NCBI GenBank assembly: GCA_963695555.1
Contig: CAVOGR010000002.1
Span: 64,001 to 128,000, forward strand
Length of the DNA stretch: 64,000 nucleotides
From: an uncultured Gemmatimonadales bacterium
GTDB taxonomy: Bacteria; Gemmatimonadota; Gemmatimonadetes; Gemmatimonadales; GWC2-71-9
Reading direction: 5' to 3'
Shown: one piece after another, positions 1 through 64,000 of the stretch
How positions within the stretch are numbered: the stretch's first letter is position 1
Layout: each line of letters starts with the position of its first letter
The notes under the pieces: generated by a model
Database searches by the model: none
Told to the model about the DNA's origin: nothing
Seen by the model: the letters and a program-made list of their open reading frames with translations, nothing else
Translations under genes and position numbers: made by a program

Positions 1-14
1 TCCGTGGTGCGCAT
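1..14 (-). CDS. Probable 5' end of a gene running off the left edge (MRTT...)
   Basis: ATG at 14 on the minus strand with GAGGA just upstream; only 4 codons visible. Confidence 0.3.
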
Positions 15-87
15 GGGTCCTCGCTATGTGTTCAACAGGTTAGTGGATAACACCCTAATGGAACCTATCAGGCAACTTGGAACTTCG

Positions 88-142
88 TGTCTATGCATTG
101 TTCAATATAATAACTTGACAGACGATTAACAATTGCTACTCT
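88..142. promoter_or_regulatory. AT-rich divergent control region: sigma70-like promoter overlapping TnnACA repeats
   Basis: TTGACA at 115-120, 16-nt spacer, TGn-TACTCT at 134-142. TnnACA motifs 11 bp apart on + (115, 126) and on - (88, 99). Confidence 0.45.
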
Positions 143-228
143 TCTTGCTGGACGCAGCGTTGACACTGCCGGAGCAACCCTAGCCGGACCACCGTGCGGA
201 GTCCTGTTCAGAGAGGGAGGTACAGTCG

Positions 229-726
229 GTGACCACAGCCTGCCGCGCCACGCCCGGTCTGGGGCAGGAGTCGGTCTGGGACTATCCCCGACCACCCCGG
301 TTGGAAGACTTCGATGGTCACGTCGAGGTTGTCTTCCACGGAGTCACGATCGCAGAAACCAAATCGGCCAAGCGGGTGCTGGAGACGAGCCATCCTCCGG
401 TCTTCTACCTACCCCACCCGGACATCCGACTGGACTACGTGCACCCCCAAGGCCGCACCTCTTGGTGCGAGTGGAAGGGTGAGGCCCGCTACTTCGACGT
501 GCGCATTGGTGACCTCGTCGCGACGGCTGCAGCCTGGGCCTACCCCCACCCCAAGGCACCGTTCACCGCACTGAAGGATCATCTAGGCTTCTACCCCGCG
601 CTCATGGACGCCTGTCTGATCAACGGAGAGCGAGTCACGCCACAGCCGGGTGGCTTCTATGGCGGGTGGATTACACCCAACATCGTCGGGCCGTTCAAGG
701 GAACGCCCGGAAGCCACTCCTGGTAA
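229..726 (+). CDS. DUF427 domain protein
   Basis: ESVWDYPRPP, VLETSHPP.FY, SWCEWKG and GGFYGGWIT motifs; GGAG RBS before GTG. Confidence 0.85.
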   Translation: MTTACRATPGLGQESVWDYPRPPRLEDFDGHVEVVFHGVTIAETKSAKRVLETSHPPVFYLPHPDIRLDYVHPQGRTSWCEWKGEARYFDVRIGDLVATAAAWAYPHPKAPFTALKDHLGFYPALMDACLINGERVTPQPGGFYGGWITPNIVGPFKGTPGSHSW

Positions 727-743
727 CCGGCACGGGAGACGCG

Positions 744-1493
744 ATGCAAACTGACACCCATACTCCCGCCACGTTTCTCGTGGTCGGTGCGACGGGGGGC
801 ATCGGGTCGGCACTAGCGCGGACACTGGTCGCGCGCGGCCATCGCGTGACGGTAGCAGGCCGGACGGCGGCGGCCGTTGAGGCCCTGGCCGCCGAGATCG
901 GTGCCTATCCTCTGGTGTTCGATGCCACCGATGCCGCGGCGGTGGACGCGGGCGTGCGAGCCGCCAAGCAGCATTTCGGCACTCTAGACGGCATCGCCAA
1001 CTGCGTCGGCTCGGTTTTACTCAAGCCCGCCCACCTCACGAAACCCGAGGAGTGGGCCCACACCCTGACGACCAACCTGGGCTCGGCGTTCGCAGTCGTG
1101 CAGGCCGCCGGCCGTACGCTCAGGGAAGGGGGTGGTTCGGTTGTGCTGGTCGCGACCGCCGCGGCACGAATCGGCTTGCCCAACCACGAGGCGATCGCAG
1201 CAGCCAAAGGAGGGGTGATCGCGCTTACCCGATCGGCCGCTGCCACGTACGCGCCTGCGGGAATCCGATTCAACGCCGTGGCCCCCGGATTGGTGAAGAC
1301 CGGGGCAACCGAACGCATCTGGAGCAACCCCGCGAGCGCCAAGACATCGGCCGGAATGCATCCGTTGGGGCGGTTTGGTGAGCCAGTGGAGATTGCGACC
1401 GCTATCACCTGGTTGCTGGAACCCGCACAGGGCTGGATCACCGGTCAAGTCATCGGTGTGGATGGCGGGCTGGCGGACTTAAAGCTCCGATAG
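744..1493 (+). CDS. Short-chain dehydrogenase/reductase (SDR)
   Basis: GATGGIG Rossmann motif, NAVAPGLV, ITGQVIGVDGG. Catalytic Tyr is replaced (EAIAAAK). ATG at 744 follows GGGAG. Confidence 0.85.
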   Translation: MQTDTHTPATFLVVGATGGIGSALARTLVARGHRVTVAGRTAAAVEALAAEIGAYPLVFDATDAAAVDAGVRAAKQHFGTLDGIANCVGSVLLKPAHLTKPEEWAHTLTTNLGSAFAVVQAAGRTLREGGGSVVLVATAAARIGLPNHEAIAAAKGGVIALTRSAAATYAPAGIRFNAVAPGLVKTGATERIWSNPASAKTSAGMHPLGRFGEPVEIATAITWLLEPAQGWITGQVIGVDGGLADLKLR

Positions 1494-1613
1494 GATTGGC
1501 CCGCGTGGTTGCGTTCCATACGCCAGGAGTCACACGCCATTCCTAAGTCAGCGGTCCCACGTCTTGCTATTGAAGACGTGGGACCCTGGTCTACTCACCT
1601 TCCCCCTACCTCC

Positions 1614-2552
1614 TTAACTCCTTACTCCTCCCTTCATCCCCTTCGGATCCCACGTCTTGGCATGCGGCTGGTAGGTGGTCTTCTCGGCCCAACCCTCGCG
1701 GCGGATCCATTCTTCGAGCAAGGTCAGCGAGACCTCCGGAAAGGTCCGGCCAAGTGCCGGAATGTCGGCCTGGTAGCCCTGCTGATTGAACCACTTGTAC
1801 ATGAGTGCCACGTCCGGGCCGGCGCCGACCCGGAGCAGGAGGAGGGGAATCCGGGTGAATTTGACCGGCCGGCCCATGACCCGGCCGAACGTGGCGGCGA
1901 CTTCGAGGTTGGTCACCTCATCGCCCGCGATCTCGTAGGCCTGGCCCAGCATCTCGTCGCCGCGTTCGAACACGGCCGCGGCGAACGCCCCGATGTCATC
2001 CACGGCAATCAGTTGATAGGGCTTGTCCGCGCGCACCCCGTCGACCAGGCGACCCTTGAGGATCCCCTTCTCGACCTGGGCCATGTAGTAGTTCTCCATA
2101 AACGAGACCGGGCGGAGGATCGTCGCCGGCAGGTTCAGCTTCCGGATGTACTGCTCCAGCACCCACTTGGTCTCGAAATGGGGAACGCCCGAACTTCGCT
2201 CGGCGCCACCCACCGATGAGTACACAAAATGCTTTACCCGGGCCTGCTTGGCCGCTTCCGCCAGCGTCCGGCCCTGGCGGACTTCACCGTCCAGGCCCGC
2301 AGTCCACCATTCCTGCACACTGAAGACGCCGTACGCACCATCGACGGCCCGCGCAACTGAGGTGGGGTCGTCGAGGTCTCCGCGGACAACTTCCGCCCCT
2401 CTCCCGGCCAGCGCGCGCGCGGCCGGCGTGTCGGGGTTTCGGGTCAAGGCCCGGACCGGCCAGCCACGCTCGAGCAGACGGCGCGCCGTGGCGCCGCCCT
2501 GCCGACCGGTGGCGCCGGTGACCAGCACCGGGCCTCGGGGTTGATGCGACAA
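1614..2552 (-). CDS. NmrA/HSCARG family NAD(P)-binding protein
   Basis: VTGATGRQGG, HFVYSSV, PHFETKW, LRPVSFMEN. Confidence 0.88.
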   Translation of the reverse strand: MSHQPRGPVLVTGATGRQGGATARRLLERGWPVRALTRNPDTPAARALAGRGAEVVRGDLDDPTSVARAVDGAYGVFSVQEWWTAGLDGEVRQGRTLAEAAKQARVKHFVYSSVGGAERSSGVPHFETKWVLEQYIRKLNLPATILRPVSFMENYYMAQVEKGILKGRLVDGVRADKPYQLIAVDDIGAFAAAVFERGDEMLGQAYEIAGDEVTNLEVAATFGRVMGRPVKFTRIPLLLLRVGAGPDVALMYKWFNQQGYQADIPALGRTFPEVSLTLLEEWIRREGWAEKTTYQPHAKTWDPKGMKGGVRS

Positions 2553-2658
2553 TCAGACTCCTAGTGTCATGCAGGATTGGCACCTGAGAAGGGTGCAGGG
2601 AGCAGGCATATAGGAAGGGGGATGAGTCGGAACGGCACAGCATTCCCTGCCTTCCCCC

Positions 2659-2689
2659 CTCCCTACTCCCTACTCCCTACTCCCTACTT
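2659..2689. repeat. Heptamer tandem repeat (CCCTACT)n
   Basis: About 4 units directly visible. Confidence 0.9.
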
Positions 2690-2697
2690 TCCCCACC

Positions 2698-3186
2698 TTA
2701 CATCGCCGGTGCCGGCGCATCGGTGTTCCAGATGTCGCTGATGCAGAGCCACGAGCCGTCGGCCTGCCGCTCGTAGATCGCATGCCACTTCCCGACCTGC
2801 TTCGTCAGCTGGCCCTCGGCCGGGCCGAGGTCGAAGGTGTAGGAGCCTCGCGCGTAGGCCAGATTCCCCTGGCCGTCGATCAGCTGGGGCATGAGCGTGA
2901 GCTTGGTGACCGCCGGCAGGGTTTCGGCAGATGCCAGGATACCGTCTTTCCCTTGATACATGGGTTGGTTGGGCGGCATCCGAACCGCATCGTCGGCGTA
3001 GTACGTGATGTAGGTAGCCCAGTCCTGGGCGGTCACGGTCGCGCCGTAGTTGTCCACCATGCCGCGGATGGCTGCCATGTCTTGCTCGCTCAGCGCGGCC
3101 GGCGCGGCCGGAGCCTCGGCGGGCGGCTGGCAGGCGGCTACGGTCAGCCCGAGGGCAAGGGTAACGAGGAGACTGCGCGGGGACAT
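2698..3186 (-). CDS. NTF2-like (YybH/DUF4440) lipoprotein
   Basis: Lipobox VAAC; YYADDAVRMPPN; GKWHAIYERQADGSW; GGAGG RBS. Confidence 0.8.
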   Translation of the reverse strand: MSPRSLLVTLALGLTVAACQPPAEAPAAPAALSEQDMAAIRGMVDNYGATVTAQDWATYITYYADDAVRMPPNQPMYQGKDGILASAETLPAVTKLTLMPQLIDGQGNLAYARGSYTFDLGPAEGQLTKQVGKWHAIYERQADGSWLCISDIWNTDAPAPAM

Positions 3187-3210
3187 AGGAACCTCCTGGA
3201 GGGTTACGGG

Positions 3211-3260
3211 TATTACCTATTACCTATTACCTATTGGCTATTGGCTATTGGCTATTGGCT
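3211..3260. repeat. Heptamer tandem repeat (TATTACC)3(TATTGGC)4
   Basis: Directly visible. Confidence 0.9.
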
Positions 3261-3352
3261 GGGCGCAATCTACCCGGGGGTGCCGATTCCGCCACCGCCG
3301 AGAGCAACTCATAGGGTTACCGGAATCGACTCCTTACTCGTCACTCCCCGCG

Positions 3353-3405
3353 TCCTACACCCTATACCCTACTCCCTACTCCCTACTCCCTACTCCCTAC
3401 TCCCC
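3353..3405. repeat. Heptamer tandem repeat (CCCTACT)n
   Basis: About 7 units with variants. Confidence 0.9.
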
Positions 3406-3409
3406 TCTT

Positions 3410-3817
3410 CTACGCCATCCACCCCGCAAGCTTATACCCCGCCCCCGCCACGACGGCCGTCAGCACGAATCCCCACACCATGTCGACCACGGCCACGATC
3501 GGCGGGAAGCCCCTGAGCGTCGCCAGGTTGGTCAGGTCGTAGGTGGCGTAGGCGATCAGGCCGAACAGCCCGCCGAGCAGCACGGCGTACCGGAAGGACG
3601 CACGCTCGAGCGCGGGGAGGACGGCAAACAAGAGAACGCCGCCCACAAAGATCAGATAGAACAGGAGTGCAGCACCCCAGCGCACATCGGGACGCAGCAG
3701 GTCTCCGAGATGCCGCTGGTAGAAGCCCTTGGCCAGGACGCCCAACCACACCATGTCGATGGCCAGGAAAACGACGAGGGTTGCGAAGTAGAGCTTGACG
3801 AACGCGGCGATGGTCAT
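3410..3817 (-). CDS. DUF2177 family membrane protein
   Basis: FLAIDMVWLG, AYATYDLTNLATL, VDMVWG motifs; 4 hydrophobic segments. Confidence 0.85.
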   Translation of the reverse strand: MTIAAFVKLYFATLVVFLAIDMVWLGVLAKGFYQRHLGDLLRPDVRWGAALLFYLIFVGGVLLFAVLPALERASFRYAVLLGGLFGLIAYATYDLTNLATLRGFPPIVAVVDMVWGFVLTAVVAGAGYKLAGWMA

Positions 3818-3949
3818 TGGGCACCCTCGGTGGAATAGGGGTCGGACAACGTCATGCTGGCTCTGGCAGCGAATGCCTTACCGTGCGCCACATGCAAAGC
3901 GCGCGCACGACCGGGGGGCCGAACGCGCGCCTGTGACCTGCTCGCCGAG

Positions 3950-5521
3950 TTAGCGCGCGGCGACCTTGAGTTGCGTCAGGGTCTCCGGCGCCACGTTCGC
4001 CTCGGTGGACTTGAGGTAGGCATGCGGGTCGTGCATGATCGCGCCCTCGGGGAGGTAGCGATAGAGCGGCCCCAATTCGGACTCGATCCGATTCTGATAG
4101 AACGTGGGCAGCTGATCGGAGTCTCCATCCATGAATCGGCGCACGGTCATGTCGCTCTGCAGCATCTGCCGAATCCCGGTGTGGTAGCGAATCCGACCGT
4201 TCCCTTCGGACGACAGGGCCCGTACCAGGTTCATCCAGCGCGACGTGAACGCCTTGGTCGCAACGAAGCGCCGCGCGTTGGCTCGGGCGGTGAAGGAATA
4301 CTTGGTCACATCGACCACGTGATCGTAGAATTCCGGCCACTTGTAGTGGAGCGGCCGCACGTTCATCGCATGGTTGTTGTTGAGGAATATGAACGGGAAC
4401 GGCACGATCCTGCCGGCCCGCTGGTATTCGAGATTGAGCGGCGCCGCTCGACCGAACGCGGACAGGAGCGAGTACGCCGGGAACGCGCCCGGCGCCAGGT
4501 CGAGGAAGCGCTTGGTGAGCTCGAACGGCTCGGCGCCCTCATCCGAATCCATCCCCATCACGAAGTTGGTCTGCACGTACGGGATGTACCGAAGGACCAT
4601 GTTGATGTGCTCGGCGACTTGGGTGACCTTCTCCATCCCGGTGCGCCGGGTCTTCGACTTGTTCCCGAGGTCGTACCATGACTCGATCCCCGGCAACATG
4701 GCGCCGAACCCGTTCTTCTTGAGCCGTGCCAGATGAGGCTCGGAGAGGAGCGAGAGGCTGCTCTCCGCCACGTGCCGCATGCGGCCCGGCGGAACGGCGG
4801 CCTCGATCGCTTCCATGTAGTCGTCGAATCGCACCCCGAAATTCGGATCGTGCCAGCCCACGATGGGGCGCTTGAACTTGGTCAGGAGAAACCGCAGATC
4901 GGCCTGCAGTTGCTCGAAGCCGAGGGGCTGATAAGGCACCGTGGAGTCGATGCAGAAGCTGCAGGTGTAAGGGCAACCGAGGCTGCCGATCATCGGGACG
5001 ATCTTGATGGTCGGGGCTTTCTTGAGCGTCGCGTCGACAAACTTCCAGCGCTCCTCGAGCCCAGGCAGTTCGGCCGGCTGGTTTGGAGCGGATAGCCAGC
5101 GACCATAGGGGCGGTGCGGTGCATGATCTCGCAGCACCTCATCGACCGTGGCCTTGTCGGTGAAGCCCAGCACGTAATCGAAGTACTTCCGTGCGTCCTC
5201 CGGATAGCACCGCGCGTGCGGGCCACCAAGCACGGTGACGGCGCCGCGTTGCCGGAACAGATTGCTCAGGGCGTATGCCAGGAACGCCGATTGCGTGAAA
5301 GCACCGATGAACACCAGGTCGAGATCGGATGGCAGCTCGGACACCAGGTCTTCCATGCCGGTGTAACAGACAAAATGGACCTCGGCCCCGGCCTCTTCGC
5401 ACCACACGCCGAGCACCTGGGGCATGATGCTCGCCAGGTTTGCGTTCATCACGCGGCCATACAGCGATGGATTGGGGCTTTTCGTGACCAGGTCGATGAT
5501 GCCGACGCGAAGCTGCTTCAT
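3950..5521 (-). CDS. B12-binding-domain radical SAM protein
   Basis: CxxxCxxC (GCPYTCSFC); N-terminal cobalamin-binding-like region ending VLGGPHA; GIES. Confidence 0.8.
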   Translation of the reverse strand: MKQLRVGIIDLVTKSPNPSLYGRVMNANLASIMPQVLGVWCEEAGAEVHFVCYTGMEDLVSELPSDLDLVFIGAFTQSAFLAYALSNLFRQRGAVTVLGGPHARCYPEDARKYFDYVLGFTDKATVDEVLRDHAPHRPYGRWLSAPNQPAELPGLEERWKFVDATLKKAPTIKIVPMIGSLGCPYTCSFCIDSTVPYQPLGFEQLQADLRFLLTKFKRPIVGWHDPNFGVRFDDYMEAIEAAVPPGRMRHVAESSLSLLSEPHLARLKKNGFGAMLPGIESWYDLGNKSKTRRTGMEKVTQVAEHINMVLRYIPYVQTNFVMGMDSDEGAEPFELTKRFLDLAPGAFPAYSLLSAFGRAAPLNLEYQRAGRIVPFPFIFLNNNHAMNVRPLHYKWPEFYDHVVDVTKYSFTARANARRFVATKAFTSRWMNLVRALSSEGNGRIRYHTGIRQMLQSDMTVRRFMDGDSDQLPTFYQNRIESELGPLYRYLPEGAIMHDPHAYLKSTEANVAPETLTQLKVAAR

Positions 5522-5742
5522 GACGCCTTTCTATGGAAAAAGGTGAGCGGCGCACCTTGCGTGCGTCACCACACCCATCCACACGATGTTCCAGCGAGCA
5601 TTGGGACGGCGAATCCCTGCTCTGCAGGGCGCCGGGAGAGCGGTACAGCTCCTCAGGATCGGAAGGTCTCGAAAGATAAGGCTCGCTGCGGTACCCGGCT
5701 AGTCTGGTCACGCGGAGGTCACAAAAGAGCACATGGCCGGCA

Positions 5743-6582
5743 CTACTGCTCGAGCGTCTCCTTCAAGAAGGCGACGGTGCGGGCCCATGCCTCCTGGCTG
5801 GCCCGAAGGTTGGCTCCGTTACGCTCCTGCTGAGCCCGCAGGAATCCGTGGCCGGCTCCGTCGTAAGTAATTGCCTCATAGGATTTTCCGAGGCTCACCA
5901 TCGATTGTCTGGTAGGGGCGATATCGGCGTTGACCCGGGCATCATCACCGCCGTAGTTGCCCAGCACCCGGGCATTGACTCGGGCCAGCGCTTCCGGGCC
6001 GGGTGAGCTCCCGTAGTACACCACCGCAGCCCGGAGATCCGAGTAAGTGGTCGCGAAATTGAAGCTCCGCCGGCCGCCCCAACAGAAGCCGATGCTTCCG
6101 ACGCGGCTGGTGGCCGCAGGCAGCGAGGTGCCGTAGATCGCGGCGGCACCGAGGCGCCGCGCAACCTCATCATTCTCCAGGCCCCGGATCAGCCGGACCG
6201 CACCCTGACGGTCGACAGACTCGCTGCCGCCGCCATCCGGTCCCTTGCCGCTCAAGAGGTCGGGCGCCACGGCGACGAACCCTTCCGCGGCGAGTTGGTC
6301 AGCGACGCCACGGACCCAATCGGTGTGGCCATAGATCTCGTGGATCACGATGACGACGGGTGCAGGGTCGGGCCGTTCCGGGTAGACCACCCACGCCGTC
6401 ACGCTATCACCGCTCCCGGCATCGTACTTTACCCATTCACCATGCCGGGGCGAGGCATCGAGCCTCGTCGTGGCGCCCGCCTCATCGGCGGGAAGTTGAA
6501 TCTGTGCCGCGCTCGGAGTTGGCGCCGCGATGAGTCCCAGTGTGGCGACGAAGGCGGCGAAGGATTTCAGGAAGCGTAGCAT
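5743..6582 (-). CDS. Secreted dienelactone hydrolase family protein
   Basis: Signal peptide; HEIYG, GFCWGG nucleophile elbow, GAGHGF. Confidence 0.88.
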   Translation of the reverse strand: MLRFLKSFAAFVATLGLIAAPTPSAAQIQLPADEAGATTRLDASPRHGEWVKYDAGSGDSVTAWVVYPERPDPAPVVIVIHEIYGHTDWVRGVADQLAAEGFVAVAPDLLSGKGPDGGGSESVDRQGAVRLIRGLENDEVARRLGAAAIYGTSLPAATSRVGSIGFCWGGRRSFNFATTYSDLRAAVVYYGSSPGPEALARVNARVLGNYGGDDARVNADIAPTRQSMVSLGKSYEAITYDGAGHGFLRAQQERNGANLRASQEAWARTVAFLKETLEQ

Positions 6583-6676
6583 GTTTGGTTCCGGTTAAAG
6601 GCTCGTGGCTATGGGCGGATCGGCGGTTCGACGGTTCGTTAGAAGTTTCGTGCACCGAATCGCCCAACCGCTGAGT

Positions 6677-6713
6677 CCTACTTCCCACTCCCTACTCCCT
6701 GCTCCCTACTCCC
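6677..6713. repeat. Heptamer repeat overlapping the 3' end of the alcohol dehydrogenase gene
   Basis: (CTCCCTA/G)n; encodes GVGSRE-stop on the minus strand. Confidence 0.85.
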
Positions 6714-7693
6714 GTCTCGAGCACCGCCGCCCCCCTGACCCGGCCGGCCCTGAGCTTCTCCAGCGCCTGCTGGGCCGCGGAAAGCGGATACGGTTCCGTC
6801 TCCGTGCGAACAGGTATCTCGGGAGCGAGCGCCAGGAACTCCTCGCCGTCCCGACGAGTCAGATTGGCCACCGACCGCACCACACGCTCGCCCCAGAGGA
6901 TTTCGTAGGGAAAGGACGGAATGGCGCTCATGTGGATTCCCGCGCAGACGACGGTGCCGCCCTTGGCCACAGCGCGTAACGCTGCCGGGACGAGCCCACC
7001 GACCGGCGCAAACAAGATCGCGGCATCGAGCGGCTCGGGCGGCAGCGTGTCGGAACCGCCGGCCCATTCGGCACCCAGCTCCCCGGCAAACCGCTGAGCT
7101 TCGATATCTCCCGGCCGGGTGAACGCGAAGACACGGCGTCCCTGGTGCCGTGCCACCTGGGCCACGATGTGCGCCGCCGCACCGAAGCCGTAGAGTCCCA
7201 GCCGCTCCGCATCGCCGGCCGCGACCAGCGACCGATACCCGATCAAGCCGGCACAGAGAAGCGGCGCCGCCTCGACATCGGAAAGTCCCTCCGCTATCGG
7301 GAAGCAAAACCGCTCGTCCGCCACGGTGAACTCCGCGTACCCGCCATCGACGTGGTAGCCGGTAAACCGCGCGGCGTCACAGAGGTTCTCACGGCCGGTC
7401 TCACAGTAGCGGCAGTTGCCGCAGGTCCCGCCAAGCCACGGAACGCCTACCCGCTGTCCTACGGCAAAGCGCTCCACACCCGCCCCGACATCCGCGACCC
7501 GACCCACGATCTCGTGGCCGAGGACCAACGGGAGCTTGGGCTCGCCGAGGTCGCCGTCGAGTACATGAAGATCGGTGCGACAGACGCCGCACGCGTGGAC
7601 CTCGATCAGGGCCTCATGGGGGCCCGGCTCCGGCCGGGGCACCTCGGCCTCACGCAACGGGCGCCCCGGTCCGTCGAACAGCATGGCGCGCAT
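6692..7693 (-). CDS. Zinc-dependent alcohol dehydrogenase
   Basis: CGVCRTDLH, GHEIVG, structural Zn site CGNCRYC..ENLC, YGFGAAA; start moved to ATG 7693. Confidence 0.9.
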   Translation of the reverse strand: MRAMLFDGPGRPLREAEVPRPEPGPHEALIEVHACGVCRTDLHVLDGDLGEPKLPLVLGHEIVGRVADVGAGVERFAVGQRVGVPWLGGTCGNCRYCETGRENLCDAARFTGYHVDGGYAEFTVADERFCFPIAEGLSDVEAAPLLCAGLIGYRSLVAAGDAERLGLYGFGAAAHIVAQVARHQGRRVFAFTRPGDIEAQRFAGELGAEWAGGSDTLPPEPLDAAILFAPVGGLVPAALRAVAKGGTVVCAGIHMSAIPSFPYEILWGERVVRSVANLTRRDGEEFLALAPEIPVRTETEPYPLSAAQQALEKLRAGRVRGAAVLETGVGSRE

Positions 7694-7833
7694 GGTTTGA
7701 AGATGGGGAGGCAGCTGGAAGTCGGAAAGGCGCAAGGCGGAAAGGCAGGAAGGACTGACGGCGGTTGGGCGGTTGGGCGGTCCGAGGTCTTGTTCCCGCG
7801 ACTATCGAACCGCCGACCCGCCGAATCTAGCCC

Positions 7834-8520
7834 CTACTCATGCTTCTCATTGTGCTCCATCTCATGCTCCTGTGCCTTGTCATGATCCATGTCATGATCC
7901 TTCTCATGGTCCATGGCATGATGGCCGGGGAAGTTCGCATCATGCATGACCTCTTCGGCCTGCATCACGTGCCGCTCGGTGTGGTACGCCAGGAAGGCGA
8001 GCCATTGCTCCCCATCCATCATGCCGAAGGCAGGGTGCGGCAACACGTGACCGTGCACGTCGGCGTCACTCTTGGCGAACTCGACGATGGCCTTCCGGTT
8101 GGCTTCGAAGGCCTCGCGCCAGGCCGCCGGGGTCGTCCAGCGGCCGGATGGTGTGACCTGCGCGGGCGCTTGGAACTTGGCACTCCGGTCGCGCATGATG
8201 GCCGCGATCTGGGTGACAGGCATCTGGGCCTTCTCAGAGAGACTGGTCGTTGATTCGTTGAAGGGACCCTTCAACGCCTCTACGATGCCCTGTTCCGTGA
8301 CCAGGATGTGCTCGGCCACCTCGCCGAGGGACCAGCGATCGGGGGCCGGCTTCCAGTTCCACTCATCAGCGGTGTGATGCTCGCTCATATGCATGAGCTT
8401 CATGGTGGTCATCTTCAACGATTCGAGGATCGGCTCCCGCTCGGCCGGGGTGAGGGCCTGGCCGTGAAGCAGTGCAGGCACCAGGGCCAGCACAACGGTC
8501 GAGAGAATGCGTCTCATCAT
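7834..8520 (-). CDS. Secreted DinB-family protein with a His/Asp/Glu/Met-rich C-terminal tail
   Basis: Signal peptide; WSLGEVAEHI, HPAFG, YHTERHVMQ (DinB His triad); GAGG RBS before ATG 8520. Confidence 0.8.
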   Translation of the reverse strand: MMRRILSTVVLALVPALLHGQALTPAEREPILESLKMTTMKLMHMSEHHTADEWNWKPAPDRWSLGEVAEHILVTEQGIVEALKGPFNESTTSLSEKAQMPVTQIAAIMRDRSAKFQAPAQVTPSGRWTTPAAWREAFEANRKAIVEFAKSDADVHGHVLPHPAFGMMDGEQWLAFLAYHTERHVMQAEEVMHDANFPGHHAMDHEKDHDMDHDKAQEHEMEHNEKHE

Positions 8521-8692
8521 GTGGTCAACCTCTACAAAAGGGTTTGTCGGTAACAGAGAAAAATACCCAGTCGGTCGGCTCCGTGATAGGAACACCTACG
8601 AAGAGAGGACGCCCGGGTTTCCAATCGGGGCAACGCCCGCATGGCCGCCAGCGCTGACCCCGTTAGAATACGGACGCCCACTGGGAGAGATT

Positions 8693-11011
8693 GTGATTCG
8701 ACTGCTTGGATGGACGGTTGTGATATTCGAAGCGCTGGGGGGCGGCTCCTTGTACGCGCAGGATACCCTACCCCCGGGACCGAGCGGCGCCATCGAGGTC
8801 GAGGTGCGGCGGGCCTCCACCCGCCTGGCCCTGGCCGATGCAACGGTGCGGCTCGACGGTACCCCGTCGATCTCGATTACCGATGCTGCCGGACGCGCCG
8901 TGCTCCGGAACATCGCCCCAGGCATCTACGCGCTCCGGGTAACTGCCATCGGCTTCCGCCCCTTCGCGGTGTCGGACGTGGTGGTGAGCAGCGGCAAGAC
9001 GCACACCGTGACGGTCGAGCTCTGGCCCAGCCCGATCGAGGTGGACGAACTGACCGCGGCGGCCTATTTCCAACCGGCGCCGGATGCAACCGGACGGACC
9101 GACGTCTTCGGCGCCGAGGAGGCTCGTCGCGCACCGGGAGTCCAGGAAGATGTGGTGCGAGCGGTAGCGCTCTTCCCAGGCGTCGCCGTGACGACCGCGG
9201 GGCGGAACGATCTCGTGGTTCGCGGCGGCGCGCCATTCGAGAATCTCTTCCTCATCGACAACATCGAAGTACCCAACATCAACCACTTCGGCTCCCAAGG
9301 CTCCACCGGCGGGCCATTGTCCCTCATCAACATCGACTTCGTCCGATCGGTCAGTTTCTCCAGCGGGGGCTTCGGCGCGCAATACGGCGACCGGACCTCG
9401 GCCGTCACCAACATCTCCTTACGCGATGGAAGCCGGGAGCGGGTGTCCGGAGAGCTCAACCTATCGGCCACCGGATTTGGCCTGATCGGCGAGGGGCCGC
9501 TCGGGCGGAACGGATCGTTCCTGCTCAGCGCCCGACGCAGCTATCTGGATCTGATCTTCAAGGCGGCGGGCTTCAGCTTCGTGCCCGCCTATTGGGACTT
9601 CCAACTGAAGGCCACCCGGCGCATGGGACAGAACGGCACCCTGTCGTTTCTCACCATCGGCGCCCTCAACGACATCAGCTTCGTCAACGACGACGCCGAG
9701 GATCGCTTCGACAACAGCAGGATCCTGGCGCCGGAGCAGCGGCAATACTTCTCGGGGCTCACCTACCAACAGGCCTTCGCGCGCGGCTACCTGGCCCTCA
9801 CACTGGGCCGCACCTTCACCCGTTTCCGGACGGTCCAGCGCGACTCGCTCGATCCGCCGCAGGTCGTGTTCCGGAGTTTCTCCACCGAGGGAGAGAACAG
9901 TCTCCGCGCCGACCTGACGCTCGAGCTGACGCCGCGCCTCACCATAGCGTTCGGCAACGTGGCCAAGTACGCGAGCGCCCTGGATTACGACATCATTCTG
10001 CCCGGCGAGTTGCGCCGCGATGATGTCGGTGCACCGCGGCCGCTTCGGGTCGACACCAGTTTCACCGCATTCCGGAACGCCACCTATGCCCAGGGCACCT
10101 GGCGGCAGAACCGCTGGACCGTAACGGCGGGCCTACGAGCCGATTACTACGATTTCCTGCGCGGCTCCTTCCGCCTCGCCGAGCGGATGGGGGTGGCGTA
10201 CCGAGTGGGACGCAACTCCGAGCTCAGGCTGAACCGTGGCCGGTACTATCAGGCTCCGTCCTACATTTGGTTGCTCGGCGATCCTCGAAACATCGAGACC
10301 CTCGAGCCCATCCGTGCGACCCACCTCGGGCTGGGCTTCGAGCAGTTGCTCCGAGCGGATCTCAGGTTCCAAATCGAGGGATACCACAAGACCTACCGCG
10401 ACTACCCGGCCCGGACATTCCGGCCTCAAGCCGTGTTGGCTCCGTCCGGATTCGAAGATGTGACCAACGACATTCCTTTTGGACTCGAGCCGCTGGTGAG
10501 CCAGGGAACCGGCCGCGCCTTCGGCGTCGAGGCGCTGCTCCAGAAACGGTTGAGCGACATCCCCCTCTACGGACTGGTGAGCCTGAGCCTGGGGCGCTCG
10601 GAGTTCGAGGGTCTGGATGGGGTCGAGCGGCCCGGCGCATTCGACACCCGGTTCATCGGGACGGTACTCGCAGGCTATCGCTTCAACCCACGGTGGGAGT
10701 TGAGCGGCAAGTTCCGGGTGGCCAGCGGGCAGCCGACCACCCCGTTCATTACGTCCGGGCCGCTCGCGGGGAGCCTCGATTTCTCGCGCTATAACGCCGG
10801 GCCGCGGCTTCCCGCCTTTCACGCCCTCGACATCCGGGTGGATCGCCGATGGAGCTTCCGCTCCTGGCAGCTGGTGGTCTACCTGGACGTGCAGAACGTC
10901 TATGGGCGCACCAACGTTTCGCAGATTCGGTGGAACGCGCAGGAGCAGCGGGTGGAAGACGACGAAGCGCTGGGAATTCTGCCCAGTATCGGTGTCAACA
11001 TCGAGTTCTAG
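8693..11011 (+). CDS. TonB-dependent receptor with an N-terminal carboxypeptidase-regulatory-like domain
   Basis: Plug motifs VVRGG..ENLFLIDNIEVPNINHF and GGFGAQYGDR; C-terminal Phe; GTG 8693 after GGGAG. Confidence 0.88.
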   Translation: MIRLLGWTVVIFEALGGGSLYAQDTLPPGPSGAIEVEVRRASTRLALADATVRLDGTPSISITDAAGRAVLRNIAPGIYALRVTAIGFRPFAVSDVVVSSGKTHTVTVELWPSPIEVDELTAAAYFQPAPDATGRTDVFGAEEARRAPGVQEDVVRAVALFPGVAVTTAGRNDLVVRGGAPFENLFLIDNIEVPNINHFGSQGSTGGPLSLINIDFVRSVSFSSGGFGAQYGDRTSAVTNISLRDGSRERVSGELNLSATGFGLIGEGPLGRNGSFLLSARRSYLDLIFKAAGFSFVPAYWDFQLKATRRMGQNGTLSFLTIGALNDISFVNDDAEDRFDNSRILAPEQRQYFSGLTYQQAFARGYLALTLGRTFTRFRTVQRDSLDPPQVVFRSFSTEGENSLRADLTLELTPRLTIAFGNVAKYASALDYDIILPGELRRDDVGAPRPLRVDTSFTAFRNATYAQGTWRQNRWTVTAGLRADYYDFLRGSFRLAERMGVAYRVGRNSELRLNRGRYYQAPSYIWLLGDPRNIETLEPIRATHLGLGFEQLLRADLRFQIEGYHKTYRDYPARTFRPQAVLAPSGFEDVTNDIPFGLEPLVSQGTGRAFGVEALLQKRLSDIPLYGLVSLSLGRSEFEGLDGVERPGAFDTRFIGTVLAGYRFNPRWELSGKFRVASGQPTTPFITSGPLAGSLDFSRYNAGPRLPAFHALDIRVDRRWSFRSWQLVVYLDVQNVYGRTNVSQIRWNAQEQRVEDDEALGILPSIGVNIEF

Positions 11012-11106
11012 GCCCCAGGTTCCCGACCTTGAACCGTGGCCGTAATGTGGGGTAGTATATCTGGCTCGATACGGTCTTACTCCAGCAGAGCGGTTCTTCT
11101 CGAGCT

Positions 11107-12054
11107 ATGTCTCAACCAATTCTGTCCCTCGACGGCGTGAGCAAGCACTTCGGCCCGGTGGCCGCGGTGGACCAGGTCAGTTTCGCCGTCGACCGGGGCC
11201 AGGTCGTGGGGTTCCTGGGGCCAAACGGGGCCGGGAAGTCCACCACCATGCGGATGATCACCCAGTTCATCGAGCCCGATCAGGGCCAGATCCAGTTCGA
11301 CGGCCAGCCGCTGTTCGAGGCCGGCCGTGAAGCCAAGCGCCGGATCGGTTATCTGCCGGAGAACAACCCGCTCTACACCGAGATGCTGGTCACGGAATAC
11401 CTCGACTTCGTCGCCGGGCTCCGAGCGATTCCTCGGGCGGAGCGGCTGGGCGAGGTGGACCGGGTCGTCGCGGCGACGGCCATCGAAGAGGTGTTCTACC
11501 GGCCGATCGGCGATCTGTCCAAGGGATTCAAGCAGCGGGTCGGGCTGGCGCAGGCCATCCTGCACCGACCGGACCTCCTGGTGCTCGATGAGCCGACCGA
11601 AGGGCTGGACCCGAACCAGCGGGTCGAGATCCGGCACCTCATCAGCCACCTCGGCAAAGACCGGACGGTCATCCTCTCGACCCACGTATTGCAGGAAGTG
11701 CAGCATACGTGCTCACGCCTCCTGATCATCAACCGCGGACAGATCGTGGCCGACGGCCCGGTCGAGCAGCTGGTCGCGAGCGCCAAGGGCCTGGTCCAGA
11801 TTGCGGTCGAGGTGAAGGGCAGCGGCGTCGCCGAGGCGCTCGAGAAGCTGGACGGGGTCACCCGCGTCGAGGCCGCGCCGGGCGCGGACGGGAGGACCGC
11901 CGTCACCGTCACGGCCGAGGGCAGCAAGGATGTCCGGCCGGCCATCTTCGGCCTGGCTCGCGACAAGCAATGGGCGCTCTATGAACTACACCAGGAAAGC
12001 GGCAGCCTGGAAGATCTCTTCCGTGAGCTGACGGCGGGACCGACGAAACCATGA
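11107..12054 (+). CDS. ABC transporter ATP-binding protein (GldA-like)
   Basis: Walker A GPNGAGKST, LSKGFKQRVGLAQA, LDEPTEGLD, STH. Confidence 0.92.
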   Translation: MSQPILSLDGVSKHFGPVAAVDQVSFAVDRGQVVGFLGPNGAGKSTTMRMITQFIEPDQGQIQFDGQPLFEAGREAKRRIGYLPENNPLYTEMLVTEYLDFVAGLRAIPRAERLGEVDRVVAATAIEEVFYRPIGDLSKGFKQRVGLAQAILHRPDLLVLDEPTEGLDPNQRVEIRHLISHLGKDRTVILSTHVLQEVQHTCSRLLIINRGQIVADGPVEQLVASAKGLVQIAVEVKGSGVAEALEKLDGVTRVEAAPGADGRTAVTVTAEGSKDVRPAIFGLARDKQWALYELHQESGSLEDLFRELTAGPTKP

Positions 12055-14291
12055 AGCGCATCTGGGTCATCGCGGCGCGGGAACTCCGCGCACTCCTCGA
12101 TCACCCGACCGGGTACATCCTGATCCTGGTGTTCCTCGGCGTGAACAACTTCCTGTTCTTCCGTCAGGTGTTCGTGTCGGGCGTCGCCTCGATCCGGCCA
12201 ATGCTGGATCTCATGCCCTGGCTCCTGCTCTTCCTGGTGCCGGCGGTGACCATGCGCGCCTTGGCCGAAGACACCCGAACAGGCACGCTCGAAGTGGTAC
12301 TGGCCCAGCCAGTGTCGGATTGGGAGCTGCTGCTCGGGAAGTACTTCGGCAGCGTCATGTTTCTCTGGATCGCGCTCGGCCTCACCCTGCTGGTGCCGGT
12401 CGGTCTGTCCTTCGGCGCCGACCTTCCGGCGGGAGTCATCGTCGCCCAATACGTGGGCGCCGCTCTCCTGGTTGCCGGGCTCGCCGGTGTAGGCATCTGG
12501 GCGTCCAGCCTGACCCGGAATCAGATCACCGCCTTCATTGTCGGCGTCGGCGTCATGTTCGTCCTGATCCTGGTCGGACTCGATCCCCTGCTCGTCGGTC
12601 TGCCGCCTGCCCTGGGCCTCGTGGCCGCCCGCCTCGGCGTCTTGGCCCATTTCGCCAACATCGGCCGGGGCGTCATCGACCTCCGCGACGTGATCTACTT
12701 CGTCTCGCTCGGCGCCGTCTTCATCACGCTCGCCTACGGCACGCTGGTCGGCCGCCGGCTGAGCGCCAAGGGGGAAGCCCGGAGGCGCTTGCGCATGGGC
12801 GTGCCCGTCCTGGTTGGGGCGGCAATCGTGGTGAACCTGCTCGGGAGCTACATCGGCGGCCGGCTCGACCTCACGCCTGGAAAGGCGTACACGCTCACGC
12901 GGACCACCAAGAACCTGGTCCGCAACCTGGATGACTTTGTGACGGTCAAGCTCTTCGTCTCGCAGGAGCTTCCGCCCCAAGTCGCCCTGGTGAAGCGCGA
13001 CATCGACGATCTGCTCCGTGACCTGCGCGGCGCGAGCGGCGGCAATCTCCGCGTGGTAGAACTGCACCCCGGTGACGACCCCGATGTGCGCGCGTCCGCC
13101 CGGGCACTCGGCATCCCCGCCGTGCAATTCAATGTGTTCGGGGAGTCGCGGCTGCAGATCCAGGAAGGGTACATGGGCATCGCGGTCGAACACGCGGGCA
13201 GAACGGAGACGATCCCATTTGTGCGCCGAAGCGACGACCTCGAATATCGGCTCGCCACCGCCATCCAGTCGCTGGCGCATGGGGACGAGCAATCCGTCAT
13301 CGGGCTCGTGACCAGTGCGCGCGGCCAGGTGGGCCAGCCCCTCTACCAGGCGCTGCAGCAGGAGTTGAGTAAGACCTATCAGGTCCGGCCGCTGTCCTTC
13401 CCGGCGCCGGGATTGCCGGAGGACGACATCAAGGTGCTGGTCCTCGCGGGGCATCCGGATTCCCTGCCCGCCGACCAGATGGAGCGGCTCGAGGCCTTCT
13501 TCGATCGGGGAGGGAGCGCCCTGGTGATGGCCAGTGCCATGCAGATGGATCCGTCGCAGCAGATGGTGGCGACGGAGCGGTCGGTTCCCTGGAACCGGGT
13601 AATCGCGCCGTTCGGCGTGGCGGTTCAGGCGGACATGGTGTACGACCTGCTGAGCAATGAGCCCGTCTCTCTGCCGACCCAGTTCGGGCGTGTGCTCACG
13701 GCCTATCCGTATTGGGTGCGTGCCGCCAGCACTGGCTCCTCCATTGTGAACGAACAGGCGCAGTCCCTCTTTCTGCCCTGGACCAGCTCCATCGATACCA
13801 CGGGCGCGGCGCCGGGCACGGTGACTCCCTTGTTCGTGTCCAGCCAAGCAGGCGGGGTCCAGACCCAGCAAGTCCTCTTGATGCCGCAGCAACAGTTCCC
13901 GCAAACCAACCTGGCCACCCGGGTCCTGGCCGTCATGGTCGACCCGAACGCTGTGGGCGATCAGGCTTCGACCGGCGGGCGGGGACGGCTCATCGTGGTC
14001 GGGAACTCCGAGTTCGTGGCGGATGACCAGCTCCGCTCCGCTCCCGAGAATCTGACATTCGTGCTGAATGCGATCGATTGGCTGTCCCAGGACGAGTCCC
14101 TGATCGCCATCCGCTCGAAGGACCGTACGCCGCCACCATTGGTACTGACCGAGGGCAAGCGGAACGCGGTGAAGTATGCCAATCTCATCGCATTGCCGAT
14201 CGTCGTGATCCTCGCTGCGATCGTGCGACTGCTCGGACGACGCCGCATGACCCGCCGCACCTACCGGCGCGGGGAACAGGAGCCGGCATGA
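12051..14291 (+). CDS. GldF-like ABC-2 permease fused to a GldG-family auxiliary domain
   Basis: AVTMRALAE..TGTLE, GVIDLRDVIYF, RLDLT..KAYTL, NAIDWL..DESLIAIRSK; ATGA overlap with upstream gene. Confidence 0.85.
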   Translation: MKRIWVIAARELRALLDHPTGYILILVFLGVNNFLFFRQVFVSGVASIRPMLDLMPWLLLFLVPAVTMRALAEDTRTGTLEVVLAQPVSDWELLLGKYFGSVMFLWIALGLTLLVPVGLSFGADLPAGVIVAQYVGAALLVAGLAGVGIWASSLTRNQITAFIVGVGVMFVLILVGLDPLLVGLPPALGLVAARLGVLAHFANIGRGVIDLRDVIYFVSLGAVFITLAYGTLVGRRLSAKGEARRRLRMGVPVLVGAAIVVNLLGSYIGGRLDLTPGKAYTLTRTTKNLVRNLDDFVTVKLFVSQELPPQVALVKRDIDDLLRDLRGASGGNLRVVELHPGDDPDVRASARALGIPAVQFNVFGESRLQIQEGYMGIAVEHAGRTETIPFVRRSDDLEYRLATAIQSLAHGDEQSVIGLVTSARGQVGQPLYQALQQELSKTYQVRPLSFPAPGLPEDDIKVLVLAGHPDSLPADQMERLEAFFDRGGSALVMASAMQMDPSQQMVATERSVPWNRVIAPFGVAVQADMVYDLLSNEPVSLPTQFGRVLTAYPYWVRAASTGSSIVNEQAQSLFLPWTSSIDTTGAAPGTVTPLFVSSQAGGVQTQQVLLMPQQQFPQTNLATRVLAVMVDPNAVGDQASTGGRGRLIVVGNSEFVADDQLRSAPENLTFVLNAIDWLSQDESLIAIRSKDRTPPPLVLTEGKRNAVKYANLIALPIVVILAAIVRLLGRRRMTRRTYRRGEQEPA

Positions 14292-15202
14292 GTACGTCCT
14301 TTCTGAAGCGGGCCGGCCTGGTGCTGCTCGCCCTCCTGCTTCTGTGGGGAATTCTGGCCCTGCTCCGCCGGGGCACGAGCGAGGACATCGCGGGCTTCGT
14401 CCTGCCGAGCTTCGACTCGGCCGCCTTGAATCGGATCACCATCACCACCGAGACCGATACCATCTCCCTCGTGCGGGCCCAGGGAAACGACTGGGAGGCC
14501 AACGGGCTACCCGCCGCGAGCCCGGCCGTAAACGATCTGTACAATGCCGTGTTCGACAGCACCACCGCGGCGCGGAGCGAACTCGCGGCGCGGAGCACGG
14601 CATCCCATGCACGCATGGGAGTGGAGGGGCTGGGCAAGTCGCACATGCTGTTCATGGCCGGCACCGATACGATCGCCGACCTGCGGGTGGGCAATCCCAC
14701 CGAGACCGGCCGTGGGGCCTTCGTGCGCCTGGGCGATGCACCCGAGGTGTACCGGGTGACGACCGACCTGGCCCGGCTTGGCTCGCAGCCGGTCGATCAT
14801 TGGCGCGACAAGCAGATCGTGGCCATTACGCCGGAGCAGGTCGATAACGTCACGGTCTCGTGGCCGGGCCGACGGTATGCGTTGACCCGGTCCGATGGCA
14901 TCTGGACCGTCGATGGCGCTGCCACCGATAGCACGGCCGTGGCGACCATGCTTCGGGGATACGCCAACCTCGAGGCCACGGGCTTCCCGACCGCCGATGA
15001 ACTCGATACCATCGACTTCTCGAGCCCGGACGGACGCATCGTCTTGCGCGGTATGGGCGGCGACACGCTGGCGGCATTGGAATTCGATTCCACCGCCGCT
15101 GGAATCTGGACCCGACGCGCCTCGGGCGGCCCCGTGTTCGAGTTGGCCGCGTGGTACGGCGCCCGGTTGGCGCCAGACAAGAGGGTGCTGACCGGTCGGT
15201 AA
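14288..15202 (+). CDS. DUF4340-like membrane-anchored protein
   Basis: N-terminal TM helix, WRDK motif, ATGA coupling to the GldG gene, typical position. Confidence 0.72.
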   Translation: MSTSFLKRAGLVLLALLLLWGILALLRRGTSEDIAGFVLPSFDSAALNRITITTETDTISLVRAQGNDWEANGLPAASPAVNDLYNAVFDSTTAARSELAARSTASHARMGVEGLGKSHMLFMAGTDTIADLRVGNPTETGRGAFVRLGDAPEVYRVTTDLARLGSQPVDHWRDKQIVAITPEQVDNVTVSWPGRRYALTRSDGIWTVDGAATDSTAVATMLRGYANLEATGFPTADELDTIDFSSPDGRIVLRGMGGDTLAALEFDSTAAGIWTRRASGGPVFELAAWYGARLAPDKRVLTGR

Positions 15203-15257
15203 GCAGCTCATGACAAATCACCGGTCGATCAACGGGCGCTGACTCTAGCGCCTGTCA

Positions 15258-15288
15258 CCCTACTCCCGACTCCCGACTCCCTACTCCC
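15258..15288. repeat. Heptamer tandem repeat (CCCTACT/CCCGACT)
   Basis: Directly visible, immediately before the permease start codon. Confidence 0.85.
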
Positions 15289-16641
15289 TTGTCCGTCTCC
15301 TACGCCCGTCGGCTCGGCCTCTTCTCGGGGACCATGATGGTGGTCGGCGGGATCATCGGGGCTGGGATCTTCCTCAACCCGGCGATCGTGGCGCAGCGGG
15401 TCGGCACCCCCGGCCTGACGCTTTCGGTCTGGGTGCTGGGCGGAGCGGTGGCGCTGATCGGGGCGTTCTGCTTTGGCGAGTTGGGTGACCGGCTCCCGAA
15501 GGCCGGCGGCGGCTATGTGTATCTGCGCGACGCCTTCGGACCGTTGCCCGCGTTCCTCTATGCCTGGGCTCTCCTGCTCGTCATCGCGACCGGAGCAATC
15601 GCCGCGGTTGCCGTTACGTTCGCCAACTATGCCATCGCACTCACGGGAGCACCCGAACGACTCGGGGTGCCTGTGGCCATTGGGGCCATCGTGCTGTTGT
15701 CGGCCGTCAACTACCTGGGGGTCAAGCCGGGGGCCGTCACCCAGAACGTCTTTACCGTGCTCAAGCTCGTGGCCATCGCCGGCTTGGTCGCGACAGGCCT
15801 CGCCTTCGCCGGCGCGGGGCCGGCCGAGCCCATGGCGGCCCTCGAACCGCCACACGGTTTTCTCGCCGTCGGCATCGCCGTGGCGTCGGCCCTGAGCCCG
15901 GTGCTCTTCGCGTACGGGGGCTGGCAGCAAACCAACTACATCGCGGAGGAGATCATCGATGTACGGCGCAACTTGCCGCGAGCGCTCGTGCTGGGCGTCG
16001 TCATCGTGGTCGTGTCGTACCTCCTAGTCAACGTGACCTACCTGAAGGCACTCTCGGCGCCGGGCCTCGCCGCAAGCAACGCCCCCGCCGCCGACGCCAT
16101 GGGCACCCTCTTTGGCGTCACCGGGGCGCGGCTCATTTCCGCCGGCATTGCCATCTCGACGTTTGGATTCCTGAACCTCGTTATTCTGGTGACGCCGCGG
16201 GTCTACCAGACCATGGCGAGCGACGGCCTCTTCTTTCCCGGGATCGCGCGGCTCCATCCGAAGCATCGGACGCCCACCGCCGCCATCACCTTCCAGGCCG
16301 CGTGGGCCATCCTGCTCACGGTGAGCGGGACCTATGGTGCCCTGCTGGACTACGTCGTGTTCGGTGATTGGATCTTCTTTGGACTGACGGTCGCCACTCT
16401 GTTCGTCTACCGCCGGCGCGATCGGGCAAGCGGCGCCGATCCGGCACCGGCCGGCCGGTTCCGAGTGCCGGGCTACCCGGTCACTCCCCTTCTCTTCGTG
16501 CTGGCAGCGGGGTATGTCGTGGCGGGCTCGATCGGCACCAACCCATCGAACGCGGCACGAGGTGCCGCCCTCCTGGCGCTGGGGGTGCCGGTGTTCTACT
16601 TCTGGCAGAAGAGATCACAGAAAGCGAGTCGCACAGCCTGA
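15289..16641 (+). CDS. APC-family amino acid permease
   Basis: IIGAGIF, ELG..LPKAGGGYVYL, FAYGGW; about 12 TM segments; TTG start uncertain. Confidence 0.88.
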   Translation: MSVSYARRLGLFSGTMMVVGGIIGAGIFLNPAIVAQRVGTPGLTLSVWVLGGAVALIGAFCFGELGDRLPKAGGGYVYLRDAFGPLPAFLYAWALLLVIATGAIAAVAVTFANYAIALTGAPERLGVPVAIGAIVLLSAVNYLGVKPGAVTQNVFTVLKLVAIAGLVATGLAFAGAGPAEPMAALEPPHGFLAVGIAVASALSPVLFAYGGWQQTNYIAEEIIDVRRNLPRALVLGVVIVVVSYLLVNVTYLKALSAPGLAASNAPAADAMGTLFGVTGARLISAGIAISTFGFLNLVILVTPRVYQTMASDGLFFPGIARLHPKHRTPTAAITFQAAWAILLTVSGTYGALLDYVVFGDWIFFGLTVATLFVYRRRDRASGADPAPAGRFRVPGYPVTPLLFVLAAGYVVAGSIGTNPSNAARGAALLALGVPVFYFWQKRSQKASRTA

Positions 16642-16658
16642 CCTACCGCCAACCGTCC

Positions 16659-16712
16659 ACTCCTCACTTCTTACTTCTTACTTCTTCCTCCTTACTCCTT
16701 CCTCTTCACTTC
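16659..16712. repeat. Degenerate heptamer repeat overlapping the 3' end of the DUF6067-like gene
   Basis: CTTCTTA/CTCCTTA-type units. Confidence 0.75.
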
Positions 16713-19712
16713 CAACAACCACCCCTTCCCCGGTTCGACCGGGATCGCCTGATCGATGTCGAAGCTCCGGGCTTCCTGGAACCCTTCGACCGCGGGTGCG
16801 CTGATGCTCGCCGCTCGTGGGTCGATGCCCAACGCATCCCAATCGATTTGGAGTCGGACCTGGACCGGCGACTCGGCCCAACTGGCCAACGCCACGAGTG
16901 CAGCACCGTCCTTGAGGTAGGCCGTCGCGAGCAGGTCTTCCCGTCCGGTTCGCACCGGGCGATCCGGCACCCAGTAACCCACCATGCGGGTGCTCTGTAT
17001 GCCGAACGCGTCCCAGAGCTTCCAGAGCGGCCGCGGGTCGCCGGCCCACGGCAGCCGGCTGGTCATGCCGTAGACCATGCCGCGCCACGGGTTGCCGCCG
17101 TCCTGGAGCATCTCTCCCATCAGTCCAAAGGGGATGCCGGACATTTCCACCAGCCAGAACTCCGGGGGCGCGTCGTAGTCGAAGTACTCGCCGAACCAGA
17201 GCCGGTTGATAAACGGAAAGTGCTCCAGGTAGAGGTTGGCGCTGTTGGCGAAGCCGTCGCGCTCGTTGAACTGGTTGGCCGAGTGGAGGTCGATGAGGGC
17301 GCCCGGGCGATTCCGGTCGAGGACCTTCCGAACTCGTTTCATAATCGAGCGATCGAACGCCACGTCATCGATGTAGAGTCCGTCGATGCCGACGTTTCTG
17401 ACCAGCCAGTTCAATCCCTCGACATAGTAATTGTGCCAGCGTGAGATCCCGGTGTTGACGATGGCGGCGTCCTTGATCCGCGGCACGTGCCACGCCGCGA
17501 TGTAGTTGCCGTCCAGATGTTCCTGCAGCCAGGAAAACCCGCCGCCCTCGCCGGGAGAGAACACCTCGTCACCCAGGCTCTTCAAGGCGAACAGCTCAGG
17601 CGCCTTGTTGGTCAGCTCGCGAACGGTGTAGTAGATCTTGACCTTCATCCCGCGCGCATGGGCGTCGTCGATATAGGCCTTCATCTCCGCGGGGCGAAGG
17701 AAGGGGTAGTTGATCCACGGGTTGATCTCGGTCGCGTGATGCACGTTGATCGTGTTGGCACCCGTGAGCGCCACACTGTCGAGTGGCTCGAATGCATGGA
17801 AGTACCGGGTGGCCCATTGCGCAGGCGTATCGATCGGCTTGAAGGGTGTCAACAAGAGCAGGAAGTCGTAGCGTTGCACCTCGCCGGCGCGGAACGTCCG
17901 CGGCCCGCTGTAGCAGGTGACCAGGTAGGTGTCCTCGTCCCGGTCGCGGAAGCGGCACCCACCGCGGCCGCCATTGTGCCAGGACGCCGGCATCACCAGC
18001 GGCTTCGACAGGTAGAAGTTGGTGTTGAGCGGACGCGAGTACTTGTCGTCCTTGAGCCGAAACTGAAGCCCGGCGTTCACGTCGCCGATCCAGGCCCCGT
18101 CCTGGTTGTGCTGCACCTGCCAGGTCCAATCGAACGTGGCTGGGGCGAAGCCTCCCTTGAGACCCATGCCCATGGCGTACCGTGCCACGTCTTTCCGGAT
18201 GGGGATCTCGAGCCGGATGTCGCGCACGCTGGTTTCGACGGCACTCTGGAGCGCCACGGTAAACTCGATGTTGCCATCGAATTCCATTTCGGCGTGGAGA
18301 TCCATCACTACCGGCCCGGCCTTGCTCTTCGACTCCCAGGCGGCGGCGCCCTCGGCCTGCTTCACGAACACGATGGGACTGCCCTCCCAGGGAATCGGGC
18401 GACCGTCCTGGCCTTCGATCACCAGGGCCACGGGACCTCGCAGCAGGTCCCGCCCACGGTCGACCAGTCGCGTCATCTCGGGGGCGAAGAAGCTGGTGAT
18501 TTGGACGGGCAGGCCGTGCAAGCCGAGGGTCACCTTGCGTCCCAGGACGGACACGGTGCCGCCCCGGACCTCGACCTTGGTGTACGGCGGCACGAGCCCG
18601 TCGTCCTCGGCCAAGCGAGAGTCGAGCCAGCGCAATCGAGCGAGCCGCCAGGGTTCGTCGTCGCCCGAGCTGTGCAGCAAGAAGCGGGTCACGTCGATCT
18701 CGAGATCGACGGTGGTTTTCGCCAGTCCCACCGGCGCGACGGTCAGTTGGCCGCGGTACAGCCCGGCCGCCGCGGAATCGGGTATGCGGACGCCGCACCA
18801 GAGCGGTTGCACCGTGCCCAGGTCGACCGTGACCCGCTTAGTGAAGGGCCTGCCCCGCCAGTCGACCCCTCCCAGGTTGATACACCGGAAGGCCGAGGCT
18901 GGAATCACGTAGCCGGCGCGTGACGTGGTGAGATCGCCGAATTCAACCCGCACATCATCGATGCGCTGCCGCGCGGCGTAGATGCCGAGTTGGAACGGGT
19001 AGAATTCCCCTCGCTGTGCCGTGCCTTGAAACGGAAGCCCGGCCTCCGTCTGCGTCCATTTGTGGGGCAGGTCGCCGTGCATCCGGATCGGCAGCGAGCG
19101 ATCCTCCGGAAACACGAGGTAGGGCGTGTCGGGATACCGTGCCACGAGCGCCTGCATCTCCGTCCTGGTCGCGATTACTTCCATCGGGTAGAAGCTGTTG
19201 AACTCATCCACTGATTGGAGCTCGACGACCTGCCCGCGGGGAAACTCGCTGAGCCGGTCTCTCACGGCAGACGGTACCACGAGCCCGTGACGCTCGAGCC
19301 AGCTGGAGTCGGCCGGCACTGCAGGGGGCGGATAGGTGATCTTCGGGTAGTTCGATCGGACGGTGCCCGTGTAGGGCAGGTAGTAGACATAGTACTGGCC
19401 TGGCGCGATCACGGGCTGGAACACGAGGTCGCCATATTCGCGATTGATCGCGATGCGGGCGACGTTCCGGATCCGCGCACCGCTTCCCGCGTCGACAATG
19501 ATGATGTTCTTCTTTTCCGGCTCGAGGTCCCGGCGACGCCACGGAATGCGCACCCAGACGGCATCGACGTCGTTTGTGACGCGGACCACCGCCCGGTGGT
19601 TGCCGAACGAATCGGGCTCCCACGTGCCGGTGCCGTAGCTGGGAACCTGAGCGACTGCGATACCGGAGAGCGTCGCCAGAGCGAAGGCGGCAGTGAGTAT
19701 GAGACGTTTCAT
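16692..19712 (-). CDS. Large secreted glycoside-hydrolase-like protein (DUF6067-like)
   Basis: Signal peptide; GNHRAVVRV, INVHHA..INPWINYPF, DGLYIDDVAF, WFGEYFDY. Confidence 0.7.
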   Translation of the reverse strand: MKRLILTAAFALATLSGIAVAQVPSYGTGTWEPDSFGNHRAVVRVTNDVDAVWVRIPWRRRDLEPEKKNIIIVDAGSGARIRNVARIAINREYGDLVFQPVIAPGQYYVYYLPYTGTVRSNYPKITYPPPAVPADSSWLERHGLVVPSAVRDRLSEFPRGQVVELQSVDEFNSFYPMEVIATRTEMQALVARYPDTPYLVFPEDRSLPIRMHGDLPHKWTQTEAGLPFQGTAQRGEFYPFQLGIYAARQRIDDVRVEFGDLTTSRAGYVIPASAFRCINLGGVDWRGRPFTKRVTVDLGTVQPLWCGVRIPDSAAAGLYRGQLTVAPVGLAKTTVDLEIDVTRFLLHSSGDDEPWRLARLRWLDSRLAEDDGLVPPYTKVEVRGGTVSVLGRKVTLGLHGLPVQITSFFAPEMTRLVDRGRDLLRGPVALVIEGQDGRPIPWEGSPIVFVKQAEGAAAWESKSKAGPVVMDLHAEMEFDGNIEFTVALQSAVETSVRDIRLEIPIRKDVARYAMGMGLKGGFAPATFDWTWQVQHNQDGAWIGDVNAGLQFRLKDDKYSRPLNTNFYLSKPLVMPASWHNGGRGGCRFRDRDEDTYLVTCYSGPRTFRAGEVQRYDFLLLLTPFKPIDTPAQWATRYFHAFEPLDSVALTGANTINVHHATEINPWINYPFLRPAEMKAYIDDAHARGMKVKIYYTVRELTNKAPELFALKSLGDEVFSPGEGGGFSWLQEHLDGNYIAAWHVPRIKDAAIVNTGISRWHNYYVEGLNWLVRNVGIDGLYIDDVAFDRSIMKRVRKVLDRNRPGALIDLHSANQFNERDGFANSANLYLEHFPFINRLWFGEYFDYDAPPEFWLVEMSGIPFGLMGEMLQDGGNPWRGMVYGMTSRLPWAGDPRPLWKLWDAFGIQSTRMVGYWVPDRPVRTGREDLLATAYLKDGAALVALASWAESPVQVRLQIDWDALGIDPRAASISAPAVEGFQEARSFDIDQAIPVEPGKGWLLEVKRKE

Positions 19713-19749
19713 GGCAGGATCGAATCTCGTGTGAATAAAAGGAAATTGG

Positions 19750-21672
19750 CTACGGTGTCCGGCCGCGTCTCAACCGCTCGATCATGAGTTCGTGCGCGAC
19801 GCCGACAAAACTCTGTTCGCTCACCAACCCGACGAGCTTCCCGTGGGAGACGACCGGGAGGGCGGAGACTCGCTTGGCGCTCATGAGCTCGATGGCCTCG
19901 ATCGTCGGCATGTCCGGTGGAACAGTAATGGGATCTGCGTACATGATCTCCCGCACCGCCATGGTGCCTTCGTTGGGAATGCCGCCCTCGGCCAAGAGCC
20001 GAATCAGGAGCCGGTACGAGACGATCCCAACCAACTGATGGTCATGGTCTTCCACCAGCACATGTCGGAGTTGCTTCCGATCCATGACGAAGGCGACCCG
20101 ATCAACCAGTTCGTCTTCGCTGACGGTGAAGAGATCGGTGTCCATGAACTGCTCGATGCGGGCGTAGGCCTCTTCCCAGCCGGCCGACTCATCCAGGCGG
20201 GCCAACGGCCATTCGTGGACCGGCGCCCGCGTCTCCTGACGGGCCACGGTTGCGGCCGTAAGCGCCGCGAGGTGCTCGGCCGTGTTGCCCTTTCCGCTCA
20301 TCGCGGCCAGCGACTCCAACAGCCAGCTGGCACCGACCCGCCGGCTTGCGACCCGCGCGTCGATGACGCCGAGGTAGCGGTCGATGTCCGACGAGTCGAC
20401 CGCAACCGACTCGAGGCCCGCACGCGCCAGCGGCAAGAGCTGGGAGAGGATCAACTCGGGCGCGGTCACCATCTGCCCATCGATCCAATTGAAACCGGCC
20501 TTGAGTCCCAACCGACCGGCCGCCACGAAATTCGCTTTGGCATCCGAGAAATCCAGCCGGTGGGAAATGTCCCCGAGTTCTTCAGTGGCGCCCAGCATGA
20601 GCCCGGCCCAAAAGGCGGCGTTGGCCACTTCATCGAGCACCGAGGGACCTGCGGGCAGCAGTCGGCACTCGATCCTCAGGTGGGCATGGCCGTTTCCGAT
20701 GCCGTAACAGGCGCGGTTCCAGGTGTAGACCGTGCTATTGTGGAGACGCAGTGCCTGGAGCTCGGGCGCTCGCCCCGCGTCGATCTCGCGCATGGAGTCT
20801 TGGGTGACCGGCGTGGCCATGAGAACCGGGAATCGGGCGACGTCCTCCTGGAACACCTCGAGCACGCTCTCCTTGACCCATCGCTCCCCGAAGCGCACCC
20901 GTGGGCTGAGTTCGCGGGCGTGTACGCTCGCTCGCCGGGTATCGATGGACTGCCGGAAGAGGGCGATCCGCGTCTCCATCCAGAGCCGCCGCCCGAAGAG
21001 CAGCGGCGAATTCACCGCCGCGGCCAACACCGGCGCCGCAATCGCCTGGGCCATGTTGTAGAACCGGGCGAATTCCTCGGCGCTGACCTGGAGGTGGATC
21101 TGGAAGCTGGTATTGCAGGCTTCGAGCATGACGTTGTCGTGCTCGACGTGTAATTCGTCGGCGCCCTCGACATGGAGATGGAGCGGTCCGCCGCGGAGTC
21201 GGCACGTGGCGTCATTGAGCGCTTGGTACCGGGGCCGCGGGCTCATGTTGTCCAGTCGCAGATCGGACTTGGACAGGGTCGGCAGAATGCCGGTCAGGAC
21301 GACCTTGGCATGAGCCTCGTGGGCGGCAGCGCCAAGCATGGCGAGCAGCGAATCGAGCTCATGTTCCATCGCCCCGAAACACCCGCCCGCGAGGGGGGAG
21401 GGGCTGAGATTCGTCTCCAGATTGAACCGCGCCAGCTCGGTCGTGAAGCGCGGGTCATTCAGGGTCTCCAGTATCTCCAAAGCGACCGGCGCGGGCTTCC
21501 AGGCACGGTCGACCAGAAAGACTTCCTGCTCCGCCCCGATCCGACGTTGTCCCGATTCGATCATGCCAAGCGACAGCAAGCGTTCGAGCGCGTTGAGGTC
21601 GCTCAGGAGATGCCGCGTGAATTTCCGGATAGCCTCGGGGGAAAGATCCGGCTGAACGTCCTGCTGGCCCAC
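19750..21672 (-). CDS. Glutamate-cysteine ligase (GCS2) family protein with a C-terminal CBS pair
   Basis: IGAEQE, TELARFNLE, EACNTSFQIHLQ, NSPLLFG, HLRIECR; two CBS repeats. Confidence 0.82.
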   Translation of the reverse strand: MGQQDVQPDLSPEAIRKFTRHLLSDLNALERLLSLGMIESGQRRIGAEQEVFLVDRAWKPAPVALEILETLNDPRFTTELARFNLETNLSPSPLAGGCFGAMEHELDSLLAMLGAAAHEAHAKVVLTGILPTLSKSDLRLDNMSPRPRYQALNDATCRLRGGPLHLHVEGADELHVEHDNVMLEACNTSFQIHLQVSAEEFARFYNMAQAIAAPVLAAAVNSPLLFGRRLWMETRIALFRQSIDTRRASVHARELSPRVRFGERWVKESVLEVFQEDVARFPVLMATPVTQDSMREIDAGRAPELQALRLHNSTVYTWNRACYGIGNGHAHLRIECRLLPAGPSVLDEVANAAFWAGLMLGATEELGDISHRLDFSDAKANFVAAGRLGLKAGFNWIDGQMVTAPELILSQLLPLARAGLESVAVDSSDIDRYLGVIDARVASRRVGASWLLESLAAMSGKGNTAEHLAALTAATVARQETRAPVHEWPLARLDESAGWEEAYARIEQFMDTDLFTVSEDELVDRVAFVMDRKQLRHVLVEDHDHQLVGIVSYRLLIRLLAEGGIPNEGTMAVREIMYADPITVPPDMPTIEAIELMSAKRVSALPVVSHGKLVGLVSEQSFVGVAHELMIERLRRGRTP

Positions 21673-21829
21673 AAGCCACCTCCTTCGTCAGGGGAAGGTG
21701 GCTCGGAGCCGGGCAGTGCGCCAGGGATGGCGCGAGCGAAAACGGCAAAGCCTCGGCGTCGGAATCCGAACGCGAGGCCTTGTGTGTGGGACGACCGCCT
21801 ATCGGCGATTCGGTCTGGTCAGGACCAGC

Positions 21830-22051
21830 TCAGTAGCACTCGTCGCAACAGGCCATGCAAAGCCCGGGCGTGTCACAGTGTTCGGCCGATAGGGTTTCGC
21901 CGCAGCGGACACACAGCATGCCATCGGGTTCGCGCGCAATCTCCGACACGCCGGACGCATCGGGTGCATCGAACGGGTACCCGCAGCCGGGGCAGGCCGT
22001 GGCCATATGTGAAATCGTGCGGGCGCACTCAGGACATTGAACGAGGGTCAT
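21830..22051 (-). CDS. 73-aa Cys-rich zinc-ribbon protein
   Basis: CPEC..CPGCG zinc ribbon plus a second Cys cluster (11 Cys in total); GGAG RBS before ATG 22051. Confidence 0.65.
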   Translation of the reverse strand: MTLVQCPECARTISHMATACPGCGYPFDAPDASGVSEIAREPDGMLCVRCGETLSAEHCDTPGLCMACCDECY

Positions 22052-22220
22052 AGCGATCTCCGCTTGGGCTTCCGAAGCTGAGCCTGCAAGACTCGCGCCT
22101 TGGGTGCAGAATGCGAAGTCCACGATGAAGGTGACATGAGGATACTCGGAGGATCCCTTCAATCTCGGCCGATTCCCTGGAACTGGCGCCCGGTCCAGCG
22201 ACCACCGCGCCACGAAGACC

Positions 22221-22814
22221 TCACCGCCAGCCCACCCGCCGAGCCCATTCTTCCTGCCGCCGCCGCCACTGGCCGAGGTCTGCCGGCGGGCCCGGCCCCT
22301 CCCTGAGGGTCTCCGCCTCCACCCTGCGGATCTCCTCAGCCAGCGGCGGGAGGTCCACATCGCGCCGCAGCTGGTCCACAGCGCGAGCATTCTCGAGCGG
22401 CCCCGGGCTCAACCGTCCGGCCTCGTCCCAGTCCAAACAGGTGCCGTAGCGCTGGGGCCGCCCTTCATTGAAGCGGATTCTGTCTTCCAGGCAGGCGGCG
22501 TGCTGGGCGGGGGCCTCCCCGCGGGCGACGGCTTCACGGAGGAGCGTCAGACACTTCCGTTGAAACGCGGGCAGGCTGATCGCGTGCTGGGCAATGATCC
22601 ACGCCGCTCGGCAGCCTTCGGACCCGACCGTCGACCGCTCGGGCCACCCCTCCGCTGCGAGGATCGTCTCCAGCTGGGCGGCATTGTCGAGATGCACCTG
22701 CTCCATTGCCGGGGCGTAGCCGCCGAACAACACCCCGTCTTTCGCGAGGCGTGCCCTGGTTTCTTGGTCACGGCGTTCTAGGCGGAGGAGTTCTAGAGTA
22801 AGATCGGATCGCAT
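22221..22814 (-). CDS. DUF6624-like protein
   Basis: DQETR, GWP..VG, AAWIIAQHA, LEDRI..GRPQRYGT. Confidence 0.78.
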   Translation of the reverse strand: MRSDLTLELLRLERRDQETRARLAKDGVLFGGYAPAMEQVHLDNAAQLETILAAEGWPERSTVGSEGCRAAWIIAQHAISLPAFQRKCLTLLREAVARGEAPAQHAACLEDRIRFNEGRPQRYGTCLDWDEAGRLSPGPLENARAVDQLRRDVDLPPLAEEIRRVEAETLREGPGPPADLGQWRRRQEEWARRVGWR

Positions 22815-22898
22815 CGACCCTCGTTTGTGGCAATTCAGGCTCGGGTGTTAGCTTAGCGCCCCAAGGCGTCAATCCACAATCGTTCTCACGGAGCGGCC

Positions 22899-23762
22899 AT
22901 GATTCTAGTCACTGGATCGACCGGCACAATCGGTGGCGAGCTGCTGAGGCTCCTCGGCGAGCAGGACATCCCCTGTCGGGCTCTGGTGCGAACACCTAAC
23001 AAGGCCGAAGGCATGCGAGCGCGCCGAATCGAGGTCGTTGTCGGCGACTTCCAGGACCCGGCAAGCCTCGATCGAGCACTCGAAGGGATCTCGAGCCTCT
23101 TTCTCTTGAGCGCCGCCCACGAACGCCAGGCCGAACTGCAGCTCAACGCGATCGCGGCCGCCAGGCGCGCCGGCGTAGGGTACCTCGTCAAGGTGTCGGT
23201 GATCGGCGCCGCCCCCGATGCACCGATCAAGTTGGGGCGGGACCATGCAGCCGTCGAGCAGGGAATCCTCGACACCGGAATCACCGCGGCCATTCTCCGG
23301 CCTCATTCGTTCATGCAGAACATGCTTGGGTCGGCACCACTCATTACGCAACGTGGCGAGTTCTACGGCTCGACCGGCGATGCCAAGGCCCCGCTGATCG
23401 ACGCCCGCGACGTGGCGGCGGCGGCGGCCACGTTCCTGAGCCAACCCAGCGCTCGGACCGTGTCGCACACCTTGACGGGACCGGAAGTCATCTCGAACGA
23501 TGACATCGCGCACATCCTCGGCGACGTGATGGGGAAGCCGGTTCGGTATGTCGACATTCCCGGCGAGCAACTCAAGGCCGGGATGGTGGCCACCGGGATG
23601 CCCGACTGGTTGGCGACCGATCTCATGACCCTGAACGAGATGTGGGCCAGGGGCGTGGGACTGGAAGTCAGCAAGGCCGTCCCGAGCATAACCGGGCGGC
23701 CGGGCCGGACGTTCCAGGAGTTTGCGCGGGATTACGCGGCGGCGTTCCGGGGCGCGACGTAG
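22899..23762 (+). CDS. NmrA-like/atypical SDR NAD(P)H-binding protein
   Basis: MILVTGSTGTIG, LRPHSFMQN, IDARDVA, LTGPE. Confidence 0.87.
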   Translation: MILVTGSTGTIGGELLRLLGEQDIPCRALVRTPNKAEGMRARRIEVVVGDFQDPASLDRALEGISSLFLLSAAHERQAELQLNAIAAARRAGVGYLVKVSVIGAAPDAPIKLGRDHAAVEQGILDTGITAAILRPHSFMQNMLGSAPLITQRGEFYGSTGDAKAPLIDARDVAAAAATFLSQPSARTVSHTLTGPEVISNDDIAHILGDVMGKPVRYVDIPGEQLKAGMVATGMPDWLATDLMTLNEMWARGVGLEVSKAVPSITGRPGRTFQEFARDYAAAFRGAT

Positions 23763-23769
23763 AAACGGT

Positions 23770-24654
23770 TCAAAGCTGCCGCGCCAGTGCGACCAGGTCG
23801 GCGGTCGTGCCCGAAGTGACGAAGGCGATCGTCCCGTTTCGGTCGATCAGGTAGACCATCCGGGTGTGCACCACGTCTCCCGTGGTCTCGTCCCTGGCCC
23901 GGGTCACGTTCCAGTGATCGAGCACTCCTTCGACTTGGTCGATGGTCCCGCTCAGCACGTGACCGCGGGCTCCGAGCTCCCACTGCTCGGCCAGCGCGGG
24001 CAGGCGGGTCGGCACGTCGCGCCACGGATCGAGTGTCACGACAAGAGCCACCGGATCGAGGTCCAATACCTCGTCGCACGCCCGAAGCACGTCGCGCACC
24101 ACGACCGGGCACACCGTTTCACAATGGCCGAACGCAAAGGTCACGAAGACCGGCCGGCCACGAAAAAGCTCGAGCGAGACGTCGTGACCGTACTGATCCA
24201 CCAGGCGTAGGCTCGGTGCGGCCCGATCGAGTCGGGGCGGAAGCGACGCAACAGCCTCGGACGCGACAGGAGGGTCGTCGAATGCGCCCTCTGCGGCCGA
24301 GGCATTCAGCACCCGTAGCGTGGCAGCGGTGAATCCGGCACCGAGCAAGAGCCCGAGCGCCCCCAACGCGATCCGCCCACCGAGCCACCCGCTCAGGCTC
24401 CTCACTCCGCCCTCCAGCGCCTCGCCCCAGAGGGCGAACAACACGCCGAACATGATGGTGGGTTGAAGTACGAGCGCGACCCACCCGGCGGCGTCGGGTA
24501 GGCCACCGGGGGCCGCTCCGAAGCAGACTTCCCGCGTGCGGGCGAGCCAGGTGGCGCTTGCCGTCGCGGGCCAAAGGGCCAGGGCCCACCAGACCACGGT
24601 GATGCCGATGAGGCAGGTGGCCGCCGCAAGCGCGGCGGCCTCACGCGACCGCAT
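23770..24654 (-). CDS. SCO family copper chaperone with an N-terminal membrane domain
   Basis: CETVC (CxxxC), TLDPWRD, conserved His in VVHT; follows the CuA-containing operon. Confidence 0.85.
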   Translation of the reverse strand: MRSREAAALAAATCLIGITVVWWALALWPATASATWLARTREVCFGAAPGGLPDAAGWVALVLQPTIMFGVLFALWGEALEGGVRSLSGWLGGRIALGALGLLLGAGFTAATLRVLNASAAEGAFDDPPVASEAVASLPPRLDRAAPSLRLVDQYGHDVSLELFRGRPVFVTFAFGHCETVCPVVVRDVLRACDEVLDLDPVALVVTLDPWRDVPTRLPALAEQWELGARGHVLSGTIDQVEGVLDHWNVTRARDETTGDVVHTRMVYLIDRNGTIAFVTSGTTADLVALARQL

Positions 24655-24660
24655 GTACCC

Positions 24661-26355
24661 TCATCCGATCTTCCACAGGAAGGACAGGAGCTTCCAATTC
24701 ACGAAGTAGTACACCACGAACGCCGCGAGGAACACGAAGACCAGCACCATCGTCCCGCGTGAGGCGAGCAATGCGCCGCCGGCCGCGTCGCCTGCCGGCA
24801 GGGCACTCGGCGGATTCAGGATACCCGGCGGAAGCCCCCGGGTGGAACCTGCTTCCAGCTTCTTGCCGAAGAACACCGACCACACGGTCACCAGGATGAA
24901 GATCCCGCCACCTAGCGCGGCTAGGAGGCCGCCGATGGCCATGATGCCGATCAGGAGGTCGACCGCCGGAGAGAATTGGATGTCGAACGGCGCCTGGGCG
25001 AAGCTGATGTCCCAGTGCCGCCGCGGCACGCCGAAGGTGCCCGCGAAGGTCATGCAGATCGAAAAGATGAACATGCCGATGGCGAAGAGATACGGCTGGA
25101 TCTTGGCCAACGGCCAAAACGCGACCTCTTTTCGGAACACCAACGGAATCACGTAGTACGTCAGCCCCATGAAGGCGAGGGCCGTCCCGCTCACCACCGT
25201 GGCGTGGAAGTGGCCCGGAATGCGGAGGGTGTTGTGGGCGATGATGTTGATTTGCTCCGTGCCGAACGTGACGCCGGTGATGCCGCCGACAAATCCGAAC
25301 ACCACGACGGAGAACACCAAGGCACTGAACCCCGGATCGCCCCAGGGTGCTTTCCGGAGCCACTCGAATAAACCTTTGGTGAGCCCGCGCACCCGTTGCC
25401 CCAGTTCGATTCCTGCGGGGACGGTAAAGCCGTGGATCATGCTGGCGAGCACGGCCAGGTACATGGCATAGCTCGTGTTCCACACCTTCCAGGCTGGGCC
25501 CATGCCGGGATCGACCAGGAGGTGGTGCGCCGACGCCATGGAAATGAAGAGCACGTAGAGCACGAAGGCCGTGCGGCTGATCTTCTCGTTGATGACGACC
25601 GAGCCCACCGTCAACGCGCCCAGGAGGTACCACACCGACACCATGGCCGCCATGTTGATCTGCTGCGACGAGTGGCCCAGGCCCCACCAGACCAGCCGGT
25701 AGATCTGGGGATCCATATCCATCCAACCCATCGACCAGAAGAAGGTCGGGATGTAAGCCGCGGCCCCGTGCCCCAACGTGATGACCGCAATGATGGCCGC
25801 GGTCGTGGCACCGAAGGTGATGAGCGGCATCGAACCCTCGTAGGTCTTTTCCCGCTTCGCTACCACCAGCGTGCCGAAGAAGATGCCCACAACCAGCAAG
25901 GCACCGACCGCGAAGAGAATGACACCCAGGTAGAACAGCGGATCGGCCCGGAGCGGCACGTACGAGGTGAACAGGACGTCCGCCTTCCCCGCAATCATCA
26001 TCCACTCTACCATGACGGTTCCCAGCACCATGAGGCCGAAGGAAAACCATGCCAGCCGTGGAGCTGGGACGCGGCTGTTCAGAAGTACCGCGCTCGCGAA
26101 GTAGAGGATGGCCATCTCGAAGAACAGGATGAAGAAGATCAACATGTTCATCCCGTGAATGGTCAGCACGCGGTAGAACCACGTGGCGTCCAGTAGATGG
26201 ACCGCCTGCCACCGCGTCAGGAGGACGAGAATGGCCGCAATGCCACCGATCAGGAGCGTGACGGTGCCGGCGACCGCGTTGGCCTTGATGAGCGCGTCCG
26301 CCTGTGCGTGCACCTTGAGTCCCGTCGTGGGACAGACTCGGAAGTTCGAGTTCAT
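24661..26355 (-). CDS. Heme-copper oxidase superfamily subunit I, probable eNOR-type nitric oxide reductase
   Basis: All six His ligands present (TIHG, GHSSQQ, AHHL, GHFH). Gln replaces the cross-linked Tyr at H+4 of helix VI. Confidence 0.85.
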   Translation of the reverse strand: MNSNFRVCPTTGLKVHAQADALIKANAVAGTVTLLIGGIAAILVLLTRWQAVHLLDATWFYRVLTIHGMNMLIFFILFFEMAILYFASAVLLNSRVPAPRLAWFSFGLMVLGTVMVEWMMIAGKADVLFTSYVPLRADPLFYLGVILFAVGALLVVGIFFGTLVVAKREKTYEGSMPLITFGATTAAIIAVITLGHGAAAYIPTFFWSMGWMDMDPQIYRLVWWGLGHSSQQINMAAMVSVWYLLGALTVGSVVINEKISRTAFVLYVLFISMASAHHLLVDPGMGPAWKVWNTSYAMYLAVLASMIHGFTVPAGIELGQRVRGLTKGLFEWLRKAPWGDPGFSALVFSVVVFGFVGGITGVTFGTEQINIIAHNTLRIPGHFHATVVSGTALAFMGLTYYVIPLVFRKEVAFWPLAKIQPYLFAIGMFIFSICMTFAGTFGVPRRHWDISFAQAPFDIQFSPAVDLLIGIMAIGGLLAALGGGIFILVTVWSVFFGKKLEAGSTRGLPPGILNPPSALPAGDAAGGALLASRGTMVLVFVFLAAFVVYYFVNWKLLSFLWKIG

Positions 26356-26936
26356 TGGACGCCCTCCTCAGCGACAGCCTCGGTGTTCAGCGCCGTGGTT
26401 GGCCCGTCGACCACCACGACCTTGCCGAGCATCAGGTGGTGGCCGATGCCGCAGAACTCGTTGCAGATGATGCGGAAATCGCCGGCCTCGGTCGGGGTGA
26501 CGCGCAGGCCGTAGTCGTAGCCGGGAACGATCTGGAAATTGATGTTCAACGGATAGAGACTGAACCCGTGATTCACGTCGAGCGACGAGATGTGCAGGGT
26601 GTATTGCACGTCCTTCTGGAGACGCAAGACCGGACGCCAGCTATACATCGACGCCGAGAGATAGATGTCGCTCCCAGGGGGAGGTTCGACGACCGGAATG
26701 CCTTGCTCGGTCCCGACCTGATACGTGCGGATGAACTCTTCCGTGCGGGCGCGGAACGCCTCCGGCTCCACCCGGCTCCGGATGCCGGACGGATTCTGTC
26801 CGCCGCGAACGTGCCACAGGGGCATCATGGCGAACAGCACCATGCACCAGACGAAAGCCACGATTACCCAAAGGCGCTCGGTCTTGTGCGCGGGCTTCCA
26901 CCAGATCCCCTTGGGGGATTGGACGCCTGTATTCAT
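26352..26936 (-). CDS. Heme-copper subunit II with a CuA site
   Basis: Single TM helix; DVNHGF and CNEFCGIGHHLM CuA ligands. Confidence 0.9.
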   Translation of the reverse strand: MNTGVQSPKGIWWKPAHKTERLWVIVAFVWCMVLFAMMPLWHVRGGQNPSGIRSRVEPEAFRARTEEFIRTYQVGTEQGIPVVEPPPGSDIYLSASMYSWRPVLRLQKDVQYTLHISSLDVNHGFSLYPLNINFQIVPGYDYGLRVTPTEAGDFRIICNEFCGIGHHLMLGKVVVVDGPTTALNTEAVAEEGVQ

Positions 26937-26952
26937 CGGTGTGCTCCGCCGC

Positions 26953-27126
26953 TCAGGGGAGGGTGGCCTTCGGGAGGGATGCGATCTCCCACAGGCCCCA
27001 CAGGGTGTAGAACAGGAGCATGACGACGATTCCGGCTACTAAGAGCAGGAACGGGTTGTCGTACAGCCGCTGGCCCAACGGAACTTCGGTCCCCGCGTCC
27101 GTCGTCCTTTCGTGATCATCCGCCAT
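26953..27126 (-). CDS. 57-aa single-TM small subunit (not in the ORF track)
   Basis: Manual translation: MADDHERTTDAGTEVPLGQRLYDNPFLLLVAGIVVMLLFYTLWGLWEIASLPKATLP. AGGAGG RBS; fills the operon gap. Confidence 0.82.
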   Translation of the reverse strand: MADDHERTTDAGTEVPLGQRLYDNPFLLLVAGIVVMLLFYTLWGLWEIASLPKATLP

Positions 27127-27138
27127 CGTGCGCCTCCT

Positions 27139-27564
27139 CTAGGGTGTCCGGCCAGCCACACGAACTGGCTGCCCAACCACTTCGGCCACCGTGGTGTCTC
27201 GTACGAACCGGGCGACCTCCTCGCCCAACCGGCTCCAGCGCGAATGCACCGCGCAGGCCCGTTCATCCGAACATTCCGCCCGTCCCAACAGGCAGCGCCG
27301 GCGGGCGTCGACCGACTCGAATACCGAGACCACGTCCAGCAACGAGACTTCCTCGGCGGGCCGGCTGAGCTCGAAACCGCCGTGCTTTCCGCGGGATGAC
27401 TTGACCACACCGGCCCGAGCCATCGCGTGCATGATTTTCGACAGGTAGTTGGCGGGCACACCGATGGCCCCGGCAATCTCGGCGACCGGCTCGGGGCCGC
27501 TGCCCCAGCGCTTCGCCAAGTGGAACACCGCGCTGAGGGCGTATTCCGAGGTTCCAGAAAACAT
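27139..27564 (-). CDS. Rrf2 family Fe-S transcriptional regulator
   Basis: EYAL, YLSKI, SSRGKHGGFEL; C-x6-C-x5-C-x2-H ligand set; start at ATG 27564. Confidence 0.9.
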   Translation of the reverse strand: MFSGTSEYALSAVFHLAKRWGSGPEPVAEIAGAIGVPANYLSKIMHAMARAGVVKSSRGKHGGFELSRPAEEVSLLDVVSVFESVDARRRCLLGRAECSDERACAVHSRWSRLGEEVARFVRDTTVAEVVGQPVRVAGRTP

Positions 27565-27600
27565 CGTGGCGGGCTTCCCCCTGGACTTGGGCTTCTGGCT

Positions 27601-27640
27601 AATTACGATATTGACATGAGACAAGCATATTATGCATCCC
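27601..27640. promoter_or_regulatory. Candidate Rrf2 operator in the divergent promoter region
   Basis: AT-rich patch with TTGACA (27611-27616) and inverted repeat GCATA-T-TATGC (27625-27635). Confidence 0.45.
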
Positions 27641-27702
27641 GCGCGGGGTGAGTGCAAGATTGACCGCCTCGCCCAACCCCCGAACCCCTCGGCAGGAGGC
27701 CC

Positions 27703-29277
27703 ATGAGATCCTGGGGTAAGCGGCTCGAAGGGGCGGCATTTCGGGTCCTGTCCCGGGCCGACGCCTTCATGAACCGGCTCTACACCTGGCGCTTCAATCC
27801 GCTCTATCACAGCGGGGCGCTGGTGGTGGTGCTGTTCATCGCGGTGACTGTGACCGGGATCTATCTGCTTTTTTTCTATCGGGTTAGCGCGCCATACCAG
27901 TCGATTGCCAGGCTCCAGGACCAGGTCTGGTTGGGACGCTGGATTCGTTCGTTCCACCGCTATGCCTCCGACGCGGCGGTGGTTGCGGCCTTGGTTCACG
28001 CCTTCCGGGTATTCGCCCAAGGTCGCAGCTGGGGGCCCCGCACCCTGGCCTGGGTCAGTGGGGTGGCCCTGCTCTCCGTTACCCTGATCTGCGGCTGGAC
28101 CGGCTACGTCATGGTTTGGGACGAACAGGGCCTGGTCCTGGCCCGGGAGGGCGCCCGGTTCCTCGATGCCCTCCCCTTGTTCTCGGAGCCCATCAGCCGG
28201 GCATTCGTGGGCGACCGGCTGATCCCGAACGCGTTCTTCTTTCTGAATCTCTTCCTGCACGTCGCACTTCCGATCGGGATCGGCGTCGTGCTGTGGCTCC
28301 ACGTCTCGCGCGTGGCCAGAGCCGCGCTCCTGCCACCGCGCGCCCTGAGCTGGGCGGTCCTGGGCCTGCTGCTCGGACTCTCGGTCCTCTGGCCCGCCGC
28401 CCTCGGACCGGCGGCCGACTTGTTTCGATTGCCGCAACGAGCGCCGTTCGATCTGTTCTACTCAGGCTGGCTCCCGCTCACCAGGAATCTGTCGGCCGGT
28501 CTGGTCTGGCTCGTGGGTGGCACACTCGCCGCGATCTTCGTGGCCACCCCATGGTGGATCGGCGGCCGCAGCCGACGCGTCGAGTCGATGCAGCCCTCCT
28601 TCGTGGTCCAGCGGCTCTGCGATGCCTGCCGAACGTGCTATCTGGATTGCCCCTACGAAGCGATCGACATGGTGGCGCGTACTGACGGGCGCCCCGGTCT
28701 CGTCGCCCGCGTCGATCCGGCGCTCTGCGTCAGCTGCGGTATTTGCGCCGGGTCGTGCGCCCCGATGGGGGTCGGGCCCCCAAAGCGAACGGGCCGATAC
28801 CAGGTCGCCGCCGTCGAGCAGTTCATCGCCGACCACACGCTCGGCTCGGACGACGTCGTGATCATTGGCTGTTCCTTCGGCGCCGGGAACGTCACTCGAG
28901 GGACAACGTTCGACGGTGCATGTATCTTTCCGGTCGACTGCGCCGGGAGCATGCATACCTCGGTGGTGGAGTACCTGGTGCGGTCAGGCGTGGGTGGGGT
29001 GTTGATCGTATCTTGCCCCCCACGCGATTGCTGGCATCGCGAAGGCCCCAAGTGGCTGGAACAGCGGCTCTATCACGGTAGAGAGGCCGAGCTCAAGGAG
29101 CGGGTCGACCGGCGGCGCATCAGGCTGGCGCACGCCGGGCTCGCGGAACCATACCTCGTTCGGCAGGTGTTGGCTGAGTTCCGCCGTGAGCTGGCCGCGC
29201 TCGAAGTGGCCAGCGCGGAAGAGGATATCGCGCTGAGTATCGAGTGCGCGGCACCGGTAGAAGAGGTCGAGTCGTGA
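27703..29277 (+). CDS. Fusion of a cytochrome b N-terminal domain, a 2x[4Fe-4S] ferredoxin and an MvhD/FlpD-like domain
   Basis: Heme His pairs SFHRY..LVHA and FLHV..WLHV; CDACRTC..CP and CVSCGIC..C; IGC, DCAGS, SCPPRDCWHREG. Confidence 0.82.
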   Translation: MRSWGKRLEGAAFRVLSRADAFMNRLYTWRFNPLYHSGALVVVLFIAVTVTGIYLLFFYRVSAPYQSIARLQDQVWLGRWIRSFHRYASDAAVVAALVHAFRVFAQGRSWGPRTLAWVSGVALLSVTLICGWTGYVMVWDEQGLVLAREGARFLDALPLFSEPISRAFVGDRLIPNAFFFLNLFLHVALPIGIGVVLWLHVSRVARAALLPPRALSWAVLGLLLGLSVLWPAALGPAADLFRLPQRAPFDLFYSGWLPLTRNLSAGLVWLVGGTLAAIFVATPWWIGGRSRRVESMQPSFVVQRLCDACRTCYLDCPYEAIDMVARTDGRPGLVARVDPALCVSCGICAGSCAPMGVGPPKRTGRYQVAAVEQFIADHTLGSDDVVIIGCSFGAGNVTRGTTFDGACIFPVDCAGSMHTSVVEYLVRSGVGGVLIVSCPPRDCWHREGPKWLEQRLYHGREAELKERVDRRRIRLAHAGLAEPYLVRQVLAEFRRELAALEVASAEEDIALSIECAAPVEEVES

Positions 29278-29822
29278 TGGGACGCCCCGTGGTAATGGCG
29301 CTTGGAGCCGTCCTCGCGGTGGGCGGTATGATGGCACTGGGTGCGTTGTCCCAGATTCCGTACCAACCCGAGGAGGCGACGCACGCCGTGATTCGGCTCG
29401 CCTGGCGGGCCCGGGGCGTCGCGGTCAAGGAGTGCCGCACGATGACGCCGGAAGAGCTCGAGAAGGTGGCCGTTCATATGCGGCGGACCGAAGTGTGCGA
29501 AGGGCGGACCCTGCCCTATCAGCTCCGCGCGGTAGTTGACGGCGATGTCCGGGTCGATGAAGCCGTCGAGGCAGGCGGCGCCCGTGGCGACCGGCCGCTC
29601 TTCGTGCTCCACGATCTTCCGGTGGCCCCAGGCTCGCACCAAGTGGAGGTCTCATTTACTCGCGAGAGAGCGCCCGCAGAGGCTACGGACAGTACGGAGG
29701 TCACCCCGGCCAGACTGGAACTCGACCGATCGATCGAGGTGGTATCGGGGCAGGTCGTGCTCGTGACCTACGACCCGGATACCAAAACCATGATCGTTCA
29801 GGACGCGCCCGCGACTCGTTGA
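29277..29822 (+). CDS. Membrane-anchored hypothetical protein coupled to the cytochrome b fusion
   Basis: TGATG overlap; N-terminal TM; C..HMRR..C motif. Confidence 0.75.
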   Translation: MGRPVVMALGAVLAVGGMMALGALSQIPYQPEEATHAVIRLAWRARGVAVKECRTMTPEELEKVAVHMRRTEVCEGRTLPYQLRAVVDGDVRVDEAVEAGGARGDRPLFVLHDLPVAPGSHQVEVSFTRERAPAEATDSTEVTPARLELDRSIEVVSGQVVLVTYDPDTKTMIVQDAPATR

Positions 29823-29865
29823 TTGCTGGCGTGCCCCCGACAGGCAAATCCCTTGGAGGCAGCAC

Positions 29866-31188
29866 ATGCCGCTACGCGTGATCATCCTCGGCGCAGCAGG
29901 CCGGGACTTCCATAACTTCAACGTCCATTTTCGAGACAATCCTGCCTACGACGTGGTTGCCTTCACTGCCACCCAGATTCCCAACATCAGCGGGCGCCGC
30001 TACCCACCCGAACTCGCGGGAGACCAATATCCCAAGGGCATACCGATCGAGCCCGAGGACGACCTCGAGAGCCTGATCCGAAGCCGCGATGTCAACGTGG
30101 TGGTCTTCGCCTACAGCGATGTGTCCCATGACTACGTGATGCACTTGGGCTCCCGGGCCCTGGCGGCCGGCGCCGACTACCTCCTGCTCGGACCCAAGCA
30201 CACCATGCTGAGTTCGCGGGTTCCGGTGGTGGCCATTTGCGCGGCGCGCACGGGATCGGGCAAGAGCCAAACCAGCCGCTATGTGGCAGCCATCTTGAGC
30301 GGCTGGGGGAAACGGGTCGTGGTGATTCGTCATCCGATGCCGTACGGAGACTTGGTCAAACAGGCGGTCCAGCGCTTCGCGAACTACGACGATCTCGAGC
30401 AACACGATGTAACCATCGAAGAACGCGAGGAATACGAGCCGCACATCGCGGCGGGCCGGGTGGTCTACGCCGGTGTCGATTACCAGAAGATCCTGGAACA
30501 GGCCGAACGGGAAGCCGACGTCATCATCTGGGACGGCGGCAACAACGACCTGCCGTTCTACCGACCGACCTTCCATATCGTCGTCGTCGATCCGCACCGC
30601 CCAGGCCACTCGGCCGAGTACCATCCCGGCGAGACCAACGTTCGGATGGCCGACTGCATCATCATCAACAAGATGGACACCGCGGCCCCGGAGCAGGTGC
30701 AGGCCGTGCGAGAGACCGTCACCAATCTCAATGCCCGGGCCACGATCGTCGAGGCCGACAGCCCCATTACCGTGGAGGGCGCCGAACAGATCCGGGGCAA
30801 GAGGGTCTTGGTGGTCGAAGACGGCCCGACCCTCACCCACGGCGGCATGGCATTCGGCGCGGGATGGGTGGCGGCCAAACAGCATGGCGCAGCCGCGGTC
30901 ATCGACCCCAGGCCCTATGCCGTGGGCTCGATTGCCCGGACCTTCGAGGCCTATCCCACCACCGGCGCGGTCCTTCCGGCCATGGGCTATGGCGACCAGC
31001 AGACCGAGGAATTGGAGCAGACCATCAATGACTCCCCAGCCGACCTCGTGATCATCGGCACCCCGATCGACCTGCGGCGCATCGTGAACATCACGAAGCC
31101 ATCGGTCCGGGTGCGCTACGAACTCGCCGAGCGGGGGGAACCCAAGCTCGAGGGATATCTGCGCGAAGCAATTAACCGTAAGTCGTAA
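29866..31188 (+). CDS. COG2403 P-loop protein (cyclic 2,3-diphosphoglycerate synthetase/arginine synthetase ArcE-like)
   Basis: GAAGRDFHNFN, RTGSGKSQT, RHPMPYGDL, TIEEREEYEPH, DGGNND, EDGPTLTHGGM. Confidence 0.82.
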   Translation: MPLRVIILGAAGRDFHNFNVHFRDNPAYDVVAFTATQIPNISGRRYPPELAGDQYPKGIPIEPEDDLESLIRSRDVNVVVFAYSDVSHDYVMHLGSRALAAGADYLLLGPKHTMLSSRVPVVAICAARTGSGKSQTSRYVAAILSGWGKRVVVIRHPMPYGDLVKQAVQRFANYDDLEQHDVTIEEREEYEPHIAAGRVVYAGVDYQKILEQAEREADVIIWDGGNNDLPFYRPTFHIVVVDPHRPGHSAEYHPGETNVRMADCIIINKMDTAAPEQVQAVRETVTNLNARATIVEADSPITVEGAEQIRGKRVLVVEDGPTLTHGGMAFGAGWVAAKQHGAAAVIDPRPYAVGSIARTFEAYPTTGAVLPAMGYGDQQTEELEQTINDSPADLVIIGTPIDLRRIVNITKPSVRVRYELAERGEPKLEGYLREAINRKS

Positions 31189-31204
31189 GTCCAGGGACGG
31201 AAGA

Positions 31205-31239
31205 GCCCTCGGACGCCGTTTCACCGTCCGAGGGCCTTT
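31205..31239 (+). terminator. Hairpin terminator between convergent genes
   Basis: 11-bp stem GCCCTCGGACG/CGTCCGAGGGC, 9-nt loop, short T tail. Confidence 0.75.
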
Positions 31240-31243
31240 CCAT

Positions 31244-31280
31244 CCCTACTCCCTACTCACTGCTCCCTACTCCCTGCTCC
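31244..31280. repeat. Heptamer tandem repeat (CCCTACT variants)
   Basis: Directly visible. Confidence 0.85.
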
Positions 31281-32496
31281 TCAGCTATCATCCTCGATCT
31301 TGATATCGAGCGCATTCAGTACCATCGGCGGCCCGGCGCTCACCAGGGCGGCGTGGCCTTCGGCCCGGACCAGGCGCTGCGCCTGAACCGCCGCGTCGGT
31401 CGCCTGAAGTGACAGGAGATCCCCCAGCGGATCGATCAACTGATCCGTCGCCACCTGCACGACGGTCCCGTTAGCGAGGGTGAGGGTGCGGCCGGCGACG
31501 TCGACGCTCGCGACCCGGTCCTGGAATTCGAGCGCACCGGGCAAGTTGTCATCTTCGTCCTCGACTTCGAACTCCACTTCCTTGGCCGTGATGGTGAGCG
31601 GGTTGGTACCGGTCACGTCCCCCTCCCCTTCGGCTTCGACGATGAGTCCGTTCGCCAGCGCTGCTGCAACCTCACCAAGCGATCCGAGCTCGTCGCTATC
31701 ATCCGCGTCGTCGATCTCGGTGCCGCTGACGATCTCGATGACCGTGCCGTCGGTCAGGGTGAACGACGATCCGTTCACGGCCGCTACGATACCCTCGAAA
31801 TCTCGCTCGGAATTGTCGTCATCGACCTCGGATTCCAATTCTGTCACGCCGCCGCTCACGTTGAGCTCGACGCCCATGCCAAGGACCGTGAGGATCGCGT
31901 CGGGCGGCGGGCTCGCGTTGGATGCGAAGTTATCGCCATCGACGTTGATCTCGATCTTCTGGTCGTCGGCCTCGTCGTCCAGCTCCAGCTCGCTCGCGAT
32001 GAACGTCGCGTCATTAGGATCCTGCGGCGCGGCGGTGGGATTCCGTTTCGCCTCGACTGCCGGGTTCCGTCCCACCGCCAGCGCGTCTTGGACCCGCGTG
32101 ATGAAGTCCTGCATGCTGATACGCCGGCCGTCCTCGGCCTCGAAATCGGTGCCCGCATTGAACCCGACGGCAAAGCCACCGCCCAGGGTCAGGGTCACCG
32201 ACCCGGCCGGGTCGATCGAGGAGATCCGGCTTTCGATCTCTTCCTCATCGAACAACTCCTCGCTCTCCTTCACCTCGACCTCGCGGGCAACCAGAGTGCC
32301 GTTCACCAGCTTGATCTCCACCCGGTTGGGGCCGCTGACCATTGCATCCTCGAACTCGGGCAGCGTGATCTGCTGGGAGAATTGAGGCAGCGCGCCCCCG
32401 CCCCCGCCCCCGCCCGCCAGGTCCGGTCACACCATCACTGTTGCACGCCGTAACGAGGGCGGCCATTCCGAATACCCAAAGACTGCTCGATTTCAC
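31281..32496 (-). pseudogene. Acidic DUF5666-like lipoprotein split by a frameshift in a (GGGGGC)n tract (real or assembly error)
   Basis: Signal peptide with lipobox VTAC from GTG 32496 (GGAGGT RBS). Body lies in another frame; the junction is at G-runs 32395-32418 of lengths 5,5,5,3,2. Confidence 0.72.
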
Positions 32497-32540
32497 GATT
32501 CCACCTCCACACGATGTTTGACTTTGACACCCCCCTTTAA

Positions 32541-32556
32541 GGCAACGGCGATGCCA
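32541..32556 (-). promoter_or_regulatory. Sigma54 -24/-12 promoter
   Basis: TGGCATCGCCGTTGCC with exact GG-N10-GC spacing, 45 bp upstream of GTG 32496. Confidence 0.6.
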
Positions 32557-32685
32557 GAGGCGGGCCGACAGTTGTCAATGGTGGAAGTGACGTGACATCA
32601 GTGACTTGGCATGAACCGGCTGACGGTCGCGCCGGAGCGGGCCCGTAACGGGACATTACGGGCCGTGTCAAATCGTTACACCTGA

Positions 32686-33171
32686 TCAGGGTTGTTCGGG
32701 CGGCTCGGGCGGTGGGTTCGGCAGGGGATCGGGCCCCCCGGGACCGAAGGCTCGGCGCTGGGCACCGCGTCCCTGGCCGCGGGCCGCCATCTCACGATCG
32801 AGTTGCACGCGTTGCTCCTCAGTCAGGACCGACCGGAGCTCTTGCTGGATCGAGTCCCGATACATCCGAAGGTGGGGGAGAGTCTGTCGCATGAGCGAAT
32901 CGGTTTTGGGACGGGCCCGCTCCAGAATCGCCCGCATGCTGTCCTTCTGCGCCTGCGACAAGTCGAGCCGCTGGTAGATCCGCGGCAACTCGCCGGGCCG
33001 GGGTGGGCGCGCGGCCCCGCGCATGCTGTCCGGCCGTATGGGCGGGCCGCCCCGGACCGTCCGGAATCGTTCGACACTCATTCCGAGGACCCCGCCGGCC
33101 ACGAAGGCCACGACCAGAAGCACTATTCCCCGCGCCCGCACTCGGCCGAGCGATTCGATGCCTTCGATCAT
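32686..33171 (-). CDS. Spy/CpxP-like membrane-anchored helical protein
   Basis: TM helix then LDLSQAQ and VLTEEQ (LTxxQ-like) motifs; third gene of the ECF operon. Confidence 0.7.
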   Translation of the reverse strand: MIEGIESLGRVRARGIVLLVVAFVAGGVLGMSVERFRTVRGGPPIRPDSMRGAARPPRPGELPRIYQRLDLSQAQKDSMRAILERARPKTDSLMRQTLPHLRMYRDSIQQELRSVLTEEQRVQLDREMAARGQGRGAQRRAFGPGGPDPLPNPPPEPPEQP

Positions 33172-33536
33172 TGGCTCACCTCGATGGTTTCCAGGAAGTC
33201 GCTCGTGGAGGGCAACTGGTCACTGCGGATCCACGATGCGACCTGGGTTGGTACGCCAAGCGACTCTTCGATTCCGATCTCGACGACGACGCTGGCACTG
33301 GCACCTGGCGTTTCACCCAAACGCCAGAGAAACCCGAGCGAGACCATGATGACAACCGCTGCCGCCGCCAGCAGAGGCCACCACCACTGACCAACCTGGG
33401 CCACGGCGCTCGAGGGTTGCCGGCGCCGCGTGAATTCGGGCTCCGCGTCGTGTACGATCGCCGAAACCAGGCGCTCGAAGCGCGCCTCGTCACGAGTCGG
33501 GTCGAGTGCGGAGAAATTGATGCGATCGTCGCTCAT
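33168..33536 (-). CDS. Putative single-TM anti-sigma factor
   Basis: Translationally coupled downstream of the ECF sigma gene; one TM (WWPLLAAAAVV). Confidence 0.7.
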   Translation of the reverse strand: MSDDRINFSALDPTRDEARFERLVSAIVHDAEPEFTRRRQPSSAVAQVGQWWWPLLAAAAVVIMVSLGFLWRLGETPGASASVVVEIGIEESLGVPTQVASWIRSDQLPSTSDFLETIEVSQ

Positions 33537-34102
33537 GACAGGTACTCCTTTACGATCTGAGGGCCCAGACTCTCACGCAGTTGTCGTCGTGCCACGAACA
33601 AGTGCTGTCGGGCCGCCACCTCCGAAATGCCAAGCGACCGGGCGATCTCACGGTGCTTCCACCCTTCCAGGTCGTGCAGCAGCACCACCTCACGCTGTAC
33701 TTCCGAGAGCTTCCCGATCGCGGCTTCCAGGAGGTGGCGCAGTTCGTTTCGTTCGAGGTCTCGGGCCGAGTCATCCCGGCTTGCGGCGGAGGTGGACTCC
33801 AGCGGAACCGTACTCCGGACCGCTCGGTATTCCCGGTAGTTCCGGGCTCGGTTTCGGACGATTTGGACCACCCAAGCGCCGAACTTATCCGGATTGCGGC
33901 ACTCCTCCAGCCGCTCCAATGCCTTGAGAAAGCCGTCATGGCACACATCCTCGGCATCCATCTGATTCCCCAAGAGAGCCAGAGCCGCGGCATAGGCGGC
34001 CCGGAAGTGTCGGCGGACCAGCTCTTCGAAGGCCCGAGCGGCACCCGCGCGCGCCTGCTCGACCAGTATGGCATCCGACACGCTCGCATGGGATTGGTGC
34101 AT
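33533..34102 (-). CDS. ECF RNA polymerase sigma factor
   Basis: AFEELVRRH, DAEDV, FGAWV..IVRN, region 4 QREVVLLHDLEGWKHREIA. Confidence 0.92.
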   Translation of the reverse strand: MHQSHASVSDAILVEQARAGAARAFEELVRRHFRAAYAAALALLGNQMDAEDVCHDGFLKALERLEECRNPDKFGAWVVQIVRNRARNYREYRAVRSTVPLESTSAASRDDSARDLERNELRHLLEAAIGKLSEVQREVVLLHDLEGWKHREIARSLGISEVAARQHLFVARRQLRESLGPQIVKEYLS

Positions 34103-34117
34103 GGCTCCTATTCCCAG

Positions 34118-34196
34118 AGACAGCCAAGCAGGGAGAACCGTTAGTCCGAGGAGTGGGCTGTCGGACCGCCTAACGATTCCGTCTCGCCGCCTGTCT
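34118..34196. promoter_or_regulatory. Two back-to-back ECF-type promoters CTAACG-N15-CTGTCT
   Basis: Minus strand 34144-34118 and plus strand 34170-34196, with identical boxes and spacing. Confidence 0.75.
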
Positions 34197-34268
34197 TGGT
34201 AACCGAGGGCGCATCCGACTCGGATGCCCTCGACTCACGATATCGAAGAACGACTACTGGAGGAAGAC

Positions 34269-34886
34269 ATGACCAAGCAATTCATCCGCGGCGCGGCCGC
34301 AACGCTCTTCCTGGCAGGAGGGAGCCTCCTCTTCCTTGGATGCAGCGAGAGCCAGGCCCTGGAGAGCGAGCTCAATGCCGTCACGGGCCAGGCCCTGGTG
34401 CAGCACCCCGTGGATCTCTCGGGAACCTGGAAGCTGAACCCTGATGCGAGCGACAACCCGCGTGAGCTGCTCGGCAATCGCAGAGGCCAGGGCCCCCGGG
34501 CCGGTGCGCGACCGGACAGCGGCGCCAGAGGCGTCCGCGGGCCGGGCCGGCCAGGGGCCGGCCGGGGAGGTGGACCAGGCGATCGGAACCTCACGATCAC
34601 CCAGACCGACGAAACGGTGACGCTGAGCCACGGCCCCAGGGGATCAATCACCCTCACCCCGAACGGTCAAGCGGTCACCAAAGAGGGCCGCGGCGGTGAG
34701 CACCAGGTAACCGCCAAGTGGGAGGGTGAGGTTCTGGTGGTGGAGCACAGCGGACCCCGGGGCGGAACCAGGACTCGGTCGTTCCAATTGTCCGCGGATG
34801 AGCAACAGCTCATCGTGACCAATAAGATCTCAGGTGGCCCGAGCGGAGAGACGGTCGAGTTCCGCACCGTGTTCGACAAGACCTGA
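34269..34886 (+). CDS. Hypothetical lipoprotein (beta-rich, Gly/Arg-rich insert)
   Basis: GGAGG RBS; lipobox FLGC; DLSGTWKLN..S motif. Confidence 0.75.
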   Translation: MTKQFIRGAAATLFLAGGSLLFLGCSESQALESELNAVTGQALVQHPVDLSGTWKLNPDASDNPRELLGNRRGQGPRAGARPDSGARGVRGPGRPGAGRGGGPGDRNLTITQTDETVTLSHGPRGSITLTPNGQAVTKEGRGGEHQVTAKWEGEVLVVEHSGPRGGTRTRSFQLSADEQQLIVTNKISGGPSGETVEFRTVFDKT

Positions 34887-34902
34887 GACCACTTGCTCCA
34901 GA

Positions 34903-34936
34903 CAAGACGGCCGCGCCAAATGGCGCGGCCGTCTTG
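34903..34936. terminator. Hairpin, probably a bidirectional terminator
   Basis: Perfect 16-bp inverted repeat CAAGACGGCCGCGCCA/TGGCGCGGCCGTCTTG between convergent genes. Confidence 0.8.
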
Positions 34937-34955
34937 CTTGGTTGACTGACCGACG

Positions 34956-35825
34956 TCAGGAGCGCTCGATGCGCACCCGGGGCCTATCCATGCGTCCCGG
35001 GTCAACCGAGCGATTGCGCCAAACGGGCTCGTCCGGAGAATCCGGCACCGTCATGCTGATGGTCTGACGGCGCTGCTTTCGCATGATCGCAAGCTCTACG
35101 GTCTCTCCTTGCTCGTACGAGCCGAGGATGCGCATCGCGTGTGACGGCGTCTTCGGCGTGCGGCCCGCAATGGAGAGGATCACATCGCCTGGCTTCAGGC
35201 TGAGCTCCGACCCTTCCGCCACACTCACCACCAGGAGCCCTTCCTTGGCGGCGAAATACTCGCCGAGGTCGGGATTCAGGCTCACCAACTCGAGCCCGCC
35301 CCATCGGCCGGTGCCGAAGAACTCAAAGTTGAGGTCGCGCGGCATAAAGCGGAACTCGTTCATTCCGCGCTGGAGGCGCTCCATATCCGGCATCCGGAAC
35401 GAGAAGGTGTTCCCCATGTCCTCCGCCTCGAGCGTCGCCTTCTGGCTCTTCGCACCGCGGCGGTACTCGATCTCCACCTTGTCTCCCGGATCGAGCTTCC
35501 GGGCCAGCTCGACCAACTTCATGCCCGGGCCAGACGCGTTCTCATCGTCAGCCTTGACCCCGGCCAGGGCGGTGCCGTTGAACTTGGTGATGATGTCGCC
35601 GGCCTCGAGCCCAGCCTTGTCCGCTGGTCCGTCCGGCACCACCGATTCGACTTCGGCGCCGATCTTGTCCCGAGCCATGTCGGCCCGGGTGTTGACCATC
35701 ACCCCGATCCGCCCCCGGCCGGCGCCGAACGCGAAGACCCTGAGATCCCGGTCCTGTGCCTGTGCCAGACCCACGGGGACGGTAAGGAGGAGCGCGAGCG
35801 CTCCAAAGAGCCACTGTCGTTTCAT
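34956..35825 (-). CDS. Secreted double-PDZ domain protein
   Basis: Signal peptide; GPADKAGLEAGDII and LKPGDVILSI PDZ motifs; no protease domain. Confidence 0.82.
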   Translation of the reverse strand: MKRQWLFGALALLLTVPVGLAQAQDRDLRVFAFGAGRGRIGVMVNTRADMARDKIGAEVESVVPDGPADKAGLEAGDIITKFNGTALAGVKADDENASGPGMKLVELARKLDPGDKVEIEYRRGAKSQKATLEAEDMGNTFSFRMPDMERLQRGMNEFRFMPRDLNFEFFGTGRWGGLELVSLNPDLGEYFAAKEGLLVVSVAEGSELSLKPGDVILSIAGRTPKTPSHAMRILGSYEQGETVELAIMRKQRRQTISMTVPDSPDEPVWRNRSVDPGRMDRPRVRIERS

Positions 35826-36092
35826 GAGTGAGTATCTCCCTTTTGTGGTACTTGGCTTCTAGTGGTAGGGATTCGGGAGGGGGCCGGATGGTCGCACGGA
35901 AAGGACGTAGGAGGGTAGGGACGTAGGAGTGTGGGACTACAGGCCGGGGCCGATCTTGGTCCCTACTTCCCACCAGCCTACTGCCCTACCTCCTCCCACA
36001 GTCTCTCCCACCCGTTTCAGGCCGGGTTAGATTTCCCACCATTCCCCCTGTCACTTGCTACAGAGCGCTCAGCTCTGCGAGGAGACTGCCCC

Positions 36093-36635
36093 ATGCGTGC
36101 CGCCGTCGAACGGCTCTGGCCCGAGCTCGAGTGGATCGAGGACCCAGGCCTCAGGGAGCAGACCACCCAAACCTGGACTACCGCGTTCGAGCGGAGCCCG
36201 CTCGAGCCCGACGACTTGAACGAGATCCCCTTCACGCTGCTCGTCCCGAATTGTCCGGCCACGTTCATGGAGCACAAGCGGTGCGTGGTCCACATTGCGC
36301 GCGCGGGGGCTAGGGCCATGCAGGAATTCATGGGAACCTCGCTCACAATCGACCTGGATACGGTCATCGCCGGCGCCATCCTGGCCGACGTGGGCAAGCT
36401 CCTGGAGTACGAGAAGGTCGGCGGGAAGGCCGTCCAGAGCGACCGTGGGAAGAACCTCCGGCACCCGTTCACCGGTGTGGCGCTCGCAATGGAGTGCGGC
36501 GTGCCGGAAGCGGTCTGCCATATCATCGCGGCCCACGCCGGCGAGGGCGACCTGGTCAAGCGCAGCACCGAGGCGATCATCGTCCACCACGCGGACTTCA
36601 TGGCCTACCTGCCGTTCAAGAACCTGTCTCGCTGA
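36093..36635 (+). CDS. HD/HDIG-fold protein with a non-canonical motif (LAD instead of LHD)
   Basis: EHKRCV, GAILADVGKLLEY, RHPFTG, HIIAAH, HHADF; GGAG RBS. Confidence 0.82.
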   Translation: MRAAVERLWPELEWIEDPGLREQTTQTWTTAFERSPLEPDDLNEIPFTLLVPNCPATFMEHKRCVVHIARAGARAMQEFMGTSLTIDLDTVIAGAILADVGKLLEYEKVGGKAVQSDRGKNLRHPFTGVALAMECGVPEAVCHIIAAHAGEGDLVKRSTEAIIVHHADFMAYLPFKNLSR

Positions 36636-36653
36636 CCAAGCGGAGAGAGACAT

Positions 36654-38031
36654 ATGCCGGACACCATCACCGCCACCATGGCCCGCTGGGCCTCCGACCT
36701 CACGTTCGACGACATCGGCGCCCAGGCCGTGCACGAGGCGAAGCGATACCTGCTGGATTCCCTGGGCTGCGCCTTCGGCGGCTTCCGCCAGGAAGACGCG
36801 CGGATCGCCATGGAGGTGCTCGACGAGGTCGGCGGGAAGGGACCGGCCACCATCCTCGGCAGCGGGAAGCGCACCGACCCTGTCACCGCGTCGCTCGCCA
36901 ATGCGCTGATGGTCCGGGTGATGGACTACAACGACATCTACTGGCAGCAAGATCCGTCGCACCCCTCGGACATCATTCCCGCTGCGATCGCCTGCGGCGA
37001 ACGGGCCGCAAGGAAGCGGCACAGACCTCGTCGTCGGCATCGTGCTGGGACATGAATTCGAGATGCGGATGTGCGAGGCTGCCTTCCCGGGCATCCGCGA
37101 GCGCGGCTGGCACCACGCGACACTCACCGCGTTCGTCTCGCCCATCGTCGCCGGACGCATGCTCGGCCTTCCGTGGGACAAGATCCAGCACGCGATCGGG
37201 ATCTCGGCTTCACGCCATGCCACCCTCGGGGCAGTGACCGCGGGCAAGCTCACCATGATGAAGAACACGGTCGACCCCATGGCCACCCAGTCGGGAGTGC
37301 TGGCGGCGCTCCTGGCCGAGAAGGGGTACACCGGCCCCGAGCACGTGATCGATGGGAAGGAAGGGCTGGCGCATTGCTTCGGGCCCGAGTGGAAGCTCGA
37401 CGTGCTGGTGGATGGGCTGGGCGATGCCTGGCGGATCGAGCGGTGCGGCATGAAGGCTTTTCCTACCGAGGCCCTCACCCACACCCCAATCTCGGCCGTG
37501 CTCGACATCGTGCACGCGAACGACCTGAAACCCGATGACATCGAGCAAGTCCACATCCGGTCACTGGCACGCGCGGCGGACATCCTCGCCGACCCGTCGA
37601 AATACGATCCGCGCACCAAGGAAACCGCCGATCACAGCCTCCCCTACGTGATCGCCGCCGCGATCGCGGATGGACAGGTGACGCCCGCGCAATTCGAAGC
37701 CGACAAGATCATGGATCCGATCATCCGCGCGCAGCTGAATAAGGTGAAGGTGGTGGCCGATCCGGAGATCGAAGCTGTCTTCCCCAAGCTTCAGCGCGTG
37801 ATCGTCACCGTGACGACCACCGACGGGCGCGAACTGACCAAGCAGCTGGATTACCCCAAGGGAGACCCGCGGAATCCGCTCACCGACCAGGAAGTCGAAG
37901 AGAAATTCGACGCCCTTGCGGGTCCAGTGCTCTCAAAAGGCGCGCGGGCCAAGCTCAAGCAGGCGGTATGGGATCTCGAGAAGCAGAAGTCGATTTCGAA
38001 GCTCATGGCTCTCTGCACCACTGACCGGTAG
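36654..38031 (+). pseudogene. MmgE/PrpD family dehydratase with a frameshift near 37010 (possibly a sequencing error)
   Basis: N-half: LLDSLGC, DYNDIY, HPSDII. C-half: GWHHAT, ETADHSLPY, PKGDPRNP. The two halves join after a 1-nt shift at about 37005-37015. Confidence 0.82.
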
Positions 38032-38048
38032 CCCACTCGGAGACGACG

Positions 38049-39995
38049 ATGGGTCAGACGATCACGGAGAAGATCGCGCAGCAGTACATGACCGAAGGCC
38101 CGGCCCGGCCGCTCCGTCCGGGTGACGTCATCTCGCTTCGGCCACGGCACGTGCTCACGCACGACAACACCGCGGCGGTCATGAAGAAGTTCCGGGCGAT
38201 TGGCGCAGACCGGGTCTTCGATCCCAGGCAACCGGTCTTTGCGCTGGATCACGATATCCAAAACACCTCCGAGACCAATCTCGCGAAGTACGCCGAGATC
38301 GAGGCCTTTGCCGCGGAGCACGGCGTCGATTTCTATCCGGCCGGCACCGGCATCAGCCACCAGGTGATGGTGGCGCACGGGTACGTAGTTCCAGGCTCAC
38401 TGGTCGTGGGTTCGGATTCCCACTCCAACATGTACGGAGCGCTCGGGGCGTTGGGCACACCGGTGGTGCGGACCGACGCGGCTGCCATCTGGGCCACAGG
38501 CGAGTTCTGGTGGCAGGTGCCGCGCACCGTCCGCGTGGTGCTCGAGGGCACGCTCCGGAAGGGTGTGACTGGAAAGGACGTGATCGTTATGCTGTGCGGG
38601 CTCTACAACCAGGGCGAGGTGCTGAACGCCATCGTCGAGTTCGCCGGCCCGGGCGTCGCCAGCCTGAGCGCCGACGCCCGCATGACTATCGCCAACATGA
38701 CGACCGAATGGGGCGCGCTCGCCGGATGGTTCCCGATAGATGCGGTCACGATCACCTACCTGAAGTCCCGAAAGAAGATCATCGAGGCGGCGGGAAGCTC
38801 CCGATTCACCGACGACGACCTCACCGCTTGGGCAACCAACCCGCCCGCACCCGATCCGGACGCGGCCTATGCCGGTGAGATCGTACTCGACCTGGCAACC
38901 GTGAGCCCACACGTGTCGGGGCCCGACACGGTGCAGGTCATGCGCTCGGTGGCGGACATCGAGCGCGACAAGATTGCGATCCAAAAGGCCTACCTGGTCA
39001 GCTGCGTCAACAGTCGGCTCGAGGATCTCGAGGCGGCGGCCCGAGTTATTGAGGGCAAGAAGGTGGCCCCCAGCGTGGACTTCTACGTGGCCGCTGCGAG
39101 CAAGGAGGTGCAGGATCGAGCCGAGGCGTCGGGTGCATGGGGCACGCTGCTCGCGGCGGGCGCCCATCCGCTGCCGCCCGGATGCGGGCCCTGCATCGGG
39201 CTCGGCGTGGGGCTCCTCGAGCCAGGCGAGGTCGGGATCTCAGCCACAAACCGGAACTTCAAGGGCCGCATGGGCTCCCGAGAGGCGCAGGCGTACCTCG
39301 GCAGTCCGGCTGTCGTCGCTGCTTCGGCGGTGGCGGGCTACATCACCGGCCCCGGCCCCTCCTATGGCGGGCAGCCGGAGAAGCGGTTCGTCGAGTCGGC
39401 CGAGCGGGCGCGGGCGCCTGAACGGGTCGATATCCTCAACGGCTTCCCCGAGCGTCTCAGCGGCCGGCTGGTGTTCGTCCCGCAGGACAACCTGAACACC
39501 GATGGGATCTACGGGAAGGACTACACCTACCGCGAGGACATGACCGCGGAGCAGATGGCCGAGGTCGTGATGGAGAATTACGATCCCGCCTTTGCCGGCC
39601 GGACCGCCGCGGGCGACGTGTTGGTCGGCGGGTGGAACTTCGGCACCGGGTCGAGCCGGGAGCAGGCGGCGACGGCGCTCAAGGCGAAGGGAATCGCGCT
39701 GGTGATCGCCGGGAGTTTCTCGCAGACGTATCTTCGAAACGCCTACAACAACGGCTTCGTCTGCATCGAGTGTCCCGAGCTCGTGAAACGGCTGAAGCAC
39801 CAGCACGAACCGGCGATGGCAGCCGGCGAGCTGACGATCGTCCCCGGTGATCAGATCGAGGTGGACTTCGCCAACGGGACCATCGCACACAGTGGCGCCG
39901 AGTACGGCTTTGCGGCACTCGGCTCAGTACCCCAATCGCTCGTCGTGGCGGGCGGGGTCGAGAACCTCGTCCGACGACGGTTGGGCCTCGGCTAA
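38049..39995 (+). CDS. lysF: Single-chain homoaconitase-like aconitase (fungal Lys4/LysF type)
   Basis: THDN, LDHDIQN, SDSHSNMYG, VRTDAAAIWATG..WWQ; Fe-S Cys in SCVNSR and GCGPCIG; fused swivel domain NFGTGSSREQA. Confidence 0.78.
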   Translation: MGQTITEKIAQQYMTEGPARPLRPGDVISLRPRHVLTHDNTAAVMKKFRAIGADRVFDPRQPVFALDHDIQNTSETNLAKYAEIEAFAAEHGVDFYPAGTGISHQVMVAHGYVVPGSLVVGSDSHSNMYGALGALGTPVVRTDAAAIWATGEFWWQVPRTVRVVLEGTLRKGVTGKDVIVMLCGLYNQGEVLNAIVEFAGPGVASLSADARMTIANMTTEWGALAGWFPIDAVTITYLKSRKKIIEAAGSSRFTDDDLTAWATNPPAPDPDAAYAGEIVLDLATVSPHVSGPDTVQVMRSVADIERDKIAIQKAYLVSCVNSRLEDLEAAARVIEGKKVAPSVDFYVAAASKEVQDRAEASGAWGTLLAAGAHPLPPGCGPCIGLGVGLLEPGEVGISATNRNFKGRMGSREAQAYLGSPAVVAASAVAGYITGPGPSYGGQPEKRFVESAERARAPERVDILNGFPERLSGRLVFVPQDNLNTDGIYGKDYTYREDMTAEQMAEVVMENYDPAFAGRTAAGDVLVGGWNFGTGSSREQAATALKAKGIALVIAGSFSQTYLRNAYNNGFVCIECPELVKRLKHQHEPAMAAGELTIVPGDQIEVDFANGTIAHSGAEYGFAALGSVPQSLVVAGGVENLVRRRLGLG

Positions 39996-40063
39996 TACAA
40001 CCGCGTCCGATCGATCAACAATGAAGACAACCCGCCGGCGGAGCCCCGCCGACAGAGGACAAC

Positions 40064-41251
40064 ATGGCTAAGTACACGGTGGTATCGATGCCCGGCGACG
40101 GCATCGGCAAGGTGGTTCTTCCCGAGGCGGTGCGCGTGCTCGACGCGATCGGGTTCGACGCGGCATACGTGCATGCCGACATCGGGTGGGATTTCTGGAT
40201 CAACGACGGGAACCCGCTCCCTGACAAGACCATCCAGCTGCTCGATCGCCACAAACTCGGCCTGTTCGGCGCCATTACCTCCAAGCCCAAGGGCCTCGCG
40301 ACCAAGGAACTCAAGCCGGAATTGCGCGACAAGGGGTTGGTGTATTTCAGCCCGATCGTCGCCATGCGCCAGCGATTCAACCTAGACGTGTGTATCCGGC
40401 CCTGCCGGTCGTTCCCCGGCAACCCGCTCAACTTCATCCGACAGATGGCAGGCGGCGGCTTCGAGGAGCCGAAGGTAGACGCGGTGATCTTCCGACAAAA
40501 TACCGAGGGATTGTACGCCGGCATCGAGTGGACCGACCCGCCCGAGCAGGTTCGTCAGGCGTTGGCCACCCACCCGAAATTCAAGCGATTTGCCTCCACG
40601 CCTGGACCCGACTTGGCGATCTCCACTCGGGTGTTTACCCGGAACGCGTGTCGACGAATTGTCACGGCGGCATTCGAGTATGCCAAACGCCACGGCTACA
40701 AGTCCGTGACGGTCTGCGAGAAGCCCAACGTGCTCCGCGAGACGTCGGGCATGATGGAGGACGTGGCCGCACAGGTGAAGCAGGGCTTTCCGGACATCCA
40801 GCTCTGGTCCACCAACATCGATGCCCAGATGATGTGGCTCACCAAGAACCCGGAAGACTACGGGGTCATCGTCGCGGGCAATATGTTCGGTGACATCATC
40901 TCCGACGGTTTTGCCGGGCTGGTCGGCGGCCTGGGATTCGCCTGCTCGGGTAACATCGGTGACGAAGTGGCGGTGTTCGAGCCGACCCATGGGTCGGCGC
41001 CCAAGTACCAGCAGCTCGATCCGCCGATCGTGAATCCGATCGCGATGATCTTGAGCGCGGCCATGCTGCTCGACCACGTCGGCGAGACCGACCGGGCCAC
41101 ACGGGTGCGCAACGCCGTTGGCGCGGTGGTCAAGGCTGGGAAGGTGCGCACCTACGACATGCTGCGCCTGGCCGGCGGGCAGGACGTGTTTTCCAAGGGA
41201 GCGGCGACGACCACCCAGGTGGGCGACGCCATCATCCAGCAGCTGAAATAG
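40064..41251 (+). CDS. Isocitrate/isopropylmalate/homoisocitrate dehydrogenase family protein
   Basis: PGDGIG, RQNTEGLY, NMFGDIISD, FEPTHGSAP, NPIAMILS. Confidence 0.9.
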   Translation: MAKYTVVSMPGDGIGKVVLPEAVRVLDAIGFDAAYVHADIGWDFWINDGNPLPDKTIQLLDRHKLGLFGAITSKPKGLATKELKPELRDKGLVYFSPIVAMRQRFNLDVCIRPCRSFPGNPLNFIRQMAGGGFEEPKVDAVIFRQNTEGLYAGIEWTDPPEQVRQALATHPKFKRFASTPGPDLAISTRVFTRNACRRIVTAAFEYAKRHGYKSVTVCEKPNVLRETSGMMEDVAAQVKQGFPDIQLWSTNIDAQMMWLTKNPEDYGVIVAGNMFGDIISDGFAGLVGGLGFACSGNIGDEVAVFEPTHGSAPKYQQLDPPIVNPIAMILSAAMLLDHVGETDRATRVRNAVGAVVKAGKVRTYDMLRLAGGQDVFSKGAATTTQVGDAIIQQLK

Positions 41252-41262
41252 CGAGGTACCCG

Positions 41263-42495
41263 GTGGCGACTCGGAAACGTGCACGGTCCTCCCGCCACGG
41301 GCAGGCAGGCCGCCGCGGCGATGATGTACGCTCGGATCTGTTCGTCTCGGCGACGATCGCGCCGTCCGGAGGTACCCGCATCCGGCTGGCATCGAAGGTC
41401 GAGTCGTTCTACGGAGACTCGATTCGCGAGACCGTCGACGGCGTGCTCACGAGCCTCGGCGTGCGGCATGCCACGGTGCAGATCGAGGACCAGGGTGCGG
41501 TGCCGTTCGTCATAGCCGCCCGAGTGGAGGCAGCGCTGCGGCGGGCCGGGGCCGGTGGTCGCGGCGGAGATGCACGGCCGGAACGCACCGTCGTTCGCGC
41601 CGGACCCACGGCGCGCGACCGGCTCCGCCGCTCGCGGCTCTATCTGCCCGGCAACGAGCCCAAGTTCATGCTCAATGCCGGCATCCACCGCCCGGACGCG
41701 ATCATTCTCGATCTCGAGGACTCGGTCCATCCCAACGACAAGGATACCGCACGGCTCCTGGTCCGAAACGCCCTCCGGTGCGTGGATTTCATGGGCGCCG
41801 AGCGCATGGTTCGAATCAACCAGCTCCCGCTCGGGCTCGACGATCTCGACGCCATTGTGCCGGAAGACCCGGACCTGATCCTCATCCCCAAGACCGAACA
41901 CGCCGATCAGGTGCGGCAGGTGCACGACCACATCGCCGAATTGCGCAACGCAGGTGGCGATGGTCATCCCGTCTGGCTGATGCCGATCTTGGAATCGGCA
42001 CTCGGCGTGGAGCACGCGCACGAGATCGGAACGGCTGCCGACACCGTCGTCGCCCTCACCATCGGGCTCGAGGACTACACCGCCGACCTCGGCGTGCCCA
42101 AGACCCTGGCCGGTACGGAATCTTCCTACGCCCGGACGCGCTTGGTGAACGCGGCGCGGGCGGCAGGGGTGCAGGCCATCGATTCCGTCTTCGGCGACGT
42201 TGGCGACATGGACGGGCTCGCCGCCTGGGCGGAGCGCTCCCGCGGGCTCGGCTTCGAGGGCATGGGCTGCATTCACCCGCGGCAGATCGAGCCGATTCAC
42301 CGGGCCTTCGCGCCGACGGCTGAGGAGATCGAGAAGGCGCAGAAGATCGTGGCCGCGTTCGAGGAGGCCGACCGGAAGGGGCTGGGCGTCGTGAGCCTCG
42401 GCACCCGGATGGTCGATCCCCCGGTCGTCAAGCGGGCGCAGCGGCTCATCGCGACGGCGCGCCAGGCCGGCCTGATTCCCGGGAGTACCCCATGA
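41263..42495 (+). CDS. citE: Citrate lyase ACP (CitD)-lyase beta subunit (CitE) fusion
   Basis: N-terminal AG..RSD and IEDQGAVPFVIAARVEAA (CitD-like). C-terminal RRSRLYLPG, LDLEDSV, PILESA, GLEDYTADL, IHPRQ, MVDPP. Confidence 0.85.
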   Translation: MATRKRARSSRHGQAGRRGDDVRSDLFVSATIAPSGGTRIRLASKVESFYGDSIRETVDGVLTSLGVRHATVQIEDQGAVPFVIAARVEAALRRAGAGGRGGDARPERTVVRAGPTARDRLRRSRLYLPGNEPKFMLNAGIHRPDAIILDLEDSVHPNDKDTARLLVRNALRCVDFMGAERMVRINQLPLGLDDLDAIVPEDPDLILIPKTEHADQVRQVHDHIAELRNAGGDGHPVWLMPILESALGVEHAHEIGTAADTVVALTIGLEDYTADLGVPKTLAGTESSYARTRLVNAARAAGVQAIDSVFGDVGDMDGLAAWAERSRGLGFEGMGCIHPRQIEPIHRAFAPTAEEIEKAQKIVAAFEEADRKGLGVVSLGTRMVDPPVVKRAQRLIATARQAGLIPGSTP

Positions 42496-44099
42496 CGCCG
42501 CGCACACGACGGACGCCGAAACGGGCGACCAAGACCACCCCGGAGTTCGTGGTGAACGCGGCGGGACGGCGCGTTCCCACCATGGTGAACGGACAGCCGC
42601 AGGTTCCTTATAAGGGTGTCGGCAAGTACCGGCCAACCGGCGCCAAGCACGGACCGCCCATCGCGTCCTGCGCCGATTACCCGATGAGCGGCGACAAGCG
42701 GGTGAAGGGGGGGGACCTCGCGACCGCGCTCAAGCGGTGTGGCCTGCGTGACGGCATGGTGATCTCGACCCATCATCATTTGCGAAACGGCGACCGGATC
42801 GCACTCCAGGCGCTCCAAGCTGCGGCCAAGCTCGGCGTCAAAGATCTCGTTTGGCTGCCCAGCGCCTCGTTCCCTTGCCACGAGCCCGTGATCGACCTGA
42901 TGAAGGCCGGCGTGGTTCATCATATCGAAGGCAGCATGAACGGGCCGCTCGGCGAGTACTGCTCACGCGGCAAGATGCGCGGCTTGGGCGTGCTCCGCTC
43001 CCATGGCGGGCGGTGGCAGGCGATTCAGGACGGCGAGATCAAGATCGACATAGCGGTCATCGCGGCACCGACGGCCGACGCATTCGGCAACGCCGACGGC
43101 TCACACGGGCCATCAGCGTGCGGTTCGTTGGGATTCGCGCTGGCCGATTCGATGTACGCCGACCGCGTGATCGTGGTCACGGACAACCTGGTGCCCTTCC
43201 CCTGTATCCCGTGGCAGATCCAAGGCAACAACGTGGACTGCGTGGTTGAGGTCGACTCGATCGGCGACCCGTCGCTGATCGTCTCCGGCACCACCGAGAT
43301 TACCAAGAGCCCCGATCGCCTGCTGATCGCGGAATATGTGGCGCGATTCATCCAGGCCGCCGGCATCATGCGAGACGGATTCTCGTTCCAGGCCGGGGCC
43401 GGCGGCATTGCGCTCGCGTTCACCCAGTTCCTCAAGGAGATGATGAAAGCGGAAGGAGTTCGGGCCCGCTTCGTCCGCGGCGGGTCGACCCAGTACCTGG
43501 TCGACCTGCTGAATGAGGGTCTGACGGATTACATCCTGGATGGCCAGACCTTTGACTTGGCCGGCGTCGCGTCGATCGGATCCAATCCGCGGCACGTGCC
43601 CACGTCACCGTTTACGTCGTACAACTTCCACGGCAAGGGCAACTTCGCCTCCCTGGTCGATGCGGCAGTCCTCGGCGCGACCGAGGTGGACATCGACTTC
43701 AACGCCAACGTCGTCACCCACTCCGACGGCCTCTTGCTGCACGGAATCGGCGGCTGGCAGAATTGCCTCTTCAGCGGGTGTACCATCCTCGCGGTTCCGG
43801 CCTTTCGGGACAGGATCCCAGTGATCGTGAATGAGGTCACCACCGTCACGGGCCCGTCCGAGCTGATCGATGTCGTGGTGACCGAGCGTGGCATTGCGAT
43901 CAACCCGCGCCGGAAGGATCTCGTGAAAGCGACCCGCCATTCCGGACTCCCCATTCGCCCGATCGCAGAGATCAAGGCGGAGGTCGAAGCGATCGTCGGC
44001 GGCCCGCCCCAACCTCCTGCCCTGCTCGAGCGCCCGGTGGCGGTGATCAAGTGGGTCGACGGCACGCTGTTGGATACCGTCTGGCAGGTGGCGCAATAG
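42492..44099 (+). CDS. citF: Citrate lyase alpha subunit/CoA-transferase
   Basis: GLRDGMVISTHHHLRNGD, RSHGGR, CGSLGFA, FSFQAGAGG, LGATEVD..FNANV, DVVVTERGIAINP. Confidence 0.9.
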   Translation: MTPRTRRTPKRATKTTPEFVVNAAGRRVPTMVNGQPQVPYKGVGKYRPTGAKHGPPIASCADYPMSGDKRVKGGDLATALKRCGLRDGMVISTHHHLRNGDRIALQALQAAAKLGVKDLVWLPSASFPCHEPVIDLMKAGVVHHIEGSMNGPLGEYCSRGKMRGLGVLRSHGGRWQAIQDGEIKIDIAVIAAPTADAFGNADGSHGPSACGSLGFALADSMYADRVIVVTDNLVPFPCIPWQIQGNNVDCVVEVDSIGDPSLIVSGTTEITKSPDRLLIAEYVARFIQAAGIMRDGFSFQAGAGGIALAFTQFLKEMMKAEGVRARFVRGGSTQYLVDLLNEGLTDYILDGQTFDLAGVASIGSNPRHVPTSPFTSYNFHGKGNFASLVDAAVLGATEVDIDFNANVVTHSDGLLLHGIGGWQNCLFSGCTILAVPAFRDRIPVIVNEVTTVTGPSELIDVVVTERGIAINPRRKDLVKATRHSGLPIRPIAEIKAEVEAIVGGPPQPPALLERPVAVIKWVDGTLLDTVWQVAQ

Positions 44100-44113
44100 C
44101 GGGAAGGCGTGGC

Positions 44114-44932
44114 TCAGCGAGTCGGGCCGATGCCCTGGTAGCGCAGGTTCCGGGTTCCGTCGGGGTTGTGGACGTAGTGCAGTGACAAGTCGCGCGCGAT
44201 ATCGGGCGCGGATTCCATGGCGAACGCCGTTGGGATGAACTCGAACTTGGCGTAATGCTCGCCGTCCCGCGTCCTCACGAAGTAGATACCGCCATCAGAT
44301 CCAAAGTCGAGCTCGGCGGTAGCTGCGTACCCGTCCGCCGGAGCGGTGTCGGTATAGATGAGGAACATGTTGTCGACGCCCAGCTCTTCTCGTGAGACGA
44401 ATCGGATGCCGCCGGCTCCGGATACTCGGAGCCGCATGTTTCCCCTCGACCCAGGCTCGACGGATTCCGGGAAGATGTCGGCATTGTCTGCAGTGGTCGC
44501 GAGCCGGCGCGTCGCGAAGTCCCAGCCGTAATAGCTCCCGTCGGTCTTCTGTCCCAGCCTGAGGAACCCACTGGGCAGCGCCTTCAGACCTTCGATTCGC
44601 TGCTTGAGGCGGATGCGAACCTCAGCGTTTCGGGGATACCACGACTGGAACCGCTGGTAGCCCTGATGCTCCACCCAGAGATTGACGCTGCTGCCGTGCC
44701 GATACCCGATGGTGAACGCACCCACGGAATCGGTTGTGGTGAAGGTTGAGTAATCCTTGTCCCACACCAGGCTCCCATTGCTCAAGCCCCAGCCATGCTG
44801 GGCGGCGCGGATGGTGGCACCCTCGATGGGCCGGTCGGTCTCGAAGTCCGTTGCCGTGCCGGAGACGTGCTTCTCGGTTAAGCATCCGGCCAGGCTCAAC
44901 GCCACCGGGATCACAAGGCTGAAAGCCTTCAT
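44114..44932 (-). CDS. Hypothetical lipoprotein with a carboxypeptidase-regulatory-like domain
   Basis: Lipobox LAGC; PIEGATI..TTTDSVGAF; start moved to ATG 44932. Confidence 0.7.
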   Translation of the reverse strand: MKAFSLVIPVALSLAGCLTEKHVSGTATDFETDRPIEGATIRAAQHGWGLSNGSLVWDKDYSTFTTTDSVGAFTIGYRHGSSVNLWVEHQGYQRFQSWYPRNAEVRIRLKQRIEGLKALPSGFLRLGQKTDGSYYGWDFATRRLATTADNADIFPESVEPGSRGNMRLRVSGAGGIRFVSREELGVDNMFLIYTDTAPADGYAATAELDFGSDGGIYFVRTRDGEHYAKFEFIPTAFAMESAPDIARDLSLHYVHNPDGTRNLRYQGIGPTR

Positions 44933-44964
44933 ACGTTGCCCCTTCCCTTCGAACAAGGTAACCA

Positions 44965-45023
44965 GGCCAATCTTGACAATGTCAAGATTGGCCATATCTT
45001 CCTTATCTTGACGTCGTCAAGAT
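44965..45023. promoter_or_regulatory. Twin palindromic operators ATCTTGAC-N3-GTCAAGAT
   Basis: 29-bp palindrome at 44965-44993 and 19-bp palindrome at 45005-45023 in a divergent intergenic region. Confidence 0.8.
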
Positions 45024-45039
45024 TTTGGAGATCGAAGCC

Positions 45040-45873
45040 ATGCGCATTAGAGGGAAAACCGCCATCGTCACCGGGGCCTCCAGCGGGCTCGGCCGAGAGA
45101 CCGCCCTGCTCCTTGCGAAGTACGGGGCCTCGGTCGCTCTCGTGGCACGCCGCCAGGAACTGCTCGAAGAGGTGGCGAAGGAGGCTCGGGCATTAGTCGG
45201 CGGGGGCTCAGTACTCGCGATGCCGTCGGACGTTGGCGATCCCGCCCAGGTGTCGGCCAGCCTGGACCTCATCCGGGAGCGGCTGGGCGAGCCGGATATC
45301 CTGGTCAACGCCGCCGGCATCGGTATCTGGAAGAGGTTCGCCGAGGTAACCGACGCGGAGCACCGCGCGATGATGCGGGTCAACTACTGGGGCGCCTTTC
45401 ACTGGATCCGGCAGGTGTTGCCGGGTATGCGCGAGCGCCGCCGCGGGCGCATCGTGAATGTCTCTTCGGGCGCCGGCAAGATCGGGTTCGCGGTCACCAG
45501 CGGTTACAGCGCGTCCAAATTCGCGCTCACCGGCCTCTCGGAGGCATTGCATCGGGAATTGCTGGGCAGCGGTGTCGGCGTGTCCTGTATCCATCCCGGG
45601 AGCGTGCGCACCTCGTTCTGGAACGAAGCCAATATCCCTTCCAGTCAACTCCCGCCGCTCATCCGCTACGCGCCCAAGCTGTCGGCTAATGCCGTGGCAC
45701 GAAATGTCTGCTACTGCATCTGGCTCGGAATTCCAGTGCGAACCCTGCCGATCTTCGTCGGCCTGCTCACCCGCGCGAACGCCCTCTGGATTCGCCTGGG
45801 TGACCTGATGCTCTGGAAGTGGTTCGTTCCCGCCCTCGTTCTGGTAATCGTGCTGCGACTCCTGTTGCGTTGA
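45040..45873 (+). CDS. SDR family oxidoreductase
   Basis: TGASSGLG, LVNAAG, NVSS, YSASK. Confidence 0.9.
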   Translation: MRIRGKTAIVTGASSGLGRETALLLAKYGASVALVARRQELLEEVAKEARALVGGGSVLAMPSDVGDPAQVSASLDLIRERLGEPDILVNAAGIGIWKRFAEVTDAEHRAMMRVNYWGAFHWIRQVLPGMRERRRGRIVNVSSGAGKIGFAVTSGYSASKFALTGLSEALHRELLGSGVGVSCIHPGSVRTSFWNEANIPSSQLPPLIRYAPKLSANAVARNVCYCIWLGIPVRTLPIFVGLLTRANALWIRLGDLMLWKWFVPALVLVIVLRLLLR

Positions 45874-45901
45874 CGTCCGTCTAGAGAGAGACTCGGGCAT
45901 C

Positions 45902-46375
45902 ATGATGCAGTGGTACAACCTCCTTCACATCGTCGGTGTGATCCTGTTCTTCGCGGGGTTCGTCGGGGCGCTTCTGTCTCAACGATTCGCCGACCGCACT
46001 CAGGACCCCCGCATCGTGGCCCACACCTTCCGAGTCATGAACTTCAGCGATCGTTGGCTCACGCCAATCGCCATCATCCTGATTCTGCTCGGCGGATTCG
46101 GCGCCGCATCGAGGGCCGGCCTGCCGATTGTCCGGACAGGGTGGATCTTCTGGTCGCTGGTACTCTTCGGCATCTCGGGTGTGATCTTTGTGGCACGGGC
46201 ACTGCCACTGCAGCTGAGAATCGAGAACCTGGCGACGGGTGACCCTAACGAGTTCGATTGGGACGCCTACAGAAACCTGTCCCGCTCCTGGTCGAGGTGG
46301 GCCCACTTAGCCTTCGTGGCGGTCCTCGTTGCGTTGGTCATGATGGTGTTCAGGCCATATCTTCCCGTTCCCTGA
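45902..46375 (+). CDS. DUF2269-like membrane protein
   Basis: LLHIVG start; 4 TM segments; LVMMVFRP end. Confidence 0.75.
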   Translation: MMQWYNLLHIVGVILFFAGFVGALLSQRFADRTQDPRIVAHTFRVMNFSDRWLTPIAIILILLGGFGAASRAGLPIVRTGWIFWSLVLFGISGVIFVARALPLQLRIENLATGDPNEFDWDAYRNLSRSWSRWAHLAFVAVLVALVMMVFRPYLPVP

Positions 46376-46545
46376 CCCTCTGAGCCCAGCACCGGTCTCG
46401 CGCCGGCCAGCCCGCGAGCGTATGCTCCCTGGGGATTGCATCTCCGAGTAGCTTCAAGAATCGGAGGACGCGTCAGCCCGAGGAGATCCTGCAGCGGTTC
46501 ATCTCTGCCGGCGGCGCTGGCTGCTCCGGGAGGGCGCTGAGCGGC

Positions 46546-46595
46546 CTGGCTATTGGCTATTGGCTATTGGCTAGGCTTGGCTATTGGCTATTGGC
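46546..46595. repeat. Heptamer tandem repeat (TGGCTAT)n
   Basis: Directly visible. Confidence 0.88.
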
Positions 46596-46647
46596 CCGCG
46601 AAGGTAAAAGGCCGCTCTCCTTCCCCTTCCCCCTTCCCGCCTTCCCG

Positions 46648-46697
46648 CCTCACTCCTCACTCCTTACTCCTTACTCCTCACTCCTCACTCATTACTT
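46648..46697. repeat. Heptamer tandem repeat (CTCCTCA/CTCCTTA)n
   Basis: Directly visible. Confidence 0.88.
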
Positions 46698-46805
46698 CCC
46701 GCCTTCTTGACGCTCCGGATACTCGGGTGGAGTATTGGAATGCTCCGACCCTGTGTCATCAGAGTCAGAGCCGTGTCTGTTTGTCCCGAAGTCAGGAGGT
46801 GCTGT

Positions 46806-48359
<1,554 letters not shown>

Positions 48360-48362
48360 GCG

Positions 48363-48782
48363 ATGCCGCAGGCCGAGCCTTCAGTTCCAGGAAATGTGGC
48401 ACGCGTCGTCATCACCGATGCGGCAGAGGCCGTGTTGCGCCAGCTCGTGGCGCAACACGGCCCGCTCCTCTTTCATCAGTCGGGGGGCTGTTGCGACGGC
48501 AGCTCTCCGATGTGCTATCCCAGGGACGAGTTTCGCATTGGCCAGCGGGACGTGCTACTCGGCGACGTCGACGGCACACCGTTCTATATCGGCGCCGAGC
48601 AGTTCGAAGTCTGGCAACACACCCAGCTCGTGATCGACGTCGTGCCGGGCCGTGGTTCCGGCTTTTCGCTCGAGGCGCCCTTAGGTGTCCGGTTTCTCAC
48701 CCGTTCACGGGTGTTCGATCCGGACGAACAGGCCTGGCTCGACGGCTGTCCGCCCAGGCGAGGGCCGGACCCGGGCTCCTAG
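48363..48782 (+). CDS. DUF779 family protein
   Basis: FHQSGGCCDGSSPMCY, GRGSGFSLE; usual partner of AldB-type genes. Confidence 0.9.
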   Translation: MPQAEPSVPGNVARVVITDAAEAVLRQLVAQHGPLLFHQSGGCCDGSSPMCYPRDEFRIGQRDVLLGDVDGTPFYIGAEQFEVWQHTQLVIDVVPGRGSGFSLEAPLGVRFLTRSRVFDPDEQAWLDGCPPRRGPDPGS

Positions 48783-48795
48783 ACGCATACTGTCA

Positions 48796-48883
48796 GCTAT
48801 TGGATATTGGCTATTGGAGGGAGTAGGGAGTGGGGAGCAGGGAGTTGAAGCGCACTCCGCTATCCACTCCTTACTCCTTACTC
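48796..48883. repeat. Heptamer arrays in inverted arrangement between convergent genes
   Basis: (GCTATTG)3, then GGGAGTA-type units, then CTCCTTA-type units. Confidence 0.8.
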
Positions 48884-48913
48884 GGCTGGGGCGGCTCGGA
48901 AGGCCAGGGTAGT

Positions 48914-49771
48914 CTAGCGGGTGTGGAAATGCAGCGGGTCCCTGAGGTTCTGCAACTCCCGGTAGAAATAGAGGGGCGTTGGCCGCTTGCCCTTGAACCT
49001 GAGCTGCTTGAGGAACGCGATTTCTTCTTCGGTCGCCGTGCCGCTGAGGGTCGCATCCTGAAGGAATCTCCTGAACCCCAGCTCTTCGACGAGAAGCTGG
49101 TCGGCTTCCCGTTCCATGAACTCGAATCGCTTCACATGCCCAGAAAACACTCTGGGGTTCAAGACAATGTTTAGGGCAAACGTCGCGAGGTCGATGTCCC
49201 AGGATTCAATCAGCGGATCCAGAAACGAGACGCAGTGTTCCTGGGACAGAAGGAAGATGTCCGTATCGAGGAATTCGAGGACGATGACGCGCATCTCCTC
49301 AAAGCTTCGGCCGCCGAGTTCAGCCACCATGCGGAGCCAGTATTCATTCTCCAATTCCTTCGTGGCCTCTCCCTTGACCACGTCGAGCAGCGTCTGGGTG
49401 ACCAGCCGCTCGACGTCCCCGAAGGCCTCCTTCTCGAAGATCGCGCGGATCTGCCCTGCGCGCTTGGGAACGCATTTGCTCAGGATCAACCCGCGGACTT
49501 CCCGGAAGAGGGGGGCGGGTTCGTCTCCCAACTCCCGCTTCAATTCCTCCTTCCGCTGAGCGTCAGCGACTCTGGCCAGCTCCCCGGTCGGCAGTTTCAG
49601 GAACTGGTCCATTCTTGCGTAGATGTCCGTCCGGTTGGGCGCCGGGGGGGCCTTCTTCCGGGTCAGGAGTTGCGAGACATAGGACTCGGTGACGCGGGCC
49701 GCTTGGGCCAGTCCCTTTTGCCCCAATCCCAACTCCTCGAGCCGCTGCCGAATCGCGAGCGAGACGTCCAT
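48914..49771 (-). CDS. XRE-family HTH protein with a long C-terminal domain
   Basis: IRQRLEELGLGQKGLA..VTESYVSQL HTH; GAGGAG RBS. Confidence 0.82.
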   Translation of the reverse strand: MDVSLAIRQRLEELGLGQKGLAQAARVTESYVSQLLTRKKAPPAPNRTDIYARMDQFLKLPTGELARVADAQRKEELKRELGDEPAPLFREVRGLILSKCVPKRAGQIRAIFEKEAFGDVERLVTQTLLDVVKGEATKELENEYWLRMVAELGGRSFEEMRVIVLEFLDTDIFLLSQEHCVSFLDPLIESWDIDLATFALNIVLNPRVFSGHVKRFEFMEREADQLLVEELGFRRFLQDATLSGTATEEEIAFLKQLRFKGKRPTPLYFYRELQNLRDPLHFHTR

Positions 49772-49843
49772 GAACTCCTCCACGGTCGCACTTCGTCTGA
49801 TTTACCGTATTAGTTAAAGTTATAATACCATAATTACCATTAC

Positions 49844-49872
49844 TTGACAAGTTTAGTAAAGTAGACTATCTT
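49844..49872 (+). promoter_or_regulatory. Sigma70-type promoter
   Basis: TTGACA-N17-TATCTT in a very AT-rich divergent region. Confidence 0.7.
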
Positions 49873-49933
49873 CCAGTTCAGCAGCACACCGCTGATTCAG
49901 CGGTTCATGTAGGTCTCTAAAAGGGAGTTGTCT

Positions 49934-50248
49934 ATGTACGCACGTAATGTCACGCTGCATCTCAAGGCCAATACGGCTAGCGAGTTTACCCGGACTTTGG
50001 AGACGGACGTCCTCCCCGTACTCCGCAAGCAGAACGGTTTCAGGGACGAACTCTCGTTCGTCGCGTCGAACGGCAGCGACGCCGTGTCGATCAGTATGTG
50101 GGATCGCAAAGAGAGCGCGGACGCTTATAGCCGCGACACCTATCCGGCAGTGCTCAAGAGCTTGTCGAAGGTGATAGAGGGAACACCGAGGGTGGATACC
50201 TATGAGGTCTCCAACTCGACCTTCCACAAGATCGCCGCACGCGTCTAA
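49934..50248 (+). CDS. Small ABM/dimeric alpha-beta barrel-like protein
   Basis: GGGAG RBS; VLPVLRKQNGF..SISMWD..AY pattern. Confidence 0.72.
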   Translation: MYARNVTLHLKANTASEFTRTLETDVLPVLRKQNGFRDELSFVASNGSDAVSISMWDRKESADAYSRDTYPAVLKSLSKVIEGTPRVDTYEVSNSTFHKIAARV

Positions 50249-50343
50249 GGTCGGTCGGGCTCGATAAGAGCCAGCGGTAGGTTGCAGGGGAGGGGGGCGG
50301 TACGGTCCGCCCCTCATTCTTCTCGTATGGAAGGGGCGGGCCA

Positions 50344-50556
50344 ATGCGCTACACTCATTGCCACAAGTGCGGCGGGTTCATAAGCTACCGCAGGCAAATC
50401 TCCTATCGGTTGCCCTCCGCCACGACGCCCAGGGTGAGCCCCCACGGCGGCGTTTGTTCGTGTAGCGTATCGAAGTTGGATGGACCACCCCCCGGGTTCG
50501 CATCAGTGCCGGCCATGCCGAGTGCCCAGTATGCTCCCAGCTTAGAGCGTTCGTGA
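50344..50556 (+). CDS. Possible small Cys-containing protein
   Basis: CHKCG and CSC; fills the gap between neighbours; no family recognised. Confidence 0.35.
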   Translation: MRYTHCHKCGGFISYRRQISYRLPSATTPRVSPHGGVCSCSVSKLDGPPPGFASVPAMPSAQYAPSLERS

Positions 50557-50586
50557 TGATGGATGGGATTCGAGACGGAGGTCACC

Positions 50587-50937
50587 ATGGCTGAGCACAT
50601 CCCTCACCCACCAGAGGAACTACCGCCCGACACTCGGGGCTATCTCGCGCACCGCCTAGACGGCGCGCGTGACCTCTATCTCCTGGCGCTGGCACTAGGT
50701 GACCGTAACGACGGGGTCGCGCTTTTCGGGCGGATGATCCGCGAGGCCCGCATCCACTTCGCGGCGGTCATTGAGGAAGCACGAATCGCCGGACTCGACA
50801 CGAGTGCCATCGCCGCGATGCTCGGCAAGTTGAATATCGAGCTGGCCGACAGCATCCGACCCGATCTGTGGGCGCGCGTGGAGCAGCTCATAGCCGAGGT
50901 AGCCGGCAAACGAGGGAAGCGTCGAGACACGCGCTGA
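50587..50937 (+). CDS. Hypothetical helical protein
   Basis: GGAGG RBS before ATG 50587; plausible composition. Confidence 0.6.
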   Translation: MAEHIPHPPEELPPDTRGYLAHRLDGARDLYLLALALGDRNDGVALFGRMIREARIHFAAVIEEARIAGLDTSAIAAMLGKLNIELADSIRPDLWARVEQLIAEVAGKRGKRRDTR

Positions 50938-50988
50938 CGAAGCAAGCGACCCGCCGGTGCGATGAAGGGAAGTTCGGTACTCCCTCAA

Positions 50989-51094
50989 AGCCCAGGAGTG
51001 GGCAAACAGAAATGCCCGCTCAGCTGAACGAAGGTTTTGCGGGCTTGATCCGATGCGCCGTCCAGGCGCGAGGACCGAGCCCAGGAGGGGTAAC
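50989..51094 (+). repeat. Two inverted-orientation copies of the tRNA-Gln 3' end
   Basis: AGCCCAGGAGTGGGCAAA at 50989 and CGAGCCCAGGAGGGGTAAC at 51076, versus the tRNA 3' end CGAGCCCAGGAGGGGCAA(C) on the minus strand. Confidence 0.8.
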
Positions 51095-51096
51095 GA

Positions 51097-51124
51097 GAAA
51101 GCCCGCTCATATGAGCGGGCTTTC
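51097..51124. terminator. Perfect 28-bp palindrome downstream of tRNA-Gln
   Basis: GAAAGCCCGCTCAT-ATGAGCGGGCTTTC. Confidence 0.8.
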
Positions 51125-51126
51125 AG

Positions 51127-51199
51127 TTGCCCCTCCTGGGCTCGAACCAGGACTCTCCTGATCCAGAGTCAGGCGTGTTGCCAGTTACACCAAGGGGCA
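51127..51199 (-). tRNA. tRNA-Gln (CTG)
   Basis: Cloverleaf; anticodon arm CCTGA-CT-CTG-GA-TCAGG; GGTTCGA T-loop; CCA not encoded. Confidence 0.95.
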
Positions 51200-51274
51200 G
51201 TACAACCGATTCATTTCCTACCTCCCCACATGCCTACCACCCTACTCCCCGGTGGGGAGTGGAGGGAGGAGGAA

Positions 51275-51347
51275 TGGAGCTGAGGGGAATCGAACCCCTG
51301 ACCTCTGCAGTGCGATTGCAGCGCTCTCCCAACTGAGCTACAGCCCC
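51275..51347 (-). tRNA. tRNA-Ala (CGC)
   Basis: GGGGCTGTAGCTCAGTTGGGAGAGC; anticodon arm CTGCA-AT-CGC-AC-TGCAG; G3:U70 Ala determinant. Confidence 0.95.
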
Positions 51348-51362
51348 GTTTTCGGGACGGTA

Positions 51363-51391
51363 AAGCTAGTGATTCTGCGGGGTTGAGTCAA
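51363..51391 (-). promoter_or_regulatory. Sigma70 promoter for the tRNA pair
   Basis: TTGACT-N17-TAGCTT, 15 bp upstream of tRNA-Ala. Confidence 0.7.
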
Positions 51392-51532
51392 ACGGGGAGA
51401 GGGGGGTAGGAAGTAGTGAGTGGGGTGGTAGGAGCCTACCCTACAGCATGCCTTCCGTCTTCCCGCCTCTCCAGTAGCTTTCCGATCTCCAACACGACCT
51501 TTCTTTTCGGATATCGGCCCCAGGAGTCCCCC

Positions 51533-52429
51533 ATGTCTCTCTCGAAGCCCACGTTCATGCTCATCCCACTAGCCCTGGCGGCGGCTCAGCTCCAGGCGCA
51601 AGAACAGCCCCCGGTCACGGTGGTGCCGGTGGCGCCCGGCGTTTCCATGCTCATGGGCCCGGGCGGCAACATCGGGGTCTCGAGCGGGAAGGACGGCATC
51701 TTCCTGATCGATGACCAGGTTGCTCCGGTGACCGAGCAGATCCGCGCGGCGCTCCGGACCATCGGGGACGGCCCTGTCCGTTTCGTCCTCAACACCCATT
51801 GGCACCCCGACCACACCGGCGGTAACGAGAACTTGGGCTCGGCCGGTGCCCTCATCGTGGCACACGAGAACGTGCGGACCCGCCTGAGTGTCGACCAGTT
51901 CATCGAGGCCCTGAACATGTCCGCTCCCGCCTTGCCGGAGGGCGCGCTCCCCGTCGTCACCTTCACCGACGCGGTCACCTTCCACGTGAACGGCGGCGAG
52001 ATCCACGCGTTCCACGTTCCACCGGCCCACACCGACGGCGACGCGATCGTCCACTTCCGTACGGCCAACGTGATCCACGCGGGGGACACCTACTTCAACG
52101 GCCTCTATCCTCTAATCGACCTCTCGACCGGGGGCTCCGTCGACGGGACCATCGCGTCCGCGAATCGGATGCTCGCAATGGCCGACGACGACACCAGGAT
52201 CATCCCGGGACACGGGCCGCTGTCCAACAAACAGGAGTTGATGGCATACCGGGACATGCTGGTCACCGTCCGCGACCGGGTCCAACAGGCCGTCGCCCAA
52301 GGCAAGACGCTCGAAGAGACCGTGGCGGCCGGCGTATCGAAGGAATTCGACGAGCAGTGGGGCAAGGCGTTCATCCCGCCGGATCTGTTTGTGAAGGTGA
52401 TGTATGAGGGAGTAGTGGGTAGTAAGTAG
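51533..52429 (+). CDS. Secreted MBL-fold metallo-hydrolase (cyclase-like)
   Basis: Signal peptide; NTHWHPDHTGGN, AHTDGD, HAGD, IPGHG. Confidence 0.88.
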   Translation: MSLSKPTFMLIPLALAAAQLQAQEQPPVTVVPVAPGVSMLMGPGGNIGVSSGKDGIFLIDDQVAPVTEQIRAALRTIGDGPVRFVLNTHWHPDHTGGNENLGSAGALIVAHENVRTRLSVDQFIEALNMSAPALPEGALPVVTFTDAVTFHVNGGEIHAFHVPPAHTDGDAIVHFRTANVIHAGDTYFNGLYPLIDLSTGGSVDGTIASANRMLAMADDDTRIIPGHGPLSNKQELMAYRDMLVTVRDRVQQAVAQGKTLEETVAAGVSKEFDEQWGKAFIPPDLFVKVMYEGVVGSK

Positions 52430-52471
52430 TGGGTAGTAAGTAGTGGGTAGTAAGTAGTGAGTAGTAAGTAG
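52412..52471. repeat. 14-mer tandem repeat (GTAGTGGGTAGTAA)x4, a heptamer dimer, overlapping the stop codon
   Basis: Directly visible. Confidence 0.9.
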
Positions 52472-52571
52472 GGTGGTAGGAGGCAGGCGTGGCGCCTGCT
52501 TCCTACATCCTACCCGCCACTCCCCTCACGCGTTACTTTCCCGCCCTGCGAACCGACACAGGACCTCCAAC

Positions 52572-53426
52572 ATGCCGCTGTACCGACGTCAAAGCTCAAT
52601 GGGCACCGGCCGCCGCCCCATGGGCAAAGGCCGGCTCATGATCGCGCTGGTCATCGCCGCGATCGCTCTCTTCTCCTACTACGGCTCGCGCCAGGAGAAT
52701 CCGGTCACGGGCGAGGTGCAGTACGTGCAAATGAGCCCGGATCAGGAAATCGCCATGGGGCTCCAGGCCGCACCCCAGATGGCTGCCCAGCACGGCGGGC
52801 TCCACCCCGACGAACGGGCCCGTGCGCTGGTGGAGCAAGTCGGCCAGCGGCTGGTGTCCCAGACCGCGGCCAGCAAGTCGCCCTACCAGTTCCAGTTCCA
52901 CCTGCTCGCGGATCCCCAGACAGTAAACGCGTTCGCCCTTCCCGGTGGGCAGGTCTTTATCACCGCCGCCCTCTTGAGCCAACTCGAAACGGAAGGTCAG
53001 CTGGCCGGGGTGTTGGGCCACGAGATCGGCCACGTGATCGCCCGGCATAGTGCGGAACACCTGGCCAAGGCCACCCTCACCCAGGGACTCACCGGCGCCG
53101 CCGTCATCGCCACCTACGACCCGGAGAACCCGGCAAGCCGGCAGAGTGCCGCGGTCATCGCGGCCATCGGGCAGCTGGTCAACATGAAATTTGGCCGCGA
53201 CGACGAGCTGGAGTCGGACCGCCTGGGGGTGATCCTCACCACCGAATCGGGCTATGACCCGCGGGGCCTGATCGGCCTCATGGAAATTTTGGCACGGGCC
53301 GGCGGCGGCCAACGGCCGCCCGAGTTCTTCAGCACCCACCCCAACCCCGAGCGCCGGATCGAACGGATCGAACAAGCCATTCGCGACGCCTACCCCAACG
53401 GATTGCCCTCGGGGCTCGAGCCGTAA
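52572..53426 (+). CDS. M48 family metallopeptidase
   Basis: VNAFALPGG, HEIGH zinc motif, ELESD, FFSTHP. Confidence 0.9.
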   Translation: MPLYRRQSSMGTGRRPMGKGRLMIALVIAAIALFSYYGSRQENPVTGEVQYVQMSPDQEIAMGLQAAPQMAAQHGGLHPDERARALVEQVGQRLVSQTAASKSPYQFQFHLLADPQTVNAFALPGGQVFITAALLSQLETEGQLAGVLGHEIGHVIARHSAEHLAKATLTQGLTGAAVIATYDPENPASRQSAAVIAAIGQLVNMKFGRDDELESDRLGVILTTESGYDPRGLIGLMEILARAGGGQRPPEFFSTHPNPERRIERIEQAIRDAYPNGLPSGLEP

Positions 53427-53519
53427 CAGCGAGGCCCGGCGACGAGCCGGGCCCCGGAGCGCACAATACTCTAGAACAAGTAGCGAAGGACTAAGGGGTG
53501 TTAACTCACGCTGCCTAGT

Positions 53520-53552
53520 CCCTACTCCCTACTCCCTGCTCCTTACTCCTCA
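53520..53552. repeat. Heptamer tandem repeat (CCCTACT variants)
   Basis: Directly visible. Confidence 0.85.
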
Positions 53553-53563
53553 CCGCTGTTCGG

Positions 53564-54934
53564 TTACGGCCAGATCCCTCGCGCCGCCGTGACCCGGGCC
53601 ACCCGCTGGACCGCCAGGATGTAGGCCGCTGTTCTGAGATTTACCGGCTCGAGTTTAGCTCCGTCCCCCAGATTCCTCGTCTTCCGCTCGGCTCCGATTT
53701 GACCGAGGGACTCGTTGATCTTCCGCTGGGTCTCGATCACGGCGTCGGTGGCCGTGTTCATCTTCCGGCGCAGCTTGGTGTTCACCGTGTCCAGGTCCCA
53801 CTGCTCGTTTTCGATATTCTGCACCCACTCGAAGTAGCTGACGGTAACACCGCCGGCATTGGCCAGAATGTCGGGCAGGACTGGGATGCCGCGCTCCATA
53901 AAGATGCGGTCGGCGGCAGGGGTGGTCGGACCATTGGCCGCCTCGACCACCAGATGCGTGCTGACGTCGCCGGCATTGTCCGACCGAAGCTCGTTCTCGA
54001 GTGCAGCTGGGATCAGGATGTCACATGGCAGTGCCAGGAGTTCCTCGTTGTTCACAGTGCGGGTACCGGCCAGCCCAACCACGGAGCCGGTCTTCCGCTT
54101 GTGCTCCTTGGCGGCCTTGTAATCCAAGCCGGCTTCGCGGTAGATCCCACCCTTCGAGTCGCTGACCGCCACCACCTTGGCCCCCGCGTCGGTGAATTCC
54201 TGTGCCGCGATGGCACCGGCGTTGCCGAAGCCCTGGATCACGACGGTGGCGTCCTTCACGCTCTTCCGTCCCGGAACGACGCCCAGCTCCAGCGCCCGTT
54301 GGGTGCAGAACAACGCACCCCTCGCGGTGGCCTCATTTCGGCCACGCGACCCTCCGATGTCCAACGGCTTGCCGGTGACGACGGGAAGGTTGTTCTCTCC
54401 GGGATGCATCATTTGATACGTATCGTAGATCCACGCCATGGTCTCGGCGTTGGTGTTCACATCGGGCGCCGGGATATCGGTGTGGGGGCCGATGGTATCG
54501 CCCAGCTCCGCAATGAATCGCCGGGTGATCTTGCGCAGGTCGGACGTGGTGAGATTCTTGGGATTGCAAACCACACCGCCCTTGGCGCCGCCGAACGGCA
54601 CGTCGACCACCGCGCACTTCCAGGTCATCCACGACGCCAACGCGAGCACCTCGTCGGCCGTGACGCCGGGGTGATAGCGGATCCCACCCTTGCCCGGGCC
54701 GCGAACCCGATTGTGGATGGCCCGATAGCCCACGAAGTTGAGCACCTCACCGCTCTGGGTCTCGATCGGAAACTCCACCGCGATCAGGCGGTCGGGCCGC
54801 TTCAAGAATTCCACCATGCCGGCATCGAGCTCGGGGAGATAACGAACGGCCCCGTCGAACTGCGCCATGGCGATGTGAAAGGGATTGAGATCTTCCGCCT
54901 GCTCCGGCGGGGCTTCGAGAGTTTCAGGGGTCAT
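53564..54934 (-). CDS. gdhA: Glu/Leu/Phe/Val dehydrogenase (glutamate dehydrogenase type)
   Basis: GPGKGGIRY, MTWKCA, GGAKGG, DIPAPDVNT, VTGKP, QGFGNAG, EAANGP, SYFEWVQN; start could be 54946. Confidence 0.88.
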   Translation of the reverse strand: MTPETLEAPPEQAEDLNPFHIAMAQFDGAVRYLPELDAGMVEFLKRPDRLIAVEFPIETQSGEVLNFVGYRAIHNRVRGPGKGGIRYHPGVTADEVLALASWMTWKCAVVDVPFGGAKGGVVCNPKNLTTSDLRKITRRFIAELGDTIGPHTDIPAPDVNTNAETMAWIYDTYQMMHPGENNLPVVTGKPLDIGGSRGRNEATARGALFCTQRALELGVVPGRKSVKDATVVIQGFGNAGAIAAQEFTDAGAKVVAVSDSKGGIYREAGLDYKAAKEHKRKTGSVVGLAGTRTVNNEELLALPCDILIPAALENELRSDNAGDVSTHLVVEAANGPTTPAADRIFMERGIPVLPDILANAGGVTVSYFEWVQNIENEQWDLDTVNTKLRRKMNTATDAVIETQRKINESLGQIGAERKTRNLGDGAKLEPVNLRTAAYILAVQRVARVTAARGIWP

Positions 54935-55109
54935 CGGTACTCCCATGTCCAAGGGCGGCCTAGCTATTGAAGGCCAAGCCGACCGGTTTGTAGCGTTGTG
55001 TCTTCGGACTAGCGACTATACCGCCGAAAGGCGAAAGAAATTCTGAAGGCGACAGGAATTCTCCTAATTACTGGCGCCCCCCCCCGGGCCTCATCCGGCG
55101 ACCGCGCGC

Positions 55110-55619
55110 CTATCGATCCGGCGCAAATGCCAACGAGACGATCTTCCATTGGCCGTCCACCGCCAGGAGGGAGAACGCATCGGTTCCCTCCCACTCGACG
55201 ATATCCCCCGGATCGCCAAACCGGGCCCGGTACCGCACCCATGCCTGGGCCAGGCCCCCAGTCACACGGATGTCGGCACTCACCAGCTCCTCCGAGAAGA
55301 CCGCCCGGCTATCGGGTCCCTCGGGGGCTCGCTCGATGAACTCCGGAATGGTCTGCGCATCGACTCGCACAAAAGGCTCGCCCGGCGGCTGCCAGGCGGT
55401 CGTAATGGTGGCGCCAGGCCAGAAGTGGGACGCGAAGGCCGGCCAGTCACGGGCGCTCAGGTCGGCGTAGTAGCTGCGCAGCTCGGCCAGCACCGCGGCG
55501 CGGGCCTGCGAGCCGGCGGGTGGCGGCGGCACACGGCGCTCGAGGGTGCAGGCCGTGGCACCGAGCATTACGGCCACGAGCAGGCTTGGGGCAATGCGCC
55601 GGAGTCGGGGGTCAGTCAT
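55110..55619 (-). CDS. NTF2-like lipoprotein
   Basis: Lipobox ATAC; GTDAFSL..DGQWKIVSL. Confidence 0.72.
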   Translation of the reverse strand: MTDPRLRRIAPSLLVAVMLGATACTLERRVPPPPAGSQARAAVLAELRSYYADLSARDWPAFASHFWPGATITTAWQPPGEPFVRVDAQTIPEFIERAPEGPDSRAVFSEELVSADIRVTGGLAQAWVRYRARFGDPGDIVEWEGTDAFSLLAVDGQWKIVSLAFAPDR

Positions 55620-56268
55620 CGGCCGCCAGCCGGTACTCGGGTGCGGGCCGGCCGGACCGGTAGCCCAACTGCCGGTCGTGGAGCCGGGTCAAGGTGACGA
55701 GCGCCATGATCGCCCCGATGAGCGCGAGCATCATGTCCCATTGCGTATCCCAGATATCCCCCTGCGTGCCGAGGAACGCCTCGGCGGCTTCCCCGGTGGC
55801 CAACGCGGTCCACCATTCGATCAGCTCATATAGGGCGCTGAACGCGAGGCAAATGGAAACTACTACGAATGGGAGCCAGCGGCTTCGGCGCAAGGGAGAG
55901 CGCAGGATGAGGATTTCCCGCACCACGATGGCCGGAATGAAGCCCTGGGCCAAGTGGCCGATCCGGTCGTAATGATTCCTGGAGAACCCAAACCAGTCCT
56001 GCGCCCAGAATCCCAGTGGCACCTCGGCATAGGTGAAGTGCCCACCCACCATCAGGATGATGGCGTGGACCGTAATCAGACCATACGCCAGCGCGGTGAA
56101 TCGGAATCGCCCGTAGATCGCAACGAGAAGGGGCACACCGATGAGGACCGGCGCTACTTCCAACACCCATGTGAACCGGTCGTGTGGGCGGATGCCCGAC
56201 CAGACCAGTACCATGACCAACAGGCTCAGCAGGGCCAGTTCGGTGGTCGACGGACGGGAGCGGGTCAC
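55612..56268 (-). CDS. DUF2238 (YjdF-like) membrane protein
   Basis: GGHFTYAEVPLG, RNHYDRIGH, YELIEW, FLGTQGDIWDTQWDM. Confidence 0.88.
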   Translation of the reverse strand: MTRSRPSTTELALLSLLVMVLVWSGIRPHDRFTWVLEVAPVLIGVPLLVAIYGRFRFTALAYGLITVHAIILMVGGHFTYAEVPLGFWAQDWFGFSRNHYDRIGHLAQGFIPAIVVREILILRSPLRRSRWLPFVVVSICLAFSALYELIEWWTALATGEAAEAFLGTQGDIWDTQWDMMLALIGAIMALVTLTRLHDRQLGYRSGRPAPEYRLAADD

Positions 56269-56298
56269 CGTGGGATCTCGCGGATGGGTTGATCCGCT

Positions 56299-57222
56299 CT
56301 ATGCCTGGCCGGGAAAACCGATCTCGATCACGAGCCCATCCCGGGCGACTTCCGTTTCCGGGAAGACCGCTCGTGCTTCTGCCAAGAGCTCCGGCGCCTC
56401 ACGGCTGTATCGCGCCGAGATGTGGGTCAGCACCAATCGGCTGACCTCGGCGGCGCGGGCGATTTCTGCCGCCTCCAGCGCGGTCGAGTGCCCCGTGCCA
56501 ATGGCGCGGTCGATCTCGTCGTGCCCGAACGTCGCTTCGTGAATCAGGAGATCGGCGTGGCGCGCGGCATCGATGACGGCTGCGTGCGGCCGCGTGTCGC
56601 CGGTGTACACCACGGTGCGGCCCGGCCTGGGCTCGCCGACCAGCCCCTCGGGCCCGACCGTCCGCCCATCCGGCAACTCGACCGTTTCCCCACGGTGGAG
56701 CCGCCCCCAGGCGGGGCCCTCCGGGATACCCAGCTCTTTTGCCCGCTCCGGCTCGAACCGGCCGAGCCGGTCGTGCTCCACCAGGGCATAGCCGACCGTG
56801 TCGGCCCGGTGGTCGGTGGGAAAGACCGCGATGTCGTAATCGCCGCGCGCCAGGCGGTCGCCGGGAGCCACCTCGACGATCTCCACCGGAAACTTGGTTC
56901 GCTCGATGCCCACGTCGAGCGTCGCACCCAAAATTTTCGCGGCGCCCTTCGGCCCATACAGTTTCATGGGTTCGGTCCGCGCCTGAAGGCCCAGCGTCCG
57001 GATGAGTCCAGTCACCCCGAGGAGGTGATCCGAGTGGTAGTGGGTGAAGAAGATTTCGTGAAAGGAAAACCCGACGCCGTAGCGCATCATTTGGCGCTGC
57101 GTGCCCTCGCCGCAGTCGAACAGGAGCATCTCACCCTCCCGTGAGATGGCGAGGCTGCTCACGTTGCGTTCGAGCGTTGGGACGGCGGCCCCGGTGCCCA
57201 AGAAGGTAAGGGTGAGCGACAT
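56299..57222 (-). CDS. rnz: Ribonuclease Z
   Basis: FLGTG, DCGEGTQRQ, THYHSDH, GP-rich exosite, GDT, HEAT, HISARY. Confidence 0.93.
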   Translation of the reverse strand: MSLTLTFLGTGAAVPTLERNVSSLAISREGEMLLFDCGEGTQRQMMRYGVGFSFHEIFFTHYHSDHLLGVTGLIRTLGLQARTEPMKLYGPKGAAKILGATLDVGIERTKFPVEIVEVAPGDRLARGDYDIAVFPTDHRADTVGYALVEHDRLGRFEPERAKELGIPEGPAWGRLHRGETVELPDGRTVGPEGLVGEPRPGRTVVYTGDTRPHAAVIDAARHADLLIHEATFGHDEIDRAIGTGHSTALEAAEIARAAEVSRLVLTHISARYSREAPELLAEARAVFPETEVARDGLVIEIGFPGQA

Positions 57223-57260
57223 AAGCGGCGGTGGGACGTCGGTAGCGCGCGGCGGGTTGG

Positions 57261-58145
57261 CTAGAACAACCGAAGCTGCACCGTGAGTTTCCCCGGCTCC
57301 TTGTTCAACCCGTCGAGGAGCGCCTTGAGCGACTGGGACACGTCGACCATTCCCTTATAGAGCGTGGTATCGGTGGCGAACTTCCCAAGCGTTCCCTCCC
57401 CCTTGTTGATGGCGTTGAGCAGGCTGTCCAGCCGGGCGCCGGTAGTGGTCAACTGCGCCGTCATCTGGGCCACGTTGGCGGTCACCGTATCGAGGTTGGT
57501 CAGGGCCTGTTTGAAGCCCGGGTTGGACAAGGTCGAATCCAGCCGATCGCCCAGGCGCCGGAGCGACGACATGGCCCCGGTCAACTCAGCCGTCGGGCCG
57601 CGGTTGGCGTTGCCGAACGTGTTCATCACCCGTTCCATGGCCACCATCGTCCGATGAAGGTCGTCCGACAGTCCAGAGCTGAGGAGGTCGTGCAGGTCCT
57701 TGAGCACGGCGGAGGCCTGGCTGCCGAGGTCGGCGCCCAACGCGCCGATTCCGCCGTCGACCGTTCCCTTGATCTCGGCGCCCTGCTCCAACGCAACACC
57801 CGAGGTGCCCGGATCGAGCTCCAGGGCCACGTCGCCGACCAGCCCTATGGAGACGACGCGTGCGGTGGCGTCGCTCATCGGCTGGACTCGGTCGGAGTAG
57901 CTGAGCCGCACCAGTACGTCCTCCACCGCGCGGAACTCGATGTTTTCCACCTTCCCGATTTCTACGCCCGACACCCGCACCGGCGAGCCTCGCTTGAGGT
58001 TACCGATGTTGGTGAAATTGGCGTGGATGACGCGGCCCGCAGTTAGGCTCCGCCCACTCAGCCAGATCGTCCCAACCAGGAATATCCCGATCGCCGCGAG
58101 GACGAGCGCACCGACAACGGTTTGTTGCTTGTAATGAAGATCCAT
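57261..58145 (-). CDS. MCE/MlaD family protein
   Basis: TM helix plus LKRGSPVRVSGVEIGKV; GEGTLGK helical tail. Confidence 0.88.
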   Translation of the reverse strand: MDLHYKQQTVVGALVLAAIGIFLVGTIWLSGRSLTAGRVIHANFTNIGNLKRGSPVRVSGVEIGKVENIEFRAVEDVLVRLSYSDRVQPMSDATARVVSIGLVGDVALELDPGTSGVALEQGAEIKGTVDGGIGALGADLGSQASAVLKDLHDLLSSGLSDDLHRTMVAMERVMNTFGNANRGPTAELTGAMSSLRRLGDRLDSTLSNPGFKQALTNLDTVTANVAQMTAQLTTTGARLDSLLNAINKGEGTLGKFATDTTLYKGMVDVSQSLKALLDGLNKEPGKLTVQLRLF

Positions 58146-58154
58146 GAGTCAGAC

Positions 58155-58907
58155 TCAGGCCGCGTAGGAGGTGTCTTCGAAATCTCGCTCGAGGAACGCC
58201 TTGACGCGCGGATCCTCGGATTCCAAGAATTCTCTTTGGGTACCCTGGAGTGCGATCTTGCCCTTGGTCAGGAGGGCGATTCGATCGGCGACGCGAAACG
58301 CGCCCCGCACGTCGTGCGTAACCATCACGCTGGTAACGCCGAGCGCATCCGCAAGGTGGGTGACCAGATTGTCGATGATGTCCGCATTGAGCGGGTCGAG
58401 TCCCGACGTCGGTTCGTCGTACAGCAAGTACTTGGGCTGGCCTGCAATGGCCCGTGCGATGCCTACGCGCTTCCGCATACCACCCGACAACTCGGCGGGA
58501 TATTTCTTCGCCACGTCGGGCTCGAGGTTGACCAGCGCCAGACACTCCGGCACCCGCTGGCGGGAATAGACCATGTCGTTGTACTGAGTGAGGTCCGACA
58601 GGCCGAATCGAATGTTCTCAAACACGCTCATCGAATCGAACAGCGCACCATTCTGGAAGACGTAGCCGATCTTTGACCGCAGGGTCGAGAGTTCCTTCCG
58701 CCTGAGGGACGGCACATTCTTGCCATCGACGACGATGTTGCCCGAATCCGGGTGCAGCAGCCCGTTGATGTGCTTGAGCAGCACGCTCTTGCCGGTGCCC
58801 GATTCGCCGAGGAGGGCAACGGTTTCGCCCTCCTGCACGCTAAAGTCGACACCGTCCAGGACGATCTGTTCGCCGAAGCGTTTGTGGACGTCGAGTAGCT
58901 CGATCAT
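58155..58907 (-). CDS. MlaF-like ABC ATPase
   Basis: GESGTGKS, FQNGALFDS, LSGGMRKR, YDEPTSGLD; start at ATG 58907. Confidence 0.9.
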   Translation of the reverse strand: MIELLDVHKRFGEQIVLDGVDFSVQEGETVALLGESGTGKSVLLKHINGLLHPDSGNIVVDGKNVPSLRRKELSTLRSKIGYVFQNGALFDSMSVFENIRFGLSDLTQYNDMVYSRQRVPECLALVNLEPDVAKKYPAELSGGMRKRVGIARAIAGQPKYLLYDEPTSGLDPLNADIIDNLVTHLADALGVTSVMVTHDVRGAFRVADRIALLTKGKIALQGTQREFLESEDPRVKAFLERDFEDTSYAA

Positions 58908-59692
58908 TAGTGCAACAGAACCTGGGCCAAGAGGGTGTCGAGCAGGAGAATCATGACCGAACTCATCACCACGGCCGCTGTGGTGGCCTTCCCGACTCCT
59001 TCGGCACCTTGCTGGGTCGTGAACCCCATGTAACAAGGAATGATGGTAATCGACCCGGCAAAGAAGAACGCCTTGATCAGCGAATAGTACGCGTCGAACG
59101 TGTGCCAGAAGGCCCGGGCGCCGTAGGCAAAGTCCGCATCGGTCAGCGGCAACACCTGGCGGGCAAACCACCACCCGGATACGACGCCGATCAGATCAGC
59201 GATCACCACCAGCACCGGCACCATGATCAAACCGGCCAGCACCCGTGGAATGACCAGATACGACGCCGGCGACCGCCCCAGGCTCTCCAACGCGTCGATC
59301 TGTTCCGTCACCCGCATGGTCCCCAGCTCGGCGGCATACCGGGCGCCGATCCGGCCGGCCAGAATGAGCCCGGTCAGCACCGGCCCGAGCTCCAGCACCA
59401 CCGATTCCACGACCAGGCTGCCGACGACGTAATACGGAATGTTGCCGGTGAACTGGTAGCCGGCCTGAAGCGCCGTCACCGCCCCGGCAAAACCCGACAC
59501 CAAGATGACGATGAACAGGCTTCCCGCGCCAACATTGTACGCTTCGCGCACTGTCAGGGGTAGCCAGGTGCGGACCTGGCCCAGGGCTCGCACCGACTCC
59601 GCCACGAGCAGGCTCACCCGTCCCACGTGATCGAAGGTGCCGAGGAGGCCGCGGCCGATCGCGTGGGGGAATCGCAGGAGCAGTGAGGTCAT
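58907..59692 (-). CDS. MlaE family ABC permease
   Basis: ELGPVLT, AELGTMRVTEQIDAL, GAEGVGKATT. Confidence 0.9.
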   Translation of the reverse strand: MTSLLLRFPHAIGRGLLGTFDHVGRVSLLVAESVRALGQVRTWLPLTVREAYNVGAGSLFIVILVSGFAGAVTALQAGYQFTGNIPYYVVGSLVVESVVLELGPVLTGLILAGRIGARYAAELGTMRVTEQIDALESLGRSPASYLVIPRVLAGLIMVPVLVVIADLIGVVSGWWFARQVLPLTDADFAYGARAFWHTFDAYYSLIKAFFFAGSITIIPCYMGFTTQQGAEGVGKATTAAVVMSSVMILLLDTLLAQVLLH

Positions 59693-59787
59693 TCGATCTC
59701 GCGGTGCGGGTGCCAACGGCCTAACGCCTGAAGGTGGAGGGTCATAGCGCTCGACCGCCCCCCGGGCAGGCTGTATCTTGGAGCAAC

Positions 59788-60516
59788 ATGGCGTCGAAGT
59801 CTACCCCTCCTGCCCTCCCCCACGCCGCCGCATTCCGCCAGAGACTCGTCCGCTGGTTCCGCCGCCACGGACGGGACTTGCCCTGGCGCCGGACTCGCGA
59901 TCCGTACCGTATCGCGGTCTCCGAGTTCATGCTGCAGCAAACCCAGGTCGGGCGCGTTCACGAGTACTACCAGGCCTTCCTGGCCAAGTACCCCACCATC
60001 CACGCCCTCGCTCGGGCGCGCCCGCGAGGCGTCCGGGAGTCGTGGGAGGGACTCGGCTATTACCGGCGCGCCACCAACCTCCATCGGCTGGCCCGGACCG
60101 TGGTCGAGCACCACGACGGAATCATTCCGGTGGACCCCGACCAACTGCGCGCCCTGCCCGGCGTGGGCCGGTATACCGCGGGGGCGGTCGCTTCGTTCGC
60201 CTACGAGCGGGCTACCCCGGTGGTCGATACCAACGTCGCTCGGGTGCTGCGACGCGCGTTCCACCCTCGGGCTAAGAACTCTCCGAACCTGGCTCTCTTC
60301 TGGGAAACGGCTGGTCGGCTCATGCCGAAGCGGGGGAAGTCGGCCTGGGTCTTCAATCAGGCCATCATGGAACTCGGCGCGCTCGTATGCACGGCGCGAG
60401 TGGCAAAGTGCGGGATTTGTCCGGTACGGGGAGTGTGTAAGACCGGCCGCGCTACTTTACGCCGGCCCAAAGGCCGAGCAAGGCCACGGCCAGCGAAACC
60501 ACGCCGATCGCGGTGA
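59788..60516 (+). CDS. mutY: A/G-specific adenine glycosylase, short form
   Basis: RDLPWR, SEFMLQQT, WEGLGYY, HhH LPGVGRYTA, VDTNV, CTAR..C..CP..C. Confidence 0.88.
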   Translation: MASKSTPPALPHAAAFRQRLVRWFRRHGRDLPWRRTRDPYRIAVSEFMLQQTQVGRVHEYYQAFLAKYPTIHALARARPRGVRESWEGLGYYRRATNLHRLARTVVEHHDGIIPVDPDQLRALPGVGRYTAGAVASFAYERATPVVDTNVARVLRRAFHPRAKNSPNLALFWETAGRLMPKRGKSAWVFNQAIMELGALVCTARVAKCGICPVRGVCKTGRATLRRPKGRARPRPAKPRRSR

Positions 60517-60883
60517 GGCGGCCGCGCAGCATGAGAAAGTAGGGCACGCTCTCGCCGACGGGGTTGATGCGCGACAGCTTGACCCCTATCGGCAGCGCGA
60601 TGAGCAGCACCACGATCGCTCCGACGAACCCGGCGACCTGCATAACCACGAGCCATAGCTCGACGTAGTACCGCTGGATCGTCAGAATCAGCCCGGTCAA
60701 GAGTGTCACCAAGGCCCCGGGCGCCACCACCTTGCGCAGAATGGCGACGCGGATCCGCGCCACAGCGCCGAAGATGGACGGGTCTTCCCGCTTGGCGGCC
60801 GCCAGAATGATCAGGTTGGCCACCTCCCCACCGATCCAGAGCGAGAGGCCAACCCAATGGGCGAAGAGCATGAAGAGGCGCAT
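60452..60883 (-). CDS. Four-TM membrane protein
   Basis: Hydrophobic helices with FAHWVG..WIGG; co-directional with the DUF2203 gene. Confidence 0.7.
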   Translation of the reverse strand: MRLFMLFAHWVGLSLWIGGEVANLIILAAAKREDPSIFGAVARIRVAILRKVVAPGALVTLLTGLILTIQRYYVELWLVVMQVAGFVGAIVVLLIALPIGVKLSRINPVGESVPYFLMLRGRLTAIGVVSLAVALLGLWAGVK

Positions 60884-60896
60884 GAGAGGGCGTGGG

Positions 60897-61322
60897 TTAC
60901 TGGGTTGGTTCGGCCAGGAGCGCGGCGTCGATCGGCTGCCGGCCGGCAAAGCCGGCGTCGACCTCGTGCCAATAGGCAATATGATGTTCGCCGAGCTTCC
61001 AGCATAGGTAGACCAAGCGATCTTCGCGCAGGGCGTAGAAATCCACCAAGCCGTTCTCGAACCCTTTGAAGAGGCAGCCTATCTGTTCGAGTTCGTCGAG
61101 GAAGGCGTTGATGCGGCCGGCGTGCGTCATGACCTGCTCACGAGCCTGGACCAGCTCCTCCGTCTCACCATCTTCGGCTCGGGCCTTACCGGACAAAATC
61201 TCATACTGCGCCAACGCAGCCCGCCAGCGTGGGTACTCCTGCGTGAGATCACGAACCACCCGGCGCACCAGCGGCAGGGTGTGCTCGGCTTCGGCTATAG
61301 TAAAGATCTTCGGCTCGCTCAT
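60897..61322 (-). CDS. DUF2203 family protein
   Basis: FTIAEA..LPLV, GLVDF, YLCWKLGE, WH..AGFAGRQP. Confidence 0.88.
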   Translation of the reverse strand: MSEPKIFTIAEAEHTLPLVRRVVRDLTQEYPRWRAALAQYEILSGKARAEDGETEELVQAREQVMTHAGRINAFLDELEQIGCLFKGFENGLVDFYALREDRLVYLCWKLGEHHIAYWHEVDAGFAGRQPIDAALLAEPTQ

Positions 61323-61400
61323 GGTAATACTGGCTCCGAGGCTCCAGATCCATTTCGATCAGGCATGCCCCGAGGGAATCTGGCTCCTGAATCTCTGTGG

Positions 61401-62258
61401 TCAAGCTCCCGACGAGGATTGGAAGTCCCGCAAAGCGTCCGCTGCAGCCCGATAGCCTTCCGCAGCGTACGACTCCACCGCATCGATTCGAAAGGTTGCA
61501 CCGCGCTCGACCCGCGGCCGAATGTACACGAGCTTCGGGCGGCTTCGTCCAGCCGCACTTTGTGAACGCCAGAGCGACATCTGGAGCTGAGTGTTGGTGG
61601 CCATGAGGATCGCGGTCGCCTCGTTGTACGCCGCAACCAAACGCGGCACCGCACGCGGAGCCGTCGATTCCGGTTCATCGAACCCGGGGCCAACATCGAC
61701 TGCCACGATGAGATCCGCGTCGACTCCGCCCACACCTTCGAGCGGCAGGACGGCCCGGAGGCCGCCGTCGGCGTAGCGCCGCCCTCCAATCACGGCCGGC
61801 GGGTAATAGAGCGGCAGAGCCACCGTCGCGTAGAGTGCGTCTACGAGCGGCACGTCCCGCCCGCGGGCGCCGAACCACACCAGCTCCCGACTGTCGAGAT
61901 CGGTGGCCGCGACGGTCAGCGGTATCCGGCAGCCGTCGAAGCTCCGCACCGGCACGAGACGCTCGATCGTGCGGCGAAGTGGCGCCTCGCGTAACAGCGA
62001 CCGGGCGCGAAGTCCGGGCAAGAGGGCGCCCGGATTGAGCGAGGCGATATCGCGACGTCGGAGCCGTCGAACATCGTGGACCAATTCATCAAGCGTCCGG
62101 CCGCCGGCCAGCGCCGCCCCGATCACTGCTCCCATCGAAGTCGCGACACAGGCCACGATTTCGAGTCCGGCCTCCGTGATCGCCCGCCATGCCCCGACCT
62201 GGGCCGCCGTCTTGGCCCCGCCGCCGCTCAGGACGAGAACGGCCCGAGTCCCATTCAC
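61401..62258 (-). CDS. Patatin-like phospholipase
   Basis: LSGGGAK, ATSMG (GxSxG variant), DGG. Confidence 0.87.
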   Translation of the reverse strand: MNGTRAVLVLSGGGAKTAAQVGAWRAITEAGLEIVACVATSMGAVIGAALAGGRTLDELVHDVRRLRRRDIASLNPGALLPGLRARSLLREAPLRRTIERLVPVRSFDGCRIPLTVAATDLDSRELVWFGARGRDVPLVDALYATVALPLYYPPAVIGGRRYADGGLRAVLPLEGVGGVDADLIVAVDVGPGFDEPESTAPRAVPRLVAAYNEATAILMATNTQLQMSLWRSQSAAGRSRPKLVYIRPRVERGATFRIDAVESYAAEGYRAAADALRDFQSSSGA

Positions 62259-62722
62259 GTCGAGCGGCCTCGTTTCTCCCGGTACAGCCGGGCACGCTCG
62301 AAACGAGCCTGCTCTTCTTCTGACTCCGGAATGAGACGCGGCACGCGCCGAGGTTTCCGTTGCTCGTCGATTGCCACAAATACGACGTGCGCGGTATGCG
62401 TGTGCCGGCGGACTCCCGTGCTCACCGTCTCGGCATACACCTCCACGGTAATGTCCATCGACGAGTTGCCGACGTAATCGACCGACCCCATGCAGGTCAC
62501 CAGGGCGCCGATGGGGATGGGCTCTCGAAAATCAACCCGGTCGATACTGGCCGTGACTGCGGCACCGCCGGCATGCCGGATCGCCGCCACCGCGGCCGCC
62601 TGATCGACCATCGCCATGATCTGCCCGCCGAACAGGTCGCCCAGCACATTCTGCATGTGCGGCATCGCGAGCTGGGTCAGCTCGGAGCGGGAGAATGACA
62701 TGGGGCGGGACGATGGGGTCAT
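62255..62722 (-). CDS. Acyl-CoA thioesterase (hotdog fold)
   Basis: LFGGQIMAMVD, VTASID.VDF, VGNSSM, FVAID. Confidence 0.9.
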   Translation of the reverse strand: MTPSSRPMSFSRSELTQLAMPHMQNVLGDLFGGQIMAMVDQAAAVAAIRHAGGAAVTASIDRVDFREPIPIGALVTCMGSVDYVGNSSMDITVEVYAETVSTGVRRHTHTAHVVFVAIDEQRKPRRVPRLIPESEEEQARFERARLYREKRGRST

Positions 62723-62846
62723 GAGCGAGAAGCAGGGAGTAGGAAGTAGGAAGTAGGGTGTAGGTGTAGCCTGTGAGGTAGCAAGATGAACGACAAGTGA
62801 ACTTCGTCTCCTACCAACTGCTCGCCTACATCCTACAACACTGCGT

Positions 62847-64000
62847 CTAATAATCCACCGGCCGGAGGTAGTACTCGCCGATCGCGGTGTGGCTCAGCAT
62901 GGCGACGGTGGGGAGGCGACGTTTCCAGTGGGTGGATTCGAGCCGGTGGCGGACCAGCTCCACGTCCCGTTCATCGAAGCCTCGCGCGACGACTTCGGAC
63001 GCGCGATAGCCCTGTAACAGCCAGTGGAGTATCGCGTCGGCCTTATGGTAGGAAATCCCGAGATCTTCTTCGTCGGTTTGTCCGCGGATCAGATCAGCCG
63101 TGGCAGGCTTGGACACGATTTCCTCCGGCACGCCGATGTGCTTGGCCAGAACCCACACTTGAGTCTTGAACAAGTCGCCGATGGGGTTGACCGGCGGCGA
63201 GTCGTCCGCATGCCATGTGAAGTACCCGAACAGGCGTTCCGTCTTGTTTCCCGTGCCCAGCGGCAGCGCGTCGAGTTCGGCCGAAAGATCGAACATCGTG
63301 ATCATACGACAGCGCGCCATGATGTTGCCCCGCCTGGTGGGGCTCACGTCACGCCCGATGCCACGAACCAACCCGTCGACCCCCTCGGTTATGTCCACCG
63401 TCCGACTTTCGATGCCCAACGCGTCGATGACCAATTGCGCGTGGTGCAGGCTTTCGGGACTCGACGAGCGATACGGCATGCGAAGGCCGATCACGTTGGA
63501 CGGACCGAGGGCCTCCGCCGCGAGGAACGCCACCAATGAACTGTCGACGCCGCCGGAGAGGCCGATGATGCCCTTCTGGAACCCGCGGCGGCGGGCGACC
63601 TCGTCACGGATGAACTCCACCAGCCACCGCCGGGTGAGCTCGGCGTCGATCGCCAGCGGGTCCTCTTCATCGGAAAGGATCACGCGGGTGCTTGACATGG
63701 GCGCCCGCGCCGCCCGAACGGGTCGCACCGGCCGCGGACGCGGACGGCCATCGCCCGTCGAGCGTACTAGGTGCGGCCACTTGATTTCGAGATCGGCGAG
63801 CAGAGGCATATCGGCCCGCGAGCGCGTGATTTCGTCGAAGTCGAGCGTCGCGGGCAGAATTGCCGGCTCGAAGACGGGTCCGCGAACCAGGAGGTCGCCT
63901 CTGGGCCCCGCGACGAACGACCCGCCGGCGAAGCCTTTGCCGCCCTCGAAGCCCACGAGTTGAGACACGGCAACGTAAATCCCATGCTCCGACGCCATGT
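62847..64000 (-). CDS. nadE: NAD+ synthetase with an N-terminal nitrilase-like domain (5' end beyond the window)
   Basis: GLSGGVDS, GNIMARCRM, GTGNKTE, PIGDLFKTQV, ATADL..GQTDE. Confidence 0.92.
   Translation of the reverse strand, partial: MASEHGIYVAVSQLVGFEGGKGFAGGSFVAGPRGDLLVRGPVFEPAILPATLDFDEITRSRADMPLLADLEIKWPHLVRSTGDGRPRPRPVRPVRAARAPMSSTRVILSDEEDPLAIDAELTRRWLVEFIRDEVARRRGFQKGIIGLSGGVDSSLVAFLAAEALGPSNVIGLRMPYRSSSPESLHHAQLVIDALGIESRTVDITEGVDGLVRGIGRDVSPTRRGNIMARCRMITMFDLSAELDALPLGTGNKTERLFGYFTWHADDSPPVNPIGDLFKTQVWVLAKHIGVPEEIVSKPATADLIRGQTDEEDLGISYHKADAILHWLLQGYRASEVVARGFDERDVELVRHRLESTHWKRRLPTVAMLSHTAIGEYYLRPVDY

What the first reader, a model, noticed from the sequence alone, without database searches (positions are those of the whole stretch)
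27703..29822. Cytochrome b / 2x[4Fe-4S] / MvhD-like fusion divergent from the eNOR-like operon
Seen: a di-heme cytochrome b N-terminal domain with four His but no PEWY Qo motif (PFDLFY at the equivalent position), fused to a dicluster ferredoxin and an MvhD/FlpD-like Cys domain. A coupled membrane-anchored partner follows with C..HM..C. There is no Rieske, cytochrome c1, hydrogenase or Hdr gene nearby. Inference: a Rieske-less transmembrane electron conduit sharing the Rrf2-controlled promoter region, possibly delivering electrons or reduced metal to the NO reductase.
Basis: partly seen in the sequence, partly recalled or inferred. Interest (0 to 1): 0.7.

Follow-up and report, generated by a model that had tools for sequence, protein, structure and literature searches.

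The report
Cytochrome b iron-sulfur partner of eNOR
A membrane protein that joins a two-haem cytochrome b to cytoplasmic iron-sulfur domains, with a small periplasmic companion, is encoded beside an eNOR-type nitric-oxide reductase here and in nearly all related genomes searched, and it likely passes electrons to that N2O-forming enzyme or helps to build its copper site; neither role has been tested.

Summary
Window 27703-29277 encodes a 524-residue protein made of a bc-type cytochrome b, two [4Fe-4S] motifs and an MvhD/FlpD domain. All haem and cluster ligands are invariant in 77 relatives. A coupled gene (29277-29822) encodes a membrane-anchored periplasmic beta-sandwich. In most relatives that domain is fused to the C-terminus.

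The divergent operon is an eNOR: the Q/Y/S/H signature is matched with the published spacing. Linkage is near-obligatory:
- Gemmatimonadota: 93 of 401 genomes have both genes, 3 the fusion only, 2 eNOR only, and 90 have them adjacent.
- Bacteroidota: 7 of 7.
- eNOR-seeded metagenome loci with full flanks: 20 of 22.

A second eNOR subclade lacks both the fusion and SCO1.

The function is untested. My best reading (0.4) is a Rieske-less quinol/transmembrane electron module feeding eNOR. The main rival (0.3) is a reductant supply for CuA maturation with SCO1.

The fusion is already in print as the 'PDWF-FeS' cytochrome b clade (Kao & Hunte 2014). Its place in an eNOR operon is described for Ferrigenium in a 2026 preprint. 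This scan has found the same family on at least 18 other genomes.

This is a new member of a known but uncharacterised kind.

The parts
27703..29277 (+). Cytochrome b / 2x[4Fe-4S] / MvhD-like fusion protein (524 aa, P0001)
   Evidence: ORF and translation. Pfam. AlphaFold2 model with pLDDT 93.8 and pTM 0.91.
27703..28572 (+). Membrane domain, residues 1-290. It has six predicted TM helices that match cytochrome b helices A-F. The haem ligands are H85/H99 and H186/H200. The Qo-like motif is F249-D250-L251-F252.
   Evidence: PDB profile search: best match cytochrome b6, E 2.9e-36. Foldseek aligns 285-311 columns to bc1 cytochrome b, E about 1e-6. Invariant His. Motif counts. Charge distribution of the loops.
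28600..28770 (+). Dicluster ferredoxin domain, residues 300-356. Motifs CxxCxxCxxxCP and CxxCxxCxxxC.
   Evidence: Pfam Fer4_7. Invariant Cys. NCBIfam match to the HdrA2 C-terminus, residues 299-502, E 1.5e-15 and below the cut-off.
28855..29214 (+). MvhD/FlpD-like domain, residues 385-504. Cys 390, 413, 438 and 443 are the predicted [2Fe-2S] ligands.
   Evidence: Pfam FlpD 6.4e-11. Alignment to solved MvhD chains with all four Cys matched, E 0.015-0.026.
29277..29822 (+). Partner (181 aa from ATG 29277): an N-terminal TM helix plus a periplasmic beta-sandwich. It carries a loop C64-x13-H78-M79-R80-x4-C85 and D116 (numbering of the 192-aa ORF).
   Evidence: Overlap of start and stop codons. 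Model pLDDT 93.8. Conservation. Fused to the C-terminus in 94 of 150 family representatives. Complex model score 0.89 against 0.01 for the best control.
27571..27702 (.). Divergent intergenic region shared with the Rrf2-eNOR operon. It holds an AT-rich island in a 64% G+C genome.
   Evidence: Sequence. Comparison with 12 related loci. The operator is not demonstrated in the window.
27139..27570 (-). Rrf2-family regulator, first gene of the divergent operon
   Evidence: Pfam Rrf2 1.6e-29. NCBIfam rrf2_super above its cut-off. NsrR and IscR models below their cut-offs.
26953..27126 (-). 57-aa single-TM protein conserved upstream of eNOR subunit II
   Evidence: ORF. tblastn hits in Gemmatimonadota, Proteobacteria and part of the Bacteroidota loci. 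No family hit.
26352..26936 (-). eNOR subunit II with CuA motif (CNEFCGIGHHLM)
   Evidence: Translation. Pfam COX2. NCBIfam CoxB, below its cut-off.
24661..26355 (-). eNOR subunit I. It has H228-x3-Q232 in place of the cross-link Tyr, plus Y243, S305 and H308.
   Evidence: Pfam COX1 3.7e-62. The signature offsets +11, +73 and +76 are the same as for Q245/Y256/S318/H321 in Dataset S1 of PMC11214002.
23770..24654 (-). SCO1/SenC-type copper chaperone with a membrane anchor. C178-x3-C182 and H263.
   Evidence: Pfam SCO1-SenC 4.4e-22. The motif is invariant in 20 of 20 aligned homologues.

Best explanation
The two genes encode a Rieske-less, bc-type cytochrome b module that is genetically tied to one subclade of eNOR nitric-oxide reductases and likely acts as that enzyme's electron-transfer partner. 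The module has two b haems, two [4Fe-4S] sites, one predicted MvhD-type [2Fe-2S] site and a periplasmic beta-sandwich.

In this inferred scheme:
- Quinol would be oxidised at the conserved Qo-like pocket on the periplasmic side.
- One electron would leave through the periplasmic His-Met domain towards CuA of eNOR.
- The other would run through haems bL and bH into the cytoplasmic Fe-S chain, and from there to an unidentified cytoplasmic acceptor.

Shown here: the domain make-up, the invariant ligands, the predicted topology, the fusion or split relation of the partner, and the gene linkage.

Inferred: cofactor occupancy, quinol binding, the direction of electron flow and the acceptor.
For: (1) Linkage.
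- Genome contigs: 62 of 73 loci with a relative hold the eNOR subunit I gene in the fetched flank. Nine of the other 11 are cut by a contig end on that side.
- Gemmatimonadota: of 401 genomes, 93 have both genes, 3 the fusion only, 2 eNOR only (contig-end fragments) and 303 neither. The genes are adjacent and divergent in 90.
- Bacteroidota: in a sample of 401 genomes, the 7 with eNOR at 52% identity or more are the same 7 that have the fusion, and both lie on the same contig and strand.
- Metagenomes: 80 loci were found with an eNOR-only query. The fusion is present in 20 of the 22 that have at least 4 kb on both sides.

(2) A quinol-site signature is kept across a family only 25-35% identical. 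D250 at the PEWY acid position is D in 71 of 77 rows and N in 5. W139 and D140 (the cd-helix 'PWDQ' region) are near-invariant and G134 is invariant. Foldseek aligns helices A-F, ef loop included, to bc1 cytochrome b.

(3) Every redox ligand on both sides of the membrane is invariant. This fits a path that runs through both haems.

(4) The partner is predicted to sit on the Qo-like surface. The complex score was 0.89 against 0.01 for the best of 3 controls. That mark was reached by 116 of 157 solved complexes and 2 of 215 mismatched pairs. The runs agree in at least 90% of contacts, and the partner's pLDDT is at least 80. The counts hold only roughly, because my own alignments were used and haem rode along. 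Contacts include cytochrome b residues 239-252 and 86-94 with partner residues 21-44.

(5) Two family representatives that lack the His-Met motif carry a C-terminal class-I cytochrome c domain (CxxCH) instead. A pure electron carrier therefore stands at the same place.

(6) A 2026 preprint (passages read) reports cytochrome b/Fe-S proteins in the Ferrigenium eNOR operon. One has FAD- and NADH-binding domains. The proteins were detected in the proteome under denitrifying conditions, and the authors propose quinol:NAD+ coupling.

(7) The own genome holds a cd1 NirS-like gene (E 1.6e-109), which is a source of NO.
Against: - The periplasmic domain has no recognisable redox cofactor motif. It gave no Pfam or NCBIfam hit, no Foldseek match at E <= 0.001 and only generic beta-sandwich matches with Z <= 7.3.
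- Its His-Met loop is not among the residues listed at the modelled interface with cytochrome b.
- The fusion and the SCO1 paralogue come and go together. All 44 metagenome loci with the fusion have SCO1. L117 and L155 have neither, and nor do the three loci of the second eNOR subclade. This fits an assembly role as well or better.
- In same-strand operons the gene lies among biogenesis genes: SCO1, CtaB, CtaA.
- One lineage (L070; probably also G345, by its like identity to the query, not checked) has the fusion, the partner and CtaA with no eNOR found.
- A second eNOR subclade with the same active-site signature has no such protein. The fusion is therefore not a general requirement of eNOR.
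- The R. marinus enzyme was purified as a two-subunit protein that was active with TMPD and ascorbate (PMC11214002, section read).
- No cytoplasmic acceptor is identified.
Confidence: 0.4

Rival explanations
1. Assembly factor. The module would carry electrons outward from a cytoplasmic donor, through the Fe-S chain and both haems, to the periplasmic His-Met domain. There it would reduce Cu(II), or the CxxxC disulfide of the co-inherited SCO1 or of apo-subunit II. CuA of eNOR could then be built under oxidising, NO-rich conditions.
For: - SCO1 and the fusion are gained and lost together. All 44 metagenome loci with the fusion have SCO1, and 5 of 5 loci without the fusion (L117, L155, L156-L158) show no SCO1.
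- In L117 the same operon position holds a DsbD_2 membrane protein and an HMA P-type ATPase, that is, metal-delivery genes.
- The gene order is COX1-[CtaB]-SCO1-fusion-partner-[CtaA] in L019, L020 and L024, with overlapping stop and start between SCO1 and the fusion in L024.
- L070 has the fusion, the partner and CtaA without eNOR.
- His, Met and Asp are typical copper ligands, and the Cys pair behaves as a structural disulfide: 78 rows have both Cys, 30 have neither, and no row has only one.
- The His-Met loop is not listed at the interface with cytochrome b. It could therefore face a third party.
- By recall, not tested here: CcoG/FixG, a membrane 2x[4Fe-4S] protein with an Ig-like C-terminal domain, is a cupric reductase for cbb3 oxidase assembly.
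Against: - The strong conservation of the Qo-type acid and of the cd-helix WD has no obvious role in a plain wire.
- The variants with a cytochrome c domain lack the His-Met site, so the domain is not always a metal chaperone.
- The co-variation with SCO1 rests on about three evolutionary events.
- No PCuAC-like or FixG_C family was hit by the partner.
Confidence: 0.3
2. NOX/FRE-like outward conduit for detoxification. Cytoplasmic reductant (ferredoxin or NAD(P)H through an unlinked partner) would be passed through Fe-S and both haems directly to eNOR. NO could then be removed independently of the quinone and cytochrome c pools.
For: - The redox chain spans the whole membrane and its ligands are invariant.
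- An Rrf2-family regulator heads the divergent operon, and a Crp/FNR-type regulator stands in 32 Bacteroidota loci.
- Published variants carry flavin or NAD(H)-binding domains (PMC4122944 passages; Ferrigenium preprint passages).
Against: - It does not explain the conserved Qo-type motif.
- It would waste reductant in Fe(II)-oxidising autotrophs, which also carry the module (L020; Ferrigenium).
- No periplasmic redox cofactor is evident.
Confidence: 0.15
3. Electron supply to haem A synthase (CtaA), for the haem As that eNOR uses.
For: - CtaA follows the partner gene in L070 and lies downstream in L020.
- PMC11214002 states that eNOR uses haem As in both sites and that many eNOR operons hold ctaA (section read).
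Against: - CtaA is a neighbour in only 2 of the loci I annotated, and it is not among the conserved neighbour clusters of 73 loci.
- The periplasmic domain would have no role.
- The fusion tracks eNOR in Gemmatimonadota (96 and 95 of 401 genomes). I did not count A-type oxidases there, so the contrast with haem A use in general was not tested.
Confidence: 0.05
4. An ordinary subunit of a canonical bc1/b6f complex, or of an Mvh/Hdr-type hydrogenase system, as the database names suggest ('hydrogenase iron-sulfur subunit').
For: Pfam Cytochrome_B and FlpD hits. Names given by sources.
Against: - No Rieske, c1/f, hydrogenase or Hdr family among the 60 window proteins scanned.
- None among the conserved neighbour clusters.
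- The best NCBIfam models all fall far below their cut-offs.
Confidence: 0.02

Closest known systems
'PDWF-FeS' clade of cytochrome b (Kao & Hunte 2014, Genome Biol Evol, PMC4122944; passages read)
   Same: [quoted passage not shown] The Qo motif has Asp and Phe (PDWF). No Rieske protein is in the cluster. The window protein has the same architecture and an x-D-(W/L)-F motif.
   Different: - That paper only places three sequences in a tree. It names no eNOR link, no periplasmic partner and no function.
- The window motif reads FDLF.
- I did not align the named sequences, so membership rests on architecture and motif.
Cytochrome b/[Fe-S] genes of the Ferrigenium straubiae eNOR operon (bioRxiv 10.64898/2026.01.22.701106; passages read)
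   Same: bc1-chain-C-like cytochrome b with Fe-S domains. It is encoded in an operon with eNOR II, eNOR I, haem o synthase, sco1 and a protein of unknown function. It was detected in the proteome under denitrifying conditions.
   Different: - One Ferrigenium copy carries FAD- and NADH-binding domains. The window protein ends in an MvhD-like domain.
- The authors call these genes 'rather unusual', whereas here they are near-obligatory across phyla.
Cytochrome b6 plus subunit IV (b6f), and cytochrome b of bc1
   Same: Four-helix di-haem core with the His ligands in register (E 2.9e-36 to b6). Helices A-F and the ef loop are aligned by Foldseek. The cd-helix 'WD' resembles the PWDQ of b6.
   Different: - No Rieske or c1/f partner, and no helices G and H.
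- His spacing is 13/13.
- Fe-S domains stand on the n-side, where the Qi site would open.
- A TM helix plus a beta-sandwich stands where the Rieske and c1 anchors would act.
MvhD and the C-terminal ferredoxin-MvhD part of HdrA2
   Same: A dicluster ferredoxin followed by an MvhD fold with four Cys. In Mvh-Hdr complexes MvhD is an electron-transfer adaptor (recalled).
   Different: No hydrogenase or Hdr genes nearby. The domain is tethered to a membrane cytochrome.
CcoG/FixG cupric reductase of cbb3 oxidase assembly (recalled, not tested)
   Same: A membrane protein with two cytoplasmic [4Fe-4S] clusters and a beta-sandwich C-terminal domain. It is encoded with an HCO and its copper-delivery genes.
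   Different: No cytochrome b and no sequence relation found. The partner hit no Pfam family. CcoG acts on cytoplasmic copper.
Transmembrane di-haem reductases (NOX/FRE, Dcytb, MsrQ) (recalled, not tested)
   Same: Two b haems stacked across the membrane move electrons from a cytoplasmic donor to an outside acceptor.
   Different: Unrelated folds. Those proteins have no Qo-type motif and no Fe-S chain.

Membership tests
Cytochrome b superfamily (Pfam PF00033) | Four His on helices B and D that ligate two b haems | tested here: met
   H85/H99 and H186/H200 are invariant in 77 rows. They align with the b6 ligands.
Cytochrome b superfamily (Pfam PF00033) | Score above Pfam's gathering cut-off | tested here: met
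   58.5 bits against a cut-off of 27.2.
Canonical Rieske/cytochrome b complex (bc1, b6f) | Rieske iron-sulfur protein and cytochrome c1/f encoded with cytochrome b | tested here: not met
   None among the 60 window proteins scanned. None among the conserved neighbour clusters of 73 loci.
Canonical Rieske/cytochrome b complex (bc1, b6f) | PEWY-type Qo motif | tested here: inconclusive
   FDLF in the window and x-D-(W/L)-F in the family, with D in 71 of 77 rows. This corresponds to the published PDWF variant. The acid is kept, but Pro and Tyr are not.
'PDWF-FeS' cytochrome b clade (Kao & Hunte 2014) | Cytochrome b fused to a non-Rieske Fe-S domain (4Fe-4S plus MvhD), D and F in the Qo motif, no Rieske in the cluster | tested here: met
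   Architecture, motif and context. No direct alignment to the published accessions was done.
MvhD/FlpD (Pfam PF02662) | Four conserved Cys of the [2Fe-2S] site, and a score above the cut-off | tested here: met
   42.8 bits against a cut-off of 22.3. C390, C413, C438 and C443 align with the Cys of solved MvhD chains and are invariant or near-invariant. Cluster occupancy is not testable here.
MvhD/FlpD (Pfam PF02662) | Association with Mvh hydrogenase or Hdr/Flx genes | tested here: not met
   No such family in the window or among the conserved neighbours.
2x[4Fe-4S] ferredoxin (Pfam PF12838) | Two CxxCxxCxxxC motifs | tested here: met
   C306/309/312/316 and C342/345/348/352. Fer4_7 scores 29.1 bits against a cut-off of 27.
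ExtP b-type cytochrome (NCBIfam NF040969) | Score above the curated cut-off | tested here: not met
   104.8 bits against a cut-off of 290.
eNOR (the neighbouring enzyme) | Gln in place of the cross-link Tyr, with Tyr, Ser and His at +11, +73 and +76 (Dataset S1 of PMC11214002) | tested here: met
   Q232, Y243, S305 and H308. The related genome behind L017 is listed with ENOR = 1 in the paper's Dataset.
eNOR (the neighbouring enzyme) | NO reductase activity | not testable with these tools
   Shown only for the R. marinus enzyme (PMC11214002).
sNOR (norSY-senC-orf1 cluster) | Asn at the cross-link Tyr position | tested here: not met
   The window has Gln, not Asn.
CcoG/FixG-type cupric reductase | FixG-type membrane domain and FixG_C Ig-like domain | tested here: inconclusive
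   No Pfam hit for the partner at E <= 0.01. Structural searches gave only generic beta-sandwiches.

The most novel reading that the evidence does not exclude
The module is a Rieske-less, Q-cycle-like bifurcating quinol oxidase that is hard-wired to NO reduction. The very high potential of NO/N2O would pull one quinol electron out through the periplasmic domain and eNOR. The second electron would be driven inward through bL and bH into the Fe-S chain, where it would reduce a cytoplasmic carrier (a ferredoxin-type partner, or NAD+ in the flavin-bearing variants). NO respiration would then both build membrane potential and make cytoplasmic reductant.
Probability: 0.12. Interest if true: 0.85.

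Novelty: new member of a known kind. Interest (0 to 1): 0.55.

Why it matters
eNOR-type enzymes are described as widespread environmental sources of N2O (PMC11214002, abstract and sections read). The text I read names no natural electron donor and no assembly pathway for them.

One large eNOR subclade in Gemmatimonadota, Bacteroidota, Proteobacteria and metagenomes is inherited almost without exception together with this cytochrome b/Fe-S module and a dedicated SCO1. Deciding whether the module feeds eNOR or builds it bears on two questions:
- whether NO reduction by these organisms conserves energy;
- whether gene-based N2O budgets should treat the two eNOR subclades alike.

The module is also a natural test case for what a Qo-type site does without a Rieske protein.

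Tried and rejected
- **sNOR idea.** I asked whether the enzyme is an sNOR and the fusion is 'orf1' of the norSY-senC-orf1 cluster of ammonia oxidisers. I rejected it because the active site has Gln, not Asn. I never saw the content of orf1.
- **Wasted paper searches.** In some searches the terms matched snoRNA and unrelated words.
- **The P-loop gene at 29866-31188 as part of the module.** It is found only in the three closest loci, L001-L003, so I dropped it.
- **Fold of the partner.** Foldseek against the PDB gave no match at E <= 0.001. VIA-align wide gave only generic beta-sandwiches, best Z 7.3. The Atlas gave only 'hypothetical protein' clusters.
- **Larger fusions.** A search for fusions to SCO1, COX2 or CtaA (search for homologous proteins, 'longer') found nothing at E <= 1e-10. 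The tool itself calls this weak evidence.
- **Taxon names.** The listing of cluster members returned no taxon name for ten representatives. The context of the cytochrome c-bearing variants therefore stays unknown.
- **A flawed script.** My first script for fused versus split forms misclassified the Bacteroidota proteins. It was replaced.
- **Rrf2 operator.** A 7+7 palindrome beats shuffles only in L003, L004 and L016, and not in the window.
- **Haems in the complex job.** The three haems that rode along are not scored. They told nothing about a third haem site.
- **Second Zetaproteobacteria search.** The homologue search with the Zetaproteobacteria copy showed the same architecture in Mariprofundaceae and Gammaproteobacteria MAGs, but no named cultured carrier.
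Full report
**What is in the window**

The window has about 64% G+C. Names on close homologues point to Gemmatimonadales.

On the + strand, 27703-29277 encodes a 524-residue protein. Pfam finds three domains:
- Cytochrome_B at residues 32-202 (E 1e-15);
- a dicluster ferredoxin, Fer4_7, at 306-352 (1.4e-6);
- FlpD/MvhD at 407-500 (6.4e-11).

The NCBIfam models all fall far below their cut-offs. The best are ExtP at 104.8 bits against a cut-off of 290, and the HdrA2 C-terminus.

A second ORF follows. Its likely start is ATG 29277. That codon shares one base with the stop TGA at 29275-29277, and AAGAGG lies 10 nt upstream. Neither Pfam nor NCBIfam hits it.

On the - strand, diverging from a 132-bp intergenic region, lie five genes:
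- an Rrf2-family regulator;
- a 57-residue membrane protein;
- a CuA-type subunit II;
- a haem-copper subunit I;
- a membrane-anchored SCO1/SenC.

No Rieske, cytochrome c1/f, hydrogenase or Hdr family was hit among the 60 window proteins that I scanned.

I aligned 77 family members at 27-73% identity to the window protein. These residues are conserved:
- The four haem His (85, 99, 186, 200) are invariant.
- The eight ferredoxin Cys are invariant, except C309, which is near-invariant.
- The four MvhD-domain Cys (390, 413, 438, 443) are invariant, except C443, which is near-invariant.

The four MvhD-domain Cys line up with the four Cys of solved MvhD chains, although that single-sequence match is weak (E 0.015-0.026).

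A profile of the family matches cytochrome b6 best (E 2.9e-36) with the His ligands in register.

The AlphaFold2 model is confident (pLDDT 93.8, pTM 0.91) and shows six long membrane helices. Foldseek aligns 285-311 columns of it to full-length bc1 cytochrome b, that is, helices A-F with the ef loop.

The loop charges agree with the cytochrome b topology. The N-terminus is cytoplasmic, and the linker that leads into the Fe-S domains is cytoplasmic too.

At the PEWY position the window reads F249-D250-L251-F252. In the family it is x-D-(W/L)-F, with Asp in 71 of 77 rows and Asn in 5. W139 and D140 in the cd helix are near-invariant.

**The partner is part of the same protein**

HMMER against 1.84 billion cluster representatives found 3504 relatives at E <= 1e-3 and 412 at E <= 1e-30.
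- Of the best 150 representatives, 107 are longer than 620 residues.
- Of the same 150, 94 carry the partner domain at their C-terminus (E <= 1e-3).
- Among the 73 related genome loci the domain is fused in 44, a separate downstream ORF in 25, and not found in 4.

An earlier script was wrong on this point and was replaced.

The split form of the window is therefore the minority state.

The partner model (pLDDT 93.8) has one TM helix and a beta-sandwich. It has no specific structural relative. Foldseek gave nothing at E <= 0.001, and VIA-align gave a best Z of 7.3 to assorted sandwiches.

I aligned 108 periplasmic domains.
- His78-Met79 is kept in 94 rows.
- Asp116 is kept in 94 rows.
- The two Cys are both present in 78 rows and both absent in 30. 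No row has only one.
- His-Met is kept in 23 rows that lack the Cys pair.

The Cys pair thus behaves as a structural disulfide, and His-Met(-Arg) with Asp116 is the functional core.

Fourteen rows lack His-Met. Two of them (P0371, P0391) carry instead a C-terminal class-I cytochrome c domain with CxxCH.

A complex model of the cytochrome b domain (residues 1-300) with the partner supports binding.
- The score was 0.89, against 0.01 for the best of 3 controls.
- That mark was reached by 116 of 157 solved complexes and 2 of 215 mismatched pairs.
- The runs agree in at least 90% of contacts, and the partner's pLDDT is at least 80.
- The counts hold only roughly here, because my own alignments were used and haem rode along.

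In the model the partner's TM helix packs on helices B and E. Its juxtamembrane stretch (residues 21-44) lies on residues 86-94 and on the ef loop 239-252, which holds the Qo-type motif. The His-Met loop is not among the listed contacts.

**The neighbour is an eNOR**

Dataset S1 of Murali et al. 2024 (PMC11214002; supplement read) gives Q245, Y256, S318 and H321 for eNOR, where the B-family has Y237, Y248, S309 and T312. For sNOR and bNOR it gives Asn at the first position.

The window protein has Q232, Y243, S305 and H308, with the same offsets.

In the same paper's Dataset, 10 of the 12 Gemmatimonadales genome rows have ENOR = 1. They include the genome behind locus L017, whose enzyme is 84% identical to the window's.

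I had briefly suspected an sNOR and the norSY-senC-orf1 cluster of ammonia oxidisers. The Gln rules that out.

The own genome is 87% complete. It holds a cd1 NirS-like gene (E 1.6e-109). With the two models tried, no NirK or NosZ scored above its cut-off.

**Linkage**

A scan of one genome per species found 75 loci. Two of them matched only the ferredoxin motif.

Of the other 73, 62 hold the eNOR subunit I gene in the fetched flank, 56 hold subunit II and 63 hold a SCO1-like gene. Eleven lack subunit I:
- Nine are cut by a contig end on the relevant side (L005, L018, L021, L022, L046, L057, L058, L064, L066).
- Two (L060, L070) have more than 6 kb there and no eNOR.

Two arrangements occur.
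- In Gemmatimonadota the genes diverge, as in the window.
- In Bacteroidota, an alphaproteobacterium and a zetaproteobacterium they form one same-strand operon: small TM protein, subunit II, subunit I, [CtaB], SCO1, fusion (plus partner), [CtaA].

In a sample of 401 Gemmatimonadota genomes I counted the fusion in 96 and eNOR at 68% identity or more in 95.
- 93 have both, 3 have the fusion only, and 2 have eNOR only (both are fragments at contig ends).
- The genes are adjacent and divergent in 90.
- Before counting I dropped the weak places that match only the cytochrome b domain (E 1e-21 to 1e-26), which are ordinary cytochrome b genes.
- I also dropped four genomes whose enzyme is only 46-48% identical.

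In a sample of 401 Bacteroidota genomes, 7 have the fusion. The same 7 have eNOR at 52% identity or more, on the same contig and strand.

Seeding instead with an eNOR-only alignment gave 80 metagenome loci. The fusion is present in 44 of them, and in 20 of the 22 that have at least 4 kb on both sides.

**Limits of the linkage**

Six Bacteroidota genomes and four Gemmatimonadota genomes carry an enzyme only 40-48% identical. In the three that I fetched it shows the same GH-x-x-Q-Q signature. These genomes have no fusion at the thresholds used. Among the 19 neighbouring ORFs scanned in the three loci there is no SCO1 either.

The two metagenome exceptions also lack SCO1. In L117 the place after eNOR is taken by a DsbD_2 membrane protein and an HMA P-type ATPase.

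Conversely, all 44 metagenome loci with the fusion have SCO1.

So SCO1 and the fusion behave as one unit. That unit is specific to one eNOR subclade and is not needed by all eNORs.

L070 (probably the lineage of G345, judged only by its like identity to the query) has the fusion, the partner and haem A synthase with no eNOR found.

The P-loop gene after the partner (29866-31188) is conserved only in the three closest loci and is not part of the module.

**Mechanism**

What the data show is a protein whose conserved ligands form a chain. The chain runs from a cytoplasmic MvhD-type site, through two [4Fe-4S] sites and two stacked haems, to the periplasmic face. There a conserved His-Met domain sits on a conserved Qo-type pocket.

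I commit, at 0.4, to an electron-transfer partner of eNOR working as a Rieske-less bc-type module. In this scheme:
- Quinol would be oxidised at the Qo-like pocket.
- One electron would go out by the periplasmic domain to CuA.
- The other would go inward through the haems to the Fe-S chain.

The arguments for this reading are:
- the strict conservation of the Qo acid and the cd-helix motif;
- the predicted seat of the partner on that surface;
- the replacement of His-Met by a cytochrome c domain in two representatives;
- the flavin/NAD(H)-bearing variants in print.

The arguments against it, which favour an assembly role with SCO1 (0.3), are:
- the co-variation with SCO1;
- the gene's position among biogenesis genes;
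- the metal-delivery genes that take its place in L117;
- the CtaA-linked copy without eNOR;
- the absence of any recognisable periplasmic redox cofactor;
- the copper-like His/Met/Asp residues.

A NOX-like outward supply of cytoplasmic reductant to eNOR (0.15) and a role for haem A synthase (0.05) remain possible. A canonical bc or Mvh/Hdr subunit is contradicted by the context.

**What is known**

Kao & Hunte 2014 (PMC4122944; passages read) named a 'PDWF-FeS' clade. It comprises:
- cytochrome b from Alicycliphilus, with ferredoxin and flavin oxidoreductase domains.

They found no Rieske protein in the cluster.

A 2026 preprint on Ferrigenium straubiae (10.64898/2026.01.22.701106; passages read) lists two bc1-chain-C-like cytochrome b/Fe-S genes in the eNOR operon. 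It calls them unusual, reports the proteins in a proteome, and proposes a quinol:NAD+ oxidoreductase or a supercomplex.

Murali et al. do not mention such a gene:
- main text and readable supplements searched;
- bioRxiv version searched;
- the SI Appendix PDF could not be read;
- the neighbourhood figures are images.

My searches for 'cytochrome b, MvhD, fusion' and 'eNOR, cytochrome b, iron-sulfur, nitric oxide reductase' gave no functional study.

Earlier agents of this scan reached the same family on at least 18 other genomes. One of their notes led me to the Kao & Hunte paper, which I then read myself.

**Verdict**

The window holds an ordinary split-form member of a published but uncharacterised protein family. 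Its near-obligatory pairing with one eNOR subclade, and with a dedicated SCO1, is well supported. Its function is open and testable.

Noticed in passing
window 29866-31188 (+): A 440-aa P-loop protein with only a weak cobW/ZigA-like match stands directly after the partner gene. It is conserved only in the three closest loci (L001-L003), so it is probably unrelated to the module.
   Followed up: partly
window 27571-27702; L003, L004, L016: The divergent intergenic region holds an AT-rich island in a GC-rich genome. L003 and L004 carry a perfect palindrome, CATGATA-T-TATCATG, and L016 carries ATTATCATGATAAT. The window has only a degenerate version. This may be the operator of the Rrf2 regulator.
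   Followed up: partly
L024 6521-7438 and the other Bacteroidota loci: In Chitinophagaceae-type loci eNOR subunit II is about 306 aa and carries a C-terminal cytochrome c domain (Pfam 1.3e-9). A Crp/FNR-type regulator lies upstream in 32 loci, in place of Rrf2.
   Followed up: partly
L020 8321-14563: A zetaproteobacterial locus has two tandem copies of the fusion (510 and 534 aa). They are followed by the partner, a remote COX1-like 460-aa protein (Pfam 5e-13) and CtaA.
   Followed up: no
L156, L157, L158 (G412, G270, G712): A second eNOR subclade (40-48% identical, with the same GH-x-x-QQ signature) has neither the fusion nor SCO1 nearby. In two of the three loci an ORF of 259-296 aa with no Pfam hit follows subunit I.
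   Followed up: partly
L117 11720-14922: A metagenome eNOR locus without the fusion or SCO1 has a DsbD_2 membrane protein and an HMA-domain P-type ATPase directly after subunit I.
   Followed up: partly
window 36654-37055 and 37042-38031 (+): The MmgE/PrpD N-terminal domain is split over two overlapping ORFs (profile positions 2-115 and 125-238). This may be a frameshift or a true split. It lies at the head of the citrate-lyase-like operon that another finding of this scan covers.
   Followed up: no
own genome G000:C7:363175-364320 (-): A cd1-type nitrite reductase (NirS-like) domain lies within a 733-aa open frame. With the two models tried, no NirK or NosZ scored above its cut-off. The genome is 87% complete.
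   Followed up: no
P0371, P0391 (family representatives): These variants are 769 and 792 aa long. Their periplasmic sandwich lacks the His-Met motif and is followed by a class-I cytochrome c domain. Their genomic context could not be fetched.
   Followed up: partly

Follow-up and report, generated by a model that had tools for sequence, protein, structure and literature searches.

Six co-directional genes on the + strand, at 36093-44099 of the window (the whole stretch of 64,000 nucleotides analyzed here), may encode a reversible module of the homo-series, leading from acetate and 2-oxoglutarate to 2-oxoadipate, CO2, and NADPH. Judging from the families to which the predicted proteins belong, we hold this reading with roughly even confidence. 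The genes, taken from the open reading frames of the window and assigned by means of Pfam and NCBIfam, are:

36093..36635, + strand: HD-fold protein, 180 aa (PF01966, 28.9 bits; TIGR00277, 32.9 bits)
36654..38031, + strand: MmgE/PrpD-family enzyme, 458 aa as corrected (Pfam N- and C-terminal domains, on two frames)
38049..39995, + strand: single-chain, Lys4-type, homoaconitase-like Fe-S hydratase, 648 aa (TIGR00139, 747.7 bits; PF00330 then PF00694)
40064..41251, + strand: NADP-type beta-decarboxylating dehydrogenase, 395 aa, proposed homoisocitrate dehydrogenase (PF00180, Iso_dh family)
41263..42495, + strand: fusion of CitD (acyl carrier) and CitE (lyase beta), 410 aa (PF06857 at residues 24-95, PF03328 at residues 123-339)
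42492..44099, + strand: CitF-like acyl-ACP/CoA transferase (lyase alpha), 535 aa (PF04223, 428 bits)

The spacings, in gene order, are 18, 17, 68, and 11 bp, followed by a 4-bp overlap between the genes encoding CitDE and CitF, so that the tight packing and the positions given by the first-pass annotation stand as claimed. Contigs from RNA run X1 cover 30 of 30 bins and span the junctions from the PrpD-family gene to the hydratase gene, from there to the dehydrogenase gene, on to CitDE, and on to CitF, a hint that the operon is expressed. Searches of the literature found no paper describing such an operon.

The arrangement is far beyond chance, because the same genes adjoin the aconitase-family gene in most of 80 loci from other species (the HD-fold gene in 62, the dehydrogenase in 62, the PrpD-family gene in 58, CitDE in 46, and CitF in 45). 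All six, in identical order, are found in 4 of the 4 relatives that hold the orthologue. Fifty-one of the 80 loci have enough flanking sequence to be informative, and of these 34 have the CitDE/CitF form (33 with the full core, 1 with a partial core), while in 7 (4 with the full core, 3 with a partial core) a set resembling the synthetase and the lyase of citryl-CoA replaces CitDE/CitF. These 7 are all from Planctomycetota or Verrucomicrobiota; among all 80 loci, the replacement is seen in 10. In four cases (L076, L080, L082, and L096), genes with ATP-grasp_2, CoA-binding/ligase, and citrate-synthase C-terminal domains lie directly upstream of those for the HD-fold protein, hydratase, dehydrogenase, and PrpD-family enzyme, and the one with the citrate-synthase C-terminal domain scores as a citryl-CoA lyase (NF004869, 269.9 bits against a cut-off of 212). 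Many bacteria of soil and sediment keep the gene set intact, and the co-conservation of the six genes holds across phyla.

In the proposed route, acetate and 2-oxoglutarate would be interconverted with homocitrate by the CitF transferase and the CitD-CitE lyase, homocitrate with cis-homoaconitate by the MmgE/PrpD-family enzyme, cis-homoaconitate with homoisocitrate by the Lys4-type hydratase, and homoisocitrate with 2-oxoadipate, CO2, and NADPH by the dehydrogenase. A lyase would stand where known pathways have a synthase, and the whole would be self-contained and freely reversible, at no cost in thioester energy. In Planctomycetota and Verrucomicrobiota, the citryl-CoA synthetase/lyase-like set joined to the core would be energetically equivalent, with acetyl-CoA, ADP, and Pi replacing acetate. 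Substrate, stereochemistry, and direction are what we infer from the genes. If citrate lyase and citryl-CoA lyase act, as we take them to do, on the pro-S arm (si-type), then a lyase of this type working with 2-oxoglutarate would yield or require (S)-homocitrate, the enantiomer opposite to the one that the synthase forms. Dehydration of (S)-homocitrate toward the acetyl-derived arm should be impossible for aconitase-type enzymes. This would explain the presence of a PrpD-family enzyme, which would perform the first half-step, as in the methylcitrate cycle, leaving only the second to the Lys4-type enzyme. Counting against the route, both of its ends favor cleavage at cellular concentrations, by our estimate from equilibrium constants. 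The PrpD family carries out an unusual syn-elimination, according to the cited part of one study (PMC4720413). In the cited part of another, PrpD was shown to yield 2-methyl-cis-aconitate, with its double bond on the propionate-derived arm, and the aconitase-type AcnD was argued rather than shown to dehydrate toward the oxaloacetate-derived arm (PMC5690661).

The hydratase passes the model for fungal-type homoaconitase (TIGR00139, 747.7 bits against a cut-off of 529.9), as does the Planctomycetota orthologue in L082 with 734.8 bits, and fails to reach the aconitase model PRK07229 (373 bits against 612). Its domains follow the single-chain order of Lys4, large then small; the motifs LDHDIQN, SDSHSNMYG, and VRTDAAAIWATGEFWWQ recorded in the first-pass annotation are present in the translation; and the cysteines of the Fe-S cluster, C319, C379, and C382 (SC...CGPC), are invariant in the 26 sequences aligned. 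The protein is 55% identical to one from an aphelid and 47% identical to one from Colletotrichum (named homoaconitate hydratase in UniRef), its specificity loop, NTDGIYGKDYTYR, is nearly identical in the eukaryotic homologues P0123 and P0127, and in a quick tree the eukaryotic homoaconitase homologues are sister to the bacterial clade. The closest solved structure is that of HacA from M. jannaschii (4KP2). The resemblance to Lys4 that was claimed earlier is borne out by model score, by likeness, and by grouping, and the hydratase is putatively active on homoaconitate and homoisocitrate. The homoaconitases of fungi and Thermus interconvert these two compounds only, in the account cited (PMC3556520).

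The PrpD-family gene sits in two frames in the window (36654-37055 and 37042-38031), a split that the first-pass annotation overlooked. At 37008, contigs from the public runs X1, X3, and X2 are shorter by one letter (X5 does not have that change), dropping the extra base near this position restores a protein of 458 aa, and the gene occupies a single frame in 4 of 4 loci from relatives (L013-L016). Because three runs are without the base and the four relatives are intact, the split is probably an assembly error. The earlier description of the protein as a PrpD-family dehydratase holds for the MmgE/PrpD family and is too specific beyond it: the closest solved structures are those of iminodisuccinate (IDS) epimerase (2HP3, 1e-38) and of IRG1/cis-aconitate decarboxylase (CAD), in a range of 1e-38 to 1e-27, with the PrpD structures weaker (5MVI, 1.9e-16; 1SZQ, 3e-15). 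Neither piece of the gene reaches the PrpD equivalog (cut-off 575 bits, scores 45.7 and 44.2), and E. coli PrpD, used as a tblastn query, found no match at 1e-5 in the bacterium's own genome. We propose that the enzyme interconverts homocitrate and homoaconitate. Its greater closeness to epimerase and decarboxylases than to PrpD counts against the homo-series reading, as does the failure to find the gene at two Gemmatimonadaceae loci (L022 and L030) within the locus DNA examined.

For the dehydrogenase, the best NCBIfam match is AksF2 (262 bits against a cut-off of 540), and the top solved structures are those of homoisocitrate dehydrogenase (HICDH) from T. thermophilus (3ASJ and 1X0L). Across 18 orthologues, both lyase types included, the motif FSPIV-x-(L/M)-RQ does not vary, and SPIV is identical in the two types. 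Aligned with E. coli Icd, the protein retains Ser113 and has Ile in place of Asn115 (in 18 of 18 orthologues), two residues that we take to be contacts at the gamma-carboxylate of the substrate. APKY and TYDMLR (TYDxxR) align to Lys344, Tyr345, Tyr391, and Arg395 of Icd, the residues that bind NADP, and from these residues the enzyme appears to be of the NADP type; we propose that it is a homoisocitrate dehydrogenase. It does not reach the equivalog score for that enzyme, and a Val aligns to Arg85 of the T. thermophilus HICDH; the R85V form of HICDH reportedly loses activity on isocitrate. The change of Asn115 to Ile counts for the homo-series, and the change of Arg85 to Val and the retention of Ser113 both count against it.

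All three parts of citrate lyase are represented, alpha by PF04223, beta by PF03328, and gamma by PF06857, with gamma and beta fused, and all three miss their equivalog cut-offs (citF with 479 bits against 501.45, citE with 271.4 against 443.4, citD with 51.8 against 63.5). Identity to the E. coli proteins is 38% for CitE and 39% for CitF. An N-terminal motif, AG..G.DVRSD, is conserved in CitDE, and its Ser is kept in 10 of 11 sequences inspected, including that of the window. This residue, Ser24, in VRSD, falls on position 15 in the citD model, in uncertain register with Ser14 of E. coli CitD, the serine that carries the prosthetic group. No citG, citX, or citC was found in the bacterium's own genome (87% complete), nor CitG or CitX in the carrier genomes G041-G044. 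Beside the operon, the window shows neither a citrate carrier nor a cit regulator, and the scanned flanks of the other loci likewise show no citrate carrier. It bears against the homo-series that the families of CitE, CitF, and citryl-CoA lyase are known for citrate and that citF comes near its cut-off.

The HD-fold protein has a degenerate dyad, Ala-Asp99. Orthologues, in 62 of the 80 loci, are 36-82% identical across 61 near-full-length matches, and D99 is preceded by A, I, or C in 30 aligned sequences, never by H. Invariant in the same 30 are, among others, H61, D89, D99, K102, E105, R123, H124, H143, H148, H165, H166, and D168. An AF2 model (pLDDT 92) gave structural matches only to generic HD folds.

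The operon is neither a cit, a prp, nor a lys operon, as was first suggested. The dehydrogenase and the lyase parts fall below every equivalog cut-off, and the canonical enzymes of the TCA cycle are encoded separately. A citrate synthase and an AcnA-like gene are present in the bacterium's own genome, as is an Icd with 65-76% identity to that of E. coli. Five other genomes carry a separate aconitase-family gene with a stronger score for Pfam Aconitase (a frame of ~760 aa in 3 genomes and of 888 aa in 1, and a second gene of ~660 aa in G046). The suggestion that the operon offers a synthase-free entry to the aminoadipate route is unsupported in its own genome, because LysA is present (445 bits, cut-off 297.9) and a search for LysW found none (the genome is 87% complete), so the hydratase would seem not to serve aminoadipate lysine synthesis there. 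HMGL-like genes number only one in that genome, the operon lacks a homocitrate synthase, and neither the window nor any of the 23 loci with scanned flanks has a lysine-pathway gene next to the operon. The absence of such neighbors, and lysine made by way of LysA, also count against the homo-series.

Perhaps the operon serves the ordinary citrate series instead, from citrate through cis-aconitate and isocitrate to 2-oxoglutarate and CO2, with the PrpD-family enzyme taking the citrate half-step (E. coli PrpD dehydrates citrate). It would then add to citrate fermentation, or to an unconventional reductive TCA cycle, a second branch that is reversible. The families of the CitD, CitE, CitF, and citryl-CoA lyase genes are citrate enzymes by name, the dehydrogenase retains Ser113 and the NADP-binding residues of Icd, and genes for 2-oxoacid:ferredoxin oxidoreductase adjoin the dehydrogenase or the aconitase in L079, L069, and L103. 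Just such a role, in the fermentation of citrate or in a reverse TCA cycle of an unconventional kind, was proposed for CitF and the CitE-CitD fusion of Ignavibacterium album in the cited part of its genome paper (PMC3362086). Yet the hydratase passes the homoaconitase model and fails that for aconitase, Asn115 is replaced in every orthologue aligned, the genome already has a complete canonical set, and no citrate carrier lies beside the operon. Also, since citrate is symmetric, a separate enzyme for the acetyl-derived arm would bring no gain. We consider both the citrate series and the role suggested for it rather unlikely.

Somewhat less likely still is another 2-oxoacid. Pyruvate and acetate, for example, might be interconverted with (S)-citramalate, citraconate, 3-methylmalate, and 2-oxobutyrate, or repeated rounds might lead to 2-oxopimelate and 2-oxosuberate, in the manner of methanogen Aks enzymes. 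The dehydrogenase has a substrate pocket that is hydrophobic in part (Ile, Val), its best family matches, AksF2 and AksF, act on multiple chain lengths, CitE also matches the citramalyl-CoA lyase RipC (163.7 bits), and Clostridium has a citramalate lyase built like citrate lyase. The loop and whole sequence of the hydratase, however, fit the eukaryotic homoaconitase homologues and not isomerases of isopropylmalate or citramalate, and the family scores for the alternatives are all under their cut-offs. The MmgE/PrpD-family protein might, on the other hand, be a decarboxylase or an epimerase, as its closest solved relatives are, in which case the six genes would not add up to a single linear route; homoaconitate might, for instance, yield 2-methyleneglutarate, as cis-aconitate decarboxylase makes itaconate. 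But the window and the scanned flanks show, alongside, no gene for the CoA-transferase or the hydratase of a route of the itaconate type, and without a dehydratase the lyase and hydratase would be unconnected, yet the gene is kept with both across phyla. This we regard as very improbable.

Several known systems come close to the operon. Fungi and Thermus, in their upper alpha-aminoadipate pathway, likewise use a Lys4-type hydratase, spread the isomerization over two enzymes, and have a beta-decarboxylating dehydrogenase (here with NADP-type residues), but that pathway has homocitrate synthase in place of the citrate-lyase-like system and an aconitase in place of the PrpD-family enzyme. The citrate lyase of Klebsiella and E. 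coli (CitDEF, EC 4.1.3.6) has the same alpha, beta, and gamma parts, whereas here a fusion joins CitD to CitE, none of the three parts reaches its equivalog cut-off, and the citrate carrier and cit regulator (beside the operon) and CitG, CitX, and CitC (in its own genome) were not found. The logic of the 2-methylcitrate cycle (PrpC, PrpD, aconitase, PrpB) is similar, in that a si-type carbon-carbon enzyme is followed by a PrpD-family enzyme on the acyl-derived arm and an aconitase-family hydratase, but the cycle finishes with a second lyase and the operon with an oxidative decarboxylation, and its PrpD-family member is distant. Citryl-CoA synthetase and lyase (Hydrogenobacter) and the ATP-citrate lyase of the reductive TCA cycle resemble the set that replaces CitDE/CitF in relatives from Planctomycetota and Verrucomicrobiota; that set is absent from the window, and in the relatives it adjoins homoaconitase-like, PrpD-like, and HD genes, not those of the reductive TCA cycle. 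Methanogen 2-oxoacid elongation (AksA, AksD/E, AksF) supplies the best matches of the dehydrogenase and, in M. jannaschii HacA, the structure nearest the hydratase, but the operon has no AksA-type synthase, its hydratase is a single chain, and all Aks scores are below cut-off.

If the homo-series reading is true, it would describe a new route of central metabolism between 2-oxoglutarate and acetate on one side and 2-oxoadipate, a node that touches the breakdown of lysine, glutarate, and tryptophan, on the other. It would predict a new natural enantiomer of homocitrate and might offer pathway engineering an ATP-free C2 extension of 2-oxoacids. The idea can be tested at the bench, since Ignavibacterium album, which carries the lyase genes (IALB_1146 and IALB_1147; PMC3362086), is available in culture. 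More tentatively, hundreds of soil and sediment species may elongate or shorten 2-oxoacids by way of (S)-homocitrate, without a synthase and at no net energy cost, using interchangeable si-lyases of the ACP type or the ATP/CoA type, a dehydratase from the PrpD family, a hydratase like Lys4, an NADP dehydrogenase, and a new kind of HD-fold helper, with fungal Lys4 closest in ancestry to the bacterial hydratase. The route would belong to phyla that are abundant and for the most part uncultured (Acidobacteriota, Gemmatimonadota, Ignavibacteriota, Verrucomicrobiota, and Planctomycetota), a widespread clade of PrpD-family proteins and a family of HD-fold proteins would gain a function, and genes of the citrate-lyase or citryl-CoA-lyase type in such genomes would mark neither citrate fermentation nor the reductive TCA cycle.

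The six genes of the operon, identified through Pfam and NCBIfam, lie between two flanking genes that are unrelated to it:

34956-35825, - strand: PDZ gene, one border of the operon
36093-36635, + strand: HD protein
36654-38031, + strand: MmgE/PrpD family protein (PrpD)
38049-39995, + strand: aconitase family protein (Acn)
40064-41251, + strand: Iso_dh family dehydrogenase (DH)
41263-42495, + strand: CitD-CitE fusion (CitDE)
42492-44099, + strand: CitF
44114-44995, - strand: gene without known family, the other border

The tight, co-directional packing noted in the first-pass annotation holds, with all six genes on the + strand and successive gaps of 18, 17, 68, and 11 bp (thus 11-68 bp) followed by a 4-bp overlap. 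A search of positions 35000-45000 against Rfam gave no match, and a scan for promoters and terminators found no more patterns than did scans of shuffled sequence. An aldehyde dehydrogenase (550 aa) and then a DUF779 gene lie 2.6 kb downstream of the operon (46707-48782, + strand), and at 9.5 kb there is a gene for an amino acid dehydrogenase of the glutamate/leucine type (53564-54952, - strand). At 27703-29277 (+ strand) a single protein of 524 aa unites cytochrome b, 4Fe-4S dicluster, and FlpD-like (hydrogenase delta subunit) domains, an unusual fusion, with COX1 and SCO1 genes nearby on the opposite strand. Elsewhere in the source genome (3.57 Mb in 14 contigs, 87% complete), a region carrying ACAD, EtfAB, and NAD-Icd-like genes (G000:C7:508000-527999) was considered and rejected as having no relation to the operon. 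Proteins nearly identical to those encoded here bear names that point to Gemmatimonadales as the source.

The PrpD-family gene is split into two frames in the window. A pseudogene might look the same, but the gene is a single frame in the loci of all four relatives, and the base at position 37008 is absent from the contigs of three public sequencing runs: X1 (contig depth 11.7 of 14.1), X2 (3.4 of 3.4), and X3 (2.5 of 2.5, in a 283-nt contig otherwise identical). It is present in X5 (missing at 0 of a depth of 6.33). We therefore reject the pseudogene, and the split is probably due to an extra base in the assembly. Similar breaks occur elsewhere: outside the window, the same genome's canonical icd is broken into two frames (G000:C7:145112-146324), and in the relative G002 both CitDE and CitF are interrupted by frame breaks (L013:13046-15821), so single-base indel errors seem to be common in these few-contig assemblies. 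Two of the runs, X1 and X3, are RNA libraries, and the contigs of X1 span 30 of 30 bins of the region and bridge four gene junctions. This coverage is a hint of expression, not a proof, because RNA libraries can hold DNA.

The annotation had suggested a survey of synteny, and this shows that the genes are kept together. A full-length orthologue of the aconitase is found in 5 of 41 related genomes (a tally that takes in the unpublished G018, which has none), and in all four orthologue-holding relatives besides the source genome the six genes occur in the same order. A wider scan, one genome per species, gave 594 stretches encoding a relative. The best 80 come from Acidobacteriota, Gemmatimonadota, Bacteroidota, Ignavibacteriota, Calditrichota, Planctomycetota, Verrucomicrobiota, and others, and in these tblastn found HD in 62, DH in 62, PrpD in 58, CitDE in 46, and CitF in 45; many of the contigs end early, and the shares describe the query's closest relatives rather than the whole family. 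In the 51 loci whose sequence extends at least 6 kb upstream and at least 6.5 kb downstream, the full core occurs with Cit genes in 33 and with the citryl-CoA synthetase/lyase-like (Ccs) genes discussed below in 4, a partial core occurs with Cit genes in 1 and with Ccs genes in 3, and 10 have no lyase nearby, the aconitase standing alone in 5 of those 10. Gene order varies among phyla (e.g., DH-HD-Acn-PrpD-CitDE-CitF in Ignavibacteriota). Two loci of Gemmatimonadaceae read HD-Acn-DH-CitDE-CitF with no PrpD-family gene in the sequence examined, which extends 10 kb to each side in L030 and 10 kb upstream and 5.1 kb downstream in L022. The cluster of two Ignavibacteriota loci also contains, directly upstream of the aconitase gene, a gene encoding a '23S rRNA intervening sequence protein' (PF05635; L070:9486-9866 and L079:9638-9943).

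The loci of Planctomycetota and Verrucomicrobiota lack Cit genes. Directly upstream of HD-Acn-DH-PrpD they carry a pair of succinyl-CoA-synthetase-like genes, beta and alpha, together with a gene of the citryl-CoA-lyase family, with fusions in some loci. This form accounts for 10 of the 80 loci, and its aconitases make up one well-supported clade in a quick tree. That two unrelated systems for splitting or forming a citrate-like acid should join the same core speaks more strongly than any other finding for such a step being part of the pathway. The Cit form itself, to judge from its sequence, is not a classical citrate lyase: CitD is fused to CitE, and CitD, CitE, and CitF all fall under the NCBIfam cut-offs. 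The source genome, at its 87% completeness, yielded no CitG, CitX, or CitC, and four other carrier genomes likewise yielded no CitG or CitX. The serine of the conserved motif in the CitD part may carry a prosthetic group, or perhaps the lyase uses free CoA thioesters instead.

Which acid is it? One might suppose the operon to be the housekeeping set of the TCA cycle, but the source genome also encodes citrate synthase, an AcnA-like gene, and the canonical Icd, and five other genomes have, beside the Lys4-like gene, a second aconitase-family gene with a higher Pfam Aconitase score (a frame of about 760 aa in three, 888 aa in one, and a gene of about 660 aa in G046). The presence of separate canonical enzymes therefore excludes the operon genes as housekeeping aconitase and Icd. 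The aconitase-family protein passes the model for fungal homoaconitase (747.7 bits against a cut-off of 529.9) and falls short of the aconitase models. Its sequence identity is 55% with an aphelid protein and 47% with a Colletotrichum protein named homoaconitate hydratase by UniRef, and it shares the loop NTDGIY..YTY with its eukaryotic homologues. A tree of 51 hand-chosen rows, built quickly and not run to completion, places the three eukaryote rows (P0127, P0163, and P0123) as the sister group of the whole bacterial clade of 27 rows, with a support of 83, under the mark of 95. Two of the three are the aphelid and Colletotrichum proteins, and the unnamed P0123 groups with Colletotrichum at full support. 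With eukaryotic Lys4-type proteins placed beside the bacterial operon hydratases, one may ask whether fungal Lys4 has a shared or a transferred origin.

The dehydrogenase aligns best with the homoisocitrate dehydrogenase of T. thermophilus. All 18 aligned orthologues carry the motif FSPIV-x-(L/M)-RQ, which, set against E. coli Icd, keeps Ser113 and has Ile at Asn115; Val occupies the site of Arg85 in the Thermus enzyme, a Lys/Arg-rich insert of 15 residues precedes the motif, and the NADP-binding residues of E. coli Icd are preserved.

By the name of the NCBIfam family matched, citrate lyase is a pro-3S enzyme, and citryl-CoA lyase is likewise pro-3S. Since the priority rules match the acetyl-derived arm of (R)-homocitrate with citrate's pro-R arm, a lyase of the si type would make or need (S)-homocitrate, which is the predicted intermediate of the pathway, and only an enzyme of the PrpD type could connect it to cis-homoaconitate. 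Fungal and Thermus homoaconitases interconvert only homoaconitate and homoisocitrate, and it is aconitase that dehydrates (R)-homocitrate (PMC3556520); for AcnD, of the aconitase type, dehydration toward the oxoacid-derived arm has been argued but not demonstrated (PMC5690661); and PrpD has been shown to yield 2-methyl-cis-aconitate, whose double bond lies on the acyl-derived arm of a si-synthase product (PMC5690661; PMC4720413). Our protein is a putative dehydratase only: among solved structures its closer relatives are IDS epimerase and cis-aconitate decarboxylases, with PrpD more distant.

The HD gene adjoins the aconitase gene in most arrangements. Its product is confidently modeled as an HD fold, its HD dyad lacking the first His. 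Compared by sequence with solved structures, it gave a weak match to YedJ and nothing else; a fold search returned only generic HD folds (the best YhaM, E 5.6e-5), and the only matches in the Atlas were clusters labelled 'HD/metal-dependent phosphohydrolase'; no specific relative emerged.

A role in lysine synthesis through aminoadipate, with the search for lysW that the annotation had suggested, was not borne out. The source genome has LysA and only one HMGL-like gene, and LysW was not found in its 87%, which makes this route an unlikely source of lysine here. Among 68 proteins scanned on either side of 23 loci there were no lysine genes, and the lysine context was accordingly rejected. A saccharopine-dehydrogenase-family gene of the same genome, unlinked and ambiguous, was set aside. 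With the HD protein as query, 3 carriers were found among 121 Phycisphaerae genomes. Locus L103 showed no LysW-type genes among 14 open reading frames compared with NCBIfam, and locus L104 was compared only with the operon's own proteins and with neighbor queries (E1, ACAD, E2, Ccs/Ccl, and two others).

Our literature search found no publication describing the pathway or the gene cluster, nor a homocitrate lyase or cleavage. The I. album genome paper notes CitF and a CitE-CitD fusion and proposes either fermentation of citrate or an unconventional reverse TCA cycle; a search of its text found no mention of aconitase or homoaconitase as their neighbors (PMC3362086).

The neighbors of the homologous loci, sporadic and each present in few of them, include acyl-CoA dehydrogenases (L080, L081, L096, L083), thiolases (L090, L030, L103), and 2-oxoacid dehydrogenases or ferredoxin oxidoreductases (L083, L070, L079, L069, L103), a hint that the 2-oxoacid is handed on to an acyl-CoA route. 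As for direction, both lyase systems would conserve the energy of the thioester, one with acetate and the other with acetyl-CoA, ADP, and Pi, and for this reason the module, as proposed from acetate and 2-oxoglutarate through homocitrate, homoaconitate, and homoisocitrate to 2-oxoadipate, CO2, and NADPH, looks built to run near equilibrium.
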